Origin: an uncultured Gemmatimonadales bacterium
Lineage (GTDB): Bacteria; Gemmatimonadota; Gemmatimonadetes; Gemmatimonadales; GWC2-71-9
Assembly: GCA_963821525.1 (NCBI GenBank)
Contig: CAWGED010000019.1
Span: forward strand, 288,001 to 352,000
Direction: 5' to 3'
Length of the DNA stretch: 64,000 nucleotides
In this document: positions 1 through 64,000 of the stretch, piece by piece
Numbering within the stretch: the first letter of the stretch is position 1
How the letters are laid out: the number at the start of each line of letters is the position of its first letter
The notes under the pieces: generated by a model
The model's database searches: none
What the model was told of the DNA's origin: nothing
What the model saw: only the letters and a program-made list of their open reading frames with translations
Program-made: the position numbers and the translations under genes

Positions 1-1150
1 CCGAGATCGGCTTGGGATGACACGCGTCGCTGGCATCGAACACCACGATGCCGTTCTTCCGGTCCGAGGCACCCTCACGGGAGAAGACGCCGTACTTGCC
101 GTCCTCGGTCGTCATCACGTCGTTCACGATCCGGGAATTGGTCATCATCGAGTCAACGATGGCCGGCTTCTTGGGATCGCTCACATTGATGGCATAGACC
201 CGGTCCGCGATCGTAGACATGTAGACGCACTGTCCATTCGGATGCACCCACGCTTCGGCGCCCCGGAACGCCAGCGGAACCCGGCCCTGCACCTCGAGAC
301 CCCGGCGCACCTCGCGCTGGGTCACCTGAACCACCGCTTCGGCGTTCTGTCCACCCAGCGTGGCCGTTACCGTGTACGTCCCCGGAGTCTCGGCGACGAA
401 CGCGCCGTCTCCATCGACCTGGGCGACGCCCGGAGTCTCCGCGACCGCCCAGCGCACCACGACGCCTTCAACCGCCTTCCCCGCCGCATCCTTTCCGGCC
501 GCCTTGAAGCGAATGACGTCTCCGGTCCGCACGTTCGAGGTAGCCGGATCGATGCTGAGTCGCGCCACCCGATTGGCCGATACCTGGATATCGAACGGAT
601 GAGTCGCGGCACCAGCCTTGGCGGTAATCGTGGCCTTCCCCGGCGCCACCGCCGAGAGACGGCCGTCCGCGCTGACGGTGACGATCTTGGAATTGCTGGA
701 AGTGAAGCTGACCGCGTCGTCGCGCTGGTCTCCCTGCTTGCTGTAGGCGACGCCGGTGAGGGTGAGCCGCGATCCCACCATCAGGTGGCTCAGCGCGGGC
801 GTGACCTCGATCTTCGAGGCGGCAAGGGGCTTCACTTTGATGATCGCCTCACCGAACGCGGGCTTGGCGCCCTTCACCGATGCCACCACCGCCACCCGCA
901 TCTGGCCCCGATATCCCGCCGTCACCAGACCGGTCGAATCGACCGTGCCCTCATCGCCATTGATGAAGTACTGCAGCGTCGCGCTTGGAACCACGCTGCC
1001 GGCGGAATCAAGCGCCTTGGCGCTGAGCTGGATCGTCTGCCCTACTTCGACTTCGGCGGCAGGCGGGGTAACCTCGACGTGGGCGACCGGGGAAGGGGCC
1101 GGCGCCTGGGCGGGTTGCTGCTGCAACGCAAGCAGTAGACTGAGCAACAT
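1..1150 (-). CDS. Secreted Ig-like (Big_2-type) repeat protein with LVIVD-like C-terminal region; 3' end runs off the window
   Basis: Own translation from ATG 1150: MLLSLLLALQQQPAQAPAPSPVAHVEVTP..., repeated Ig-like motifs (VTVSADGRLSAVAPGKATITA), then YAINVSDPKKPAIVD. Open to the window edge, so absent from the ORF track. Confidence 0.75.
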   Translation of the reverse strand, partial: MLLSLLLALQQQPAQAPAPSPVAHVEVTPPAAEVEVGQTIQLSAKALDSAGSVVPSATLQYFINGDEGTVDSTGLVTAGYRGQMRVAVVASVKGAKPAFGEAIIKVKPLAASKIEVTPALSHLMVGSRLTLTGVAYSKQGDQRDDAVSFTSSNSKIVTVSADGRLSAVAPGKATITAKAGAATHPFDIQVSANRVARLSIDPATSNVRTGDVIRFKAAGKDAAGKAVEGVVVRWAVAETPGVAQVDGDGAFVAETPGTYTVTATLGGQNAEAVVQVTQREVRRGLEVQGRVPLAFRGAEAWVHPNGQCVYMSTIADRVYAINVSDPKKPAIVDSMMTNSRIVNDVMTTEDGKYGVFSREGASDRKNGIVVFDASDACHPKPIS

Positions 1151-1352
1151 GCGGGCTCCAGGGATGCAGAGTATTGGTACGGTGAATTGGGCCGGGGAAT
1201 CTACAGCACGGACTGCAAACTGAATACTGCCTGATCTACGGCGGTTTCAGGCGCAAGATTCAGCGCCAAGGTCGTGGCGTCGCGCTACTTCACAGTTCAT
1301 TCCGGAACCAGACGCTTACCGCTTGCGCCATAGTGATTTACATTCCCGCCCC

Positions 1353-2243
1353 ATGACGAATCCGCTTCCCGCCAAGGTGGTCCTGGGCCTGGTGCAGATG
1401 GCCATGTCGGACGACAAGCCCGACAACATGCGCCGCGCGGTCGCCGGCGTCAGGGAGGCCGCAGCCAAGGGCGCCAAGGTCATCTGTCTGCCCGAGCTGT
1501 TCCTGAGCCGGTACTTCTGCCAGGTCGAGGACCACCGCTTCTTCCAGCTCGCCGAGCCGATTCCGGGACCGAGTACCACCTCGCTCGGCGCCCTGGCCAA
1601 GGAGCTTGGTGTCGTCATCATCGCATCGCTGTTCGAGAAGCGCGCCGAAGGTCTGTATCACAACACCACCGCGATTCTCGATGCCGACGGGAAATACCTC
1701 GGCAAATACCGGAAGATGCACATTCCGGACGACCCCAACTATTACGAGAAGTTCTATTTCACCCCGGGCGATCTCGGTTTCCGCTCCTGGGACACGCAGC
1801 ACGCCAAGGCCGGCGTACTCATTTGCTGGGACCAATGGTACCCCGAGGCCGCAAGGCTCACTGCGCTGACCGGGGCGCAGATCCTCTTCTATCCCACTGC
1901 GATCGGTTGGCTCATTCCCGAAAAGGCGGAGTACGGCGCGGCCCAGCAGGCCTCGTGGGAGACGATCCAGCGAAGCCACGCGATCGCGAACGGCGTCTAC
2001 GTGGTGGCCGTCAACCGGGTCGGCGTTGAGCCGGGGCCCAACCAGGGGATCGAGTTCTGGGGCGGCAGCTTCGTCGCGGCTCCCAACGGCGAGATCATCG
2101 CGAAGGCGGGCACCGGCGAGGAGACGATCGTGGTCGAAGTGGACACTGGTCGAGTCGACGTCGCGCGCACGCACTGGCCGTTTCTGCGGGACCGGAGAGT
2201 CGATGCGTATGGGGGGATGACGAGTCGGTATTTGGATGACTGA
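1353..2243 (+). CDS. aguB: N-carbamoylputrescine amidase (carbon-nitrogen hydrolase family)
   Basis: Nitrilase triad motifs CLPELF, YRKMHIPDDP-YYEKFYF, ICWDQWYPEAAR; ends WPFLRDRR; next to agmatine deiminase. Confidence 0.9.
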   Translation: MTNPLPAKVVLGLVQMAMSDDKPDNMRRAVAGVREAAAKGAKVICLPELFLSRYFCQVEDHRFFQLAEPIPGPSTTSLGALAKELGVVIIASLFEKRAEGLYHNTTAILDADGKYLGKYRKMHIPDDPNYYEKFYFTPGDLGFRSWDTQHAKAGVLICWDQWYPEAARLTALTGAQILFYPTAIGWLIPEKAEYGAAQQASWETIQRSHAIANGVYVVAVNRVGVEPGPNQGIEFWGGSFVAAPNGEIIAKAGTGEETIVVEVDTGRVDVARTHWPFLRDRRVDAYGGMTSRYLDD

Positions 2244-2244
2244 C

Positions 2245-2641
2245 CTATTGCCGATTGCCGATTGCTGATTGCCGATTGCGGCTCACTCGCTCCACACTCT
2301 TTTCCGCAGTTCGACGAGCTGCGATTACGATCGAGAGCAGTTCATTGCCCTCAACTAGAAGCGCCTCAATCCGCTCGCGGGATGCCGATCCGAGATCTCT
2401 GAGCAACTCCAACCAGAAAAGGGTTTCGTCGCATTCCTCAACGACGATACTGAGCTTCGCGACGAACTCGCGCCGGGACCGGGCTCGGCAAACAGCTCGA
2501 TAGTTTGCCCCGACAGACGTTGCCGACCGCGTGAGTTGATCGCAGATGATCTGCGCATTCTCTCGATCGAGGCAGACTGCGACAGACCAACACAACTTGA
2601 AGGGCGAACGCCTTTGTCCGCCGCTTCATTTGAGAGGTCAT
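2245..2641 (-). CDS. Four-helix-bundle protein (23S rRNA-IVP / Avd-like family); one frameshift near 2557
   Basis: MKRRTKAFALQV...QLTRSATSVGANYRAVCRARSRREFVAKLSIVVEECDETLFWLELL joined across two frames. Start could be 2674. Confidence 0.85.
2246..2280 (+). repeat. Heptamer array, left arm of element A (5 units)
   Basis: TATTGCC GATTGCC GATTGCT GATTGCC GATTGCG. Confidence 0.9.
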
Positions 2642-2747
2642 CCCGCTTGTGTCAGGCCTGTGATCGAGCTCCATGGCGGGCAAGTTGTGGCATCAGGGTG
2701 GGTGAAACGGCACCCAAATGTTTCATCCACAGCCAAAGGAAACGCCG

Positions 2748-2782
2748 TACAATCAGCAATCGACAATCGGCAATCGTCAATT
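2748..2782 (-). repeat. Heptamer array, right arm of element A (5 units, inverted)
   Basis: TACAATC AGCAATC GACAATC GGCAATC GTCAATT; reverse complement matches the left arm at 28/35. Confidence 0.9.
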
Positions 2783-2785
2783 TTC

Positions 2786-3873
2786 ATGTCTAACCCGACT
2801 CCGGCTACGCTCGGCTACCAGATGCCGCCAGAATGGTGGCAGCACCGGGGCACCTGGCTGAGCTGGCCTCACAGAGAATCATCGTGGCCCGGGAAGTTCC
2901 AGCCCGTGCCTCATGTCTTCGCCGAGATGGTGCGACTTCTCTCTCCGCACGAGGAAGTGCACATCAACGTCACCGGCCAGGAGATGGAAGACGCGGTACG
3001 GGCAATTCTGGTGGAACATGGCATCGCACCGTCGGCAATTGGCCGAGCCGCGAGCGCCGAGCCGTCGAGCGTTGTTGTTTCCACCACAACCCCACCAACG
3101 ACGCCTGGTGCCGCGACCACGGCCCCTGCTTCATCCAGCGCAACGTGAATGGCCGGCGCGAGGAGGCCATTGTGGACTGGGGGTACAACGCGTGGGGCGG
3201 GAAATATCCGCCGTTCGAAGATGACGACGTGATCCCCACGAAAATCGCCGAGGAGTTTGGGATTCCGGTCTACCACCCGGGCATCGTGATGGAGGGAGGC
3301 AGCCTCGATGTGAACGGAGCGGGGACCCTGCTGACCACCGAATCCTGCCTGCTCAACCCCAACCGCAATCCCTCGCTCACCCGGGAGGAGATCGAGCGTT
3401 ACCTGATGGACTACCTGGGCGTTCGCCACATCCTCTGGCTGGGCGAGGGGATCGTGGGCGACGACACCGATGGCCACGTGGACGACCTGTCTCGGTTCAC
3501 CGATCCCTCCACCATCGTCACCGCGGTGGAAATGGATTCGAGCGACGAGAACTACCGGCCGCTGAAGGAGAACCTCGATCGTCTCCGCGGCATGCGGGAC
3601 CAGGACGGCAATCCCTTCCGAATCGTCACCCTGCCGATGCCGCCGGCGGCGTACTACGAAGGACAACGGCTCCCGGCGAGCTACGCCAACTTCTACATCG
3701 CGAACGGCGTCGTTCTCCTGCCGTCTTACGACCCGACGACCGACGAGATCGCCCGCCAAACCCTGCAGCGCTGCTTCCCGACCCGCCGGGTCACCCTGCT
3801 CGATTCCCGGGACCTGATCTGGGGACTGGGGTCATTTCATTGTGTGACGCAGCAGTGGCCGGGGGTGGGATAG
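2786..3873 (+). CDS. aguA: Agmatine deiminase; frameshift near 3070
   Basis: MPPEW..TWLSWPH, then TNDAWCRDHGP, MEGGSLDVNGAGTLLTTESCLLNPNRN, DTDGHVDD, GSFHCVTQQ. Confidence 0.9.
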
Positions 3874-3886
3874 GCGAGATCTTGGT

Positions 3887-3921
3887 GATTGAAGATTGAG
3901 GATTTCAGATTGAAGATTTTC
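3887..3921 (+). repeat. Heptamer array, left arm of element B (5 units)
   Basis: GATTGAA GATTGAG GATTTCA GATTGAA GATTTTC. Confidence 0.9.
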
Positions 3922-4279
3922 GGCTCGCGACCTTCCGCTCGAGCGTCAGCTTTGTCGCGGCTACAATCGCGACAAGCTCGCTGGCCTCTTTCAAAAGCGG
4001 ACTGATAGCCTCGATCTTTGCGACGCCCGACTCCGCCGCCAGTTCGAACCAGAACACCGACTCGTCCGCCTCCTCGAGAACAATCCCAATTTTTGCAGCA
4101 AACTCGCGGCGTGACCTCGCTCGACAGGCGGCACGGTAATTGGCCCCTATCGAGGAAGAGCTCCGTATCAATTGTCCCGCAATGACCCTGCCCTCAACCG
4201 TAGCCGGCAAGGTTCGGCAGAACCGAATCGCACCTGCGGCGAAAGCTCTGGTTCGCCGCTTCATTTCTTCCGGGGTCAC
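3905..4279 (-). CDS. Four-helix-bundle protein (23S rRNA-IVP / Avd-like family), intact
   Basis: MTPEEMKRRTRAFA...QLIRSSSSIGANYRAACRARSRREFAAKIGIVLEEADESVFWFEL; stop codon lies inside the left heptamer arm. Confidence 0.9.
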   Translation of the reverse strand: MTPEEMKRRTRAFAAGAIRFCRTLPATVEGRVIAGQLIRSSSSIGANYRAACRARSRREFAAKIGIVLEEADESVFWFELAAESGVAKIEAISPLLKEASELVAIVAATKLTLERKVASRKSSI

Positions 4280-4386
4280 ACCGAACAATTACCCTGCCCT
4301 GGGCCCGGTAGCCCCGCCATAGAAACGCAAGCCGGGTCCTCCGCACGCGCGAGGAACCCGGCCCTTACTGTCCAATACTTCTGATT

Positions 4387-4421
4387 TCAAATCTTCAATC
4401 TGAAATCTTCAATCTGAAATC
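4387..4421 (-). repeat. Heptamer array, right arm of element B (5 units, inverted)
   Basis: TCAAATC TTCAATC TGAAATC TTCAATC TGAAATC; reverse complement matches the left arm at 30/35. Confidence 0.9.
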
Positions 4422-4427
4422 GCCTCC

Positions 4428-6577
4428 CTACTTCAGAAACAACATCTCCCGATAGGTTGGCATTGGCCACAAACTCGACTCCACGTGCAGCTCGATCGTG
4501 TCGGCCAGGGTGCGGAGGTCGGCCATGGCGGGCTTGACCTTCTCCTTGATCCACTGCGCGTGCTTGATCGGGTCGCCATCCTCGTGAGCGACCGCCTTCT
4601 CCAGGCTGCCCAGTGCTTCCCGGAACCGGGAGACCAGGTTGACGAACTCGCCCAGCGCCTGGTGGGTATCCAGGCACTTGACCCCGGCCGCCTCGGTCAC
4701 CGACACCGCCTGCGCCACCTTCGCCTGATGCTGCAGCGCCGCGGGCAGGATCATCGTGCGCGCCATGGTGATCATGGTCTGCGCCTCGATGTCGATCTGC
4801 TTGACGTACTTCTCGTACGCGATGTGGGTCCGCGAATCGAGCTCGGCCTTGTTCAGGACGCCGTACTTCTTGAACAGGTCCGCGATCTTCTTCTGGCGCA
4901 GGACCGCGAACGCCTCGACCGAGTCCCGGAAGTGCGGCAGGCCGCGCTCCTCGGCCTCATCGTGCCACTCGGCGGAGTAGTTGTCGCCCTCCGAAGATCA
5001 CCCGCTTGTGCTGCCGGATCACCTTCTTGAGCACCGAGAGCACCGCGGCCTGCAGCCGGGCGGGCGTCGGGGTCTTCCCCGCAGCCTTCTCCAGCTCCGT
5101 CGCCATGTAGTCGAGCGATTCGGCGGCGATCGTGTTCAGCACCGTGTTGGGCCAGGCGATGGTCTGGCTCGAGCCCACGGCGCGGAACTCGAACTTGTTC
5201 CCGGTGAAGGCGAAGGGAGAGGTCCGGTTCCGGTCTCCCGAGTGCCGGGGGAGCTGGGGCAGCGTCCGGGCGCCCAGATTCAGCGTCCCGCCCCGGATGG
5301 TGCGCTTGGGCAGGCCCTTCTCGACCTGGTCGCAGGATGTCCTCGAGCATGTCGCCCAGGAACATCGAGATGATCGCCGGAGGCGCCTCGTTGGCGCCCA
5401 GACGGTGATCGTTCGGCGCCGAGGCGATCGAGGCCCGCAGCAGATCGGCATGGAGATCCACGCGCCCGGATCACGGCGCAGAGGAACACCAGGAACTGCA
5501 TGTTGGTGTGGGTCTCATCCTGCGGGTCGAGGAGGTTCACCCCGGTATCGGTCGCCATCGACCAGTTGTTGTGCTTGCCCGATCCATTGACGCCGGCGAA
5601 CGGCTTCTCGTGCAGCAGAGCCGCGAGGCCGTGCCGCTCCGCCACCCGCTTCAGCGTCTCCATCATGAGCATCTGATGGTCGCTCGCGATCTGGCTCATT
5701 TCGAACAGCGGAGCAATCTCGTACTGCGCGCGGGGCCACCTCGTTGTGCCGGGTCTTGACCGGCACTCCCAGGCGATAGAGCTCCCGCTCGCAGTCGGCC
5801 ATGCAGGCCAGAACGCGCTGGGGGATCACCCCGAAGTACTGGTCCTCGAGCTGCTGACCCTTGGGAGGCCGGGCGCCGAAGAGGGTCCGCTCGCAGGTGA
5901 GCAGATCAGGCCGCTGGAAGAAGTACTCCCGGTCGATCAGGAAGTACTCCTGCTCCGGGCCCACCGTGGTGTAGACCTTGGTGACCCCCTCGTCGTTGCC
6001 GAAGATCTTCAGGATCCGGAGCGCCTGCTTGGAGAGCGCCTCCATCGAGCGGAGCAGCGGGATCTTGGTGTCCAGCGCCTCGCCGGTCCAGGAAACGAAC
6101 GCGGTGGGGATCACCAGGGTCGTGGCGCCGTTCGCCCCGCATGAGAAACGCCGGGCTGGTAACATCCCACGCCGTGTAGCCGCGGGCCTCGAAGGTGGCC
6201 CGAAGGCCGCCCGACGGAAAACTCGAGGCGTCCGGCTCGCCCTGTACCAGCTCCGATCCCGAGAAGTTGTAGATCACCCCGCCCTGCCCGTCGGGCTGAA
6301 CCAGCGAATCGTGCTTCTCCGCGGTCAGCCCGGTCAGCGGCTGGAACCAGTGAGTAAAGTGCGTGGCGCCATTCTCGATGGCCCAGTCCTTCATGGCCGA
6401 AGCGACGACATCGGCCACCTTGGGATCGAGCGGCTCGCCCCGATCGATGGTCCGCAGCAGACTCCGGAAGACATCCTTGGGGAGGCGCTGGCGCATGACG
6501 TCACGGGAGAAGACGTCGGCGCTGAAGATGGTGTCAATGCGGACGGGCGTACCGTTGGAAACGGCAGGAATCGTCAC
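4428..6577 (-). CDS. glnN: Glutamine synthetase type III; about 5 frameshifts
   Basis: GSIII motifs across six consecutive frame segments: [93 protein letters not shown]. Confidence 0.9.
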
Positions 6578-6778
6578 CGGATCGAAGCCTCAAGCTGGGG
6601 TTGCGCGGAGGTGCGGCTGACGCGGCGGGAAATTAATGAGGAGTCAGGCGGATGGTAGGGCGCCGGGGATTCGCGGCCAGGCGGATCGACGGCTCGGCAA
6701 AGCTAAACGGCTCCAGACGAGATCGGGCCCGGCGCTTTTCGATCCGCCGAGCCAACCAGCCGCTGAGCCGTGCTAGGA

Positions 6779-6979
6779 CTACTTCTCTGCTGCCTTGCGG
6801 GCGGTCTTCCGCTTCCGTCGACGCGCTTCGGCCGCCTTCAAGGCCTTGGCCTCGCTGGGCTTCACGTAGTACCGCTTCTTCCGCAGGTCCCGGAGGATGC
6901 CCGACTTCACCATCTTCCGCTTGAACGCCTTGAGGGCCACATCCAACCGATCGTCCTCTCCCAACCGAACTTCGATCAT
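6779..6979 (-). CDS. rpsU: 30S ribosomal protein S21
   Basis: ALKAFKRKMVKSGILRDLRKKRYYVKPSE; 66 aa, basic. Confidence 0.9.
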   Translation of the reverse strand: MIEVRLGEDDRLDVALKAFKRKMVKSGILRDLRKKRYYVKPSEAKALKAAEARRRKRKTARKAAEK

Positions 6980-7071
6980 GAATCACTCCCGTGGGCCGTC
7001 GGCCCGAGAAGCCGACGGGGCCACCTCTTCCGGGGCGGCCCCGCCTGCGCTGACTGTGTCCAGAAGTGGAT

Positions 7072-7284
7072 TTACTTCTGGATCTTGGCGACGTTCTGCG
7101 CGGCCGGGCCCTTCGGGCCCTGGACCATGTCGAACTCCACCAGGTCGCCTTCCTGAAGCGACTTGAATCCGCTGCCCTGAATGGCCGAATGATGGACGAA
7201 GCAATCCTTCTGCCCGTCGGCCGGCGTCACAAAGCCAAAGCCCTTCGCATCATTGAACCACTTCACGGTACCGGTTGTACGCAT
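7072..7284 (-). CDS. Cold-shock protein (CspA family)
   Basis: [40 protein letters not shown] Shine-Dalgarno upstream. Confidence 0.95.
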
Positions 7285-7432
7285 CACCTGCTCCTTGCTG
7301 AACATGTTGTATGGTCGGCCGGAGCATGGTGTCACCGTACCTACCAAAAATGGGGGACCCGGCTTGAGCCAGATCCCCGAGAATGCCCCGCTGGCCGAAT
7401 GCTCAGCGCAGATCGGCCGCCGGGCGGAGGTA

Positions 7433-7461
7433 ACAGTACAAGCCAGAGGGGTTTCGGTCAA
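7433..7461 (-). promoter_or_regulatory. Sigma70-like promoter of the csp gene
   Basis: Minus strand TTGACC-17nt-TACTGT. Confidence 0.55.
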
Positions 7462-7486
7462 CAGTCCGGCCCTTCCCCACCCAGTC

Positions 7487-8608
7487 TCAGTCCGCCGGGA
7501 CCAGCCGCCCCCCACGCGCCATCCCTATCCGGACCCCAAGGCTGGGCACGTCCCCGTTGGAATCGAACACGATCCGGCCAACCACCCCGTCGAAGGAAGG
7601 CTCCTCATTCCCGACTCGGGCCAGCGCTCGTCTGACGCCCGACCGGCTGGCACCGCCCCCAGCAATAGCGGCGGCGATGAGTCGAACGGCGTCGTAGGTC
7701 GCGGCACCCCCTTGGTCCGGCAAGCCCGCGTCCGGAAAAGCGCGACGGTAGGCATTCACGAAGGTGCGGTTGGTGATCCCGATGGCCGAAGGCAGGTACC
7801 CCGATGAGATGTAGACCCCGTCGGCCAAGGTGTCCCGGCTCTCGATTCCGACAAACCCGTCACCCGCCAGCAGTGGCAACCCGAGCTTGGCGCCGCGGAC
7901 CTGACTCAGGACCGGAATACCCTCGGCCTGATTCGCCGCGATCAGCAGCAGTTGAGCCCTCGCCTCCTTCCGGATCCGGTCCAGATAGGGCGAAACGTCG
8001 GGCTTCTCGAACAGGAACGGGTCGGCCTCTACGACCTCACCGCCCAGTCGCTTGAACTCCTCAGAGAAGGTGATGCGGATCCCTCGCCCGTACTCGTCAT
8101 TCACGTAGAGCACAGCCGCCCGGGTGAGCCGCAGCTTGTTGTAGGCGAACTGGGCCAGGGCGGCTCCATAGGCCAAATCGGTCGCACAGATCCGGAAGGT
8201 GTAGTCCCCGGCCCCGCTGAGGACGGGAGATGACGCCGAGGGAGACAGCTGCACCAGGGGACGGCGACCGCCGTTGTAAACCGGGGCGGCGGTAATTGTG
8301 GCGCCGGAGTAAGCGCTGCCGATGACCGCCACAACGTCAGAGGCGTATAACTCGGCCGCGACCTGCACCGCTGAATCCGGCTCACCAAAGTCATCCCGCC
8401 GGAGCAGCTCCAACGGCCTCCCATTTACCCCACCCGCCTCGTTGATCTGTCGCAGCGCGAGATCGGCACCCCGTATCATGGGAAGGACGGCCGGATCGGT
8501 TAACGGCAGCGAGAGACCGATCCGGATCGGTTTTTTCCCGCCGCAAGCAGCGACGACAAACCCGGCGCCAATCGCCAGGGTGAGCACGGAAATCCCTAGC
8601 CTCCTCAC
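7487..8608 (-). CDS. Branched-chain amino acid ABC transporter substrate-binding lipoprotein (LivJ/LivK-like)
   Basis: Lipobox [46 protein letters not shown]. Confidence 0.85.
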
Positions 8609-8884
8609 CGTCCTGCTCCCGTGGGCGGGATAGTCTTGTCGGCGGCGGGCACGGCACTGAGGACCAGCGCATGACGCATGACAGGGATTTCCGGATGGGG
8701 ATGGAGGCGTGAACTGTCCGGAAAAATGGCGGGGCCTGTCCCCAGCCACCAGAGGACTACAAGCGGCTTCCGTTTTGTCTGACAGACTGATATCGGCGCG
8801 AACGCCAGATTGGCCTCCGCATCGGGCCGCTATCCTCCGGCGGGGCCCGACGCTGCAGGACGACAATTGTCTTGGAGCAGGTCT

Positions 8885-9622
8885 ATGTGTGCCCGTATCG
8901 GTAGTAACCCGAGCTCAGAATGGGGTCAGCTCGGCCGCATTACGCTTTTCGTCCTACCGTTTCTCCTTGCATCTTGTTCAGACAGCAGTTCCCCCGCCAA
9001 CAGCATGAACCCTTCCAATGGCCGGACCTACGCCGGCAGGCTAGGCCACCGCAGCACGGTATCCGACAGCGGCGCCACCGAACCGGCCGAAATAGAGCTG
9101 TTCGCACCCGATGACGGCGACCGAGCGGGAACCGACGGAGTCGGCTGGTTCGTAGACATCGCGGTGGAGTTCGATGGGAATCTGAAGAGCACAGGTTTCA
9201 AGGGTAACCAGCTGACTGGCGGCGGAGTTCACAACAACGCCCCACCGTTCCCCGGCAACTTTGGTGTTGGCGCGGATGACAAATTCCCCGGACTAGTCGT
9301 CCTGATCTCGACTACCAGCCCAGCGATAGGCGGATCCTGTCAGAACCTGGCCGATGCCTTCAACCTCACTGGAGTTACCAACCGGGGCGAGGGAGGGACG
9401 GAGATCTGGGATACCTGGATTATTGGCGCGCCATTGTTCGGGCGTAACACGCCGAGCACGATTTGGGTCGCCGAGGTCGCGGACCTCAACCAGAACGGGA
9501 TTCACGACGATGCTCCGGACGTAGTTCCGGACGTGAACCACGACGGAATCTGCGACGCGACCGACATAGACGCGCTGGGATTGGATTCGGAGATTGCAGT
9601 CAGGAATTTCTTCATCCGGTAG
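8885..9622 (+). CDS. Hypothetical lipoprotein with C-terminal Ca-binding-like motifs
   Basis: Lipobox LLASC; DLNQNGIHDD and DVNHDGICDATD motifs. Start uncertain. Confidence 0.6.
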   Translation: MCARIGSNPSSEWGQLGRITLFVLPFLLASCSDSSSPANSMNPSNGRTYAGRLGHRSTVSDSGATEPAEIELFAPDDGDRAGTDGVGWFVDIAVEFDGNLKSTGFKGNQLTGGGVHNNAPPFPGNFGVGADDKFPGLVVLISTTSPAIGGSCQNLADAFNLTGVTNRGEGGTEIWDTWIIGAPLFGRNTPSTIWVAEVADLNQNGIHDDAPDVVPDVNHDGICDATDIDALGLDSEIAVRNFFIR

Positions 9623-9660
9623 GCTTCCGCAGGATCCTGCGGGTTTGCTGCAGGAACAGG

Positions 9661-9705
9661 TCGGCCGTCAGCCTCAGGAGGAAGGGCTGACGGCCGAACC
9701 TTTTT
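9661..9705 (+). terminator. Rho-independent terminator
   Basis: 13-bp stem TCGGCCGTCAGCC/GGCTGACGGCCGA followed by TTTTT, between convergent genes. Confidence 0.75.
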
Positions 9706-9708
9706 CAG

Positions 9709-10539
9709 TCAACTGCGCGCTTTACGGATCGTCAGAGGTCCGTTGGTTGTGACCACTCGGACTGGAGCGCCTCCCTTGCCCAGGGTCGAATGGATCCGGT
9801 CTTTCATCGAACCCTGGATCGTCACGGTCAATGGCATCGCCACGTCGTACGGTCCATTGACGGTTCCGGTCTCCAACTCTGCGTTGTAGTTCTCCGGCAC
9901 AGCCAGGTCCACCGGTCCGTTTACCGATTCTGCATCCAGACCCTTTCCGTCCCATTTGGTTCCGGCAAGCTTCACACTCAGGGGACCGTTCTGGACCCGG
10001 GCCACGACATCGCCGCCTACGCCAGTGAGGGAGACGGGGCCGTTTTGGGCCCGCAGGTCCATCGTACCGGTCACGCCGTCAACCGAAAGAGGGCCGTTTA
10101 CGGTTTCGGCGGTCAAATTGATCTTCCTGGGAACCCAGACCACGAGTTGGGCTCCCCAATTCTGCCGCCGCCCGGGAGACGGGCCGGTCACTCGAATCGT
10201 GGAACCCGAGATCTCGGTCTTTATGCCCTTTGCCAGTTCTTGTGCCGCCTCGAGAGTGCGCCCACCGGCCTGAACCCGTGTCGTCACCGCAACCGAGTCC
10301 TTGTCCCACCCAATGATTTCGGCTCCCCCGTTCATGTCGGGATCCAGGGTGAGGGAGTTCCCGCTGAGCCGAAACCCGGTTTGGCGGACTTCGCAGACCT
10401 GCTCCCGACTGTCGGAGTCCCAGGTGTTGTGTTCGCAGTCCCTGAGCCAGCGGTTGTCATCCTGGTCCTGGGCAGGGAGAACCGCCGGACTCAGGGCCAG
10501 AGCAAACAGGCCCAGCATACCCCTCGCATTCAATGGCAT
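9709..10539 (-). CDS. DUF4097-like beta-strand repeat secreted protein
   Basis: Signal peptide; repeated (T/S)VNGP and QNGP motifs; GAGGAGG Shine-Dalgarno. Confidence 0.75.
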   Translation of the reverse strand: MPLNARGMLGLFALALSPAVLPAQDQDDNRWLRDCEHNTWDSDSREQVCEVRQTGFRLSGNSLTLDPDMNGGAEIIGWDKDSVAVTTRVQAGGRTLEAAQELAKGIKTEISGSTIRVTGPSPGRRQNWGAQLVVWVPRKINLTAETVNGPLSVDGVTGTMDLRAQNGPVSLTGVGGDVVARVQNGPLSVKLAGTKWDGKGLDAESVNGPVDLAVPENYNAELETGTVNGPYDVAMPLTVTIQGSMKDRIHSTLGKGGAPVRVVTTNGPLTIRKARS

Positions 10540-10804
10540 GGCCTCCTCCTGAGTGATCTCGTGAGAGTGTGGCGGTTGGACACCTGAGGCCCGGAGAGGG
10601 TTGGCTACTCGGGGTCCGGGATCGATGATGGGAACCTCAGGGGGGACGGGGCGGGTTCGGGCGGCCAGGAGGGGCTGCCGGAAAGCGCTCACCCACCCTT
10701 GTCAAGGCGATCCGGGGGATTTGCGGGCTGGCCGTCACGACTCTTGCGGCTGGGGGGCGCCAGGTGATCTTGCTCCGACCCGTTTTCCAGCCTGGAGGCC
10801 GCAG

Positions 10805-12457
10805 TTGACCCGTTGGGAACAGACTACGTCCAAGCTGCTCCAGGTCCTGCGGCTGGAAACAATTCGAAGCAAGCTGCTCGCCTTCGCCGTGCTGGCGAGC
10901 CTCATTCCATCGGTCAGCACCGGTTGGCTCTCCTACGTCCAGAACAAGCGCGCCCTTACCGAGAAAAGCGGCCAGGAGTTGCAGAACGCCGGATCCCAGG
11001 CCGCCCGGGAACTCGATCTCTGGGTCAAGGAGCGGCTGTACGATCTCCGGGTCTTTGCCAGCTCCTATGAGGTTTCCGAAAACCTGGCCCGGCTCCCCGT
11101 CTCGAGCGGCCGTGCCATTCGTGGAAGCCAGACCCAGGAACGGCTGGCCGACTACCTGAATTCGGTCCGGGAGCGGTTCCAGGATTACGAAGAGCTCCTG
11201 GTGCTCGACCCTCAGGGCCAGGTCGTGGCCAGCAGTTCCAGGAGCCGGCGGACGATATACCTCGCAGCCGGTTGGCAGGACGACATTGAGAATGACCGCC
11301 CGGTCGTCGGCGTGCCGCACTGGGATGATTCGTTGAGCAAGCCGGTCATGGTCGTCGCCGTGCCGATCCGTGCCACCGATAGCAGGCTCCTGGGTGCGCT
11401 CTCCGCCCGGCTGAGTCTCGAGCGGGCGGATAACATCCTGCGCCGCTTCGCCCCGGGCGATTCCGGTCAGGTCTATCTCATCGGCGCCAACGCCAACGTC
11501 ATCACCTCTACCCATGCCAGCTCGGGGGCCGTCATGGCGCAGAGCCTCACCAAGGAGGCGATGGATCGGCTCACCGAGAAAGAGGGCGCCGCGGTCGAGT
11601 ATCAGAACTACGACGGCAACGAAGTTGTGGGGACGCTCAACTCGATCGCCGGCCTCGGCTGGGCGGTAGTCGCTGAAATTCCCTCCACCGAGGCCTTTCG
11701 TCAGGTCAATCGGCTACGCAACCTTACGATCCTCATGGTGCTGGCGCTGGTGCTGGGCATCGGCCTGATCGCGTGGCTCCTGGGACTGCTCATCGTCCGT
11801 CCGCTCACTCGCCTGGCCCAGGGTGCCGCGGAGGTCGCGACCGGCAGTCTCGCGGTGGATCTGCCCGAAGTAGGCGGCGGTGAGGTTGGCGACCTCACCA
11901 AAGTCTTCAACAACATGGTTGACCGGTTGCGGGAGAGCCGGGAAGAGCTGGAGCGCCTTTCCACCCTCGACGGACTCACCGGCCTCGCCAACCGGCGCCA
12001 TCTGCTGAGCCGGCTGGCGCTGGAATCGAGCCGGGCCAAACGGGGACATCACATCTTCGCCGTGTTGATGGTAGACGTAGACCACTTCAAGGAATACAAC
12101 GATTCCTACGGTCACCTGGCGGGAGACGAAGTTCTGGTACGAATTGCGGAGATTCTGCGGGAATCCTGCCGGGAGGTGGACTGCGCCGCGCGCTACGGGG
12201 GCGAGGAATTCCTGGTCCTGCTCACCGAGACAGGGATGGAAGGGGCGGTCGAAGTAGCGGAGCGGGTCCGAGCCAGGCTTGCCAGCGAGACTTTCGCCGG
12301 GGGAACGATCACGCTGAGCGTGGGCGTCGCATCATATCCCGAATTTGGAGAGACTCCGGAGGCCGTCATCATGAGCGCCGACGTGGCGCTCTACCAGGCG
12401 AAGCACATGGGTCGTGACCGGGTCGTTATGGCCAGCCTGAACAAGGTGGAGGACTAG
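10805..12457 (+). CDS. Sensor diguanylate cyclase (TM-Cache-TM-HAMP-GGDEF)
   Basis: DGLTGLANRR, DVDHFKEYNDSYGHLAGD, RYGGEEF with RxxD I-site (REVD). Start approximate. Confidence 0.9.
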   Translation: MTRWEQTTSKLLQVLRLETIRSKLLAFAVLASLIPSVSTGWLSYVQNKRALTEKSGQELQNAGSQAARELDLWVKERLYDLRVFASSYEVSENLARLPVSSGRAIRGSQTQERLADYLNSVRERFQDYEELLVLDPQGQVVASSSRSRRTIYLAAGWQDDIENDRPVVGVPHWDDSLSKPVMVVAVPIRATDSRLLGALSARLSLERADNILRRFAPGDSGQVYLIGANANVITSTHASSGAVMAQSLTKEAMDRLTEKEGAAVEYQNYDGNEVVGTLNSIAGLGWAVVAEIPSTEAFRQVNRLRNLTILMVLALVLGIGLIAWLLGLLIVRPLTRLAQGAAEVATGSLAVDLPEVGGGEVGDLTKVFNNMVDRLRESREELERLSTLDGLTGLANRRHLLSRLALESSRAKRGHHIFAVLMVDVDHFKEYNDSYGHLAGDEVLVRIAEILRESCREVDCAARYGGEEFLVLLTETGMEGAVEVAERVRARLASETFAGGTITLSVGVASYPEFGETPEAVIMSADVALYQAKHMGRDRVVMASLNKVED

Positions 12458-13236
12458 CGCATAGCCTCCGGGCCCCGGCCCACCAGGTTCCGCATCACCC
12501 ATCCTGCCCGGCCGTTCTCTGCAGTCACCCGAATCCAGTTGTCGGTGTAGGAGTATCCGGTTACCGAGATTCCCGCTTCCACCGTGAAGAGGACTTTGAA
12601 GTTGGTCCCCGGTCCCTCCCGGACATTGCTGCGGCGGACCGTCTGCAACCGAACCGGTGCGGTGAAGGTTGATTCTCCCGGTCTCGCCCCGTTGCCGTTA
12701 CCGCTAAGTCTTCCTTTCGCAGCGCTGGCGAGGCGCTTGGTCTGGGTCGCGAGGTAGAGCGAACCGGCATAGTTCTGCTTGTTGAATTCAGCGCCGCTCT
12801 GCTTCAGCAGTTTGGTCGCCTGCGCCAATTCAGGGGTCGCGCGCTGACCACCCGCGGTTTTGAGCGACTGAACCGCGACTTCTGCTTCGGCGAGTCCCGA
12901 TGCGGCTTCGGCCTTGGTCGCGAGAGTCTGCAATTTGGCCATCGCACGCACGACTTCCTGCCGAGTTTCATCGAGCCGGGTCTGCAACTCTTCGATCTGC
13001 GCGTCCCGCTCGAGCAGAGCCAGCTCTAATCGCTGGGCCCGCTGCTCCAGCTCGACGTCGCGAATCCGGACCGTGTCAGGGGGGAGAGTCACGGGAGGGG
13101 GAGCAGGAGTCGGCCCTACTGGCGGACTGCTTTCTACCGGAGCTACCGCGACCTCGGGCTTCTTACTGGCGCAGCCAGCAAGAGCGCCGAGAGCCAAGGC
13201 GAGCGAAGCGCGTAACCCCAAGAGAGAGTGTGACAT
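12454..13236 (-). CDS. Lipoprotein with coiled coil and C-terminal bacterial SH3 domain
   Basis: Lipobox LAGC; NVREGPGTNFKV...WIRV...GWV. Confidence 0.75.
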   Translation of the reverse strand: MSHSLLGLRASLALALGALAGCASKKPEVAVAPVESSPPVGPTPAPPPVTLPPDTVRIRDVELEQRAQRLELALLERDAQIEELQTRLDETRQEVVRAMAKLQTLATKAEAASGLAEAEVAVQSLKTAGGQRATPELAQATKLLKQSGAEFNKQNYAGSLYLATQTKRLASAAKGRLSGNGNGARPGESTFTAPVRLQTVRRSNVREGPGTNFKVLFTVEAGISVTGYSYTDNWIRVTAENGRAGWVMRNLVGRGPEAMR

Positions 13237-13333
13237 GGATCCACCCTCCTTCCCACTCGGGTGGGCGCTGCTCGTTTAAGGTTCTGGGGGAAAGGCCTTT
13301 CCAGACCCGAAATGAGCAAGAGGGGTGCCGCAA

Positions 13334-13702
13334 CTACCTGTTGTGCTTATAGATGAGATCTACCAGCTCATCATACATCGCCTCGGCCTCGTCATCGCCT
13401 GCCCGGATCGCGGATGCGGCGCAGTGCTTCAGATGATTCCGCATCAGTTCCCTGCCCACCGAGCGGAGTGCTTCCTGCACCGAGGAGATCTGGGTGAGGA
13501 TATCGGCGCAATAGCGATCCTCCTCCACCATCTTCTGCAGCCCGCGGATCTGGCCCTCGATCCGGCGGAGGCGCTTGCCGTTCCGCTCCTTGATGTCGGG
13601 ATCTACTCCGCGGGCCTTGCGATACGTCGTTTCATCACCGGGCAGAGGGCAGCTGCACATGATGTTCCCGTCGTCGCGAGAGTGATTGCGTGAATGAGAC
13701 AT
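13334..13702 (-). CDS. csoR: CsoR-family copper-sensing repressor
   Basis: RLRRIEGQIRGLQKMVEEDRYCADILTQ...NHLKHC. Confidence 0.9.
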   Translation of the reverse strand: MSHSRNHSRDDGNIMCSCPLPGDETTYRKARGVDPDIKERNGKRLRRIEGQIRGLQKMVEEDRYCADILTQISSVQEALRSVGRELMRNHLKHCAASAIRAGDDEAEAMYDELVDLIYKHNR

Positions 13703-16055
13703 CAGGCTACCCGTGCCTGGCGCAGCCGGAGGCTGTTGCTGACGACACTGACTGAGCTGAAGGCCATCGCGGCACTCGCCAGCACGGGGCTCAAGAGGAT
13801 TCCCAGGCCGGGATACAGCACGCCGGCCGCTACCGGAATACCGATCACGTTGTAGATGAAGGCCCAGAACAGGTTCTGCTTCATGGTGCGCACGGTCCGC
13901 CGGGAAAGCTCGATCGCCTGCACCGCGCCACGAAGGTCGCCCCGCATGAGAACCACATCGCCGGCCTCGATCGCGACGTCGGTCCCGGTCCCGATGGCAA
14001 TACCGACGTCGGCCTGCGCCAGGGCCGGCGCGTCGTTTATCCCGTCTCCTACCATCGCGACGACCCGGCCGGCCGCCTGAAGCCGCTTGATCTCCTCCAC
14101 CTTCCCTTCCGGCAAGACTCCGGCGACCACTCGCTCGATCCCTGCCTGTTTCGCGATCGACTGCGCGGTCCCGGCGTTATCGCCGGTGACGAGAACAACC
14201 TCGATCCCCATCCGCCTCAGGCCGGCGACTGCTTCTCGAGAGCCTTCCTTGATCGGATCGGCAATCCCGATGAGACCCAGGAGTTTCCCTCGGCCCGCGA
14301 CGAACATCAGGGTCCTCCCCTCGCTCGCGAGCCGGATCGCGGCCTCCTGCATCGCGACGGTCTCCACTCCACGCTCCTTGAGCAGGGCCTCGCTGCCGAC
14401 GAGGAGGGAAATCCCATCCACGGTTCCCGAGGCGCCGCGTCCGGTCACCGAGCTGAACTCACCAGGATCACTCAGGGTCAAGCCACGATCGCGCGCGGCC
14501 CGCACCACGGCGGCCGCGAGGGGATGCTCGCTCAATGTTTCGAGGGAGGCCGCGAGCCTCAGCAGATCGGTTCCATCCTGGGCGCCTCCGCCGACCACGA
14601 GAACGTCCGTAACCCGCGGCTGGCCTTCGGTGACTGTCCCCGTCTTGTCGAGCACCGCCATGTCCACCATCCCGGCGCGCTGCAGGGTCTCTCCTCCCTT
14701 GATCAGTAAACCGAGCTGGGCTGCCCGGCCGGTCCCAACCATCACCGCCGTGGGGACCGCGAGACCCATGGCGCAGGGACAGGCAATGATGAGCACCGAC
14801 ACCGCCGCGGCGAACCCGCGCACCGCAGGCGCCGTGTCGGCGGCAACAAACCAGATCACGAACGTCGCGATCGCAATCGAGACCACGATCGGCACGAAGA
14901 TCCCGCTGATCCGGTCGGCGAGCGCCTGGATCGGTGCGCGTGAGCCTTGGGCCTCGCGCATCAGCTTAACGATCTGGGAAAGGACGCTGTCAGATCCGAG
15001 CGTCGTGGCTCGATAGCGGAACGCCCCGGTGCCATTGAGGGTCCCGCCGATCACCAGCGAGCCGGTTTTCTTCTCCACCGGAAACGATTCGCCGGACAGC
15101 ATGGACTCATCCACCGCACTATGGCCCGAGAGGACCTGACCATCCACCGGGATTCGCTCTCCGGGACGGACCAGGACGGTGTCGCCCTGAACCACCTGAT
15201 CGATGGGGATCTCGCGCCCCAGCTCGCCTTCCCGCGCCACTCGCGCAGTCCTGGGCTGGAGGTTCACCAGGGCGCGAAGCGCGTGGGCCGTCTGCCGCTT
15301 GGCCCGAGCCTCGAACGCGCTGCCGGTGAGGATCAGTGCGATGATGATGACAACGGCCTCGAAATACGTATCGGGTGAGAGACCCGCGCGCGAGGAAGAA
15401 CCGCGGCGTAAGCACCGCCAGGCAGGAATACACGAACGCCGCTGCGGTGCCCAATGCGATGAGCGTGTTCATGTCCGCGGTGTGATGCCGGAACGCAGTC
15501 CAGGCCCGGACATAGAACTGCCGCCCGCCCCAGAGCATGACACTGACCGTCAGAAGTAACAGCGCGTAGGCCAGACCCCGCGGAGGCAGCGTGTAAAGCC
15601 AGGGGAACAGCGCTTTGAAGCACCGGACTCAGTGAATGCATGACCCAGCGCATGAAGGGATCCGCGACCACGGTCTCGTGTCCTGCGGCAGCTGGTGCCA
15701 TCAGAGGCAGCGACAGGATCATCGCGACGACCGCGGCAATCCCACTGACCATCGCCTTGAGGCGCAGACCCCGAAACTCCTCGTCGATGGCCCGGTCACG
15801 TGCCGCCTGCTCCTCGAATGCCGTGTTCGCCGAACCGGGGACTTCCGAGTCGTATCCGGTTTCCCTGATGGCCTGCACCAGTCTCTCGGGCGTGGTTGCG
15901 GTCGGATCGAAGGTCACCGCGGCGGTGTTCAGAATCAGGTTGACCGACGCATCTACGACCCCCGCCTGCTCGGCCAGCGACCGCTGCACCCGTGACTGGC
16001 ACGAGGCACAGTGCATCCCCGTCACTCGGAGCTCGATCGTTTCGGTGGCTGCCAT
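13702..16055 (-). CDS. copA: Cu(I)-translocating P1B-type ATPase; frameshifts near 15600 and 15380
   Basis: [46 protein letters not shown] and MAFSS motifs. Confidence 0.9.
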
Positions 16056-16059
16056 GGGC

Positions 16060-16467
16060 TTAGCGGGCTGAGTCGGAGATCGATGCCGAAGGCTCGGCGA
16101 TGATGCTGCCTCGCAGCATGCTCATGCCGCACATGAACTCGTACTTCCCCGGTTTGGGCGGGGTGATCTCAATCGGCGTGGTCTTGCCGGTGGGAAGAAA
16201 TTGCCGGATACCGAAATCGGGGAAGACAACTTCTTCGGAGCAGGGAGACGTGTCGCGCCGGTCGAAGAGCAATCGGACCGGTTCTCCTGCAGGAACCTTG
16301 ATTAACGCCGGTTCGTAGCCTCCATCGACCGTGATCCTCACCTCGCGGCTTCCGCCGGAGCCGGCCGAAACCGCCACCCGCCTCCGCCCCGCGACCAGGA
16401 AATACCAGTTAACCCATGTGATGGCCGCCAACCCTCCTGCCACCACCAGCCACTCGTTGCCTGACAT
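16060..16467 (-). CDS. Membrane-anchored cupredoxin-domain protein (CupA-like)
   Basis: N-terminal TM; VDGGYEP, PCSEEVVFPDF, FMCGMSMLRG. Confidence 0.85.
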   Translation of the reverse strand: MSGNEWLVVAGGLAAITWVNWYFLVAGRRRVAVSAGSGGSREVRITVDGGYEPALIKVPAGEPVRLLFDRRDTSPCSEEVVFPDFGIRQFLPTGKTTPIEITPPKPGKYEFMCGMSMLRGSIIAEPSASISDSAR

Positions 16468-16497
16468 GTACCCTATCCTGAAAAGCTGACCTGACGG

Positions 16498-16526
16498 ATC
16501 TTATATACCCCCTCCCCCTATGTCAA
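16498..16526 (-). promoter_or_regulatory. Copper operon promoter with probable CsoR operator in the spacer
   Basis: Minus strand TTGACA-TAGGGGGAGGGGGTATA-TAAGAT; 17-nt spacer is a G-tract flanked by ATA/TAT. Confidence 0.7.
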
Positions 16527-16548
16527 CGAGCCCGAGACTCTGCCGAAA

Positions 16549-17557
16549 TCACGGCATTGATCGTATAAACCTCTGGGAATTCTTGGGTGGCGTCCGTGGG
16601 CTCAGCTGCTGGACGTCCCGCGAACCATGAACAGCGACGCCGCCTACTAGACCAGTGATGAGATTGGCGGCAAAGTAGAGCAGGCTGAAGGTCACGATCT
16701 CGGCCGGCGGAATACCCGAGCCGCTCAGGAGGAGCAGCCACGCGCCTTCACGAACGCCGAGGCCGTTGAGAGTGACGGGAAGCATCGCGAACGCGGTCAC
16801 CACGGGAACCGCGAAGAACAGAGTCACCGGCGCGATCGGGAGGTGCATCGCCCCAGCCAGTACCAGCCAGAGCAGGATGTACAATCCCTGCACGACGAAT
16901 CCGAGCGCGATCGCGGCCATCAAGGAGCCCGGAGTACGGGCAAGCTCCCGTACCAGGTGAACCGCGTCGTTCACACCCTGCCGCAATTGCGGTGACTTCC
17001 GCCCGAACCAGACCGCCGCCACTATCGTTACCGCTACTGCAACACCAACGAAGGAGTAGGCCCTCCCCAGGCAATTTGAGCCGCGCCGCCTCGAACAGAT
17101 GCTGTGCGAAGATCGGAGCCAGGGCAGCGGCAATCAACGCATAGCAGACCATCGCGAACATCCCCATCGCTCGATCGAGTAGCACACTCGCCACGACCCC
17201 GCCTGGCCGGGATGTCTCACGCGCCGCCGCCAGTGCGCGTACCGCATCTCCCCCAACTGCTGTGGGTAGAAAGAGCGAGAAGAAGCCACCGATCACATAG
17301 AGCCGGGCGAGATATCGCCAGGGCGGGCTCCCCGGGCCCAGAATCACCTTCCACCGCAGGGCCGCGATCGACTGGCCGCTGAGCAGCAACAGGGCGGCAC
17401 CGAATACACCGGCCAGAGTGCCGGGACCCAATCCGCGGCCGATCGTCGGGAGTCCCATCCGGCTCAGGATGAGCGCGAGTAGACAGACCCCGACAACCAG
17501 CCGGAGGGCAAAACGTGCTCCGGGAGTCAGTCGCGATCCGCCCGCGGATCCACTCAT
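16549..17557 (-). CDS. Flippase-like membrane protein (lysylphosphatidylglycerol synthase TM / UPF0104); frameshifted
   Basis: ALRWKVIL, FLPTAVGGDAVR, LDRAMG, LPVTLNGLGVREGAW in two frames. True stop may be at 16602. Confidence 0.75.
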
Positions 17558-18513
17558 CCGGAGGAATCGTTGCTGTCGGGGGAATCCAGTCGAGCCAGGC
17601 GGTAGGGACGCCGGGTTGGCGCGCTCAGGTGTACGATGATCTCCGCGACCAGTCCGAGGGCGATGGATTGGATCCCGAGTGCGAGGAAGAGCGTGCCGAG
17701 CAGCAGCGCAGGCCGGTTGGCGATGCCCACGCCGCCGATGCGTTGCACCAGCAGGATTGCGAGCAGGATTGCCCCGATGCCGCCCAGCACCAGTCCGATC
17801 AAGCCGAAGAACCGGAGCGGGCGCTCGGTAAACCGAGCCAGGAAGTAACTCCCGAGCAGGTCCACCGCCGCGCGCAGGTAGGCGGCCGGCCCATAGAAGC
17901 GAAGGCCCACGTCCTCCGGATGCTGCTGGGCCGGCAGCTCCACGACCTCGAATCCTTCGCGCTGCATCAAGGTTGGGAGGAAACGGAAGAAGTCTCCGTA
18001 GATCGGGGTGTCGAGCAGCGCATCGCGACGCAGCGCCGCGACTCCGCAGCCCAGATCGTGAAACCGGTTTCTCGTGACCGGCCGAGCGAGCGAGTGAAAG
18101 AGCCAGCGCCGAGCCCGGTTGGGGAGCGGCTCTCGCCGCCCCACTCGAGCCGCGAACGCCGCATCGGCGCCCTGATGTACTCTCTCGACGAGACCGGGGA
18201 GGTACTGAGCTTCGATACGCCGGTAGGCCGGGAGCACCAGCAGGAGGTCGTTCTTGGCCTCAGTTGCTCCTACCCGGGTCAGCATCGCGGGTCCCGCGGG
18301 CTGGGCCAGTCGCAGCACTCGTACCGGTTCCCCGCTCTTCCGCAGGACCTCCGCCTCATCCGCTTGTGCCGCGTGAGATGGCGCCGCGACGAAGAGGAAT
18401 TCAGGATCCAGGCCCGCCGCGCGGAGCGGATCCAGATATTCCTTGCATAGAGGGCCGAGAGGATCGCACCGTTCGTGCAGCGGGATGATGACCGACACGC
18501 CGGTCGGTTTCAT
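17554..18513 (-). CDS. GT2-like membrane glycosyltransferase paralog lacking DxD
   Basis: VSVIIPL, FHDLGCG, RPLRFFG and two C-terminal TM helices; ATGA overlap with the upstream gene. Confidence 0.75.
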   Translation of the reverse strand: MKPTGVSVIIPLHERCDPLGPLCKEYLDPLRAAGLDPEFLFVAAPSHAAQADEAEVLRKSGEPVRVLRLAQPAGPAMLTRVGATEAKNDLLLVLPAYRRIEAQYLPGLVERVHQGADAAFAARVGRREPLPNRARRWLFHSLARPVTRNRFHDLGCGVAALRRDALLDTPIYGDFFRFLPTLMQREGFEVVELPAQQHPEDVGLRFYGPAAYLRAAVDLLGSYFLARFTERPLRFFGLIGLVLGGIGAILLAILLVQRIGGVGIANRPALLLGTLFLALGIQSIALGLVAEIIVHLSAPTRRPYRLARLDSPDSNDSSG

Positions 18514-19481
18514 GCCGCTTCCCGGGCCAGAGGAATCTCCCGCGCCACTCGACGCCCGTAGCGGCGGACCGCGCCTTCCGCCATCAAGCCGAGGATGAGC
18601 AGGTAGACTGCAAGCCCGAACCAGACGATGGCGACACTGGGGAAGACCAGTGCCTCGGCCTTGACCGGACGGAATGCGGCAACAGCGATGACCTCCGCGA
18701 CGAGCGCGGCCAGGCTGAAGAACAGAGCAACGAGCGCCGCTCCGGCGAAAAGGTGCAGTGGCCGGCCTCTGAAGGATCGAATCATCACGATGACCAGGAG
18801 ATCCGCCAGGACCTTCGCGATGCGGGAGAGACCGTACTTGCTCTGGCCGAAGCGACGGGCATGGTGCCGAACCGGCATCTCGGTAATCCTGGCCCCTGCG
18901 GTGGCCGCGGCGACAGCCGGAATGAAACGATGAAGATCGGAATAGAGATGAAGCCTCTCCACGACCGGCCGGCGAAAAGCCTTGAGCGAACATCCGTTGT
19001 CCCTGATGGGCACTCCGGTGGCTTTGCGAATCAACCAGTTGGCGATCATCGAGGGGAAGCGCCGGGTGAGCCAGACGTCCTGACGGCGTTCGCGGTATCC
19101 CGCCACGAGGTCGTACCCCTCATCGAGACGAGCCACCAACAGCGGGATGTCGGCGGGATCATTCTGCAGGTCGCCGTCCATGGTGACTATGACGTCGCCG
19201 CGAGCGCTCGCGAAACCAGCCTGCATCGCCGGGGTCTGTCCGTAGTTCCGGGCCAGTCGCACCAGGCGTACCCTCGAGTCCTGCGCCACGGCGGCACGGG
19301 CGCGGTCTACGGTGCTGTCGCGGCTTCCGTCGTCAACCAGGACAAGCTCCCAGTCGTGCTCGGGGCCGAGAGCCTCCTGCACTGCCTGCACCAGCCGCTC
19401 TACCGATCCCTCTTCGTTGTACAACGGCACGACCACCGAAAGGCGAGGCCGGTCCAGGTCGTCGTTACTGGACGACTTCAT
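18510..19481 (-). CDS. GT2 polyprenol-phosphate glycosyltransferase (ArnC/GtrB-like)
   Basis: SVVVPLYNEE, VDDGSRD, RNYGQTPA, TMDGDLQNDP, DNGCSLKA, SKYGLSR. Confidence 0.9.
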   Translation of the reverse strand: MKSSSNDDLDRPRLSVVVPLYNEEGSVERLVQAVQEALGPEHDWELVLVDDGSRDSTVDRARAAVAQDSRVRLVRLARNYGQTPAMQAGFASARGDVIVTMDGDLQNDPADIPLLVARLDEGYDLVAGYRERRQDVWLTRRFPSMIANWLIRKATGVPIRDNGCSLKAFRRPVVERLHLYSDLHRFIPAVAAATAGARITEMPVRHHARRFGQSKYGLSRIAKVLADLLVIVMIRSFRGRPLHLFAGAALVALFFSLAALVAEVIAVAAFRPVKAEALVFPSVAIVWFGLAVYLLILGLMAEGAVRRYGRRVAREIPLAREAA

Positions 19482-21038
19482 GTATCCGCACCTCGTAATC
19501 GCCGTCCTCGAACTTCTTCACCAGAGGAAACCGGTCGAACAGCGCCTGATACTCGGCGACCTCCTGGGGATATCGCTTCGGGTCGCGGAAATAGCGGGAG
19601 TACATTCCCTGGCCGAACACCAGGTACTGGTAGCCCTTCACGAAATACCACTGGGGTGGATGCTCCGTCATCCGAAGGGTGGTATCGACCTGAAATTCAT
19701 CGGGGCGCACGAAGGGCGTATAGGACTCGATCATCACCCGGCTGCCCTTGGGGATGTTCTCCTCGATCCAGACCCGCGCCGTCTCCCTGCTGTCTACCCG
19801 GCTCAATCTCAGGTCGAAGTCAATCGCTTCCTTGAGAGGAACCGCGATGCAGACCAGCGTGAGCAACGCCAAACCGGTACCGGCCCAGGCACGCCGACCG
19901 GATGGTGCGGCATCCCGCACCCGGTCCGCCAGCTCCACGACCAGCCACGCGCCCAGCAGGAAGAGGAAAGGCGTTATCGGGAGGAAGGTGCGGCTGTTGC
20001 GCACCTGGAAGCAGGAGATGAACACGTCGTACGCCACCACGAACACGCCCATGAGCACGATCCGGTCGAGCTTGCGGATGTACCCCCAGACCATGGCCAG
20101 CACTGCAAGAATCGTGAGGGGCCCTTCGTACCGCGCGGCGTATTGCAGGTACCAGAGCGGCGCCATCCCTTCCAGCCCCTCGTGCCCGCTGGCGTAGTGA
20201 TACGCCTCTGAGCCGGCGCCGAGCAGGAAACTCACCGGATCGAGAATGGCGAACGGAGTAAAGAGGAAAAACCCGACGGGCATGGCCAGAAAGCACTGGG
20301 TAAGGAAGCCGAACGGCTTGAGGCGCCGGCCGGAACGGAGCCAGTGCGCGGCCACGGGCATGATCGCCACGACGGCGCCGGGATATTTGCAACTCACGGC
20401 GACACCAGTAGGAACCCCGCGAGGAGGTAATCGCGCCGGCGGCCCAGGTCGTAGATCCCGAGGCAGTACCAGCCGACGCCCAATAGCGCTGTACCCAGGA
20501 AGGTGTTCACTTCGATATAGTGGCTTTGGGTGACATTCACCGGAGAAACAGCCGTGGCGAGTGCCGCGAGCAAAGCCGCTTCGGGACGGCCGAAGAGTCG
20601 CTTGCCCAGAAGCCAGGTGAACAGCACTCCGAGCACGCCAACCACAACGGTCAGCGAGCGTCCCATGACCACCGCGCCTGGTGCCCCGATGTGCCCTACA
20701 CCCATGGTCAGTCGCTCTGGGCCCGGGATGTCCGCTGGCGATGAGTAGACGCCACGAGCCTTTTCCACCGCGTAGTAAGGCAGGTAGAGCAGGGCGTTGG
20801 CGTAGATGAGCAGGGTCGGTTTCCTGAAATAGTGCGGATTCAGGTCCCCCGTCTTCACGATGTTCTGGGCGATTTCGATCTTGTTTGGCTCGTCCGGGTG
20901 ATAGAGATAGGGCAGCCCGAAGTCGAGAGCCCAGGCCCGAAGCCCGAGAGCAATAACCAGGATGGCAGCGAGCAGACCCAGCTCGAGGCGACCCGCGGGC
21001 CGCACCTCGGGCCGGGACACTGTCAGTGAAGCACTCAT
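19465..21038 (-). CDS. GT-C fold membrane glycosyltransferase (PMT/ArnT-like); frameshift near 20400
   Basis: GLPYLYHPDE, LNPHYF, multiple TM helices, SCKYPG, FFLFTPF. Confidence 0.75.
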
Positions 21039-21133
21039 GAACGCCGCATTAGGGGTTTAAGACGGTTAGAATGTAAACTGTATGGGTGCGAAGTTGAGCG
21101 CCGGCAGCGACCGGGCCGGCGATGAGGATCTCT

Positions 21134-21979
21134 ATGGATCTCAAACAGATGCAGGACCCGCTGGGCTTGCTGCGGCTGGGCTACGCCAAGCCGTTGCTCG
21201 AGCTTCAGGTGCGGCGCTGGCGGGACGGGATGGTTGAGGAACGGACGGAGCCGGTGGTGGAGGAAACCCCGGTGGCGGTGGTGTACAATGGGGTGCCACA
21301 CGTGGTCATGATGGCCACCCCGATCGATCTCGAAGACTTCGTGCTGGGATTCAGCCTCACCGAGGAATTGATCCGCACTCCGGCCGATCTGCTTTCGCTC
21401 GAAATCGTGCGCTATAGCCAGGGGATCGAAATCCAGGTCACGGTCAGTCCCGAATGCGACGCGGTGATCGCGGGGCGCACCCGCCGGCTTACCGGACGCA
21501 CCGGATGTGGCATCTGCGGCAGCGACAGCATCGCAGTCGTGCTGAAGGAACCTCGACAGGTCCCGGCGGGAACTCCGGTACCGCCGGCCTCGATTCAGAC
21601 GGCGCTTGAAGCGCTGACCGAGCGGCAGGATCTGAATGCGGCGACCGGCGCGGTCCACGCCGCGGCGTGGGCCTCGGCCAACGGCTCGATCGAACTGGTT
21701 CGGGAAGACGTGGGTCGGCACAACGCGCTCGACAAGCTCATCGGCGCCGCAGTGAAGCAAGGGGTTGATCCGGCGACGGGCTTTGTGGTGGTCACCAGTC
21801 GCGCGAGCTTCGAAATGGTTCAGAAGGCCATGATCCTGGGTGCCCCGCTCCTCGCCGCGATCTCGGGACCCACTGGACTCGCGGTGCGGGTAGCGGAGCA
21901 GTCAGGGATGACGCTGGTGGGGTTTGCGCGGAAGGACAAACTGACGGTGTACACCCACCCCGACCGGGTGGTGAGCTAA
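21134..21979 (+). CDS. fdhD: Formate dehydrogenase accessory sulfurtransferase
   Basis: MMATPIDLEDF, GCGICG, TGAVHAAA, EDVGRHNALDKLIG, SRASFEMVQK. Confidence 0.92.
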   Translation: MDLKQMQDPLGLLRLGYAKPLLELQVRRWRDGMVEERTEPVVEETPVAVVYNGVPHVVMMATPIDLEDFVLGFSLTEELIRTPADLLSLEIVRYSQGIEIQVTVSPECDAVIAGRTRRLTGRTGCGICGSDSIAVVLKEPRQVPAGTPVPPASIQTALEALTERQDLNAATGAVHAAAWASANGSIELVREDVGRHNALDKLIGAAVKQGVDPATGFVVVTSRASFEMVQKAMILGAPLLAAISGPTGLAVRVAEQSGMTLVGFARKDKLTVYTHPDRVVS

Positions 21980-22944
21980 CCTCGTTGCACTCCCTCGGCC
22001 TGACGCACCGGGCCGCGACTCTGCACGTACTTCCAGCCGAATCTCCCCTTGATACAGAGATTACCGCGAGTCACCTCGTGGTCCAGCGGGGAGGTGACCT
22101 TCACGATCTCGTTGTCCTGCACGTGGAGTTCGAGGGTGCAGCCCACTCCGCAGTAGGGACAGATCGTCGGGGTAACGGATTGCCGGGACTCATCCCAGGT
22201 TCCCGCCGCACGGTGGTCGTGCTCCGACTTGAACATCAAGGCTCCGGTAGGACACACCGCGATACAGTTGCCGCAGTAGACACACGCCGAGTCGGGGAGC
22301 GGGACCGCGAATTCAGTCGAGATGCGGGCATCGAAGCCCCGGCCCGCTACCGTCAACGCGTAGGTGTTCTGGAAGTCTTTCCCGCAGGCTTCGACACACT
22401 TGTAGCAAAGGATGCACTTGCCGTAGTCCCGGACGTAAAGCTCGTTGTCCACTTTCGTCGGCTGGGCGACGGTCGCGCGATAGGCCGGATCGGGTGGCGC
22501 ATGGTGACCCGGCTGCAGGCTGTCGCGCAGCCCGGCGGGCGAGGGTGGAGCGGCGGGCCCGTAACGCTCCCGGTCGGCGTGATATTCCTCTTCCCACCGT
22601 TCCGCGTCCGGCGTGGTGCTCAGATCCACCGAAGACGAGAGGAATTCCAGAACCATCTTCCGGCTGTGCCGGACCCGTTCGGTGTTGGTCCGCACCACCA
22701 TTCCCGGTTCCACCTTCCGGGAGCAGGATGGCACCAGCACTCGCGACCCTTCGACCTCTACCACGCAGACCCGGCACACATTGACCGGATGCAGGGTTTC
22801 GAGGTAGCAGAGCGTCGGGATTTCCTTGTCCCGCTGCCGGCATGCCTCGTAGATCGTGGTGCCTTCGGGGACCTGGACCGTTTCGTCATCGATCTTGAGG
22901 TCGACGGTACGGCGCAAAGGCTCGAGCTGAACGAGCGGGGTCAT
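21976..22944 (-). CDS. FDH Fe-S subunit (2Fe-2S, 2x4Fe-4S and C-terminal Molybdop_Fe4S4 domain)
   Basis: IPTLCY...CRVCVVE, CILCYKCVEAC, CVYCGNCIAVCP, TICPYCGVGC...LCIKGRFG. Confidence 0.88.
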   Translation of the reverse strand: MTPLVQLEPLRRTVDLKIDDETVQVPEGTTIYEACRQRDKEIPTLCYLETLHPVNVCRVCVVEVEGSRVLVPSCSRKVEPGMVVRTNTERVRHSRKMVLEFLSSSVDLSTTPDAERWEEEYHADRERYGPAAPPSPAGLRDSLQPGHHAPPDPAYRATVAQPTKVDNELYVRDYGKCILCYKCVEACGKDFQNTYALTVAGRGFDARISTEFAVPLPDSACVYCGNCIAVCPTGALMFKSEHDHRAAGTWDESRQSVTPTICPYCGVGCTLELHVQDNEIVKVTSPLDHEVTRGNLCIKGRFGWKYVQSRGPVRQAEGVQRG

Positions 22945-24825
22945 CGGGTGGATCCGTTGAACAGGTGAAGGCGTTTGACCGCCGACTCGACGGCGCTATA
23001 GGCGGTCTGCCCCAGACCGCAGATGGACGCGTCCTTCATCGCAACGCCGATCTCCTCGAGCAATGCCAGCTCCCCGGCTGTTCCACCACGAGTCTTGGCC
23101 GACTTGAGCCGGTGGAGCGCTTCCTCCTGGCGGACGGTTCCCACCCGGCAGGGCACGCACTGGCCGCAGGACTCGTCCCGGAAGAAGGCGGCGACCCGCA
23201 GGATGATGTCCATCATGTCGATCGTGTCGTCGAAAACCATGATGACGCCGGAGCCCAGGGTCGCTTGCGCCGCGCGCGCTCCCTCGAACGTCAGCGGCAT
23301 GTCGAGCTCGTCAGGACGCACGAAGACGCCGGCTGCACCGCCCAGCAGAATCGCCTGGAGCTTGCGTCCCCCGGCGACGCCGCCGGCCATTTCCAGCAGC
23401 TGGCGCAGGGTCGCCCCGAAGGGCACCTCGTAGGTTCCGGGCCGGGTCACATTGCCGGAGAGGCAGAAGAGCCGAGGGCCAGCGGAACCTTCGGTACCGA
23501 TCTTGGCATAAGCGGGTCCGCCGATGCGCAGGATCTCGAGCACGTTGACCAGCGTTTCAACGTTGTTGATGACCGTGGGTTTGCGGAACACACCGGACTG
23601 CACCGGGAACGGAGGCTTGTTCCGCGGCTCGCCGCGGAAACCTTCGATCGAGTTGAAGATCGCCGTCTCTTCCCCGCAGATGTACGCGCCCCCGCCTTTG
23701 CGGATCTCGATGTCGAAGTGGAAGCCGTGACCCAGGATGTCTTCTCCGAGGAACCCGCGAGCGCGTGCCGTGTCGAGGGCATTCATCAGGCGCTCGTAGG
23801 CCAACGGATACTCACCGCGCAGGTAAATGAAGCCTTCCTCGCAACCGGTAGCATAGGCCGCGATGGTCATCGCCTCGACCAGCCCGAAGGGATCTCCTTC
23901 CATCAGGGCCCGGTCCTTGAAGGTGCCAGGCTCCGATTCATCCGCGTTGCAGATCAGGTAATGAGGCCGCACCGGCTGGCGCGCCACCGCGTCCCACTTC
24001 CGCCCGGTGGGAAACGCCGCGCCTCCCCGCCCCATCAGCTTCGCGTCGTTGACTTCGCGGATCACGCCTTCAGGACCCAACTCGATCGCCCGCCGAAGGG
24101 CCTGGTAGCCGCCGTTCGCGCGATACTCATCCAGACTCGTGGGATCGATGGAGTCGACCCGCCGGAGCAGCCGCAGATTCGCGTCACCCGCCTGCGGGAC
24201 CCGGGGATGGGGAGCGGTGGTCGCCTTGAGATCACCCGACAGCACCTCACCCACCGATGCGGCGGTCACTCCCCCGAACAGCCGGTCCACCGGGTTCTCT
24301 CCGGCGATCTGCAGCAGCGCAGCCGGCGCCTGATCGCAGAGGCCGAGGCAGGGACTACGGAGCCATACGGCGCCGTCGTCGGGAATCACGTGGTGATCAC
24401 CCTCCGGCCCATGGTGGTACGCGGGCCCGACCGTCCGCTCCAGCTCCTCGCACAACTCGGCCGCGCCCTTGCAACGGCACCCGATGTCATCACAGACGTG
24501 CAACACCCGGCGGGGGCGCGGCACGGTGGAGAGCAAAGCGTAGAAGGTCACAACGCCGTAGGCGTCGGCGGGCGGAACTCGTCAGCCGCTCGCAGACGTA
24601 GTTGAGCGCGCCCTCGCTGATCCAGCCCACGCGGGACTGAACCGCCTGAAGCGTTGGTAGCAGGAGATGCCGCTGGCCTCGAGCCGCATGGCCTCCGGCC
24701 GCGGTATGAGCATCCCGCTTCTGTCGCTCACCCCCCTCCCAACCGGAGGTGGGCTGACCGAGGAACGCGTCAACCGCTTCGCGCTCTTCGTCGGTCGGGT
24801 CGGCCTGCAGGAGATGGAGATCCAC
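22941..24825 (-). CDS. Fused NuoE/NuoF-like (FdsG-FdsB) NADH/FMN diaphorase subunit; frameshift near 24580
   Basis: LLPTLQAVQSRVGWIS, VCDDIGC, PCLGLCD, GRGGAAFPTG, NADESEPGTFKD, YICGEET, ESCGQCVPCR. An extra A restores the frame. Confidence 0.88.
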
Positions 24826-24844
24826 TGAGATTTCGTGAGAGGAA

Positions 24845-26782
24845 TCAGGACTCGGGGGAGCGCTTGACGGTCGGACGATCCGCCGCCGCCCGCACTGGCA
24901 CGACACTAATGGCGCAGGCCTTGAACTCGGCGGTGCCGGACTTCGGATCGGTGTAGTCCACCGTGAGGACGTTGGTCTTCACCAGATCCTGGAAGTGGAG
25001 GGTCATGAAACAGAGGCCTTTGCGCAGCGACCGGTCGATACGCACTGGTGCCACCACACTGCCTCGACGCGAAGCGATCCGCACCGGATCCCCGTCCATC
25101 AACCGCAGCTCCTTGGCGTCCTCGGGCGACATGTCCAGCGTCTCACCCCGCCGCAGTGGCGAGGAGTATCCGCCGGTCTGCACTCCGGTGTTGTAGGAAT
25201 CCAGCCGTCGGCCGGTGGTGAGCAGGAAGGGATACTCATCATCGGGTTGCTCGAGCGGCGGATCGTGCTCCACGACCGAGAACGGCGCCGGCGGTCCCTC
25301 GATCGGGTCCTTCCACAGGCGGCTGTGGAGGAATAGCTCTCCGGGATGGTTCTCGTCATAGCAGGGCCAGTGCAGGCCGCCTTCCTTCTCCAGTCTGGCG
25401 TAGCTCATGCCCGCGAAGTTGGGCGCCAGGCGACGCACTTCGTTCCAGACGGTTTCGGCCACCGGGGGACCCAGATCCACCCCCAGACGCTTCCCGATCT
25501 CGCAGATGATCCACATGTCATCGCGGGCTCCGCCGGGCGGCTCCAGCGCCTTGCGCAGTCGCTGCACCCTCCGCTCGCTGTTGGTGACCGTGCCCTCGGC
25601 CTCGCACCAGCTCGATGAGGCCGGGAAGACCACGTGTGCCAGCTCGGCGGTACGGGTAAGGAAGATGTCCTGTACCACCAGATGGTCGAGACCCTTCAGC
25701 AGCTCCTCGGTCCTGGTCTGGTCCGCCTCGGACTGGGCCGGGTTTTCCCCGATGACGTAGAGCGAACGCAACTCGCCGTGCTCCATCGCCTCGAACATCT
25801 GGGTCATGTGCTTCCCGTACTGCGGCTTGAGCGACACTCCCCACGCCTTTTCGAATTTTTGCCGGACCGCGGGGTCCGTGGTCCAGTCCTGGAAGCCGAC
25901 GAGGCGGTTGGGAATGGCGCCCATGTCGCCGCCGCCCTGGACGTTGTTCTGGCCGCGCAGCGGATTCACTCCCGATCCGTAACAGCCCACGTGGCCGGTG
26001 AGGAGCGAGAGGTTGATCAGCGAAAGGACGTTATCAACCGCATTGTGGTGCTCGGTGATCCCGAGGGTCCAGCAGATGACGGCCCGGTCGGCTCGCGCGT
26101 ACGCATGCGCCGCGCGCTGGATCACGTCCGCCGGAACACCGGTTTCCTGCTCGGCATACTTCAGCGTGTAGCGCTCCACCGCGTCGCGATAGTCGTCGAA
26201 ACCGGTCGTCGCCCGGCGGATGAACGCTTCGTTGGCGAGGCCCGCGTGGATGATCTCCCGCGCCATCGCATTGGACAGCGCAATGTCGGATCCGACATTC
26301 AGTCCGAGCCATTCATCGGCCCACTGCGCGGAGCTGGTACGACGCGGGTCCATGACATACATCCGGGCCCCGCGGTGAATCGCCTTCAGGACATGGTGGA
26401 AGAAAATCGGGTGATTCTCACGGGCGTTCGCTCCCCAGAGGAAGATGACGTCCGTCTCTTCCACCTCACGGTAGGAGCTGGTTCCCCCACCGACACCGAA
26501 CACCGTCGCCAGACCGACGACGCTAGGAGCGTGTCAGGTCCGGTTACAGCTGTCGATGTTATGGGTCCCGAATCCCACCCGCGCCAGCTTCTGGGCCAGG
26601 AAATTCATTTCGTTGCTGGCCTTCGAGCAGCTGAACGTGCCGATGGCGTCACCGCCATGCTTGTCGCGCACGGTGCGGAACCCCTCGGCCGCGAAGTTGA
26701 GCGCCTCGTCCCATGAAGCGGGACGCAGGCCGCCATTATCTCGGATCAGGGGCTCGGTGAGTCGGGTGAACTTCATCGCCAT
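24845..26782 (-). CDS. Selenocysteine-containing formate dehydrogenase catalytic subunit (645 aa with in-frame TGA at 26534-26536)
   Basis: NIDSCNRT-TGA-HAPSVVGL in one frame, matching FdhF DCCARV-U-HGPS; LRGQNNVQGGGD; TNSERRVQ; TAEFKACA. Confidence 0.92.
26504..26522 (-). promoter_or_regulatory. Bacterial SECIS hairpin
   Basis: Starts 11 nt after the UGA: CGUCGUC-GGUCU-GGCGACG (7 bp with one G-U), loop like the E. coli fdhF SECIS. Confidence 0.85.
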
Positions 26783-26885
26783 GAGAGACTCTTTCGAGGT
26801 GGTTGAGCCACAACCGGTAGACGTTCGGTTGTCACCTCAAGCTACATCGAACAATGGTATTCCAGAATAGAGGGCTGACACCGGG

Positions 26886-26921
26886 ATAGAGGCCTGCAAT
26901 CGGCCGATAGGCCTGACCGAT
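26886..26921. promoter_or_regulatory. Two LysR-type T-N11-A boxes upstream of the fdh operon
   Basis: ATAGAGGCCTGCAAT and ATAGGCCTGACCGAT, starts 21 bp apart. Confidence 0.45.
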
Positions 26922-26930
26922 GGAGTTCGG

Positions 26931-27860
26931 CTAACTCCGCTCCGGGACGAGGGGTTTGCCCTGCTCCAGGGACGCGGCGACGTCGATCGTGGTGCAGATT
27001 CGGGCCAGTTCGCGAGCGGAGGGGGTTAGCGGCTCCCGATCCGGCATCACCAGGCCTACCGTGTGGATCGCCTTGGGGTGCTCGATGGGAATGGCCCGCA
27101 GGCCCTCCGGCTCCCCAAAGAGATAAAGGAAGGTTTGCGACAATACGCTGGAGTATGCCAATGAACGCAGGTGCGACCACAACGTGAGGACGGAATTGGT
27201 TTGAATCGCGGGGTGCACTTCGGCGTCGGCGGCCCGGAAGTGGCCATCGAGAATCCGCCGATTCTGCATATCCGGTGTCAGCAGGCACAGGGGAACGGTC
27301 GCGGCTTCCGCCCACGAAATGCTGTCCCGGTGCGCCAGCGGGCCGTCCGCCGGCGTGAACAGGAAATAGCTCTCCCGGTACAGCGGGATGGTCCGCACGT
27401 TGGAGAGCGGCTCGTTATCGAGATAGGTAACCCCGACGTCGAGGGTGAAATCGTCGAGGCCCCGCTGAATCTCGATCGAGGCGAGCGACCACACGGTAAT
27501 CGTGACGTGCGGATGCTGGCGCGAGAACGGCAAGGTGAGGAGCGACACCATGGGCAGCGCCGTGGGGATCGCTCCGATGTGGAGCCGCCCGCGCAGCCCT
27601 CCCCGCAACTCGCTGGCTTCCTGTTCCAGACTCTCGCAGTCGGCGAGGATTCGCCGGGCCCATTCGAGCACCCGCTCGCCCTCCGGAGTCAGTCCCTCGA
27701 ATCGCTGTCCCCGTCTCACGATCAGCAATCCCAGCTCTTCCTCGAGCTGTTTGATGCCGGCAGAGAGGGTAGGCTGAGTCACCGTACACGCGGCTGCCGC
27801 GCGGGCGAAGTGCTTCTCATGCGCCAGCGCGGTCAGGTAGCGAAGGTTGCGGAGCAGCAT
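26931..27860 (-). CDS. LysR-family regulator (probable fdh regulator)
   Basis: HFARAAAACTVTQPTLSAGIKQLEEELG HTH; LTPDMQNRRILD. Confidence 0.9.
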   Translation of the reverse strand: MLLRNLRYLTALAHEKHFARAAAACTVTQPTLSAGIKQLEEELGLLIVRRGQRFEGLTPEGERVLEWARRILADCESLEQEASELRGGLRGRLHIGAIPTALPMVSLLTLPFSRQHPHVTITVWSLASIEIQRGLDDFTLDVGVTYLDNEPLSNVRTIPLYRESYFLFTPADGPLAHRDSISWAEAATVPLCLLTPDMQNRRILDGHFRAADAEVHPAIQTNSVLTLWSHLRSLAYSSVLSQTFLYLFGEPEGLRAIPIEHPKAIHTVGLVMPDREPLTPSARELARICTTIDVAASLEQGKPLVPERS

Positions 27861-28046
27861 GAGAGAGAAGCTACCCGGGGGGAACAGGGTCCGACAGCCC
27901 GCGACGCCCGTCCCATATCGTTATGATTTAGCAGACCGTCGCCTCGGGCGACGGAGCGAACGGAGCCGCAACGCGGCTCGTGGAGGTATAGATCGTAACG
28001 ATGAAGACGTCGCGCCTTCCGTACCCGCGCGCCGGCATTGCTGGTC

Positions 28047-31000
28047 ATGCCTGAGGCGCGCCTCTCTCCCCACCGCCGGTTCAAGAACCGCAGGCACAGT
28101 CGCGTCGAAAAACCGCTCCGCGCCGAGCTGCTGAGCATCGAGCGACTGGAAGAGCGGGCTCGCGCCCTCGCGGGAAGCTTCACCCTCGCCCGCCAGACGC
28201 AGATCGGCGACCGCCGCTTCTTCCGCCGGCTCGATGACAACGCCCGGGTTCTGCGCCAGACCTACAAGATCCTGGCCGAGGCGGTGCACCGCGAGGAGTT
28301 CGTGGCACCGGCTGCCGAGTGGCTGCTCGACAACTTCCACCTGGTAGAGGCAGAGATCCGGGGAGTCCGGCACGACCTGCCCCGGGAGTACTATCGCGAG
28401 CTCCCCAAGCTCGCTCCACGGGACATGACAGGCATGGCGCGAATCTACGCCATGGCGCTCGAGCTGATCAGCCATACCGACGGACGGTTGGACCGCGTCC
28501 AGCTGGTGCGGTTCATGACCGCCTACCAGAGCGTGGCCCCGCTCACCATCGGCGAGCTGTGGGCGTGGCCCAGCATGCTCAAACTGGCCTTGCTGGAGAA
28601 TCTCCGCCGCCTGGCCGACGAGACCCTGCAAAGCCGAGAGGCACGGCTTCTGGCCGAGAGGCATCTCGCTTCGCTCGATGGGCGCTCGCGGCAGCGAGGT
28701 CAACCGTCTCTCCCTGATGTCCTCGGTTCCGCCTATGTCGTGCACCTGCTGCAGCGAATGCGGGAGTACGGTGCCGGTGCATCCCGGCTCCAGGCCGCCG
28801 TTACAGAACGGCTGGCCAATGAGGGGACCACGGCGGAAGAAGTGATTCGGACCGAGCACCAGAATCAGGCGAGCGCGCAGGTGTCGGTCGCGAACGCCAT
28901 CACCAGTCTCCGACTCTGCTCCACCCTCGACTGGTCGCAGTACTTCGAGACGGTGAGCCTGGTGGAGCAGGTGCTGCAGCGCGACCCCTCCGGCGTGTAC
29001 GGGCGCATGGATTTTCTGAGTCGTGACCGCTACCGGCAGGCGGTCGAGGAATTGGCGGAACCGAGCGGCGAAGCACAGCTCCGTGTGGCGCTCCGCAGCG
29101 TCGAGAGCGCTCGGGCCGCCGCGGCGGCAAGCTCGGCCGAGCATCGGTCCGCGCACGTAGGATGGCATCTCATCGGGCGGGGCCGTCCCGACTTCGAAAC
29201 CGACGTCGCGTATCACCCGAAGTTCACCGCCCGGGCACGGCGCTTCGTCTTCGCCCACGGCACCGCGGTCTATCTCGGCGCGATCGGGCTCTGGACACTG
29301 GGACTGGTCGCCGGGGCAGCCGCCTATGTGCGAGGCTCCGGAGGAACCTTGGCCGGTGCGCTGTGGACGGCGGCGCTGCTGCTCCTCCCCGCGAGCGAAC
29401 TCGCGATCGCGGCGGTACAGCGTCTGGCTGCGCACCTGGTCCCGCCGCGGCGGCTGCCACGGCTCGATTTCCTGAACGGGATTCCTCAGGAAGCTCGGAC
29501 CATGGTCGTGATCCCAACACTGCTCACCAGCCCGGACGGAGTGGCACAGCTCCTGGAACACCTCGAGGTGGTGGCACTCGGGAATAGCGATCCTTTCATC
29601 CACTTCGCCCTCCTCACCGACTTCGCGGATGCCCCGGAAAAGGAGATGCCGGGAGATGCCGAGCTGCTGGAGGCGGCGCGCGCGGGGATCGCTGCCATGA
29701 ACCGGCGCCTGGGGGACGGGCGCGGCGATCTCTTCCATCTCTTCCATCGGGTGCGCCAGTGGAACCCTGGTGAAGGAGCCTGGATCGGCTGGGAGCGCAA
29801 ACGCGGGAAACTCGAGGAATTCAATCACCTGCTGCGCGGAGCGGGGGACACCAGCTTCATGGTTCATGAAGGGGATGCATCGGTGCTCCCCAATGTCCGC
29901 TACTGCATCACCCTCGACAGCGATACCCTGCTTCCTCGCAACGGCGCGCGAAAGCTCATCGGCATCATCGCCCATCCGCTGAACCGGCCGCACTTCGATC
30001 CACGGCTCCGCCGAGTCACCGAGGGTTACGGCATTCTCCAGCCGCGGGTGAGCGTGACGCAGGCCAGTGCCGCCGGTTCGCTGTTCGCGCGGGTATATGC
30101 CGGGCATACCGGGGTGGATCCCTATACCACCGCGGTGTCAGACACCTACCAGGACCTCTTCAACGAGGGGATCTACACCGGGAAAGGTCTCTACGACGTC
30201 GATGCCTTCATGGCGGCGCTGGATGGTCGGGTCCCTGAGAACGCCCTGCTCTCTCACGACCTGTTCGAGGGTCTTCACGCCCGTCCCGCGCTGGTGACCG
30301 ATGTGGAAGTGGTGGACGACTACCCCGCCAGCGTTCTGGCCTTTGCCCGGCGCCAGCACCGGTGGGCGCGAGGCGACTGGCAGATCCTCTTCTGGCTCTT
30401 CCCCGTGGTTCCCACCCGCAAGGGATTGGAGCGGAACACCCTTCCGACCATCTCCCGCTGGAAGATCCTGGACAATCTGCGGCGTACGCTGGTGGCGCCC
30501 GCAACAGTCGCCGCACTGGTGTGCGGGTGGCTGATCCTGCCCGGACATCCGCTGGCCTGGACGATTGGCATTGTCGCCACGCTCGCGTTTCCGCTCTATC
30601 CCCTGCTGTTACATCTGCTGGCCGGCCCGGGTCCCCAGGAGCCGAATCGGGTGTTCTTCCGGATTCTGATCGAGGATCTGAAGACCGGCGCGGCGCAGGT
30701 GCTGCTCCAGCTCACTTTCCTGGCGTATAACGCGTACCAGATGGTCCACGCCATCGCGCTGACCCTGGTTCGCCTCATCGTTACTCAGCGTCGTCTGCTC
30801 GAGTGGGAAACGGCCGCCTCCACAGCGAAACGCGCCGCCGGCATCTCGGGCCAGAGCGGGACCCGGTTCTTCTTCGGCCAAATGGTGGCGAGTCCGGTGA
30901 TCGCCGTCGTCATCCTCCTCCTGGTCGGAGGAGCGCGGCCCAGCGCGGTTCCCGCCGCGGCCCCGATCCTGATTCTGTGGGCGGCCGCTCCGGCCGTGGC

Positions 31001-34000
31001 CTACTGGCTGAGCCGGCCGGTCCCGGTACGGAGGCGTATTCCTTTGAGCGCCGAGGACCGGCTCCTTCTTCGGAACATCGCCCGAAAGACCTGGCGCTAC
31101 TTCGAGACCTTCATGGGTCCGGAGGACAACGGCCTCCCGCCGGACAACTTTCAGGAAGTCCCCGAGCCGGTCGTGGCGCACCGGACCTCGCCCACCAACA
31201 TCGCGATGGGCCTGCTCTCCACCCTCGCCGCGCACGACCTGGGCTACATCCGTACTCGCGAGCTGGTGGGGAAGCTCGAGGCGCTGCTCGATACCACCGA
31301 GGGCCTGGAGCGGCACGAGGGCCACCTGCTCAACTGGTATGACACTCGCACGCTGGCTCCCCTGCTACCGCGATACGTGTCCACCGTGGACAGCGGCAAT
31401 CTTGCCGGAGCTCTGCTTGCCCTCGCGGAAGGCCTGAGGCAGCTCGCAACCACACCTCAATCGGACGATCAGATCTGCCACGGACTGGGCGACACGGCGC
31501 GCCTTGCCTCACAGTCGGTTTCCCGTCTGAGTGAGGCACCGCAGCACCCCAACGAACCGGTATCGGCGCTGGGAACGGTCCTGGCCGCAATCGGGCGCGA
31601 GTTGGATGGAGGTGAAACGGCCGCAGCGTGCCTGAATGCCGCCGCGAAACTGGCGCCGGAGCTGAGCGGAGCGCTCGAACGGCTGAGTGCGAACCAATCG
31701 GCAACGCCGGACCTGAGCGAAGCGCTCTGGTGGTCACGGTCCGTGGAGAGCGCGCTGAAGGGATCAGCCATCAACGAGGATGGCCTGGCGAGCAAGCTTG
31801 AGGACCTGTCTGATCGCGCCCTGGCAATGGTCGAGAGCATGAACTTCGCGTTTCTCTACGACCGCCAGCGCCAGATCTTTTCGATCGGGTACCGTCTGCC
31901 CGACGCCGAGGGGCCCGGCCGGCTCGACACCTCCTACTACGATCTGCTGGCGTCCGAGGCGCGGCTCGCGAGTTTCGTCGCCATCGCCAAGGGCGATGTT
32001 CCCGAAAGCCACTGGTTCCACCTCGGCCGTCTGCTCACCAGCGTCAACGGCGCAGCGACCCTGCTGTCCTGGAGCGGCACCGCGTTCGAGTACCTGATGC
32101 CGCTCCTCATTATGCGCTCGTACTCCGAAACCCTGCTCGACCAATCCTGTCGTATGGCGGTCCGGCGCCAGGTGGAGTACGGCAAGCAGCAGGGTGTGCC
32201 CTGGGGCATTTCGGAATCGGGATTCAACGTGGTGGACCGCCACGGCAACTATCAGTACAAGGCATTCGGCGTTCCGGGCCTCGGCCTCAAACGCGGGCTG
32301 GGAGACGAGCTGGTCGTGTCTCCCTATGCCACTGCACTCGCCGCCCTGATGGAGCCGGCGACCGCGACGCAGAACTTCCGTCGGCTGACTCGCGCGGGCG
32401 GCGAAGGCGTCTACGGCTACTACGAAGCGATCGACTTCACCAACCGCCGGCTCGATCAGAGTGCGGCAGAGCTGATGACTCCCGTCCAGCGCGGGACGGT
32501 GGTTCAGGCCTACCTTGCGCATCACCAGGGGATGAGCCTCGTGGCGCTGGCGAACGTGCTCCTGGACAATCCGATGGTGCGCCGCCTCCACGCCGACCCA
32601 CGGGTGCAGGCGACGGCTCTGCTGCTGCAGGAGCGGATTCCCCGTCACGCGCCGCTCATGGAAGCCCGCCCGGTTGAGGAAACCCGGGTGCGGGCCCCGG
32701 CAACCGCGGCCTCGCTGCGGCGTTTCCGCTCACCACACACCCGGTATCCCCACGCCCAATTCCTGTCGAACGGCTCCTACACGACGGTTGTCACCAACGC
32801 CGGCGGCGGAGCGAGTTTCTGGCGTGATCGCGCCGTTACCCGGTACCGGGAGGATGCCACCTCGGATTACGGCAGTCAGTTCATCTACTTGCGTGATGTG
32901 CGCAGTGGAGCGATCTGGTCCGCCGCGTACCATCCCACCGGCCGCGAGGCCGATGACTACCTCGTCACCTTCCGGGCGGAGCGAGTCATCTACCGCCGTC
33001 GCGACGATGAGATCACGACTCAACTGGACATCGCCGTCTCTACCGAGGACGACGTGGAGGTGCGCCGCCTTTCAGTGACCAATCACAGCGACCGACCGTG
33101 CGAGCTGGAGATCACGAGTTACGCCGAAATCTCGCTGAGTCCGGTGCGGGACGACCTGGCGCATCCCGCCTTCAACAAACTCTTCGTTCAAACCGAATTC
33201 ATCCCCGAATCGCGCGCCCTGCTTTGCGGCCGACGGCTGCGCTCGCCAGATGAGGCTGGCGCCTGGGCGATCCATGTCTTGAGCGTGGAGGGCCGAATCC
33301 AGGGGGCGGTGGAGTGGGAAACCGATCGCGCCCGGTTCCTGGGGCGCGGTCGCGACCCCTCACGTCCGGTGGCACTCGACGGCCGCGCCTTGTCCGGGAC
33401 TACCGGTGCCGTGCTGGATCCCATCATGAGCCTGCGCCAGCGGATTCGCCTGGCGCCCGGGGGCTTCCTGCGGCTCTCCTTCTCGACTGGCATGGCTTCG
33501 AGTCGCGAGCAGGCCCTTGCCATGGCTCAGAAGTACCAGGATCCCAGCGCCGCCGCGCGGACCTTCACCCTCGCCCACACCCAGGTACAGAGCGCCCTGC
33601 GCCACCTGGGGATTTCCAGTGACGACGCATCGCTCTTCGAACGACTCGCCTCCAGAGTTCTCTACGGCGACGGATCTCTGCGCGCACCTCCAGACCTGCT
33701 GGCGCGCAATGAGCTCGGACAGGCCGGCCTCTGGCCCCACGGAATCTCCGGCGATCTGCCGATTCTGCTGGTTCGCGTGGTGGAGGAAGACGATTTGCCG
33801 CTGGTCCGCCAGGTACTTCAGGCTCAGGAATACTGGCGGCTCAAAGGCCTTCGTGCCGACGTCGTAGTGCTGAATGAGCATCCGGCGAGCTATCTCGACG
33901 AGATGCACGTTCAGCTCACCTCCCTCCTCGACACCGGCAACTGGGCCGCGTGGAAACACAAACCGGGCGGCGCCTATCTGCTTCGGGGCGATCGGATGAC

Positions 34001-36632
34001 CGAGGCCGAGCGCACCCTCCTGGCCAGCGTGGCCCGCGCAATTCTGAGCGGCGATCGGGGAGAGTTGGCTAACCAGCTGGACCGACCCTACCCCGATCTG
34101 CTTTGGCAGGACCATCTCCCACCGCCACCGCCGGCGCCGGTCGTAGCGTTGCGTTGGAGCGAGACCGAAGTCCCGCCTCTCGTCTTTCCCAACGGCACTG
34201 GTGGGTTCACGGCGAATGGGCAGGAGTACGTGATCGTGCTCGAAGGGGAGGCGGAGACTCCGCAGCCCTGGGTCAATGTCATGGCCAACCCGTCTTTCGG
34301 CACCGTGGTTTCCGCTTCGGGCTCGGCCTATACCTGGGCGGAAAACAGCCGGGAGAATCGTCTTACACCGTTTGCCAACGATCCGGTCACCGACGCAACC
34401 TCGGAAGCGCTGTTCATCAGGGACGAGGAGGATGGCCGGGTCTGGTCTCCTGCTCCGGGACCACTACCACGCAATCGGGACAGTGGACGCTTCGTGATCC
34501 GGCACGCGCCCGGCGTGTCGCGCTTTACCCAGGCGGCCCAGGGCGTCATGCACGACCTGAGCGTGTTCGTGGACGCAAACGATCCGGTCAAGTTCGCGGT
34601 GCTGAATCTCTCGAACCGGAGCGGGCGCCGCCGCAAGCTCAGTGTGTTCGGCTACAACGAGTGGATCCTCGGCCCGCCGCAGCCGGGGGAAGAATTTCAC
34701 GTCGTCACCGAGCTCGACTCGGAGACCGGCGCGATCCTGGCGAGAAATCCCTACAACCAGGAATTCGCCGGTAGAGTCGCCTTTGCCTGCGTCAGCGAGC
34801 GTTTCAGCTCAGCGACGGGAGATCGGCTCTTCTTCCTCGGTCGCAACGGATCCTTCACGAGAGCCGCTGCACTGAGCAGCCCGGGGCTTCCCGGCCAGTT
34901 CGGCGCCGGGCTCGATCCCTGCGCAGCATTTCAAGTCAAGGTGGACCTGGGCCCCGGAGAAAGCCGCCGCCTCGTCTTCCTGCTGGGCCAGGGCCGCGAC
35001 CGGGATCATGCGCTGGAACTCATCCTGCGCCACCGCAGTGTGGCCGCGGCCGACCGGGCTCTCGCCACCGTCCAGCGATTCTGGAATGACCTGCTCGGCA
35101 CCATTCAGGTTCGCACTCCCGATGATTCCTTCGACGTGCTGATGAACCGCTGGCTGATGTACCAGAACCTCAGTTGCCGGTTCTGGGCCCGATCCGCCTT
35201 CTACCAGCCCGGCGGAGCATTCGGGTTCCGCGATCAGCTTCAGGATGCGATGGCGCTCTGCCTCGCGCGGCCCGACCTCCTGCGCGCTCATCTGCTCCGT
35301 GCGGCCTCGCGCCAGTTCCTCGAGGGAGACGTGCAACACTGGTGGCACGAGCCCTCTGGCAAGGGAACCCGCACCCGGTGTTCCGACGATCTACTGTGGC
35401 TGCCCTTCGCAACGGCGCACTACGTGAATACCACGGGCGATGAGGCAGTGCTCGACGAGGTCGTTTCGTTCCTCGAGGCGCCACCACTCGCGCCCTCCGA
35501 GGCGGAGGTCTACGGCGAGCCCAAAGTGGCCGCCGAGTCCGCTTCCCTGTTCCAGCACTGCGTGCGCGCGATAGACCGCAGCTTGACCGCCGGACGTCAC
35601 GGCTTGCCGCTGATTGGAAGCGGGGACTGGAACGACGGTATGAATCGGGTCGGCCAGGACGGGCGGGGCGAGAGCGTTTGGCTCGGCTGGTTCCTGCATA
35701 CGGTCCTGCAGCAGTTCCAGCCGTTGTGCCAGGCGCGCGATCCCTCCCTCGCGGCGCGCTATGGTGGTGAGCGAAACCGGCTCGGCCTCATGCTGGGGCA
35801 GGCGTGGGATGGAAACTGGTATCGGCGCGCCTACTACGACGACGGCTCTCCGCTCGGCTCGGCCCAGAACGATGAGTGCAGAATCGATTCAATCGCGCAG
35901 TCGTGGGCCGTGCTTTCAGGAGCCAGCACCACAATCCGGGCCGAACAGGCAATGGATGCGGTCCGAAGTTATCTGGTACAGCGCGGAGCGGGACTGGTCC
36001 TCGTTCTCACCCCGCCGTTCGATCAGTCGGCCCAGGATCCCGGTTACATCAAAGGGTACCCACCCGGGATGCGCGAGAATGGGGGCCAGTACACCCATGC
36101 CGCCATCTGGACCGTCATGGCCCTTGCCCGGCTCGGCAGCGGCGACGAAGCAGTCGAGTTGTTCCACATGGTCAACCCGATCAACCATACTCGGAATTCG
36201 GCCGGCACCGATCGTTATAAAGGAGAGCCCTACGTCACCGCCGGCGACGTCTATTCCCATCACGCACACGTAGGAAGGGCGGGCTGGACCTGGTATACCG
36301 GCTCGGCGGGATGGATGTATCGCGCCGGACTGGAGAGCATCCTCGGCCTCAAGCGGCACGGAGCGACATTCGAGCTGTCGCCCTGCATCCCCACCGTTTG
36401 GCCCGAATACTCGATCACCTGGCGCTTCGGGAAAACCCGCTACGAGATCTCGGTGATCAATCCGGAACATCGCTGTCAGGGAGTCTCCGAGGCCGAGCTG
36501 GACGGCGAACAGGTGGATCCGCGCGCCATCCCGCTGGTAGACGATGGCGGTACTCATAACGTCAGGGTCATCATCGGCGCCCCAGCCCTGACTGTCACCC
36601 GCGGCGCGGTCAGGGGAAGGGCGCGAGCCTGA
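28047..36632 (+). CDS. Cyclic beta-1,2-glucan synthase (GT84 with C-terminal GH94 phosphorylase; Cgs/NdvB-like)
   Basis: About 2860 aa; [72 protein letters not shown]. Confidence 0.92.
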
Positions 36633-36637
36633 GGCCG

Positions 36638-37600
36638 CTAATTCCCGGCGATCAGTCTGGCATGTCCGCCCGGAGAAGATTCCACCAGGAGCGTCTCGCC
36701 TCCCTGCACCGTGATCGATCCCCTACCGACAATGCTGCCCGAAGGATTCAGCTGAAACTGGTCGTCGAGGTAGAAGACGTTTACCCACAGCTCGTACTCG
36801 TAGGTTCCAGCCGGGAGCGATTGCAGCGCAACGGCCTGCGGCTGGTGCAGGTTGGACACCGCGCTTTGAATATTCCCGATTCTGAAGTGAATCTCCTGCC
36901 ACGGGACCCGGTCGGAATGCAGTGGTGCCGTTACCGTAATTCCGGCATTCGCAGCGGCTGAACTGGTCGGACCGGGGTCTGCCGTCGTGACGCTGTCGGT
37001 CCGGACGGTCTCATCCGCGCCAGGGATGCATGACAGGATCTTTGTGGCACGCTGTGAGCCGGAAGGGTGCGCCGCATCGTACCGGAAGGGCCCCATGCGG
37101 GTGAAGAAGTGGATTGCCGCCCCGACCGCAGACGGATTATCCCCGGTCAGTTTGGCTGCGGCGTAGCAGTCTGCCGCGAGCTCTTGCTCCTGCAACTTGG
37201 CGTTGAAAGACTTCCGATTTCCTGCCAGCGCGTGGGCCCGCGTGTGGCGCAGCGTGATGTGTCCGTACTCGTGCGCCATGAAGAAGGCGGAGAGCTGGGG
37301 CCCTAGACGCTGCAGGTAGTCGGGATTGTAGTAGATGATCGAACCCTTCGGATCGTAGACCGCGACGGCGACATCATGCAGCGTATCCAGCGCGATCTCG
37401 CGCACCGGTAGTGACTGGGGACCGCCTTGTGATTCCAGTTCAGTCCGACTGCTCCGACTCCCACCAGTGACACCCAGACCATCATGCCCGAGCGCATACT
37501 CCTCCGGCCAAAAAAATGAAGGCGGGATGAGCGCTCGTGTGAGCGCTACATCTCGCCTTCGGCTGGGGGAGCCTGGCAGCTCCCTCCGCCAAGGTGGCAT
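36638..37600 (-). CDS. Putative zinc metallopeptidase (M48-like)
   Basis: FFMAHEYGH (HExxH), ELAADCYA, HPSGSQR. Start uncertain. Confidence 0.6.
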   Translation of the reverse strand: MPPWRRELPGSPSRRRDVALTRALIPPSFFWPEEYALGHDGLGVTGGSRSSRTELESQGGPQSLPVREIALDTLHDVAVAVYDPKGSIIYYNPDYLQRLGPQLSAFFMAHEYGHITLRHTRAHALAGNRKSFNAKLQEQELAADCYAAAKLTGDNPSAVGAAIHFFTRMGPFRYDAAHPSGSQRATKILSCIPGADETVRTDSVTTADPGPTSSAAANAGITVTAPLHSDRVPWQEIHFRIGNIQSAVSNLHQPQAVALQSLPAGTYEYELWVNVFYLDDQFQLNPSGSIVGRGSITVQGGETLLVESSPGGHARLIAGN

Positions 37601-37602
37601 CT

Positions 37603-37640
37603 CGCTTTTTTACTTCCGAGAGCCGCCTTTTTGCTTCCGA
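37603..37640. repeat. 17-bp direct repeat with 21-bp period
   Basis: CGCTTTTTTACTTCCGA and CGCCTTTTTGCTTCCGA (15/17). Confidence 0.6.
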
Positions 37641-37726
37641 AAACAGTATATCTGAGCTCTCCACGAATCGAAGTGACCAGTGTCACCCTGAATTAGCTGG
37701 GCGCGACGCACAATCCCTCTAAGCCC

Positions 37727-39281
37727 CTACGTTCCAGTTGCTTCCCGGTTCGCGCGACGATGAATCTCGCGAATCGTTTCAATTGTGTCGGCATCCTGCG
37801 CACTCTTGTCGGGCCGATATCCCTTGATTCTCGCGAAGCGCAGCGCGACACCTCCAGGGTATTGCGAGCTCGACTGCACATCGTTGAAGGCGACCTCCAC
37901 GACCAGCTCCGGGCCGCACGTAAACCGTGTAGTCGTCGCGCCGCACCTCGAGTTCCTGCAAACGCGTCGTCTGCCATGCCAGGATCTCGTCCGTCATTCC
38001 CTTGAAGGTCTTGCCCAACATCACGAACTCCCCGCTCGCGGCATCCCGGGCGCCAAGGTGAAGGTTGCTGAGCCAGCCGCGACGCCGGCCGTTTCCCCAC
38101 TCCGCGGCGAGAACAACCAGATCGAGCGTGTGAACCGGCTTGATCTTGAACCAGCGTTGTCCTCGTTGTCCCGCTTCATACCGCGCGTCGAGGGCCTTGG
38201 CCATTACCCCTTCGTGGCCCTGCGCCAATGCGCGATCGAGGAAGGCCTGAGCTTCCGACGGTTCCCCTGTCACCGTGCGCTGGACTAACAGTTGGGACGG
38301 CAGTGACCGGCGCAGGAATTCGTGGCGCTGCTCCTGGGTCAGGTCTAGAAGCGATTTCCCATCGAGGTACAGCAGGTCGAAGAAGAAGGGGGTAAGCGGC
38401 ACCTCGCTGCGCAGCCGATCCACCTCGAGCCGCCGCCCGAAACGGCTCATCGTCGTCTGAAAGGCATGCGGTGATCCGTCGCTCCTGAGCGCAATGACCT
38501 CCCCGTCCAGTATCAGCTCCCGCGAAGGCAATGCCCGGACCGCCTCGACAACCTCAGGTACCGCAGCCGTCACCTCGTTGAGCCGCCGCGTGTAGACCTT
38601 CACCTCGGCGCCTCCTTTGTGCACCTGGATTCGCGCCCCGTCGAGCTTGAATTCGAACGCCGCTCGGCCAAGGCGCTCCAATGCCTCGGCTGGGGCCGCG
38701 GCAGTCTCGGCGAGCATTGGCAGCACCGGCCGGAAAAGCCGGATCGCGAACTCGCCCAGCCCGCTGCCACCGGCCAGAATCGTTCGGGCTACGCTTCCCA
38801 GGTCCCCCGCCGTCATGAAGGCGCGTTGGACTTCCGCTCGGGGCAGCTCTGCGGCGCGGGCGACCGCATCCAGCACCACTCCTTCGAGCGCGCCCTGACG
38901 CAACTCGCCGAGGAGCAGACGCGCCAGAAACTGCTGCTCGACTCGGGTGGCCCGGGCCCACAGACCCCGCAGGAGCCGGGACCGTTCCTGGGCCGAGCCC
39001 TTGCCGCCGATCCGCGCGATTTCTTCCAGGGCCGAATCCACGTCGCTCACGGTGAGAGACGCCGAGTCGGCGCCAGGCGCTTCGGAAAGCGTCGCTACCG
39101 TGGCGTAGCCCACGCCGAGTCGCGGTTGACGGATGGATCCGGTGAGATAGGCGGTCCCGATCTCCACCTCGGCAGCCTCGAGCCGGCGGAGGAGTGCCGC
39201 CAGCAGCGCGACTTTATCCAGCCGTCCGCTTGTGGCGGCGACTCGGCTCGAGGTCTCGACCAGGTCGGCGAGGGTAACCAT
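37727..39281 (-). CDS. ATP-dependent DNA ligase (LigB-like); frameshift near 37910
   Basis: [32 protein letters not shown]; shifted frame continues VVEVAF...[14 protein letters not shown] to a stop at 37727. Confidence 0.9.
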
Positions 39282-39400
39282 GGCAGCAGGATACCCGGGG
39301 TCCCGATGCTGCCGGAAGGCCGCAGGAGTAACGATCCCATCGCTGGCGAGAGCGGAGGCGCGGTATCACCTTGTGTGAAACGGATGAAACGAGGACCTGA

Positions 39401-40006
39401 ATGCGCTACCAGTTTCTGATCGACACCTATGCGACTGAACGGCTCAAGGTGCTCAGCGTGTGGGGCATGTTCGAGGATGGCGATCTTTCGACCCGGCCCC
39501 ATCGGGAGGACCGCCGGGGGCGCAGCGTGCTCGAACAGATGGTCCATCAGTGCATGAGCGAGAATCTCTGGTTCCGCTCCATGCTCGGGATCGACGTCGG
39601 AGCACCGCCGCTGCCCGAGCAGGAGACCCGGAGTGGATTCGTGCGACGCTATGCGGAAGATTCAGGCAAGCGACTCGACCTGCTGCGGGGCAAACCGGAT
39701 GAGTGGTGGGAGGAAGCAGCGGCCTTCTTCGAGGTTCGTCGCAGCCGGGCCTGGATCATGGTGCGGAGGATCGCACACACCGCCCATCATCGCGGCCAGC
39801 AGACCGCTCTCCTGCGCATGCTCCGCCGGGATGTGTATAGCACCTACGGGCCGACCGCCGACACCGGCGGTCTGCCGGCGAATCAAGCACCGACCATCTA
39901 CGCCTTCCCCGATGAGAGTGCGTTGCTCGCCGGAATGGATGGGGGAGACAAATCACAGTTGCCCGGCCCGGGCGCCTCGCTACCGACCGAGCGTCCCAAC
40001 CGGTAG
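39401..40006 (+). CDS. DinB-family protein
   Basis: EQMVHQC...RIAHTAHHRGQ...YGPTAD. Confidence 0.85.
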   Translation: MRYQFLIDTYATERLKVLSVWGMFEDGDLSTRPHREDRRGRSVLEQMVHQCMSENLWFRSMLGIDVGAPPLPEQETRSGFVRRYAEDSGKRLDLLRGKPDEWWEEAAAFFEVRRSRAWIMVRRIAHTAHHRGQQTALLRMLRRDVYSTYGPTADTGGLPANQAPTIYAFPDESALLAGMDGGDKSQLPGPGASLPTERPNR

Positions 40007-40021
40007 GAGGTCGTCCTTTGG

Positions 40022-42681
40022 TCAGTCGGTGCGCAGCGTGTTCGCCGGATCGGCGTGGCTCGCCCGTGCGGCCGGGAGCCAGGAAGCGGCGAGCGCCGTA
40101 ATCACCAGCAGCAGAGGAACCGTGAGAAAGGTGAGCGGATCGGAGGGGGCAACTTCATAAAGGAGTGCTCGCATCGCCCGGGTCGCGCCGAACGCGGCAC
40201 CGATACCCAGGGTAAGTCCCACCAGAACCAGTCTCAGTCCGTGGCGCACGATCAGCCACTGCACATGAGTCGCCCGCGCGCCGAGCGCGATTCGGATCCC
40301 CATCTCCCTGGTGCGCCGCCGGGCGACTTGGGCGATCACGCCGTACACTCCGACTATCGCCAGAGCCAGGCCCACCGAAGCAAACGCGAGGAGCAGCGTC
40401 ATGAAGAATCGCTGGCTCGCGACGGAGCGGGACCAGAGCGCCTCCATCGGATCGATCGAAACGATCGCGAGTTCGGGGTCCAGCTCGCGCACCAGCTGGC
40501 GCACCGAGGTACCGAGGGTGGCCGGAGGCACCGAACTCCGCAGCATCAGCGTCATGTACTCGTTAGGTGTCTGCGCGAACGGGGTGAACACTTCGATGCG
40601 GGGCTCGATTGCGAGGCTCGCCTGGCGCTCGCTACCCACGACCCCGACGATGGTGTACCAGACCGAAGTGGAATCCGGAATGCGGTCGAAGGAGATCCGC
40701 TGGCCCACCGGATCCTGATCCTTGAAGTACTGCCGGGCCAGGGTCTCGTTGATCACCACAACCGGGGGCGAGTCTTCCCGGTCCGCATCGCTGAATACTC
40801 TCCCCGATCGCAGCGGGATGCGCATGACGCGGAAATAGCCCGGTCGCGGCCGTCCGGTGTACGACCTCCGTGCCATACTCATCGGCGGGGCGGCCGGCGA
40901 TGTGAAAGTCGCTGGTCCAGCCGGTGCCAGTGAGTGCCGGAGTGACCACCGTCGCTGCCTCTGTTACTCCGGGCAGGCTCCGCGCCCTTCCCTGCAATTC
41001 ATCAAAGAAGCTGATGATCTTGGTCGAGGTATCGTACTTGGCTGGTGGGAGATTGATCGCGACGGCCAGGACTCCCTTCGGATCAAAACCGGGGTCAACC
41101 TGCTGCAGCCGCCAGAAACTGCGGACCAGAAGACCCGCTCCCGTGGTGAGCAACAATGCCAAAGCGATCTCGGCCACCACCAGGGCATTGGCCCAGCGAC
41201 GAATCCGGCTGCCTTCGCTCGCGAGTCGACCGCCTTCCTTCAGTACATCAGCGGGAGCGCGGCGCCCCCGCCAGATCGCCGGGGCGACGCCAAACAGCAG
41301 CCCGCTGGCCGTCGTGACCGCGACCACGTAGCCGACCACACTCCAGTCGATAGCAACGTCCCCCACCGGTAGCATGCCGGCGGGTTGCAATGCCGAGAGT
41401 GCACCGGTCCCGAGCCAGCCCAGTACCAATCCCGCGAGCCCGCCGAGAGCGGACAACACCAGGCTCTCGGTGAGCGACTGCTGGACTAGTCGGCCCCGCC
41501 CCGCGCCGAGGGCCAGCCTGAGCGCCGCTTCCCTTTCTCGCCCCAGGGCCTGGACCAGCAGCAGGTTCCCCACGTTGGCGCACGCGATGAGAAGGAGCAG
41601 CAGCACCGAGCCAAGCAGCACCCATAGCGGCTGGCGGACCTTGCCGACCAGGAAATCGTGCAAAGGCGTCATGTCGGCGCCCATGACCCGGTTGGTCTCC
41701 GGATATTCCACTTGGAGCTGGCGGACCACGCCCTGGAATTGGGCGTCAGCCTGCTGCTGCGAGACACCGGGCTTGAGTCGCGCCACGACCCGGATCCAGT
41801 GGGCCCGCCTGAAGTGGATCTGAGAGCGTTCGCTGGCCTGCCATGCGACCGGGGTCCAGAGATCGGCGTCCGGCGAAGGGAAGGCAAACCCCTTGGGCAT
41901 GATCCCGACGATCTCGGTGGCGACACCGTTCAGATGAACGATGCGCCCGATGATGGCGCGATCTCCGGCGAACTGCCGTTGCCAGAAACCGTAGCTGATC
42001 ACCGCGACGTTGGAGCTCGAAGCCCAGGTCTCCTCTGGCCGAAAGACCCGCCCGACGGCGGCCGGCACTTCCAGCACCGAGAAGAAGTTGCCGGTGACGT
42101 TCGCCCGGGATACGAGAACGGGGTCGTCGCCAACGCTCAGCGTCTGCCGGCTCGGCCTGTCGATCATACGCGGCAACGTCGGCAAAGGCCGGCACCCGCG
42201 CCTGCCAGTCGAGATAGTTGGCCGGCGCGGCAACCTGCTGATGCCATCCTTTCTCGGGATTGTCCTCCGCCAGCATCATCAGCTGATCCGGCGAAGGGAA
42301 CGGAAGCGGACGGAGAATGACCCGGTTCACGACCGAGAAGATCGCCGTGTTGGCGCCGATGCCCAGGGCAAGAGTCAGGATCGCTGTCGCGGCGAGAAGC
42401 GGATTGCGACGAAAGGTCCGCATGGCGAAACGCGTATCGGCCACCACATCCTCGAGCCACCTCACTCCACGGCCGTCGCGGTGAGCTTCCTTGATCGCGT
42501 CGATTCCTCCGAAGGCGATGAGTGCCTCGCGCCGGGCCTGATCTGCCGGCATGCCGCCGCGAATGTTCTTCGCGGTCTCCATCTCCAGATGGAGCTGGAT
42601 CTCGTCGTCCAAATCCCTCTCGGTGGATTCCCGCTGAAAGAGCGCCTTCCACCAGCGCGCGATCGGCTTGAGCGGTTTCAT
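40022..42681 (-). CDS. ADOP-type duplicated MacB/FtsX ABC permease; frameshifts near 42165 and 40850
   Basis: DLDDEIQLHLE, ALGIGANTAIFS, LLIACANVGNL, EMGIRIALGA, PAARASHADP. Confidence 0.88.
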
Positions 42682-43013
42682 CAGCTGGTCCCTAACACCC
42701 ACTCGACCGCGGACACGTAACGGCGCCAGCTCTCGGTCTCCGTACCCAGCGCCGTTCGCCCGTCGTCAGTCAGCCGGTAATAGCGCGCCTTCCGATTGTT
42801 CTCTGTGGAACCCCACTCGCTCTCGATCCATCCCTTTTGCTCCAGCCGCTGCAGCGCGGGATAAAGCGAGCCCTGGTTCACGTCGAGCACACCGCGGGTA
42901 AACTGCTCGATGCGCTGGCTGATGCCCCAGCCATGCATCGGTTGCAGTGTCAGGGTCTTGAGAATCAGAAGGTCGAGCGTGCCGCGTAGGATGTCGCTGG
43001 AAGGCGTGGCCAC
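42681..43013 (-). CDS. PadR-family regulator (ADOP-associated)
   Basis: GTLDLLILK, HGWGI, GSLYPALQRLE, SENNRKA-type wing (STENNRKARYY); TGATG overlap with the permease. Confidence 0.92.
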   Translation of the reverse strand: MATPSSDILRGTLDLLILKTLTLQPMHGWGISQRIEQFTRGVLDVNQGSLYPALQRLEQKGWIESEWGSTENNRKARYYRLTDDGRTALGTETESWRRYVSAVEWVLGTS

Positions 43014-43036
43014 CGGAGGAACCTCGTGCTGTCGAT

Positions 43037-43074
43037 TTCCGACAGAACGTCGTTTCCCTTCTGTCGGAAGTCAA
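43037..43074 (-). promoter_or_regulatory. Inverted repeat over the padR promoter (putative operator)
   Basis: TTCCGACAGAA-11nt-TTCTGTCGGAA adjoining a minus-strand TTGACT -35. Confidence 0.65.
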
Positions 43075-43112
43075 GAGGAGAGCCGCCCGCCAAACGTCGA
43101 GTGAGCCCCGGA

Positions 43113-43141
43113 TTGACCAAATTGCGCCATATATGTATACT
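43113..43141 (+). promoter_or_regulatory. Sigma70 promoter of marR
   Basis: TTGACC-17nt-TATACT. Confidence 0.7.
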
Positions 43142-43147
43142 ACAGGC

Positions 43148-43588
43148 ATGAACAATAAACCTGTGGTCACCGAGATAAACGTTGATGAGGCCCTGCTCTT
43201 TCAAATAATGGATGCCGCCGAGGCCCTGGAGCGGCGCTTGGATAGCGCGTTGGGTAAGGTAGGCCTGTCGGGCGCCAAGGCGAGTGTACTCCATGCCTTG
43301 GGACAGGGAGACGAAACGCTCACTCTGAGCCAGCTGGCGGATGAGAACTGCTGCGTGAGGTCCAACATCACCCAACTCGTGGACCGGCTGGAGGCTGACG
43401 GCCTGGTTCGAAGGGTCAACGATCCAGATGATCGGCGAATCAAACGGGCGGCTTTGACCGTAGCAGGCAAGAAAGCGTACGAGGACGCCATAAAAGTCAT
43501 CGAAATTCAAGAGCGTTCTGTTCAAAACTTGCTCACTGCTGGAGAAGTCGAGGTGCTGGGCCGAGCGTTGAAAAAGCTGATGGATTAA
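43148..43588 (+). CDS. MarR-family regulator
   Basis: LSQLADENCCVRSNITQLVDRLEADGLVRR...DDRR...LT. Confidence 0.9.
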   Translation: MNNKPVVTEINVDEALLFQIMDAAEALERRLDSALGKVGLSGAKASVLHALGQGDETLTLSQLADENCCVRSNITQLVDRLEADGLVRRVNDPDDRRIKRAALTVAGKKAYEDAIKVIEIQERSVQNLLTAGEVEVLGRALKKLMD

Positions 43589-43823
43589 GGAGTTACCTTT
43601 TTTTTGGATTAGTAGTTCAGGGCTAGATTATATAGCTAAGTATTATCCAGTTACGCTGTTGTTACGTCGAGGCGGGTTTTTGCGCCTCATGGCAGGGGTG
43701 ATCCAGTCACTGCGCATTATGTCGAGAAGGGCAACTCTGGAACGACTAGAAGGTGGTAGGATCAGAAATGTGCTATATGCGTGCAGGGGCGACCGTAAGA
43801 GTCATACGCTGAGGAGAGGACCC

Positions 43824-44948
43824 ATGAGTCGTAGTTTCCACAATTCCGCCGGCTTGTCCGGACCCGCAGTTCTGCTGGCCGTGGTGCTGTTGACTGGAAC
43901 CGGCCTCGCGGCCTGGAAGAGCGCCTCGATCCGGAAATCCAACGAGGCGTCCTCTCACCAGCCGGAGCCAATCGAGGCGGTGACCACCGCCGTGGCCGTG
44001 GAGCGACAGTATCGCCAGAGCACGACCTCGATCGGGACGGTACTTGCCCTGCGCTCCATCACGTTGAGCAACGAGCTCGCCGGCACCGTGCGGCGGGTCA
44101 ATCTGACCCCCGGTCAAGTCGTTGAGGAAGGCACCGTGCTGGTGGGTCTCGACGTCTCCGTGGAGGAGGCGGACCTGCAGGCCCAGCAGGCCCGGGCCGC
44201 TCTCGCGGAGACCACACTCGAGCGCCTGAAGCGGTTGCAGCAGGCTAAAGCCACTTCGCAGGAAGAGGTGGACCAGGCGAGTGCTGCGCAGGATGTCGCG
44301 TTGGCGGAGACCGCCCGTATCAAGGCCGTCATTGCCCGGAAGACCATCCGCGCACCCTTCCGCGCCCGGATCGGCATCTCGGACGTGCACACCGGCCAGT
44401 ATTTGGCCGAGGGCACCGAGCTCACGACCCTGCAAGGTGTCGAGACTGCGGCGAACGTGGATTTCACCGTGGCCCAAAGCGTCGCGGCCGCCCTTCACCA
44501 GGGTGATCTCGTTGCCGTAGTCGCCCCTCAGGATTCGACACGGCTACCGGCGAGAATCACGGCGATCGACTCACGAGTCGATCCCACGACCCGCAATGCG
44601 CTGGTGCGCGCGAAGCTGACCTCGCGAGCCCCTGCGCCTGGTGCCTCGGTACGAGTCGAGATTCCGGTGGGTCCCTCCGGCAAAGCCGTGGGCATCCCGG
44701 TCAGTGCCCTGCGCAAGGGACCCGGCGGCGATCACGTGTTCGTGATTGCTCCGGACTCGACGGGAAAGCCGCGGGCCCACGAGCGCCCGGTAGTAGCCGG
44801 CGCAACGGCGGGCGACGAGATCCTGATCGTCTCCGGCCTCAAGCCGGATGAAGTGGTGGCAACCTCGGGATCCTTCAAGCTGCGCGAGGGCGTGCTGGTC
44901 GCCGCTCCTGCGGCCGATTCAGCCTCCAACTCGAACGTGAAGCCGTAA
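43824..44948 (+). CDS. RND efflux periplasmic adaptor (MFP)
   Basis: TIRAPFRARIG, IDSRVDPTTR, SGLKPDEVVATSG. Confidence 0.9.
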   Translation: MSRSFHNSAGLSGPAVLLAVVLLTGTGLAAWKSASIRKSNEASSHQPEPIEAVTTAVAVERQYRQSTTSIGTVLALRSITLSNELAGTVRRVNLTPGQVVEEGTVLVGLDVSVEEADLQAQQARAALAETTLERLKRLQQAKATSQEEVDQASAAQDVALAETARIKAVIARKTIRAPFRARIGISDVHTGQYLAEGTELTTLQGVETAANVDFTVAQSVAAALHQGDLVAVVAPQDSTRLPARITAIDSRVDPTTRNALVRAKLTSRAPAPGASVRVEIPVGPSGKAVGIPVSALRKGPGGDHVFVIAPDSTGKPRAHERPVVAGATAGDEILIVSGLKPDEVVATSGSFKLREGVLVAAPAADSASNSNVKP

Positions 44949-44984
44949 GCACTCCGCCACGAACTACGGGACACGAGAACTCCG

Positions 44985-47900
44985 ATGCGTTCCTTTACCG
45001 ACATCTTCATCAAGCATCCCGTCCTGGCGGTGGTGGTCAACCTGGTCATCCTGCTGGTGGGGTACCGGTCCATCACCTCACTGCCGGTACAGCAGTACCC
45101 GAAAATCGAAAGCTCCCAGGTACTGATCACCACGGTGTACTACGGTGCCAGCGCCGAGACTATTCGCGGCTTCCTGACTACCCCGATCGAGCGCGCCGTC
45201 TCGGCGATCAGCGGAGTCGACTACGTCGAATCCACCAGCCGGGCCGGAGTCAGCAGCATCACGATCCATTTGAAGCTGAACCACAACAGCACCGCGGCGC
45301 TGGCCGAGGTCACCGCCCGTCTGCAACAGGTTCGCTCGGAGCTTCCGGCTGAGGCTGAGCCGCCCGTGGTGGAAGTCCAGCGGGCTGATCGACCCTACGC
45401 CTCGTTCTACCTCAGCTTTACCTCGAGCGAGCGGGACATCCCCGCCCTCACCGATTGGCTGACCCGCAACATGCAACCCCAGCTCTCGACGCTGTCGGGT
45501 GTGCAGCGGATTGATGTGGTGGGTGGACGTCCGATTGCCATGCGGATCTGGATCGATCCGGACCGCCTGGCCGCACTCAATCTCGCTCCCGGCGACGTGC
45601 AGGCGGCGTTGCAGCGCAACAATTTCCTCGCGGCGGTAGGCCAGACCAAGAACGATCTGGTTCAGGTCAACCTGCTCGCGAACACCGACCTGCGCTCTCC
45701 TGAAGAGTTCAAGAACCTGATCGTCGCCGACCGGAACGGCGCCGTGGTGCGGCTCTCGGACGTGGCCAAGGTCGAGCTGGGCGCGGAGGAAGCCGACTTC
45801 ATCACCAAGTTCAACGAAAAGGAGGCGGTGTACCTGGGGGTGTGGCCGGTCATCGGGGTGAACGAGATCGAGGTCGCCCATCGGCTGCACTCCGAAATGG
45901 AAAAGATCCGGCCGACGCTGCCCAAGGACATCGACATGCAGCTGGCGTACGACGCCACGGTGTTCATGGAGGATGCGCTCCAGGAGATCACCAAGACCCT
46001 GATGGAGACCATCCTCATCGTCGCCGTCGTGGTGTTCCTCTTCATGGGCTCGATACGCACTGCGATTGTGCCGCTGGTGGCCATCCCGATTTCGCTGGTC
46101 GGTGCGGCGATAGTGATGTACGCCGCCGGGTTCAGCCTGAATCTCCTCACCATACTGGCGATCGTGCTGTCGGTGGGTCTCGTGGTAGACGATGCGATTG
46201 TCGTGGTCGAAAACGTCGAACGCCACGTCCGAGAGGGAAGAACCCGGATCGACGCGGCCCTGATCGGCGCGCGGGAACTGGTCGGCCCGATCATCGCCAT
46301 GACCATCACCCTGGCCGCGGTGTATGCCCCGATCGGTTTCCAGGGCGGGCTGACCGGGTCACTGTTCCTGGAATTCGCCATCACGCTCGCCGCGGCGGTC
46401 GTGGTGTCGGGCATCGTCGCGGTTACCCTGTCGCCGATGATGAGCTCGCGCCTGGTGCACGAGCATGGCAAAGAGGGCCGGTTGACCAGGTTGGTGAACC
46501 GAGGCTTCGACGCGGTGCGCCGCCGCTATGAGAAACTGCTGGACGGTGCGCTGACCATGCGGGGGGCGATCGTCGTGGCGTCACTGCTCGTCACGATCGG
46601 CGCCTGGCCGCTCTACCAGTTCTCGCGGCGGGAATTGGCTCCGGTGGAAGACCAGAGTCATATCAGCCTGTTCATGCAGGCTTCGCCGGACGCTTCTCTT
46701 CAGGCGGCCAACAAGGCGTCGCTCCAGGTCGTCAAGGCGATCAACAGCTTCCCCGAGGCGAAGTTCATGTGGTCGCTGACCGCCAACTGGGGCGGATTCG
46801 GGGGAATGGTCGCGAAGAACTGGAAGCAGCGGAAGCAGACCACCGAGCAGCTGTACGGGCAGGTGTACGGTGCTGTGTCTCAGGTTCCGGGCCTGCAGGT
46901 GTTCCCCCGTCTCGATCCGCCGCTGCCCACGCCCGGGCAATACGACGTCGAGATGATCCTGGCGAGCGACGCTCCGCCCGAGCAAATGCTGCAGACCGTC
47001 GGTCAGGTTCTCGGAGCCGGGTGGCAAAGCGGAAAATTCCTCTATGTCGATACCGACTTGAAGATCGATCTTCCGGAAGCGCGGGTCGTGATTGATCGCG
47101 ACCAGGTGGCCGACCTGGGCTTGGACCTGGCCAGTGTGGGACGAGAGCTGGGCACCCTGCTGGGTGGCGGCTACGTCAACCGCTTCAACTATTTCGATCG
47201 CAGTTACAAGGTGATTCCCCAGATCGGTGAGGAAGGGCGGACCACGGTAGGACCGCTGCTGGATCTCAAGATCAAGACACCGAGCGGCCAGCTGGTCCCG
47301 GTCTCGACCTTCACCCACATTGAATCGAGTATCGCGCCACGGACCCTGAACCGGTTCCAGCAACGCAACTCGGTGCGGATTTTCGGAGGGGTAAAGCCGG
47401 GGATCACCAAGGAAGAGGGACTCCGGGTGCTGGAAAATGCCGCAAGGGCCGCGGCCGGGCCGGGCGTGGGGCTGGACTATGCCGGTGAGTCGCGGCAGAT
47501 CCGGCTCGAGGGATCGTCGCTCACCGTGACGCTCGGGTTCGCGGTGATCCTGATCTACCTGGTGCTCGCTGCCCAGTTCCTGAGCTTCCGCGATCCCCTG
47601 ATCGTACTGGTGGGATCGGTGCCGCTCGCTATCTCGGGCGCGCTGATCTTCAGTTTCCTCGATCTCACGACGATCAACATCTATTCCCAGGTCGGGCTGA
47701 TCACGCTGGTGGGCCTGATCGCAAAGAACGGAATTCTGATCGTGCAGTTCGCGAATAGACTCCAGACTCACGGCGTGCCCAAGATGGAAGCGATTCGTGA
47801 GGCTTCACTGACGCGGCTCCGCCCGGTGTTGATGACATCGGCGGCGACCGTCTTCGGGCATTTCCCGCTGGTCCTGGCGACGGGCCCAGGCTCGGCGGCC

Positions 47901-48077
47901 CGGAATAGCATCGGTATCGTCCTGGTTACCGGCATGACCCTGGGCACGATCTTCACCCTGTTCGTGGTCCCGGTGTTCTACGCGCTCATCGCGGAGCAGC
48001 ATCAGCCCAGTGAAATCGACGAGAGCGAAGCCCTGTCCTTCGGGCCGCCGGCGGTGGAGGAAGTGGCTCATGCGTAA
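44985..48077 (+). CDS. RND efflux permease (AcrB family)
   Basis: 1030 aa; LPVQQYP, GLVVDDAIVVVEN, KNGILIV, RLRPVLMT. Confidence 0.95.
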   Translation: MRSFTDIFIKHPVLAVVVNLVILLVGYRSITSLPVQQYPKIESSQVLITTVYYGASAETIRGFLTTPIERAVSAISGVDYVESTSRAGVSSITIHLKLNHNSTAALAEVTARLQQVRSELPAEAEPPVVEVQRADRPYASFYLSFTSSERDIPALTDWLTRNMQPQLSTLSGVQRIDVVGGRPIAMRIWIDPDRLAALNLAPGDVQAALQRNNFLAAVGQTKNDLVQVNLLANTDLRSPEEFKNLIVADRNGAVVRLSDVAKVELGAEEADFITKFNEKEAVYLGVWPVIGVNEIEVAHRLHSEMEKIRPTLPKDIDMQLAYDATVFMEDALQEITKTLMETILIVAVVVFLFMGSIRTAIVPLVAIPISLVGAAIVMYAAGFSLNLLTILAIVLSVGLVVDDAIVVVENVERHVREGRTRIDAALIGARELVGPIIAMTITLAAVYAPIGFQGGLTGSLFLEFAITLAAAVVVSGIVAVTLSPMMSSRLVHEHGKEGRLTRLVNRGFDAVRRRYEKLLDGALTMRGAIVVASLLVTIGAWPLYQFSRRELAPVEDQSHISLFMQASPDASLQAANKASLQVVKAINSFPEAKFMWSLTANWGGFGGMVAKNWKQRKQTTEQLYGQVYGAVSQVPGLQVFPRLDPPLPTPGQYDVEMILASDAPPEQMLQTVGQVLGAGWQSGKFLYVDTDLKIDLPEARVVIDRDQVADLGLDLASVGRELGTLLGGGYVNRFNYFDRSYKVIPQIGEEGRTTVGPLLDLKIKTPSGQLVPVSTFTHIESSIAPRTLNRFQQRNSVRIFGGVKPGITKEEGLRVLENAARAAAGPGVGLDYAGESRQIRLEGSSLTVTLGFAVILIYLVLAAQFLSFRDPLIVLVGSVPLAISGALIFSFLDLTTINIYSQVGLITLVGLIAKNGILIVQFANRLQTHGVPKMEAIREASLTRLRPVLMTSAATVFGHFPLVLATGPGSAARNSIGIVLVTGMTLGTIFTLFVVPVFYALIAEQHQPSEIDESEALSFGPPAVEEVAHA

Positions 48078-49515
48078 CTCAGTGCTGCTGGGGATCATCG
48101 CGCTCACCGCGTGCGCCTCGAGCCCAGCTTACCAGGCGCCGTCGGTTCAGGTTCCGTCGACGTACCGGGAGACGACGGTCCATCAGGATAGTTCTGTCGC
48201 GATGGTCCCCTCGGTCAGCGACAGTGCGGGGGCGCAGGATGCCGCGGATTGGCATGAGCTGGGCGACACCACACTGACCCGGCTCGTGCACGAAGTGCTG
48301 AACGCGAATCTCGACATTCGTACCGCCGAGGCGCGCGTGAGGGGCGCTCGGGCTGTTCGGACGAGCGCACTGCTCGAACTCACTCCCAGCGTAAATCTCG
48401 GCGGGGGCTACACGCGGCAGCGCCTGTCGAGCGCGAGCTTCCCGGGTACCTCGGGACCCTTCCCCGATCAGGACGTCTGGGATGCCGGGTTCGACGCTTC
48501 GTGGGAGTTCGACCTGTTCGGACGGCTGCGCCGCAATATCTCGGCGCAGGGCGCGTTCGCCGAGGCTTCGAGTGAAGATCTGCGGAATGTCCGGGTCTTT
48601 CTTACGGCAGAGCTCGCTCGTTCCTACTTCGAGCTACGCGGCGCGCAGGAGCGGTTGGCGGTCGCGCGCAGCAACGCGGAAAACCAGAAACGCACTCTTG
48701 AGGTCACTCAAGAGCGGCTCGATAATGGCCGGGGTACCGGGTTCGATACCGAACGAGCCAAGGCTCAGTTGGGGTCCACGCTGGCCTCGATCCCGACTTT
48801 CGAAGCACAAGTCGCCGCGGCCCAGTACCGGATCGGCGTCCTGGTTGGCCGTCCGCCCGCAGTCGTGGCAGCAGAGCTGGATGTGATAGTGGATCTTCCC
48901 GAGCTGCCGGACACCGTGCCGCTCGCGGCGCCCGACTCACTGATTCGGCGGCGGCCCGATGTTGGCGCGGCAGAACGGCAGTTGGCCGGTCAGCAGGCGC
49001 TGGTTGGAGCGGCCAAGGCGGAGTATTTCCCGCGCATCGTCGTCGGGGGCGGCGCCGGCTATACCTCATCCACCTTCGAAGATTTGACCGGATCGAACAC
49101 GTTCCGCTACGCGGTCGGTCCCGTCATTTCGCTGCCGCTCAATTGGGGCCGGATCAAAGCCAACGTGGACGTGACGAAGGCCCAGGCGGACGAGGCCAAG
49201 GCGCAGTACGCCCAGACGGTGCTTCTGGCCCAGCAGGATGTCGAAACCGCCCTGTCCCGCTACCGCACCTCGCGGAGCAGGGTTGAACGGCTGCGGGAAG
49301 CCGCTGTTGCGAGTGCCGCGGCAGCGGAGCTGGCACGGCTCCGATTCTCCGAGGGAGTCACCGACTTTCTCCAGGTGCTCGATGCCGAGCGCACGCAGCT
49401 GGGAGCAGAGGATGACCTGGCTCAGGGGCGGACCGATGCCGCAACGTCGTACGCGGCGCTATACAAGGCGCTGGGTGGAAGCTGGCCCTTCGCCGAGGAG
49501 ACAACCAACCAGTAG
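48070..49515 (+). CDS. Outer-membrane efflux lipoprotein (NodT/OprM family)
   Basis: Lipobox LTAC; WEFDLFGR, RRPDVGAAE, LYKALGG. Confidence 0.92.
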   Translation: MRNSVLLGIIALTACASSPAYQAPSVQVPSTYRETTVHQDSSVAMVPSVSDSAGAQDAADWHELGDTTLTRLVHEVLNANLDIRTAEARVRGARAVRTSALLELTPSVNLGGGYTRQRLSSASFPGTSGPFPDQDVWDAGFDASWEFDLFGRLRRNISAQGAFAEASSEDLRNVRVFLTAELARSYFELRGAQERLAVARSNAENQKRTLEVTQERLDNGRGTGFDTERAKAQLGSTLASIPTFEAQVAAAQYRIGVLVGRPPAVVAAELDVIVDLPELPDTVPLAAPDSLIRRRPDVGAAERQLAGQQALVGAAKAEYFPRIVVGGGAGYTSSTFEDLTGSNTFRYAVGPVISLPLNWGRIKANVDVTKAQADEAKAQYAQTVLLAQQDVETALSRYRTSRSRVERLREAAVASAAAAELARLRFSEGVTDFLQVLDAERTQLGAEDDLAQGRTDAATSYAALYKALGGSWPFAEETTNQ

Positions 49516-50283
49516 TTAGGATCCTGATTTCCCCGGCATGGTCCCCGGCGGCGGGGCGAGCGGAGCGTAGCGGCTCCGAACGTAGTGTGCGGCGCGGTCA
49601 CTCAGATAGGCACACACCGCCGCCGAGAGGATCGGCAGCCCCAGGACCAGAAGTCGGTATATCTCACCGCTAACCACGTGGGTTCCTCCCCCTCCGATCC
49701 CCACGGAGCGCAGCGTCGATTTCCATTGCGAATCGGTATAAGTGTTGGCAACCCACCACCCCGCAGCGAGGCCCGCGAGGGCCGGCAGACGGGGGAAGAG
49801 CCGATCGTGCAATTGTCGCTTCAGTGCCCGGCCTAACAACTTCCCCTCATCAACAAGTCGGCCTTTCCAGGCAACGGGTACTGCCTCGGGCTCTACCGCC
49901 GAGGTCCGAGGCTCGGCTGCCACCACCTTCTCCGATCGTTTGCCGGCCGCTGCTCCCAGCTCCTCGTAGAACGGACGCAAGTCCGAGTTACAACGATGGC
50001 GCTGGTTTCGGAGAATCGCTCGGCTGCACATCCCGCGTAGGATGACGAGCGGACGCATACTGCGTGAGACAGTGGCGTAGTCCGCTCGGTCGGTCTCGAG
50101 CGAGTGCGCGATCGCCTCGTCCAACGCATCTATGCTTCCGCGAAGCCGCCGAACGGTCTCCGGCAGCTGCCCGACCCCAGGCCGAGCATCTCGTTCGAGG
50201 AATGCGGCGAGCGCCTCGCCCGCGCGGGCCCGCTCGTCCCGTTCTCGTCGCTCAGCGGCGCGGAGGCGGATGCCATGAAGCAT
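49516..50283 (-). CDS. Hypothetical membrane protein
   Basis: Open frame with two C-terminal hydrophobic segments. Start uncertain. Confidence 0.5.
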   Translation of the reverse strand: MLHGIRLRAAERRERDERARAGEALAAFLERDARPGVGQLPETVRRLRGSIDALDEAIAHSLETDRADYATVSRSMRPLVILRGMCSRAILRNQRHRCNSDLRPFYEELGAAAGKRSEKVVAAEPRTSAVEPEAVPVAWKGRLVDEGKLLGRALKRQLHDRLFPRLPALAGLAAGWWVANTYTDSQWKSTLRSVGIGGGGTHVVSGEIYRLLVLGLPILSAAVCAYLSDRAAHYVRSRYAPLAPPPGTMPGKSGS

Positions 50284-50441
50284 GTCGTCGAGGCGGGCGA
50301 GGATCACAACCGAGGTCTCCGAAGCGAGTGTCCCCCTAAGATTTGCAAGAGGCGTGCACGAGCGGGACGGCGGCCTCTCGGAGGTGGCCGGGGAGGAAGT
50401 CGCGAGGCGATCTTGCAAACTCAGCCAAACCACTGCACTGT

Positions 50442-50600
50442 GAAGGTGGGCGGAGATCCACGCCCAACCTCTTCGACCCTCCCCCAGCGAGGGTCTTCGT
50501 GAGGCAAAGGGGGGCACACTCCCGGATCGCATCGCCAGACCTTTGCGTCGCCTCGGGGCGCCGCTGCTGGGGGGCATGCGTCTCAGGCCTGACCAAAGGA
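50442..50600 (+). ncRNA. Candidate structured RNA leader with pseudoknot
   Basis: Four stems plus 7-nt loop-to-downstream complementarity found by eye; see findings. Confidence 0.4.
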
Positions 50601-50608
50601 CTGTTCCG

Positions 50609-51319
50609 ATGACGACCAACAAGGATTTCAAACGCCTGGTTCGCGGGCGGATGCAGAAGACGGGCGAGTCCTACACCGCCGCCCGGGCCAACCTCCTGAA
50701 GCACTCACCCACTCCTACTCCCAAGCAGGCTCCCGCGGCGATCGACTACGCCGGTCTTGCCGGTATGAGCGACGCCACGATCAAGGCCAGGACCGGGTGT
50801 ACCTGGGAGCGCTGGGTCTGGGCCCTCGACCGCGTGGATGCTCACCTCTGGCCCCACCGGGAGATCGTCGGGTACGTGCAGGAGAAGTACAAGGTCCCCG
50901 ACTGGTGGACTCAGGCGGTCACGGTGGGTTACGAGCGGATCAAGGGTCTTCGAGTGAAAGGCCAGCGGCGGGACGGCCATTTCGAGGCTAGCAAGAGCAA
51001 GGTATTCGGAGTCTCAAGGTCCTCGCTCTACCGGGCATTCCATGACGGGCGCACCCGCGCCCGGTGGCTACCCGACGTTGACCTCAAGATCCGGACGGCC
51101 ACCCGCGAGAAATCCATGCGAATCACCTGGCCGGACCAGACGCTTGTGGAGCTCAACTTCATGTCCAAGGGCGCTCGGAAGAGCCAGGTGGCGATCCAGC
51201 ACTCGAGATTGCCGGACAAGGCCGCGGCATCGAATATGAAGGAGTTCTGGGCCGCGAAGCTCGCCGCTCTACAGGACGTGCTGGGCGCGGCGCCACTGAC
51301 TCGATCAAGGCCGGCCTGA
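50609..51319 (+). CDS. Conserved hypothetical protein (basic N-terminal helix, DUF4287-like middle, SRPBCC-like C-terminus)
   Basis: MTTNKDFKRLVRGRMQKTGESYTAAR; SDATIKARTGCTWERW; WWTQAVTVGYER; AAAGGA Shine-Dalgarno. Confidence 0.7.
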   Translation: MTTNKDFKRLVRGRMQKTGESYTAARANLLKHSPTPTPKQAPAAIDYAGLAGMSDATIKARTGCTWERWVWALDRVDAHLWPHREIVGYVQEKYKVPDWWTQAVTVGYERIKGLRVKGQRRDGHFEASKSKVFGVSRSSLYRAFHDGRTRARWLPDVDLKIRTATREKSMRITWPDQTLVELNFMSKGARKSQVAIQHSRLPDKAAASNMKEFWAAKLAALQDVLGAAPLTRSRPA

Positions 51320-52430
51320 TGCATTTGCTCTGGTGGATTCTCGGTACCTTCGTCTTGCTCTATCTGGTGCAGAGCATCTACCTCGGCGTCGTATTGAAGT
51401 GGGAAGACGAACGGACGGCCGGCCTCGGGTACTATGGCCGGCCGCCCGCCGAGCGGGAGGGATTCAAGCGCCAGCTCCGGCTGCATGCCGTGCTGCTGGC
51501 GCCTATCCTCTGGCTCAACGGCCGTCTCGCCAAGATGGATTTCCGACGGGCCAGCATGAGCTACAAGGGTGTGGCGGGTCCGGCGGGAAGTTGTACGCCG
51601 GAGACCTTCGCGCGGGCCGAGCAGTATCAGCCTTGCCCCGAAGACATCTTCGTCGTCACCCAGATGAAGTGCGGGACTACGTGGATGCAACACGTGGTCT
51701 ATGAAGTGTTGAACCGCGGCAATGGAAACCTGGTCGCCAGCGGCACCGAGATCTACGCGGTTTCTCCCTGGATCGAGGGCCGCCGCAGCGTTCCATCGAC
51801 CAGGCACCGCTCATCGGCGCCGAGCGGCCTTCCCGAATCATCAAGACCCATCTCCCCGGTCAACTCTGTCCCGCGTCGGCCCAGGCCCGCTACATCTACG
51901 TCGCGCGGCATCCAGTCTCCTGCTTCGCGAGTTGCGTGGACTTCGTCGCGACCAATGTGGGCAGGATGGCGCCGCCCCCGGCGGCTTTCGAGGAGTGGTA
52001 TTGCTCCCCGGAGCTCATGTGGTGGGGCACCTGGACCGACCATGTTCGGGGCTGGTGGGACCGGAGCCAGAAAGACGGCAATGTGTTGTTCTTATACTTC
52101 GAGGACCTGAAGCGTGACCTGCCTGGCATCGTGCGACAGGTAGCCGGGTTCCTCGGTGTGAAGCCGCTCACCGATCAGGAGCTTCAGCAGGTGGTAGAGA
52201 AGTGCGGCTTCGCGTACATGCAGGAGCACAAGAACAATTTCGAGATGCAGCCGCCTCACGTGATGCAGACCAATGCCGACCTGTTCGTGCGCGGCACGGC
52301 CGACCGGCACAAGGACGTCGCCCCCGAAGTACGAAAGCGGCTCGGTGCCTGGGCGGCCCAGCAGCTCGACGGGAGCGCCTTTCCGCTCCGTAAGGCTTAT
52401 CCCGACGTGATCGGAGAGGCTGGCAGGTAG
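51319..52430 (+). CDS. Membrane-anchored PAPS-dependent sulfotransferase; frameshift near 51795
   Basis: DIFVVTQMKCGTTW (5'-PSB), IIKTHLP, YVARHPVSCFAS, FEDLKRD. Confidence 0.8.
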
Positions 52431-52503
52431 GGACAAGCGGCATCAGCCCCATCGCCCAAGGAGGGGACAATGGTGCGGGGCAGAACTCATTCTCTGGAAT
52501 CCA

Positions 52504-53010
52504 ATGCTGGAAGATCAGGGCAAGCTTGCCGGCGAGTTGCGACAGATCCTGCTCCGGAATCCGTCGCTCTGGCCCCCAACTGACCTCATCGCGGCGACCA
52601 GGGGAGTCGCGGCAGCAGTCCAGGTAGATGGCGGCCTCGGACTGTGGGCTTCCGATCCGGCGACGGCGACCAACAAGCCCTATCGCACCCTCCGCGCCGA
52701 CAGCAAGCCGGTGTATGAGAGTCCCGACCCGGCCCAGGCGGCAGCCGTCGCGGCCGCCCTCAACGAAGTCACCTGGAATCAGGTGAAGAAGGCCACCAAA
52801 TTCGACATCGACCACCTGGCGTTCCTGGCCGACCTCACCGATTCACGTTCTCTCGGCTGGCTGCCATCAGGAGCCGCGGCCGACATCCGCCGAATCGCCG
52901 ACGACGTCGCCCCTCAAATCGACAAGATTCTCGAAGGGCAGGCCAGCCTTCGCCAGCGGGCGCTGCCCGCTAACCTGCGGCGGGCAGCAGACCGAATCGA
53001 AGCGCGCTAG
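52504..53010 (+). CDS. Hypothetical protein
   Basis: 168-aa ORF filling the gap; no recognised motif. Confidence 0.5.
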   Translation: MLEDQGKLAGELRQILLRNPSLWPPTDLIAATRGVAAAVQVDGGLGLWASDPATATNKPYRTLRADSKPVYESPDPAQAAAVAAALNEVTWNQVKKATKFDIDHLAFLADLTDSRSLGWLPSGAAADIRRIADDVAPQIDKILEGQASLRQRALPANLRRAADRIEAR

Positions 53011-53076
53011 CGCATCCAAACGGCAATCCAGACCGGATCCTGATGGATCCGGCCAGGACGCCTCGATTAAAGCTGA

Positions 53077-53611
53077 TCAGGTGGTGTAACCCAACTTCTT
53101 CTGCAGGTTCTGCGCGGCGACCAGGTGACCCTGGAACGCCGGTGCTGCCTTTTCAATGAAGGCCTTCAAGCTCCGGATTCTTGGTGGCCGGCAACAGGGT
53201 CTTGGTCACGTAATCGATGACTCCCTGGTGGTACTTGATCTCCTGCGCCAGCCAATCCCTGTCGAAATCAGCTCCGGACTTCGCCTTGAGGGCGCTGACC
53301 ACTTTGTCGTGCTCCTGATCGCCCTTGTTTTCAGCAGGAAGCACCGGATTCACCCCAATCTTCTTCGCCAGGTCTTCTGCCTGATCCTTCAGCCCCTTAT
53401 GGGCATCGGAGAACATCTTGCCCATCTCCTTCACTTCCTTGTTGCTGGATTTCTCAGCCGCCAGGTTGCCAGTGTCGACGTCCTTCTGGTTGGCCTTCAT
53501 GAAGATTGCGACCACGTTGGCATCATTGAGCTTGGCCTCTTCCTGAGCGGGGAGGCCTGGGGCTGCGAGAACCAGCGCGCCGAGACCGGCGGCGATTGCG
53601 AGCTTCAACAT
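53077..53611 (-). CDS. DUF4142-like secreted protein; frameshift near 53165
   Basis: Signal peptide; NKEVKEMG, KSGADFDRDW, YHQGVI; shifted frame KAAPAFQGHLVAAQNL. Confidence 0.8.
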
Positions 53612-53690
53612 GTTGACTCCGGGATGATGGTAGATGTTCTGGCCTTGGCAGGCCGTCAGCGAATACCAGCGAACCCTAAGGCTTTCGAAG

Positions 53691-53720
53691 CAATAAATCA
53701 AGTATTATATTGATTTATTG
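53691..53720. promoter_or_regulatory. AT-rich palindromic operator between divergent genes
   Basis: CAATAAATCAA-8nt-TTGATTTATTG (perfect 11-bp arms). Confidence 0.7.
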
Positions 53721-53757
53721 TAATATTCGTCACATAAGTGGGCCTGAGGAGGAGCCG

Positions 53758-54456
53758 ATGCCGACACGGCACTGGGACCGGAGCTTCCTGGAAAGCAGTC
53801 AGGGAAGGATCATCGCCCTGCTCCGGCAGGGCAGCCGCACCATCGAGGAACTCTCCACCGCCCTCGGCCTGACCGGAAACGCGGTGCGAAGCCACATCGC
53901 AGCGCTGGAGCGGAACGGCTTCGTAGTGCCGGCCGAGCAGCGACGGACCAGCCGCAAGCCGGCCCAGGTCTACGCTATCCGGCCCGAGGCAGAGCAGCGC
54001 CTCTCCAAGGCTTACGCGCCGGTACTGGCAGGGCTTCTGCAGATACTCGCTCGCAAGATGGACCCAGCCGATTTGCGAAGCCTGATGCGCGAGGTTGGAG
54101 AGCAGCTCGCCGACGGCCACCCCGCCTCGAAAGCCGACCGACTTGCAGGCGCTCGTGCGGCTGCCATGGTCCTGAATGACCTCGGTGGCGCGGTCGAGGT
54201 AGAACAGCACAACGGTGAGCTGCGGCTCAGAGGAGATGGCTGCCCACTCGCCGAGGCGGTCCGGGTCCATCCCGAGGCCTGTCGCGCGGTAGAGGCTCTG
54301 GTGAGCCGAGTGGTCGGGGCTTCGGTTACCGAGCAGTGTGACCATGGCGACCGGCCGCGGTGCAACTTCGCATTGAAGACCTCGCCAAGCGAGCGCCGTC
54401 ACCCAATCAGGATCAAACGCGAGCGATGGCGGCGAATGCAGGCCGATTGGCGCTGA
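53758..54456 (+). CDS. ArsR/SufR-like HTH regulator with C-terminal Cys ligands
   Basis: TIEELSTALGLTGNAVRSHIAALERNG; GCPL...EAC...RC. Confidence 0.8.
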   Translation: MPTRHWDRSFLESSQGRIIALLRQGSRTIEELSTALGLTGNAVRSHIAALERNGFVVPAEQRRTSRKPAQVYAIRPEAEQRLSKAYAPVLAGLLQILARKMDPADLRSLMREVGEQLADGHPASKADRLAGARAAAMVLNDLGGAVEVEQHNGELRLRGDGCPLAEAVRVHPEACRAVEALVSRVVGASVTEQCDHGDRPRCNFALKTSPSERRHPIRIKRERWRRMQADWR

Positions 54457-54925
54457 CTGCCATTGGGGATGACCCTCCCGCCCTGCCACGTCTGGGGTCG
54501 TTGGAACTCGACCGGACTCGTGCGCTCACCCGTGGACCCGCAGGATCACTCCTAGGACTGATGCATCGCCGAAGGGCTGGACCAACAGCTGGCGCTGGCA
54601 CCGGATGACACGCGACTACCGGGGCCCGGTTGAAGCGCTGCTCAAGGGGGACCGGCTCCCGGCTCCCTGGACGGCTCCAGGCAAGCCCATGGGTAGCGGG
54701 AATCGAGGCACAGTACGGCAGCGCAGGAGACGTGGCGGATTCGCCACGACAGCCCCCCTCCACCGGCCCATCTCCGATGCGGTGAGGTTCGGTTAACTCA
54801 GCCCCAAGGCCAAGCGGCGATTCGACTAAGCCGGATGCGCCAATCCGTCGGCCTTCGACTTGCGCCTGTCCCACAGCAATCGTCCGTCATATTTCAGCCG
54901 TCTCCCCAGTACCCCAAGAGTGAAC

Positions 54926-55773
54926 ATGATGCTCGTACCTCAGCTCTCCCGCGCTCCGCTGGCTTGCTCTTCGAGTCCGTCGGCCGGGCTCATGGCGGCC
55001 TGCAGCGAGGCGAACGGGCCGGGAAATGACCCGACTACTCCGGCAAACTCACAACCTCGTCGCGAGACCGATACCGGCCACGAGGCCGATGGACAGCGCA
55101 AAGCTCAAGGTCTGCAAGTTCGGAAGTGCGGGGACCTTTACCGTCACTATTGATGGAGTTGCTTCCCAGTGAGCCTGGCAGGATGGAGAGTGCGCAAGTG
55201 GCGGGCCAACATGTCCGCTCGGGCAGGCCGGAACCACTCAATTCACCGTTGCGGAGAACGCCGATCCCGCGACCGTGTTTCGATTCGCTGGAAGTGTTTT
55301 CCAGGACTGTTGCTAACAAGACCACGATTGTCTATCAGCTCAGCGCCTTTACCCCTTCGTTTTCGGACAATCTTCAATGGTGACGTGGGGAGACTGGTGG
55401 AGTTCTTCAACCACCCCGCTCCGCCGCCCCCGCCGCCGGGATGCACGTTCACCCTCGGGTTCTGGAAGAACCACACCAGCGCCTGGCCGTCCGGCTACGA
55501 TCCGAACGACTCATTCTTCCTGAGCGGGACGACCTGGCTCGGCGCTCTGTCACGCCGCCGAAGGGCAATGCGTACTACATCCTGTCGCAGCAGTACATCG
55601 CGGCGGTCCTCAATGGCGCCAGCGGCGCCAGCGTGCCGGCGAACGTCCAGACCGCCATCGACGGTGCGACGGCATACTTCGCAGCCAACGCTCCGACTCC
55701 GGCGCCGAGCGGCTCCGTCCGGACCCAGCTCATCGCCTGGGCAGACCCGCTGGACAGCTATAACAAGGCTTGA
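54926..55773 (+). CDS. Putative secreted lipoprotein; several frameshifts
   Basis: Lipobox-like LMAAC, poly-Pro linker, GCTFTLGFWKNH, GNAYYILSQQYIAAVLN across frames. Confidence 0.55.
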
Positions 55774-55838
55774 TCGGCCCCGGCCACTGCGGTACCACCG
55801 GGCCCATCTGATCGCGGGTCGTAGGCCTAGCAGTCAGG

Positions 55839-55869
55839 ACGGGGCCCAAACGGGCCCCGTTCGCTTTTT
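55839..55869 (+). terminator. Rho-independent terminator
   Basis: ACGGGGCCC-AAAC-GGGCCCCGT then TCGCTTTTT. Confidence 0.75.
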
Positions 55870-56019
55870 CGGCCCCAGATCCACATCCGCTCGAATCCGA
55901 ATAAGCTTCAGGGCGCCTGAGGCTCGGGCTAGAGGCGCCTCGCCCGCGATGTCGATTTGGGCCCTCCCCCAACGACTAATTGACGTGCCGAGCCGTTTCA
56001 CCTCGATTGGGAGGAAGCC

Positions 56020-56376
56020 ATGAAGTACCTGTGCCTGATCTATTCCGATGAGACCCAGTGGCAGAAACTGCCTAAGGCCGAGACCGACAAGCTGATGGGG
56101 GAGTTCTTCAACTTCACCGACGGCATCAAGGCCAGTGGCCACTACCTGGGCAGCAACCGCCTGCAGCCGACTCCTGCCGCTACCACGGTGCGGATCCGCG
56201 ACGGGAAGATGTCTACAACCGATGGGCCGTTTGCGGAAACCAGGGAACAACTCGGAGGCTATTATCTGGTCGAGGCCCCGGATCTGAACGATGCCATCCG
56301 GATTGCCTCGAAAATCCCCGCCGCGAGGTACGGGAGTATCGAGGTCCGCCCCGTTTGGGAGGTCGTTCGGCCCTAG
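56020..56376 (+). CDS. YciI/DGPF-family protein
   Basis: TDGPFAETREQLGGYY...IEVRP. Confidence 0.9.
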   Translation: MKYLCLIYSDETQWQKLPKAETDKLMGEFFNFTDGIKASGHYLGSNRLQPTPAATTVRIRDGKMSTTDGPFAETREQLGGYYLVEAPDLNDAIRIASKIPAARYGSIEVRPVWEVVRP

Positions 56377-56394
56377 CCGGAGAGAGCAGGTGGA

Positions 56395-57648
56395 ATGAGC
56401 GAGGTCATTGCCGAACCGATTCGCGCCGTGGTGGAGACGGTCTATCGTTCCGACTCACGGCGCGTCCTCGCCACTCTGATCCGCCTGCTCGGGGACTTCG
56501 ATCTTGCGGAAGAAGCGCTCCATGACGCCTTCGCCGCGGCGGTCGAGCGCTGGCCCCATGACGGGGTGCCGGCCAATCCCCGAGCCTGGCTGGTTTCGAC
56601 CGGGCGGTTCAAGGCGATCGATGGCCTTCGGCGGAGGTCCCGCTTCGACGCGGCACTCGTGGAGCTGGCGGACCGGTTGGGCGCCGCCAGTGAGCCAGAC
56701 ATGATTCCAGACGAAGAGAGCATCGAGGACGATCGGCTCCGGCTGATCTTCACCTGTTGTCACCCCGCTTTGCCTCCCGATTCCCAACTGGCCCTGACGC
56801 TACGAGAAGTCTGCGGACTCACCACGGAAGCCATCGCGCGCGCCTTCCTGACCAAGGCTCCGACCGTGGCACAACGGATCGTCCGCGCCAAGGCAAAGAT
56901 CCGGGACGCCGGGATACCATATCAGGTCCCCTCGCGAGCCGATCTCCCCGAACGTCTGGCCTTGGTACTGCACGTGGTCTACCTCGTCTTCAACGAGGGG
57001 TACGCTCCGTCGTCGGGTGAGTCGTTGACTCGGGACGACCTCTCCGAAGAGGCGATCAGGCTGGGACGGCTCCTGGTGGAGCTGCTGCCTGAGCCGGAGG
57101 TGATGGGATTGTTGGCGCTGATGCTGCTGCATGAATCCCGGCGGGCCGCGCGGAGCACACCATCGGGGGACGTGGTCCTGCTGGATGAACAGGATCGCTC
57201 GCTGTGGGACCGCGAGAGGATGGCAGAGGGGACCGCGCTGGTTGAGCAGGCGCTCTCCTCCCGACGCTTCGGGCCCTACACCCTGCAAGCGGCCATCGCA
57301 GCGGTCCACGCCGAAGCAGTCCGCGCGGCCGATACCGATTGGGCGCAGATCATCGGCCTCTACGATCTCCTCCTCGAGTCGGAGCGGTCTCCGGTCATCG
57401 AACTGAACCGGGCCGCGGCGGTCGCGATGCGAGATGGGCCGGCGGCCGGGCTCGACCTGATCGACGACATCCTGCATCGCGGGGAGCTCAAGGACTATCA
57501 CCTCGCGCATTCGGCACGAGCCGATCTCTGCCGGCGGCTGGGAAGAAATCAGGAAGCCGGCGACTCGTACCGCCGGGCTCTCGAGCTGGCCCGTCTGGAT
57601 CCAGAGCGCCGGTTTCTGGAACGGCGCCTGAGCGAGCTATCTCACTAA
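56395..57648 (+). CDS. ECF sigma factor with C-terminal TPR-like extension (ECF42-type)
   Basis: DDRLRLIFTCCHPAL, YLVFNEGY, GPYTLQAAIAAVH; DGPF gene upstream. Confidence 0.88.
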   Translation: MSEVIAEPIRAVVETVYRSDSRRVLATLIRLLGDFDLAEEALHDAFAAAVERWPHDGVPANPRAWLVSTGRFKAIDGLRRRSRFDAALVELADRLGAASEPDMIPDEESIEDDRLRLIFTCCHPALPPDSQLALTLREVCGLTTEAIARAFLTKAPTVAQRIVRAKAKIRDAGIPYQVPSRADLPERLALVLHVVYLVFNEGYAPSSGESLTRDDLSEEAIRLGRLLVELLPEPEVMGLLALMLLHESRRAARSTPSGDVVLLDEQDRSLWDRERMAEGTALVEQALSSRRFGPYTLQAAIAAVHAEAVRAADTDWAQIIGLYDLLLESERSPVIELNRAAAVAMRDGPAAGLDLIDDILHRGELKDYHLAHSARADLCRRLGRNQEAGDSYRRALELARLDPERRFLERRLSELSH

Positions 57649-57663
57649 GGATCGGAGACTGAC

Positions 57664-58511
57664 ATGGCCGCCGGCGATCTCGTGGGACGCAGCTTTTTCG
57701 TCACCGGCGCCAGCTCGGGTATCGGCCGCTCCATGGCCGAGGCCCTGGCAGCCCGGGGGGCGAGCGTCGTACTCGCTGCCCGGTCGGAGGAGCGCACGCG
57801 ACCGGTGCTCGAGGGCATCCGTCGCCAGTTCCCCTCCAGCGACGTTCAGTCGTTGCAGATGGATCTGGCGGATCTCGACTCGGTGCGCCGCGCCGCAGGC
57901 GGATACCTCGGATCGGGAAAGCCGATCGATGTCCTGGTGAACAACGCTGGGATCGCCGGGACCAACGGGCTCAGTCGGCAGGGCTTCGATCTCACCTACG
58001 CGACGAACCACATCGGTCCTTTCCTCTGACCAACCTGCTGCTGCCGCGAATCCGTGAGGCGTCACAGGGGCGCATCGTCAACGTGGCCAGCTCGGCTCAC
58101 TTCTCAGCGAAGCAGATGGATTGGAGTATGCTCGACCGCCGAACGACGCCTCGGCGGAGTGGATTCCCCGATTATGCCCTGACCAAGCTGATGAATGTGC
58201 TGCACGCGAAGGAGCTGGCGCGGCGGTTGAGTGGAACCGCGGTGACGACCTACGCGGTCCATCCCGGAGCCGTCGCCACCAACATCTGGCGCGCTCTCCC
58301 GGGGCCGGTGCAGTGGTTCATCAAGCTGTTCATGCTGTCCAACGAACAGGGCGCCGTCCCCCTGCTCTACTGCGCTACCGCGCCCGAGCTCGCGAGCCAG
58401 ACCGGCCGCTATTATGACCGGTCTCGCGAGATCCCTCCCAGCCCGCTGGCCGCCGACGACAACCTGGCCCGGGAGCTGTGGATCAGAACGGAAGCCATCG
58501 TCGGATCCTGA
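57664..58511 (+). CDS. Short-chain dehydrogenase/reductase; frameshift near 58025
   Basis: TGASSGIG, NNAG, TNHIGPF, YALTK, VHPGAVATNI. Confidence 0.88.
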
Positions 58512-58541
58512 GTTCCCCTTGGGGTGGTTCCCCCACTCCCC

Positions 58542-58580
58542 TTGCACTTCTACAAGAGATTGCATATTCTCTTGTAGAAG
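58542..58580 (+). promoter_or_regulatory. padR promoter with overlapping inverted repeat
   Basis: TTGCAC-17nt-TATTCT overlapped by CTTCTACAAGAGA-8nt-TCTCTTGTAGAAG. Confidence 0.7.
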
Positions 58581-58594
58581 CCATAGGGGAAGCC

Positions 58595-58927
58595 ATGCCT
58601 GAAGAACGTCTCGACCTGCCGCAGGGCACGCTCGATCTCCTGATCCTGAAGGCGCTGTCGCTGGGGCCCCAGCACGGCTGGGCCATCTCGGAGCGTCTGC
58701 ACCAGGTCTCTCGCGCGACGCTCCAGGTGCCCCAGGGATCGCTCTATCCCGCGCTGCACCGGTTGGAGCGGCGAGGATGGATCTCCGCCCGCTGGGACAC
58801 CTCCGACAACAACCGCAAGGCGAAGTACTACGAGCTCACCAGGAGCGGCCAGCGGCAGCTGGAGGACGAGGCCGAGGATTGGCGTCGCCTGAACGCGGCG
58901 GTGGAACTCGTACTTGCGATGCGCTGA
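58595..58927 (+). CDS. PadR-family regulator (ADOP-associated)
   Basis: QGTLDLLILK, HGWAI, GSLYPALHRLE, SDNNRKAKYY. Confidence 0.92.
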   Translation: MPEERLDLPQGTLDLLILKALSLGPQHGWAISERLHQVSRATLQVPQGSLYPALHRLERRGWISARWDTSDNNRKAKYYELTRSGQRQLEDEAEDWRRLNAAVELVLAMR

Positions 58928-58930
58928 GCG

Positions 58931-61636
58931 ATGATCTCCGAGCTGCTGAGCGACCTGAAGTACCGGCTCCGCGCCCTGTTCCGGCGGGGTGAGATGGAGC
59001 ACGAGCTGGACGACGAGATGCGATTCCACATCGAGCGCGAGGCCGAGAAGTACCGGGCCGCCGGAATGTCCGCCGAGGAGGCGCGCCGTCGAGCCCATGT
59101 CGCATTCGGCGGTGTCGAGTTGGCAAAGGAAGAGAGCCGTGACGCGCGGGGACTCTCGGTGTTGGAGGTGATTCAGCAGGATCTCCGGTACGCCATCCGC
59201 TCACTGCGACGGAACCCGATATTCACGGCAGGCGTGATCGTGACCCTGGCCCTCGGCATCGGGGCCAACACCGCGATGTTCGGGGTGGTAGACCGCCTGC
59301 TCTTCCGCAACCCGCCGATGCTTCGGGAGCCGGAGCAGGTTCACCGGGTCTACCTGGCCTACCTCGACCGGGGTACCGAGAAGATTCCCAACACGACCGA
59401 GTACACCCGGTATCTCGACCTGCGACGCTGGACCTCGGACTTTTCGGAGCTCGCTGCCATCAGCACCCGGCAGCTTGCGGTGGGAACCGGTACCGACGCA
59501 CGGGAGCGCGAAGTCGCGACGAACTCGGCCACTCTGTTCGACTTCTTCGACGCCAAGCCGGTGCTGGGTCGTTTCTTCACCGCACAGGAGGACACCGTCC
59601 CGGTCGGAGCCACCGTGGCGGTACTCAGCTACGGTTTCTGGCAGACCAACTACGGCGGACGGAGCGACGTACTGGGGCAGCAGATCGAGATCGGCGCTGT
59701 GCACTACACGATCATCGGAGTAGCGCCCCGCGACTTTATCGGGATCACCGATGAGAGCCCACCCGCCGTGTTCGTCCCGATCACCGCGTACGCCGGAACG
59801 TTCCGCGCGGGTCCCCAACTGACCAACTACTACACGCGATACAACTGGGGCTGGCTCCAAGTCGTGGCACGCCGCAAGCCCGGGGTCACCGTGGAACAGG
59901 CATCCGCGGACCTCTCGAAGGCCTATCTGCAGAGCTGGAACACCGAGCGCAGCCTGAGTCCTGCTCTTACCGCCCCAGAGATCGCTCACCCGCGGGCTAT
60001 CGCCGGACCGTTGCTCACCGAGCGCGGGCCCAACCAGAGCAAACTTGCCAAGGTCGCCACATGGGTGAGCGGAGTGACTGTCATCGTGCTCCTCATCGCC
60101 TGCGCCAACGTCGCGAACCTGTTGCTGGCCCGCGCGATCCGCCGGCGGCGGGAAGTCGCCGTGCGATTGGCACTCGGCGTGAGCCGGGCCAGGCTGATCA
60201 GGCAGTTGTTGACGGAGACCCTCCTGCTCGCGATTTCCGGCGGCGTGGTCGGTCTGATGGTTGGGTACTGGGGAGGCGCCCTGCTCCGGAAGCTGGTGTT
60301 GCCCGACCAGGGAGCCGGCCACACCCTGACCGACAGCAGGACGCTTTGGTTCGCGTTGGCGGTCAGTCTGGCCGCCGGGACAATCACCGGGCTCGCGCCG
60401 ATACTGCAGGCCCGGCGCACCGACCTGGCCGATTCCCTCAAGGCGGGCGTGCGAGAGGGCACGCATCGGCGCTCTCGGGCGCGGACTTCGTTGCTCCTCC
60501 TGCAGGCAGTGCTCTCGGTGGTCTTGCTGATCGGTGCCGGTTTGTTCGTGCGGAGCCTGCGAAACGTGCACGACCTGCGCCTTGGGTACGATGTGGATCC
60601 GGTGCTCTACGTCGGTTTCAACCGGCGCGGCGTCCAGATGTCCGACCCCGATGCAACCGCGCTGCGGCAACGCCTGGTCGAGCGGACTCGGGGGCTGCCG
60701 GGGGTGCAAAGTGCCGCCCTTGGGCTCACCGTCCCGTTCTGGGATACCTGGGCGGAGAATCTGTTTGTGGCGGGCATCGATTCGGTGGACCGGCTCGGCG
60801 AGTTCACGCTCCAGGCCGTCTCACCCGAGTACTTCTCCACCGTCGGTACCAGAGTTCTTCGAGGTCGGGGCATCACTCCGGAGGATCGGGCGGAGGGGCC
60901 GAAGGTCGTCGTCGTGACCCAGGCTATGGCCGCCAAGCTCTGGCCGGGCCAGGAAGCACTGGGACAATGCATTCGGAGGGACTCCGACACCATGCCATGC
61001 ATGACGGTGGTGGGCATCTCGGAGAACATCCATCAGAACAGCCTCACCGACGACCCGGGTCTGCACTATTTCCTCCCGATAACGCAGTTCCACCCCGAGG
61101 CGGCGACGATCTTCGCCCGGATGAAGGGTGACGCCGAGGAACAGGCAGAAAGTATCCGTCGCCAATTGCAGGCGTTGATGCCGGGAGACAGTTACCTGAC
61201 CGTTACCCCGATGAGCGAGATCATCGCCCCGAACGTGCGCTCGTGGGAACTTGGAGCCACCATGTTCCTCGCCTTCGGTGGCCTGGCCCTTGTTCTTGCC
61301 GCGATCGGCCTCTACAGCGTCATCGCCTACGACGTGGCACAGCGGACCCACGAGCTGGGGGTGCGGATAGCCTTGGGAGCCGGTGTCTCCGATGTCGTTC
61401 GGGTCGTAGTGGCAGACGGGCTGCGTTTCATTCTGATCGGCATTCTGCTCGGCAGCGGGCTGGCCTTATGGGCCGGTCGCTGGATCGAACCCCTTCTCTA
61501 CGCCGTCTCCCCGCGCGATCCAGTGATCTTCGGCGTCGTGGCCGGCGCGCTGCTTCTAGCCGCAGGCCTAGCCTCTCTCCTCCCTGCCCTCCGGGCCACC
61601 CGAGTCGACCCCACCGTAGCGCTCCGGACCGAGTAA
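58931..61636 (+). CDS. ADOP-type duplicated MacB/FtsX ABC permease
   Basis: ELDDEMRFHIE, ALGIGANTAMF, LLIACANVANL, ELGVRIALGA, RATRVDPTVALR. Confidence 0.92.
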   Translation: MISELLSDLKYRLRALFRRGEMEHELDDEMRFHIEREAEKYRAAGMSAEEARRRAHVAFGGVELAKEESRDARGLSVLEVIQQDLRYAIRSLRRNPIFTAGVIVTLALGIGANTAMFGVVDRLLFRNPPMLREPEQVHRVYLAYLDRGTEKIPNTTEYTRYLDLRRWTSDFSELAAISTRQLAVGTGTDAREREVATNSATLFDFFDAKPVLGRFFTAQEDTVPVGATVAVLSYGFWQTNYGGRSDVLGQQIEIGAVHYTIIGVAPRDFIGITDESPPAVFVPITAYAGTFRAGPQLTNYYTRYNWGWLQVVARRKPGVTVEQASADLSKAYLQSWNTERSLSPALTAPEIAHPRAIAGPLLTERGPNQSKLAKVATWVSGVTVIVLLIACANVANLLLARAIRRRREVAVRLALGVSRARLIRQLLTETLLLAISGGVVGLMVGYWGGALLRKLVLPDQGAGHTLTDSRTLWFALAVSLAAGTITGLAPILQARRTDLADSLKAGVREGTHRRSRARTSLLLLQAVLSVVLLIGAGLFVRSLRNVHDLRLGYDVDPVLYVGFNRRGVQMSDPDATALRQRLVERTRGLPGVQSAALGLTVPFWDTWAENLFVAGIDSVDRLGEFTLQAVSPEYFSTVGTRVLRGRGITPEDRAEGPKVVVVTQAMAAKLWPGQEALGQCIRRDSDTMPCMTVVGISENIHQNSLTDDPGLHYFLPITQFHPEAATIFARMKGDAEEQAESIRRQLQALMPGDSYLTVTPMSEIIAPNVRSWELGATMFLAFGGLALVLAAIGLYSVIAYDVAQRTHELGVRIALGAGVSDVVRVVVADGLRFILIGILLGSGLALWAGRWIEPLLYAVSPRDPVIFGVVAGALLLAAGLASLLPALRATRVDPTVALRTE

Positions 61637-61789
61637 CCTTCCTGTAAGAGCGTCCCGTCAGTCACACCCACGCTGGGCCACGGCTCACGGGGTTGACTGA
61701 AATGTTTGATTACTATCGATAGCCCTCGCCGCATCCATCGGCGAGCGATCAGACAACACGCGCTTGAAGGTGAGGAAGGTTCAGAACCC

Positions 61790-62706
61790 ATGTCGATACG
61801 TCCGGTTCAGCGAGTCGCCAAATCCAGGCCCACGATGGAAGGAGCGGGAGTGAAGCTCCGGCGTGCCTTCGGATTCGGCGATACCACCGAATTCGACCCG
61901 TTTCTGTTGTTCGACGATTTCCGCAACGAGCGGCCCGAGGACTATCTCGCGGGCTTTCCCTGGCATCCGCATCGCGGCATCGAGACCATCACCTACGTGC
62001 TCAAGGGGACGGTCGCCCATGGCGACAGCCTGGGGAACAAGGGGACTCTCGGCGCGGGTGACGTGCAGTGGATGACGGCGGGGAGCGGGATCCTGCACCA
62101 GGAGATGCCGCGAGGCGACGAGGCGGGACGGATGCACGGGTTCCAGCTCTGGGCCAACCTGCCCTCGTCGCTCAAGATGACACCCCCTCGCTATCAGGAC
62201 GTCCAGGGCAAGGACGTGCCCGAGGTCATCGACGATGACGGCACCATCGTGCGAGTGGTCGTGGGAGATTTTTGGGGGAAGGCGGGACCGGTGGAAGGGA
62301 TCGCCGCGGACCCGCGCTACCTCGATGTGTATGTTCCGCCCAACCTCCGTAAGACGCTGCCCGTGCGTCTGGGCCAGCATGCCTTCGCCTACGTCTTCGA
62401 AGGAGCGGCACGTTCCAAGACGCTTCGAAGCCGCAGCCGGTGCCGACCGACCGCGTCGCGGATCCCCTTCACCCCGCTACCCCCGCGGCCGCGCAGGACG
62501 CGGACAACCGCTCGCTGGTTCTCTTCGGCAGCGGCGATGAGGTGACAGTCCAGGCCGGCGAGACGGGCATCCGGTTCCTGCTGGTCTCGGGCAAACCGCT
62601 CGAGGAGCCGGTGGCATGGTACGGCCCCATCGTGATGAACACGGAGAAGGAGCTGGAGCAGGCAGTGAAGGAATTGCGCGAAGGAACTTTCATCAAACCT
62701 AGATAA
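61790..62706 (+). CDS. Pirin-family protein; frameshift near 62410
   Basis: DPFLLFD, GFPWHPHRGIET, WMTAGSGILHQE, YGPIVMN. Confidence 0.9.
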
Positions 62707-62798
62707 TTGCAGATTGCAGATTGCAGATTGAAGATTGAAAATGCAGATGATCTCACCGGTCAACTCAATCTTCAATCTGAAATCTTCAATCTGAAATG
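62705..62798. repeat. Empty inverted heptamer element C (5+5 units, 24-nt spacer)
   Basis: AATTGCA GATTGCA GATTGCA GATTGAA GATTGAA ... CTCAATC TTCAATC TGAAATC TTCAATC TGAAATG. Confidence 0.9.
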
Positions 62799-62812
62799 AT
62801 TGGGAGGTTCAC

Positions 62813-63169
62813 ATGGCATACGTCGACGGTTTCGTCATTGCGTTGCCCCGAAGAAAGCTCCCTGTATACCGGCGAATCTCCCGACAGGCCGGTAAGGTGT
62901 GGAAGCAGCACGGCGCGCTGGAGTACCGGGAGTGCGCCGGCGATGACCTGCAGATGAAGATGGGAATGCCGTTCCCGAGGCTGGCGCGAGTCAAGCCAGG
63001 GGAGACGGTGGTGTTTTCCTGGATTCTCTACCGGAACCGGCGTCATCGGGATCGGGTCAACGCCAAGGTCATGAAGGACCCCCGCATGGAGCGCATGATG
63101 AAGCTCCCGATGCCATTCGATATGAAACGGATGGCGTACGGCGGATTCAAGGTTATTGTGGATATGTGA
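62813..63169 (+). CDS. DUF1428-family protein
   Basis: YVDGFV, HGALEYRECAGDD, MPFDMKRMAYGGF. Confidence 0.9.
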   Translation: MAYVDGFVIALPRRKLPVYRRISRQAGKVWKQHGALEYRECAGDDLQMKMGMPFPRLARVKPGETVVFSWILYRNRRHRDRVNAKVMKDPRMERMMKLPMPFDMKRMAYGGFKVIVDM

Positions 63170-63277
63170 CGCCCAGGATGGAGCTGGGACGAGGGAGGAA
63201 GCCTCGCCGCAGTCTCGGGCGGGGCTTTCTTGTCGATAGCAGCACGGATGTGTCGCGTCCAGACGGAAGGAGGAAGG

Positions 63278-63748
63278 ATGGCTACCTACGCTGAACCTGC
63301 CTTCGAGAGACGCAGCTCGATCCGGCGGAGAACCGAAGCGGTCACCGACCGATGGTCGCTCATGCCTCCGCTCGGCCGGGCATTGCTCTCTGCGATTTTC
63401 ATCATTTATGGATTCCCCCACTTTAGCGCTCAAACGATCGGGTATGCCGCACACCATGGAGTTCCAGCGGCCGGCATTCTGGTTCCCTTCTCCGGCGTCA
63501 TGGCTATCGTCGGTGGAGTCAGCATTCTGGTCGGCTACCATGCCAAGGTGGGCGCCTGGCTGTTGATCATCTTCCTGCTGGTCGTGACACCGGTGATGCA
63601 CAATTTCTGGAGCGCCACCGATCCCGGCACCCGAGCCCTGCAACAGGGCATGTTCATGAAGAACCTGGCCATGATGGGTGGTGCCATCCTGGTCGCGTAT
63701 TTCGGCGCCGGACCCTGGAGCGTGGATTGGAGTGTGAGGAGAACGTAG
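63278..63748 (+). CDS. DoxX-family membrane protein
   Basis: GRALLSAIF, MHNFW, FMKNLAMMGG, GAGPWSVD. Confidence 0.9.
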   Translation: MATYAEPAFERRSSIRRRTEAVTDRWSLMPPLGRALLSAIFIIYGFPHFSAQTIGYAAHHGVPAAGILVPFSGVMAIVGGVSILVGYHAKVGAWLLIIFLLVVTPVMHNFWSATDPGTRALQQGMFMKNLAMMGGAILVAYFGAGPWSVDWSVRRT

Positions 63749-63758
63749 TGGGAGGGTC

Positions 63759-63878
63759 GATTGAAGATTGAAGATTTCAGATTGAAGATTGAAAAGCCAG
63801 CAATACTCAATCGTCAGTCTGATATCTTCAATCTTCGGCCTTGACCAATCTTCAATCTGAAATCTTCAATCTTCAATC
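63759..63878. repeat. Empty inverted heptamer element D (5+5 units plus a degenerate internal array)
   Basis: GATTGAA GATTGAA GATTTCA GATTGAA GATTGAA ... ACCAATC TTCAATC TGAAATC TTCAATC TTCAATC (33/35 complementary). Confidence 0.9.
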
Positions 63879-64000
63879 ACCAGAACTTCAGGTCATACCC
63901 GAGCCGCTCGATTGCTCGGCCGGTATGTGGGTCAAGATTGCCTTCACCGCCGTTTTCAGGTTCTCATCGTAGCGTTCCTGGTCTTCCGGCACCGCGGCTA
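63877..64000 (-). CDS. 3' end of an unidentified gene entering from outside the window
   Basis: Open minus-strand frames end at 63877 (…LGYDLKFW*) or 63888; frame uncertain. Confidence 0.35.

Follow-up and report, generated by a model that had tools for sequence, protein, structure and literature searches.

The window, a stretch of 64,000 nucleotides from an uncultured Gemmatimonadales bacterium, contains four copies of an element in which inverted arms of tandem 7-nt units face each other across a loop, and in two of these copies the loop holds a gene for a four-helix-bundle protein (Table 1). The elements are sited between aguB-like, aguA-like, and other protein-coding genes, and none is located in 23S rRNA. 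The presence of the two genes between inverted arms, proposed in the initial annotation, is borne out by profile scores above cut-off, and the two gene-less copies listed there were recovered by pattern matches. A tolerant count gives five units in each of the eight arms, as previously stated, and the motif GATTNNNGATTNNNGATT with at most one mismatch has 24 matches in the window, every one within the eight arms (shuffles: mean 0.10, maximum 2). The outer ends of the arms, which had been placed within about 15 nt of a start or stop codon, all lie 2–14 nt from the stop or start codon of the neighbor when read directly from the sequence.

Table 1. Genes, arms, and hairpins of the four elements in the window.
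Feature	Position	Strand	Description
5' arm, element 1	2246..2277		Five units TATTGCC GATTGCC GATTGCT GATTGCC GATT; begins 2 nt past the aguB-like stop codon
Gene 1, four-helix bundle, TIGR02436/PF05635	2248..2683	-	Two frames in assembly: 2248-2595, 2441-2683
3' arm, element 1	2751..2782		Five inverted units; ends 3 nt short of the aguA-like ATG
5' arm, element 2	3887..3918		GATTGAA GATTGAG GATTTCA GATTGAA GATT; contains the gene 2 stop codon
Gene 2, four-helix bundle, TIGR02436/PF05635	3905..4288	-	Intact 127-aa ORF
3' arm, element 2	4390..4421		Five inverted units; end lies 6 nt away from the stop codon of the minus-strand ORF 4428-4775
First gene-less hairpin	62705..62798		Five-unit arms 62705-62736 and 62767-62798; loop 30 nt
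Second gene-less hairpin	63759..63878		Five-unit arms 63759-63790 and 63847-63878; loop 56 nt

Gene 2 scores 73.3 bits with TIGR02436 (cut-off 24) and 49.3 bits with PF05635 (cut-off 33.8), and gene 1 scores 69.9 and 51.9 bits against the same cut-offs. The status of gene 1 as a gene is upheld by these scores, but its coding sequence is split over two frames in the assembly; one base at position 2556 is missing from the contigs of all four soil DNA runs, and the frame break thus probably reflects the assembly or a difference between strains. Structures have been solved for PF05635/TIGR02436, a large protein family for which we know of no function. The model of gene 2 (pLDDT 94.9) consists of four helices (5–23, 30–54, 59–85, and 91–124), and its closest Foldseek matches are 2rld (TM 0.77/0.90), 2gsc (0.78/0.83), and Avd (4dwl, 0.71/0.81), the last at a sequence identity of 11–15%; together with the profile scores, these matches support the kinship to 23S rRNA intervening sequence (IVS) proteins and Avd that had been suggested. 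The solved relatives 2rld and 2gsc comprise five chains (A–E) each, a pentamer is stated for relatives (PMC4990558; PMC6182149), and Xcc0516 of Xanthomonas campestris in particular is stated to be a homopentamer (PMC4990558). With respect to the S23p motif GxxRxxxSxxxNxxE (PMC3936711), gene 2 has G37, R41, S45, and N49, with the final E replaced by A; the subfamily found in the window reads ANYRA and the other subfamily of the genome reads ANIAEG. With a median pI of 10.0 the proteins are basic, and, as estimated from the sequences, the genes are evolving under purifying selection with a dN/dS of about 0.1 (0.09–0.12 in the four of seven pairs with estimable dS). Both genes are antisense to the neighboring genes, so operon read-through would be unable to express either, and a sigma-70 promoter scan of 2150–4500 returned an uninformative one site vs. 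0.6 expected. None of three proteins was matched in PADLOC or PHROGs, and the contigs of four RNA runs, compared at 90% likeness, cover the interior of neither gene, which has no bearing on expression.

The arms are predicted to close stems of about 27–37 pairs (z -4.6 to -10.4), which no shuffle equals, and in both gene-bearing cassettes they are paired in the minimum-energy and centroid folds, yielding terminal inverted repeats that would close a long stem around the S23p ORF. Predicted RNA folds of the gene-less hairpins reach -38 to -40 kcal/mol (z -5.3 and -6.1) for the first and -59 to -64 kcal/mol (z -10.4 and -9.9) for the second, the interior of which is inverted relative to its orthologues in genomes G003 and G004.

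The link between gene and arms is general, being observed in this genome, in its order, and in about 15 phyla. At least 11 of the 13 family genes in this genome lie between inverted arrays of tandem 7–8-nt units, the unit differs from gene to gene, and each arm type found around a gene is present gene-less as well. Across 21 genomes of the order, arms surround the gene at 18 of 30 loci, and in the window's own subfamily at 23 of 30 loci. Distant relatives from about 15 phyla have arms at 45 of 80 loci compared with 0 of 144 shifted control intervals, and these 80 loci represent one subfamily because the query was a 6-sequence subset of a 12-sequence alignment; the proposed association of arrays with four-helix genes is thus substantiated within and beyond the genome. 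Pairs of proteins that are 91% and 89% identical have the same arm type, one pair spanning two genera, which indicates that gene and arms travel together. The enclosed gene belongs to this one family in every case. Other long-loop inverted pairs, considered as carriers of different cargo, were rejected as the arms of two neighboring elements with ordinary genes inside (HisRS, AIR-synthase domain, CBS, and DinB, among others). In the literature searched, a link between gene and repeat was found for one rRNA case only, the Coxiella IVS.

Gene-less hairpins with short loops number 199 in the genome and fall into 59 unit families, the two commonest of which (ACCGAGT and ACTCCCT) lack a cognate gene in the assembly. 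The shared polarity of the arms noted in the window is real but is a family-wide rule and not peculiar to the four copies, since 137 of 139 short-loop pairs (families with at least three pairs) match the orientation of their own family; in the 5' arm, G exceeds C in 46 families vs. 7 the other way. Avoidance of Rho loading is a conjectural reason for this orientation. Arms lie at a median of 1 nt from the stop codon, with 117 of 153 distances between -10 and +20 nt. Similarity to another loop was seen for only 21 of 164 loops, and unrelated loops occur within one unit family. Among GATT-type gene-less pairs, complementarity of the partner arms at variable positions is not above that of shuffled partners of the same subclass, and duplex energies of own vs. 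foreign arms (75–100-nt windows) are dominated by GC-rich flanks and are uninformative beyond the direct reading.

The distribution of unit number is sharply peaked and not broad, with five units in 100 of 166 GATT arms, and the arms, whether built of 7-nt or 8-nt units, comprise about 4.4 copies by TRF (five cores). In paired arms (362 with 7-nt and 36 with 8-nt units), copy number is 4.4 vs. 4.5 (p 0.83), whereas arm length is 31 vs. 36 nt (p 0.0015). When all arrays are counted, paired or not, 8-nt units have 3.9 copies in 31 nt and 7-nt units 4.3 copies in 30 nt, so that the inclusion of unpaired arrays turns the comparison the opposite way.

Comparison of orthologous sites gives further information on how the arms change. 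At two such sites both arms switch unit jointly, and upstream of obg 16 orthologous cassettes carry the units GATTGCG, GAATGCG, GAACGCG, GAGTGCG, or GCGTGCG, which form a one-step network in which every 3' arm complements its own 5' arm; GATT is therefore not a constant of the family. Cassettes are kept at one site across eight genera. The aguB/aguA junction, which holds a gene in this genome, is occupied by a gene-less hairpin in two congeners, so that the postulated gene-carrying and gene-less forms do occur at the same junction, and one junction in congeners is occupied by two different unit families. Counts of GATT arrays with four or more cores are 41–223 across the genus (five genomes), 59 in G007, and 0–1 in the 15 other relatives searched, and at five loci relic outer arrays of another unit adjoin the current arms. 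Gene-less loops gave 224 matches to cassette interiors vs. 192 for shuffled loops (best E 0.006), and two orthologous gene-less loops (G002 and G003) scored 16 against the window cassette with shuffles at 16.3 and 17.3, the short loops leaving this comparison for deletion derivatives little power. Joints skipping about 470 nt between arms in DNA and RNA runs were considered as deletion alleles and rejected, as their sides are at most 33 nt with differing letters between, which assigns them to other gene-less copies.

ORF-bearing intervening sequences of 23S rRNA, which lie in helix 9, 25, or 45, occur in Coxiella burnetii (helix 45) and Leptospira. They are similar to the gene-bearing elements described here in their size (about 430–540 nt), in the S23p-family ORF of about 110–125 aa within the loop, in the terminal inverted repeats, whose stem measures about 28 bp or longer, and, in Coxiella, in their tandem heptamers. 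In Coxiella the IVS is closed by a 28-bp terminal stem, is cut by RNase III, encodes an S23p ORF, and carries upstream of that ORF three heptamers in tandem, the number of heptamers being strain-dependent (PMC4990558). Unlike these sequences, the window elements lie between protein-coding genes, their arms are a tandem array throughout with about five units, and about two hundred gene-less copies are present in this genome. We give an even chance to the reading that the four loci are intervening-sequence-type hairpin cassettes at gene junctions, with a stem, RNase III cutting, and a repeat-binding protein. The four loci would be copies of a single element that folds into a hairpin on inverted arms of about five 7-nt units each; the two copies with an S23p/Avd-type gene in the loop would be constructed like the ORF-bearing intervening sequences of 23S rRNA. 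In the transcript the arms are predicted to pair, which would extrude the cassette from the operon mRNA, so that the insert may do little harm, and host RNase III would excise it by analogy with the rRNA intervening sequences. Slippage within an arm may create the tandem units, templated correction between the arms may keep them uniform, and the basic, likely pentameric protein would act on or bind the arm repeats. The arms are complementary and change together, and a stem therefore fits better than single-stranded binding sites.

Several observations stand against this cassette reading. The elements are outside rRNA, and the only 23S gene found in the assembly (2962 nt vs. 2925 model positions) is without a large insert; both window genes are antisense to their neighbors; and the partner arms of GATT-type gene-less pairs are, as noted above, no more complementary than shuffled ones. 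In addition, a plain stem needs no tandem units, and it leaves unexplained both the number of about 4.4 units held for 7-nt and 8-nt units and the G-richness of the 5' arm. Any mechanism is narrowed by this fixed unit number, the G-rich orientation of the 5' arm, the one-step sweeps of the unit through two arms, and the purifying selection. In many bacteria heptamers are, to our knowledge, the long microsatellites with the greatest over-representation, and we know of no explanation for this. The S23p family, heptamer repeats, and rRNA intervening sequences come together here in one architecture; if S23p pentamers and arrays of about five repeats formed one bacteria-wide system in which each ring reads or maintains a five-unit arm, which we consider doubtful, this S23p-repeat system would jointly explain the excess of 7-nt microsatellites, the ORF-bearing 23S IVS, and the function of PF05635.

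A rather unlikely alternative, raised in the initial annotation, is a regulon similar to that of TRAP, in which each subunit of a pentamer binds one heptamer in a set of five identical ones, on single-stranded RNA or DNA, and the gene-less hairpins are additional targets of the cognate protein. What the model takes from TRAP is a ring whose identical subunits each recognize one short spaced repeat; TRAP itself is an 11-mer of another fold that reads triplets. The peak at five units in GATT arms, the unit number (not length) that paired 7-nt and 8-nt arms have in common, the pentameric relatives, the basic proteins, and the unrelated loops of hairpins with the same unit all argue for such a regulon, as does the higher share of AATT arrays in those genomes whose cassette 2 has AATTGGT arms (four related genomes only). 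Slippage dynamics could likewise fix the unit number, however, and the comparison of all arrays runs in the opposite direction. Moreover, 59 unit families face 13–14 genes in a genome that is 81% complete, the two commonest families are those without a cognate gene in the assembly, orthologous cassettes differ in unit, and the arms are complementary and co-vary in the manner of a duplex. The bacterial Avd protein (bAvd), whose fold resembles that of the gene 2 model, is basic, forms a pentameric barrel, and touches an RNA element within the retroelement particle (PMC6182149; bioRxiv 10.1101/2023.10.23.563531). Diversity-generating retroelements also have a neighboring reverse transcriptase with template and variable repeats, whereas this genome (81% complete) yielded no RVT_1 match and the window genes have no such repeats next to them.

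Inverted heptamer pairs have also been described independently of any gene. Rehm et al. (2015) reported intergenic heptamers in Xanthomonas (GGGAATC) and Nostoc (GGGGAYT), with 70–75 convergent pairs per Xanthomonas genome, a preference for four units, and transcription of most repeats (PMC4692102). As in the present genome, these are tandem 7-nt repeats, intergenic near stop codons, of about four units, and in convergent inverted pairs; the complement of the Xanthomonas unit is GATTCCC and the Nostoc unit GGGGATT rotates to GATTGGG, so that both have a GATT core. In contrast, unit number is attributed there to G-quadruplexes, and units of the window such as GATTGAA, GATTTCA, and GATTGCC are without any G run. 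The words "helix" and "intervening" do not appear in that article. It is improbable that such hairpins are the primary feature here, as microsatellites acting as terminators or mRNA-end structures, with the four-helix gene a passenger that settles in loops as in 23S rRNA helices: the gene-less Xanthomonas pairs, the start of hairpins at stop codons, the 24 convergent vs. 8 divergent flanks among 86 pairs with both flanks classified (background 263 and 269 from a crude GC3 gene caller covering 69% of the genome, a rough guide only), and the gene-less occurrence of all gene-flanking arm types are in its favor, but no T tract follows the arms of the window, the arm–gene link extends to genomes and phyla in which blooms were not examined, closely related proteins have the arm type in common, and the enclosed gene is invariably of this family.

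Similarly improbable is a mobile pair of the RAYT/REP type, in which the gene-bearing form is autonomous, and the gene-less hairpins are its non-autonomous copies, mobilized by the four-helix protein or a transposase in trans. Abundant intergenic inverted pairs, with a proposed single-copy gene and many gene-less copies, are common to both systems, and the variable occupancy of orthologous junctions (including the congener junction with two unit families), the lineage-specific blooms of GATT arrays, the relic outer arrays, and the arm type shared by closely related proteins, in one case across two genera, would suit mobility. The arms here, however, are tandem arrays of dozens of unit families, the enclosed gene does not encode an HUH enzyme, the four-helix protein is without a known catalytic fold, cassettes stay put at one site in eight genera, and gene-less loops seldom resemble one another and match cassette interiors no better than shuffles. 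The statement that the window lacks a transposase or reverse transcriptase holds for the two families searched, the 81%-complete genome having no RVT_1 match and its four Y1_Tnp genes lying outside the window. All four of these are flanked by GC-rich palindromes of a different family and not by heptamer arrays, and no gene remnant is evident in the gene-less loops, so that the RAYT/REP analogy lacks both its catalytic partner and a sign of derivation. Unrelated CCATCGA arrays occur about 150 nt from one of the Y1_Tnp genes.

The eight arms of the window hold five units each on a tolerant count, gene-less pairs included, as the initial annotation had described them, and the two ORFs that it had placed in the four-helix-bundle family score over the curated cut-offs of both TIGR02436 and PF05635. 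All 24 window matches to three consecutive GATT cores (≤1 mismatch) fall within these arms, against a mean of 0.10 and a maximum of 2 in the shuffled window. The arms form one long stem in the minimum-energy fold of all four elements, and the centroid structures keep at least its outline; fold z-scores are -4.6 to -10.4, with no shuffle equally stable. Gene 1 spans two frames in the assembly, with the frame change at 2556, and one base at this position is absent from the contigs of four of four soil DNA runs; from these contig sequences, we read the break as an assembly or strain difference, not decay. The aguA-like gene (PF04371; 2786-3873) changes frame near 3040-3080, where a small tandem repeat lies and where a contig of one run (X1) has four insertions of one base each (between 3050 and 3077). 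Downstream of element 2, the minus-strand gene at 4428-6577 is fragmented into four or more overlapping ORFs that differ in frame; taken together with gene 1, these breaks suggest indel errors in the assembly.

Elements of the window, states of the aguB-aguA junction and Y1_Tnp genes (G000, genome holding the window; G002, G003, G004 and G011, relatives)
Feature	Location	Strand	Arms or flanks
Four-helix-bundle gene 1 ORF	2245-2595	minus	between GATTNNN run and its inverted run
Four-helix-bundle gene 2 ORF	3905-4288	minus	between GATTNNN run and its inverted run
Gene-less arm pair	62705-62798		five units per arm (tolerant count)
Gene-less arm pair	63759-63878		five units per arm (tolerant count)
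aguB-aguA junction, gene	G000 (window)		GATTGCC
aguB-aguA junction, gene	G004		GATTGCC/GATTGCT
aguB-aguA junction, gene	G011
aguB-aguA junction, gene-less hairpin, 99 nt	G002		five AATTNNN units per arm
aguB-aguA junction, gene-less hairpin, about 198 nt	G003		GATTGAA
Y1_Tnp gene	G000:C12:7145-7486		between GC-rich palindromes
Y1_Tnp gene	G000:C1:35924-36265		between GC-rich palindromes
Y1_Tnp gene	G000:C12:49440-49781		between GC-rich palindromes
Y1_Tnp gene	G000:C19:590173-590517		between GC-rich palindromes

The association of gene and arrays, proposed from two genes, proved general in the genome and its relatives. In G000 (4.33 Mb, 64% G+C, 19 contigs, 81% complete; window at G000:C19:288001-352000), TIGR02436 matches at 13 places, at least 11 of which are bracketed by inverted tandem arrays with a unit that differs per place (AGTCTGG, GCCGTCA, GACGGTTC, GATTGAGG, GTGAGCG, GTGAGAA, GTCAGGN, CGGCGGAC, TAGCTNT and two GATT types); the arms are degenerate at two places, and a local profile found one further weak family copy within GGATTGAG arms. 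The family is present in 16 of 21 genomes of the same order, and bracketing inverted arrays were found at 18 of 30 loci fetched from the order under a strict test on tandem repeat finder (TRF) output. Among 80 distant loci from a one-genome-per-species scan (Acidobacteriota, Chloroflexota, Bacteroidota, Planctomycetota, Verrucomicrobiota, Nitrospirota, Actinomycetota and others), which do not represent the whole family because they were retrieved with one subfamily's alignment, 45 passed the bracketing test and many others have one arm, against 0 of 144 shifted control intervals. In most distant cassettes with a classified flank, the gene and its neighbour run in the same direction (left flanks 17 vs 4, right 18 vs 3); where both neighbours are antisense (two loci), the interiors are longer, at 494 and 497 nt (median 431). 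Both window cassettes are antisense, with leaders of 100-130 nt.

GATT is one unit family among many in G000, where TRF rows number 1181 for period 7, 200 for period 6 and 411 for period 8, and merged arrays of period 7 or 8 (1134) form 242 inverted pairs, 199 of them short-loop pairs in 59 unit families. The GATT-type arms (n = 166) have five units in 100 cases, four in 21, three in 25 and six in 13, and form 61 plus/minus pairs, with loops of 13-126 nt in 58 and of 471 and 473 nt around the two window genes. The remaining GATT pair, with a 1421-nt gap, was rejected as a cassette, since it holds a histidyl-tRNA synthetase gene between arms of two neighbouring elements; where further inverted pairs are several hundred bases apart, they too are arms of two adjacent elements and hold ordinary genes. 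Partner arms share a subclass in 54 of the 58 gene-less GATT pairs; within a subclass, their complementarity at the variable positions does not exceed that of shuffled partners. Compared with cassette interiors, the real gene-less loops do not outperform their shuffled counterparts. Only 21 of the 164 G000 loops of at least 20 nt resemble another loop; twelve of these form one cluster, perhaps a MITE-like subfamily spread by copying, the other loops being mostly unique.

Arm build is regular across families. Median arm length is 31 nt both in the G000 short-loop pairs (quartiles 27-35) and around the 45 distant genes (27-33). Paired arms with 8-nt units (n = 36) are longer than those with 7-nt units (n = 362; 36 vs 31 nt, p 0.0015) at similar copy number (4.5 vs 4.4, p 0.83), which lends weak support to unit number, not length, as the constant; all arrays, paired or unpaired, point the opposite way (3.9 copies for 8-nt vs 4.3 for 7-nt units), probably because of the score floor. 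Within G000 families of at least three pairs, 137 of 139 pairs have the orientation of their family. G exceeds C in the 5' arm in 164 pairs vs 30 (46 families vs 7), and 5'-arm units contain AG in 44 and CT in 11 of 59 families. The 45 distant cassettes have no G excess in the 5' arm (21 vs 18), with AG in 41 units and AG without CT in 22 vs CT without AG in 1. The neighbouring stop codon lies a median of 1 nt from the arm (-10 to +20 nt in 117 of 153), and the hairpins with both flanks classified (n = 86) lie between tandem (54), convergent (24) or divergent (8) genes.

Orthologous sites without the gene, which the initial annotation had suggested looking for, occur at the aguB-aguA junction, where two relatives have gene-less hairpins and the window's genome and two others hold the gene. 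In four further genera, the arms at this site are (A/G)ATTGCT, GGGAATG, GGATGGGG or GGGAATAT. The site after the gene ending at 62702 carries GATT hairpins in G000, G002 and G003, GAGAAAGT/GTGAGAA-type arms in G004 and no hairpin in G001, whose locus (L123, G001:C36:57750-57900) is also without most of the small gene 62813-63170; in G003 this small gene is absent and the hairpin kept. The second gene-less element has a loop (63791-63846) in reverse-complement orientation to its G003 and G004 orthologues, as if flipped by recombination between the arms.

Upstream of obg, 16 cassettes of the window's subfamily occupy one site in eight genera, with units (GATTGCG, GAATGCG, GAACGCG, GAGTGCG or GCGTGCG) that each differ from another of the set by a single substitution and a 3' arm that complements the 5' arm in every locus. 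Cassette proteins are 50-91% identical (Obg, 80-94%), and the closest protein pairs (91, 89, 75 and 75%) share an arm type; gene and arms have therefore been inherited together, with unit changes spreading through both arms. One arm of L147 is a mixture of two units, and five obg loci (L140, L142, L143, L147 and L152) have, beyond the present arm of just one side, an outer array of a different unit that resembles the remnant of an older arm.

Literature searches on the family names and repeats, covering article text, gave no work in which four-helix-bundle/S23p genes are generally linked to inverted tandem-repeat arms. Passages of two papers describe S23p-type genes in cas loci, with repeats unmentioned (PMC3936711), and gene-less heptamer arrays in 70-75 convergent pairs with four units preferred, where the words 'helix' and 'intervening' are absent (PMC4692102). 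In the 23S rRNA intervening sequence of Coxiella, three tandem heptamers lie upstream of the S23p ORF, their number differing among strains (PMC4990558). In our preferred reading, the elements are an intervening-sequence design outside rRNA: their stem is predicted and co-varies across orthologues, and RNase III would, by analogy with the rRNA cases, cut them. A plain stem does not explain the tandem build, fixed unit number and strict orientation, and these features keep alive the TRAP-like model of the initial annotation, a pentamer ring reading five heptamers at one unit per subunit, although we consider it unlikely. One conjecture for the orientation rule involves Rho: a C-rich arm on the 5' side would lack its pairing partner until transcription had passed the loop, and could in that time serve as a Rho loading site.

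Structural relatives of the protein are described in earlier work as pentamers, Xcc0516 being a homopentameric toroid (PMC4990558) and Avd, of diversity-generating retroelements, a positively charged pentameric barrel touching an RNA element (PMC6182149; bioRxiv 10.1101/2023.10.23.563531). The gene 2 model is a confident four-helix bundle nearest to BT_0352 (2rld), Xcc0516 (2gsc) and Avd (4dwl; retroelement particle 8ub7), 2rld alone being found by sequence search. The window's subfamily is basic (median pI 10.0, net charge +5), and dN/dS is 0.09-0.12 in 4 of 7 pairs with estimable dS, including gene 2 and its G003 orthologue.

GATT arrays (≥4 cores) number 161, 41, 91, 223 and 113 in five genomes of the genus and 0-1 in 15 other relatives searched; G007, of the same family but another genus, has 59, of GATTGCG-type units, which also arm some obg-site cassettes in other genera. 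The same five genomes hold 40, 101, 51, 46 and 3 AATT arrays, whose share is highest in G001 and G002, the two with AATTGGT arms on cassette 2, a match that is a lead at most because it involves four related genomes. RVT_1 has no match in G000 at its 81% completeness. The four Y1_Tnp genes of G000 lie between GC-rich palindromes of a kind other than the heptamer arms and form a separate candidate REP/RAYT system; the copies at C12:7145 and C1:35924 are almost identical to each other in the 400 nt that flank them on either side.
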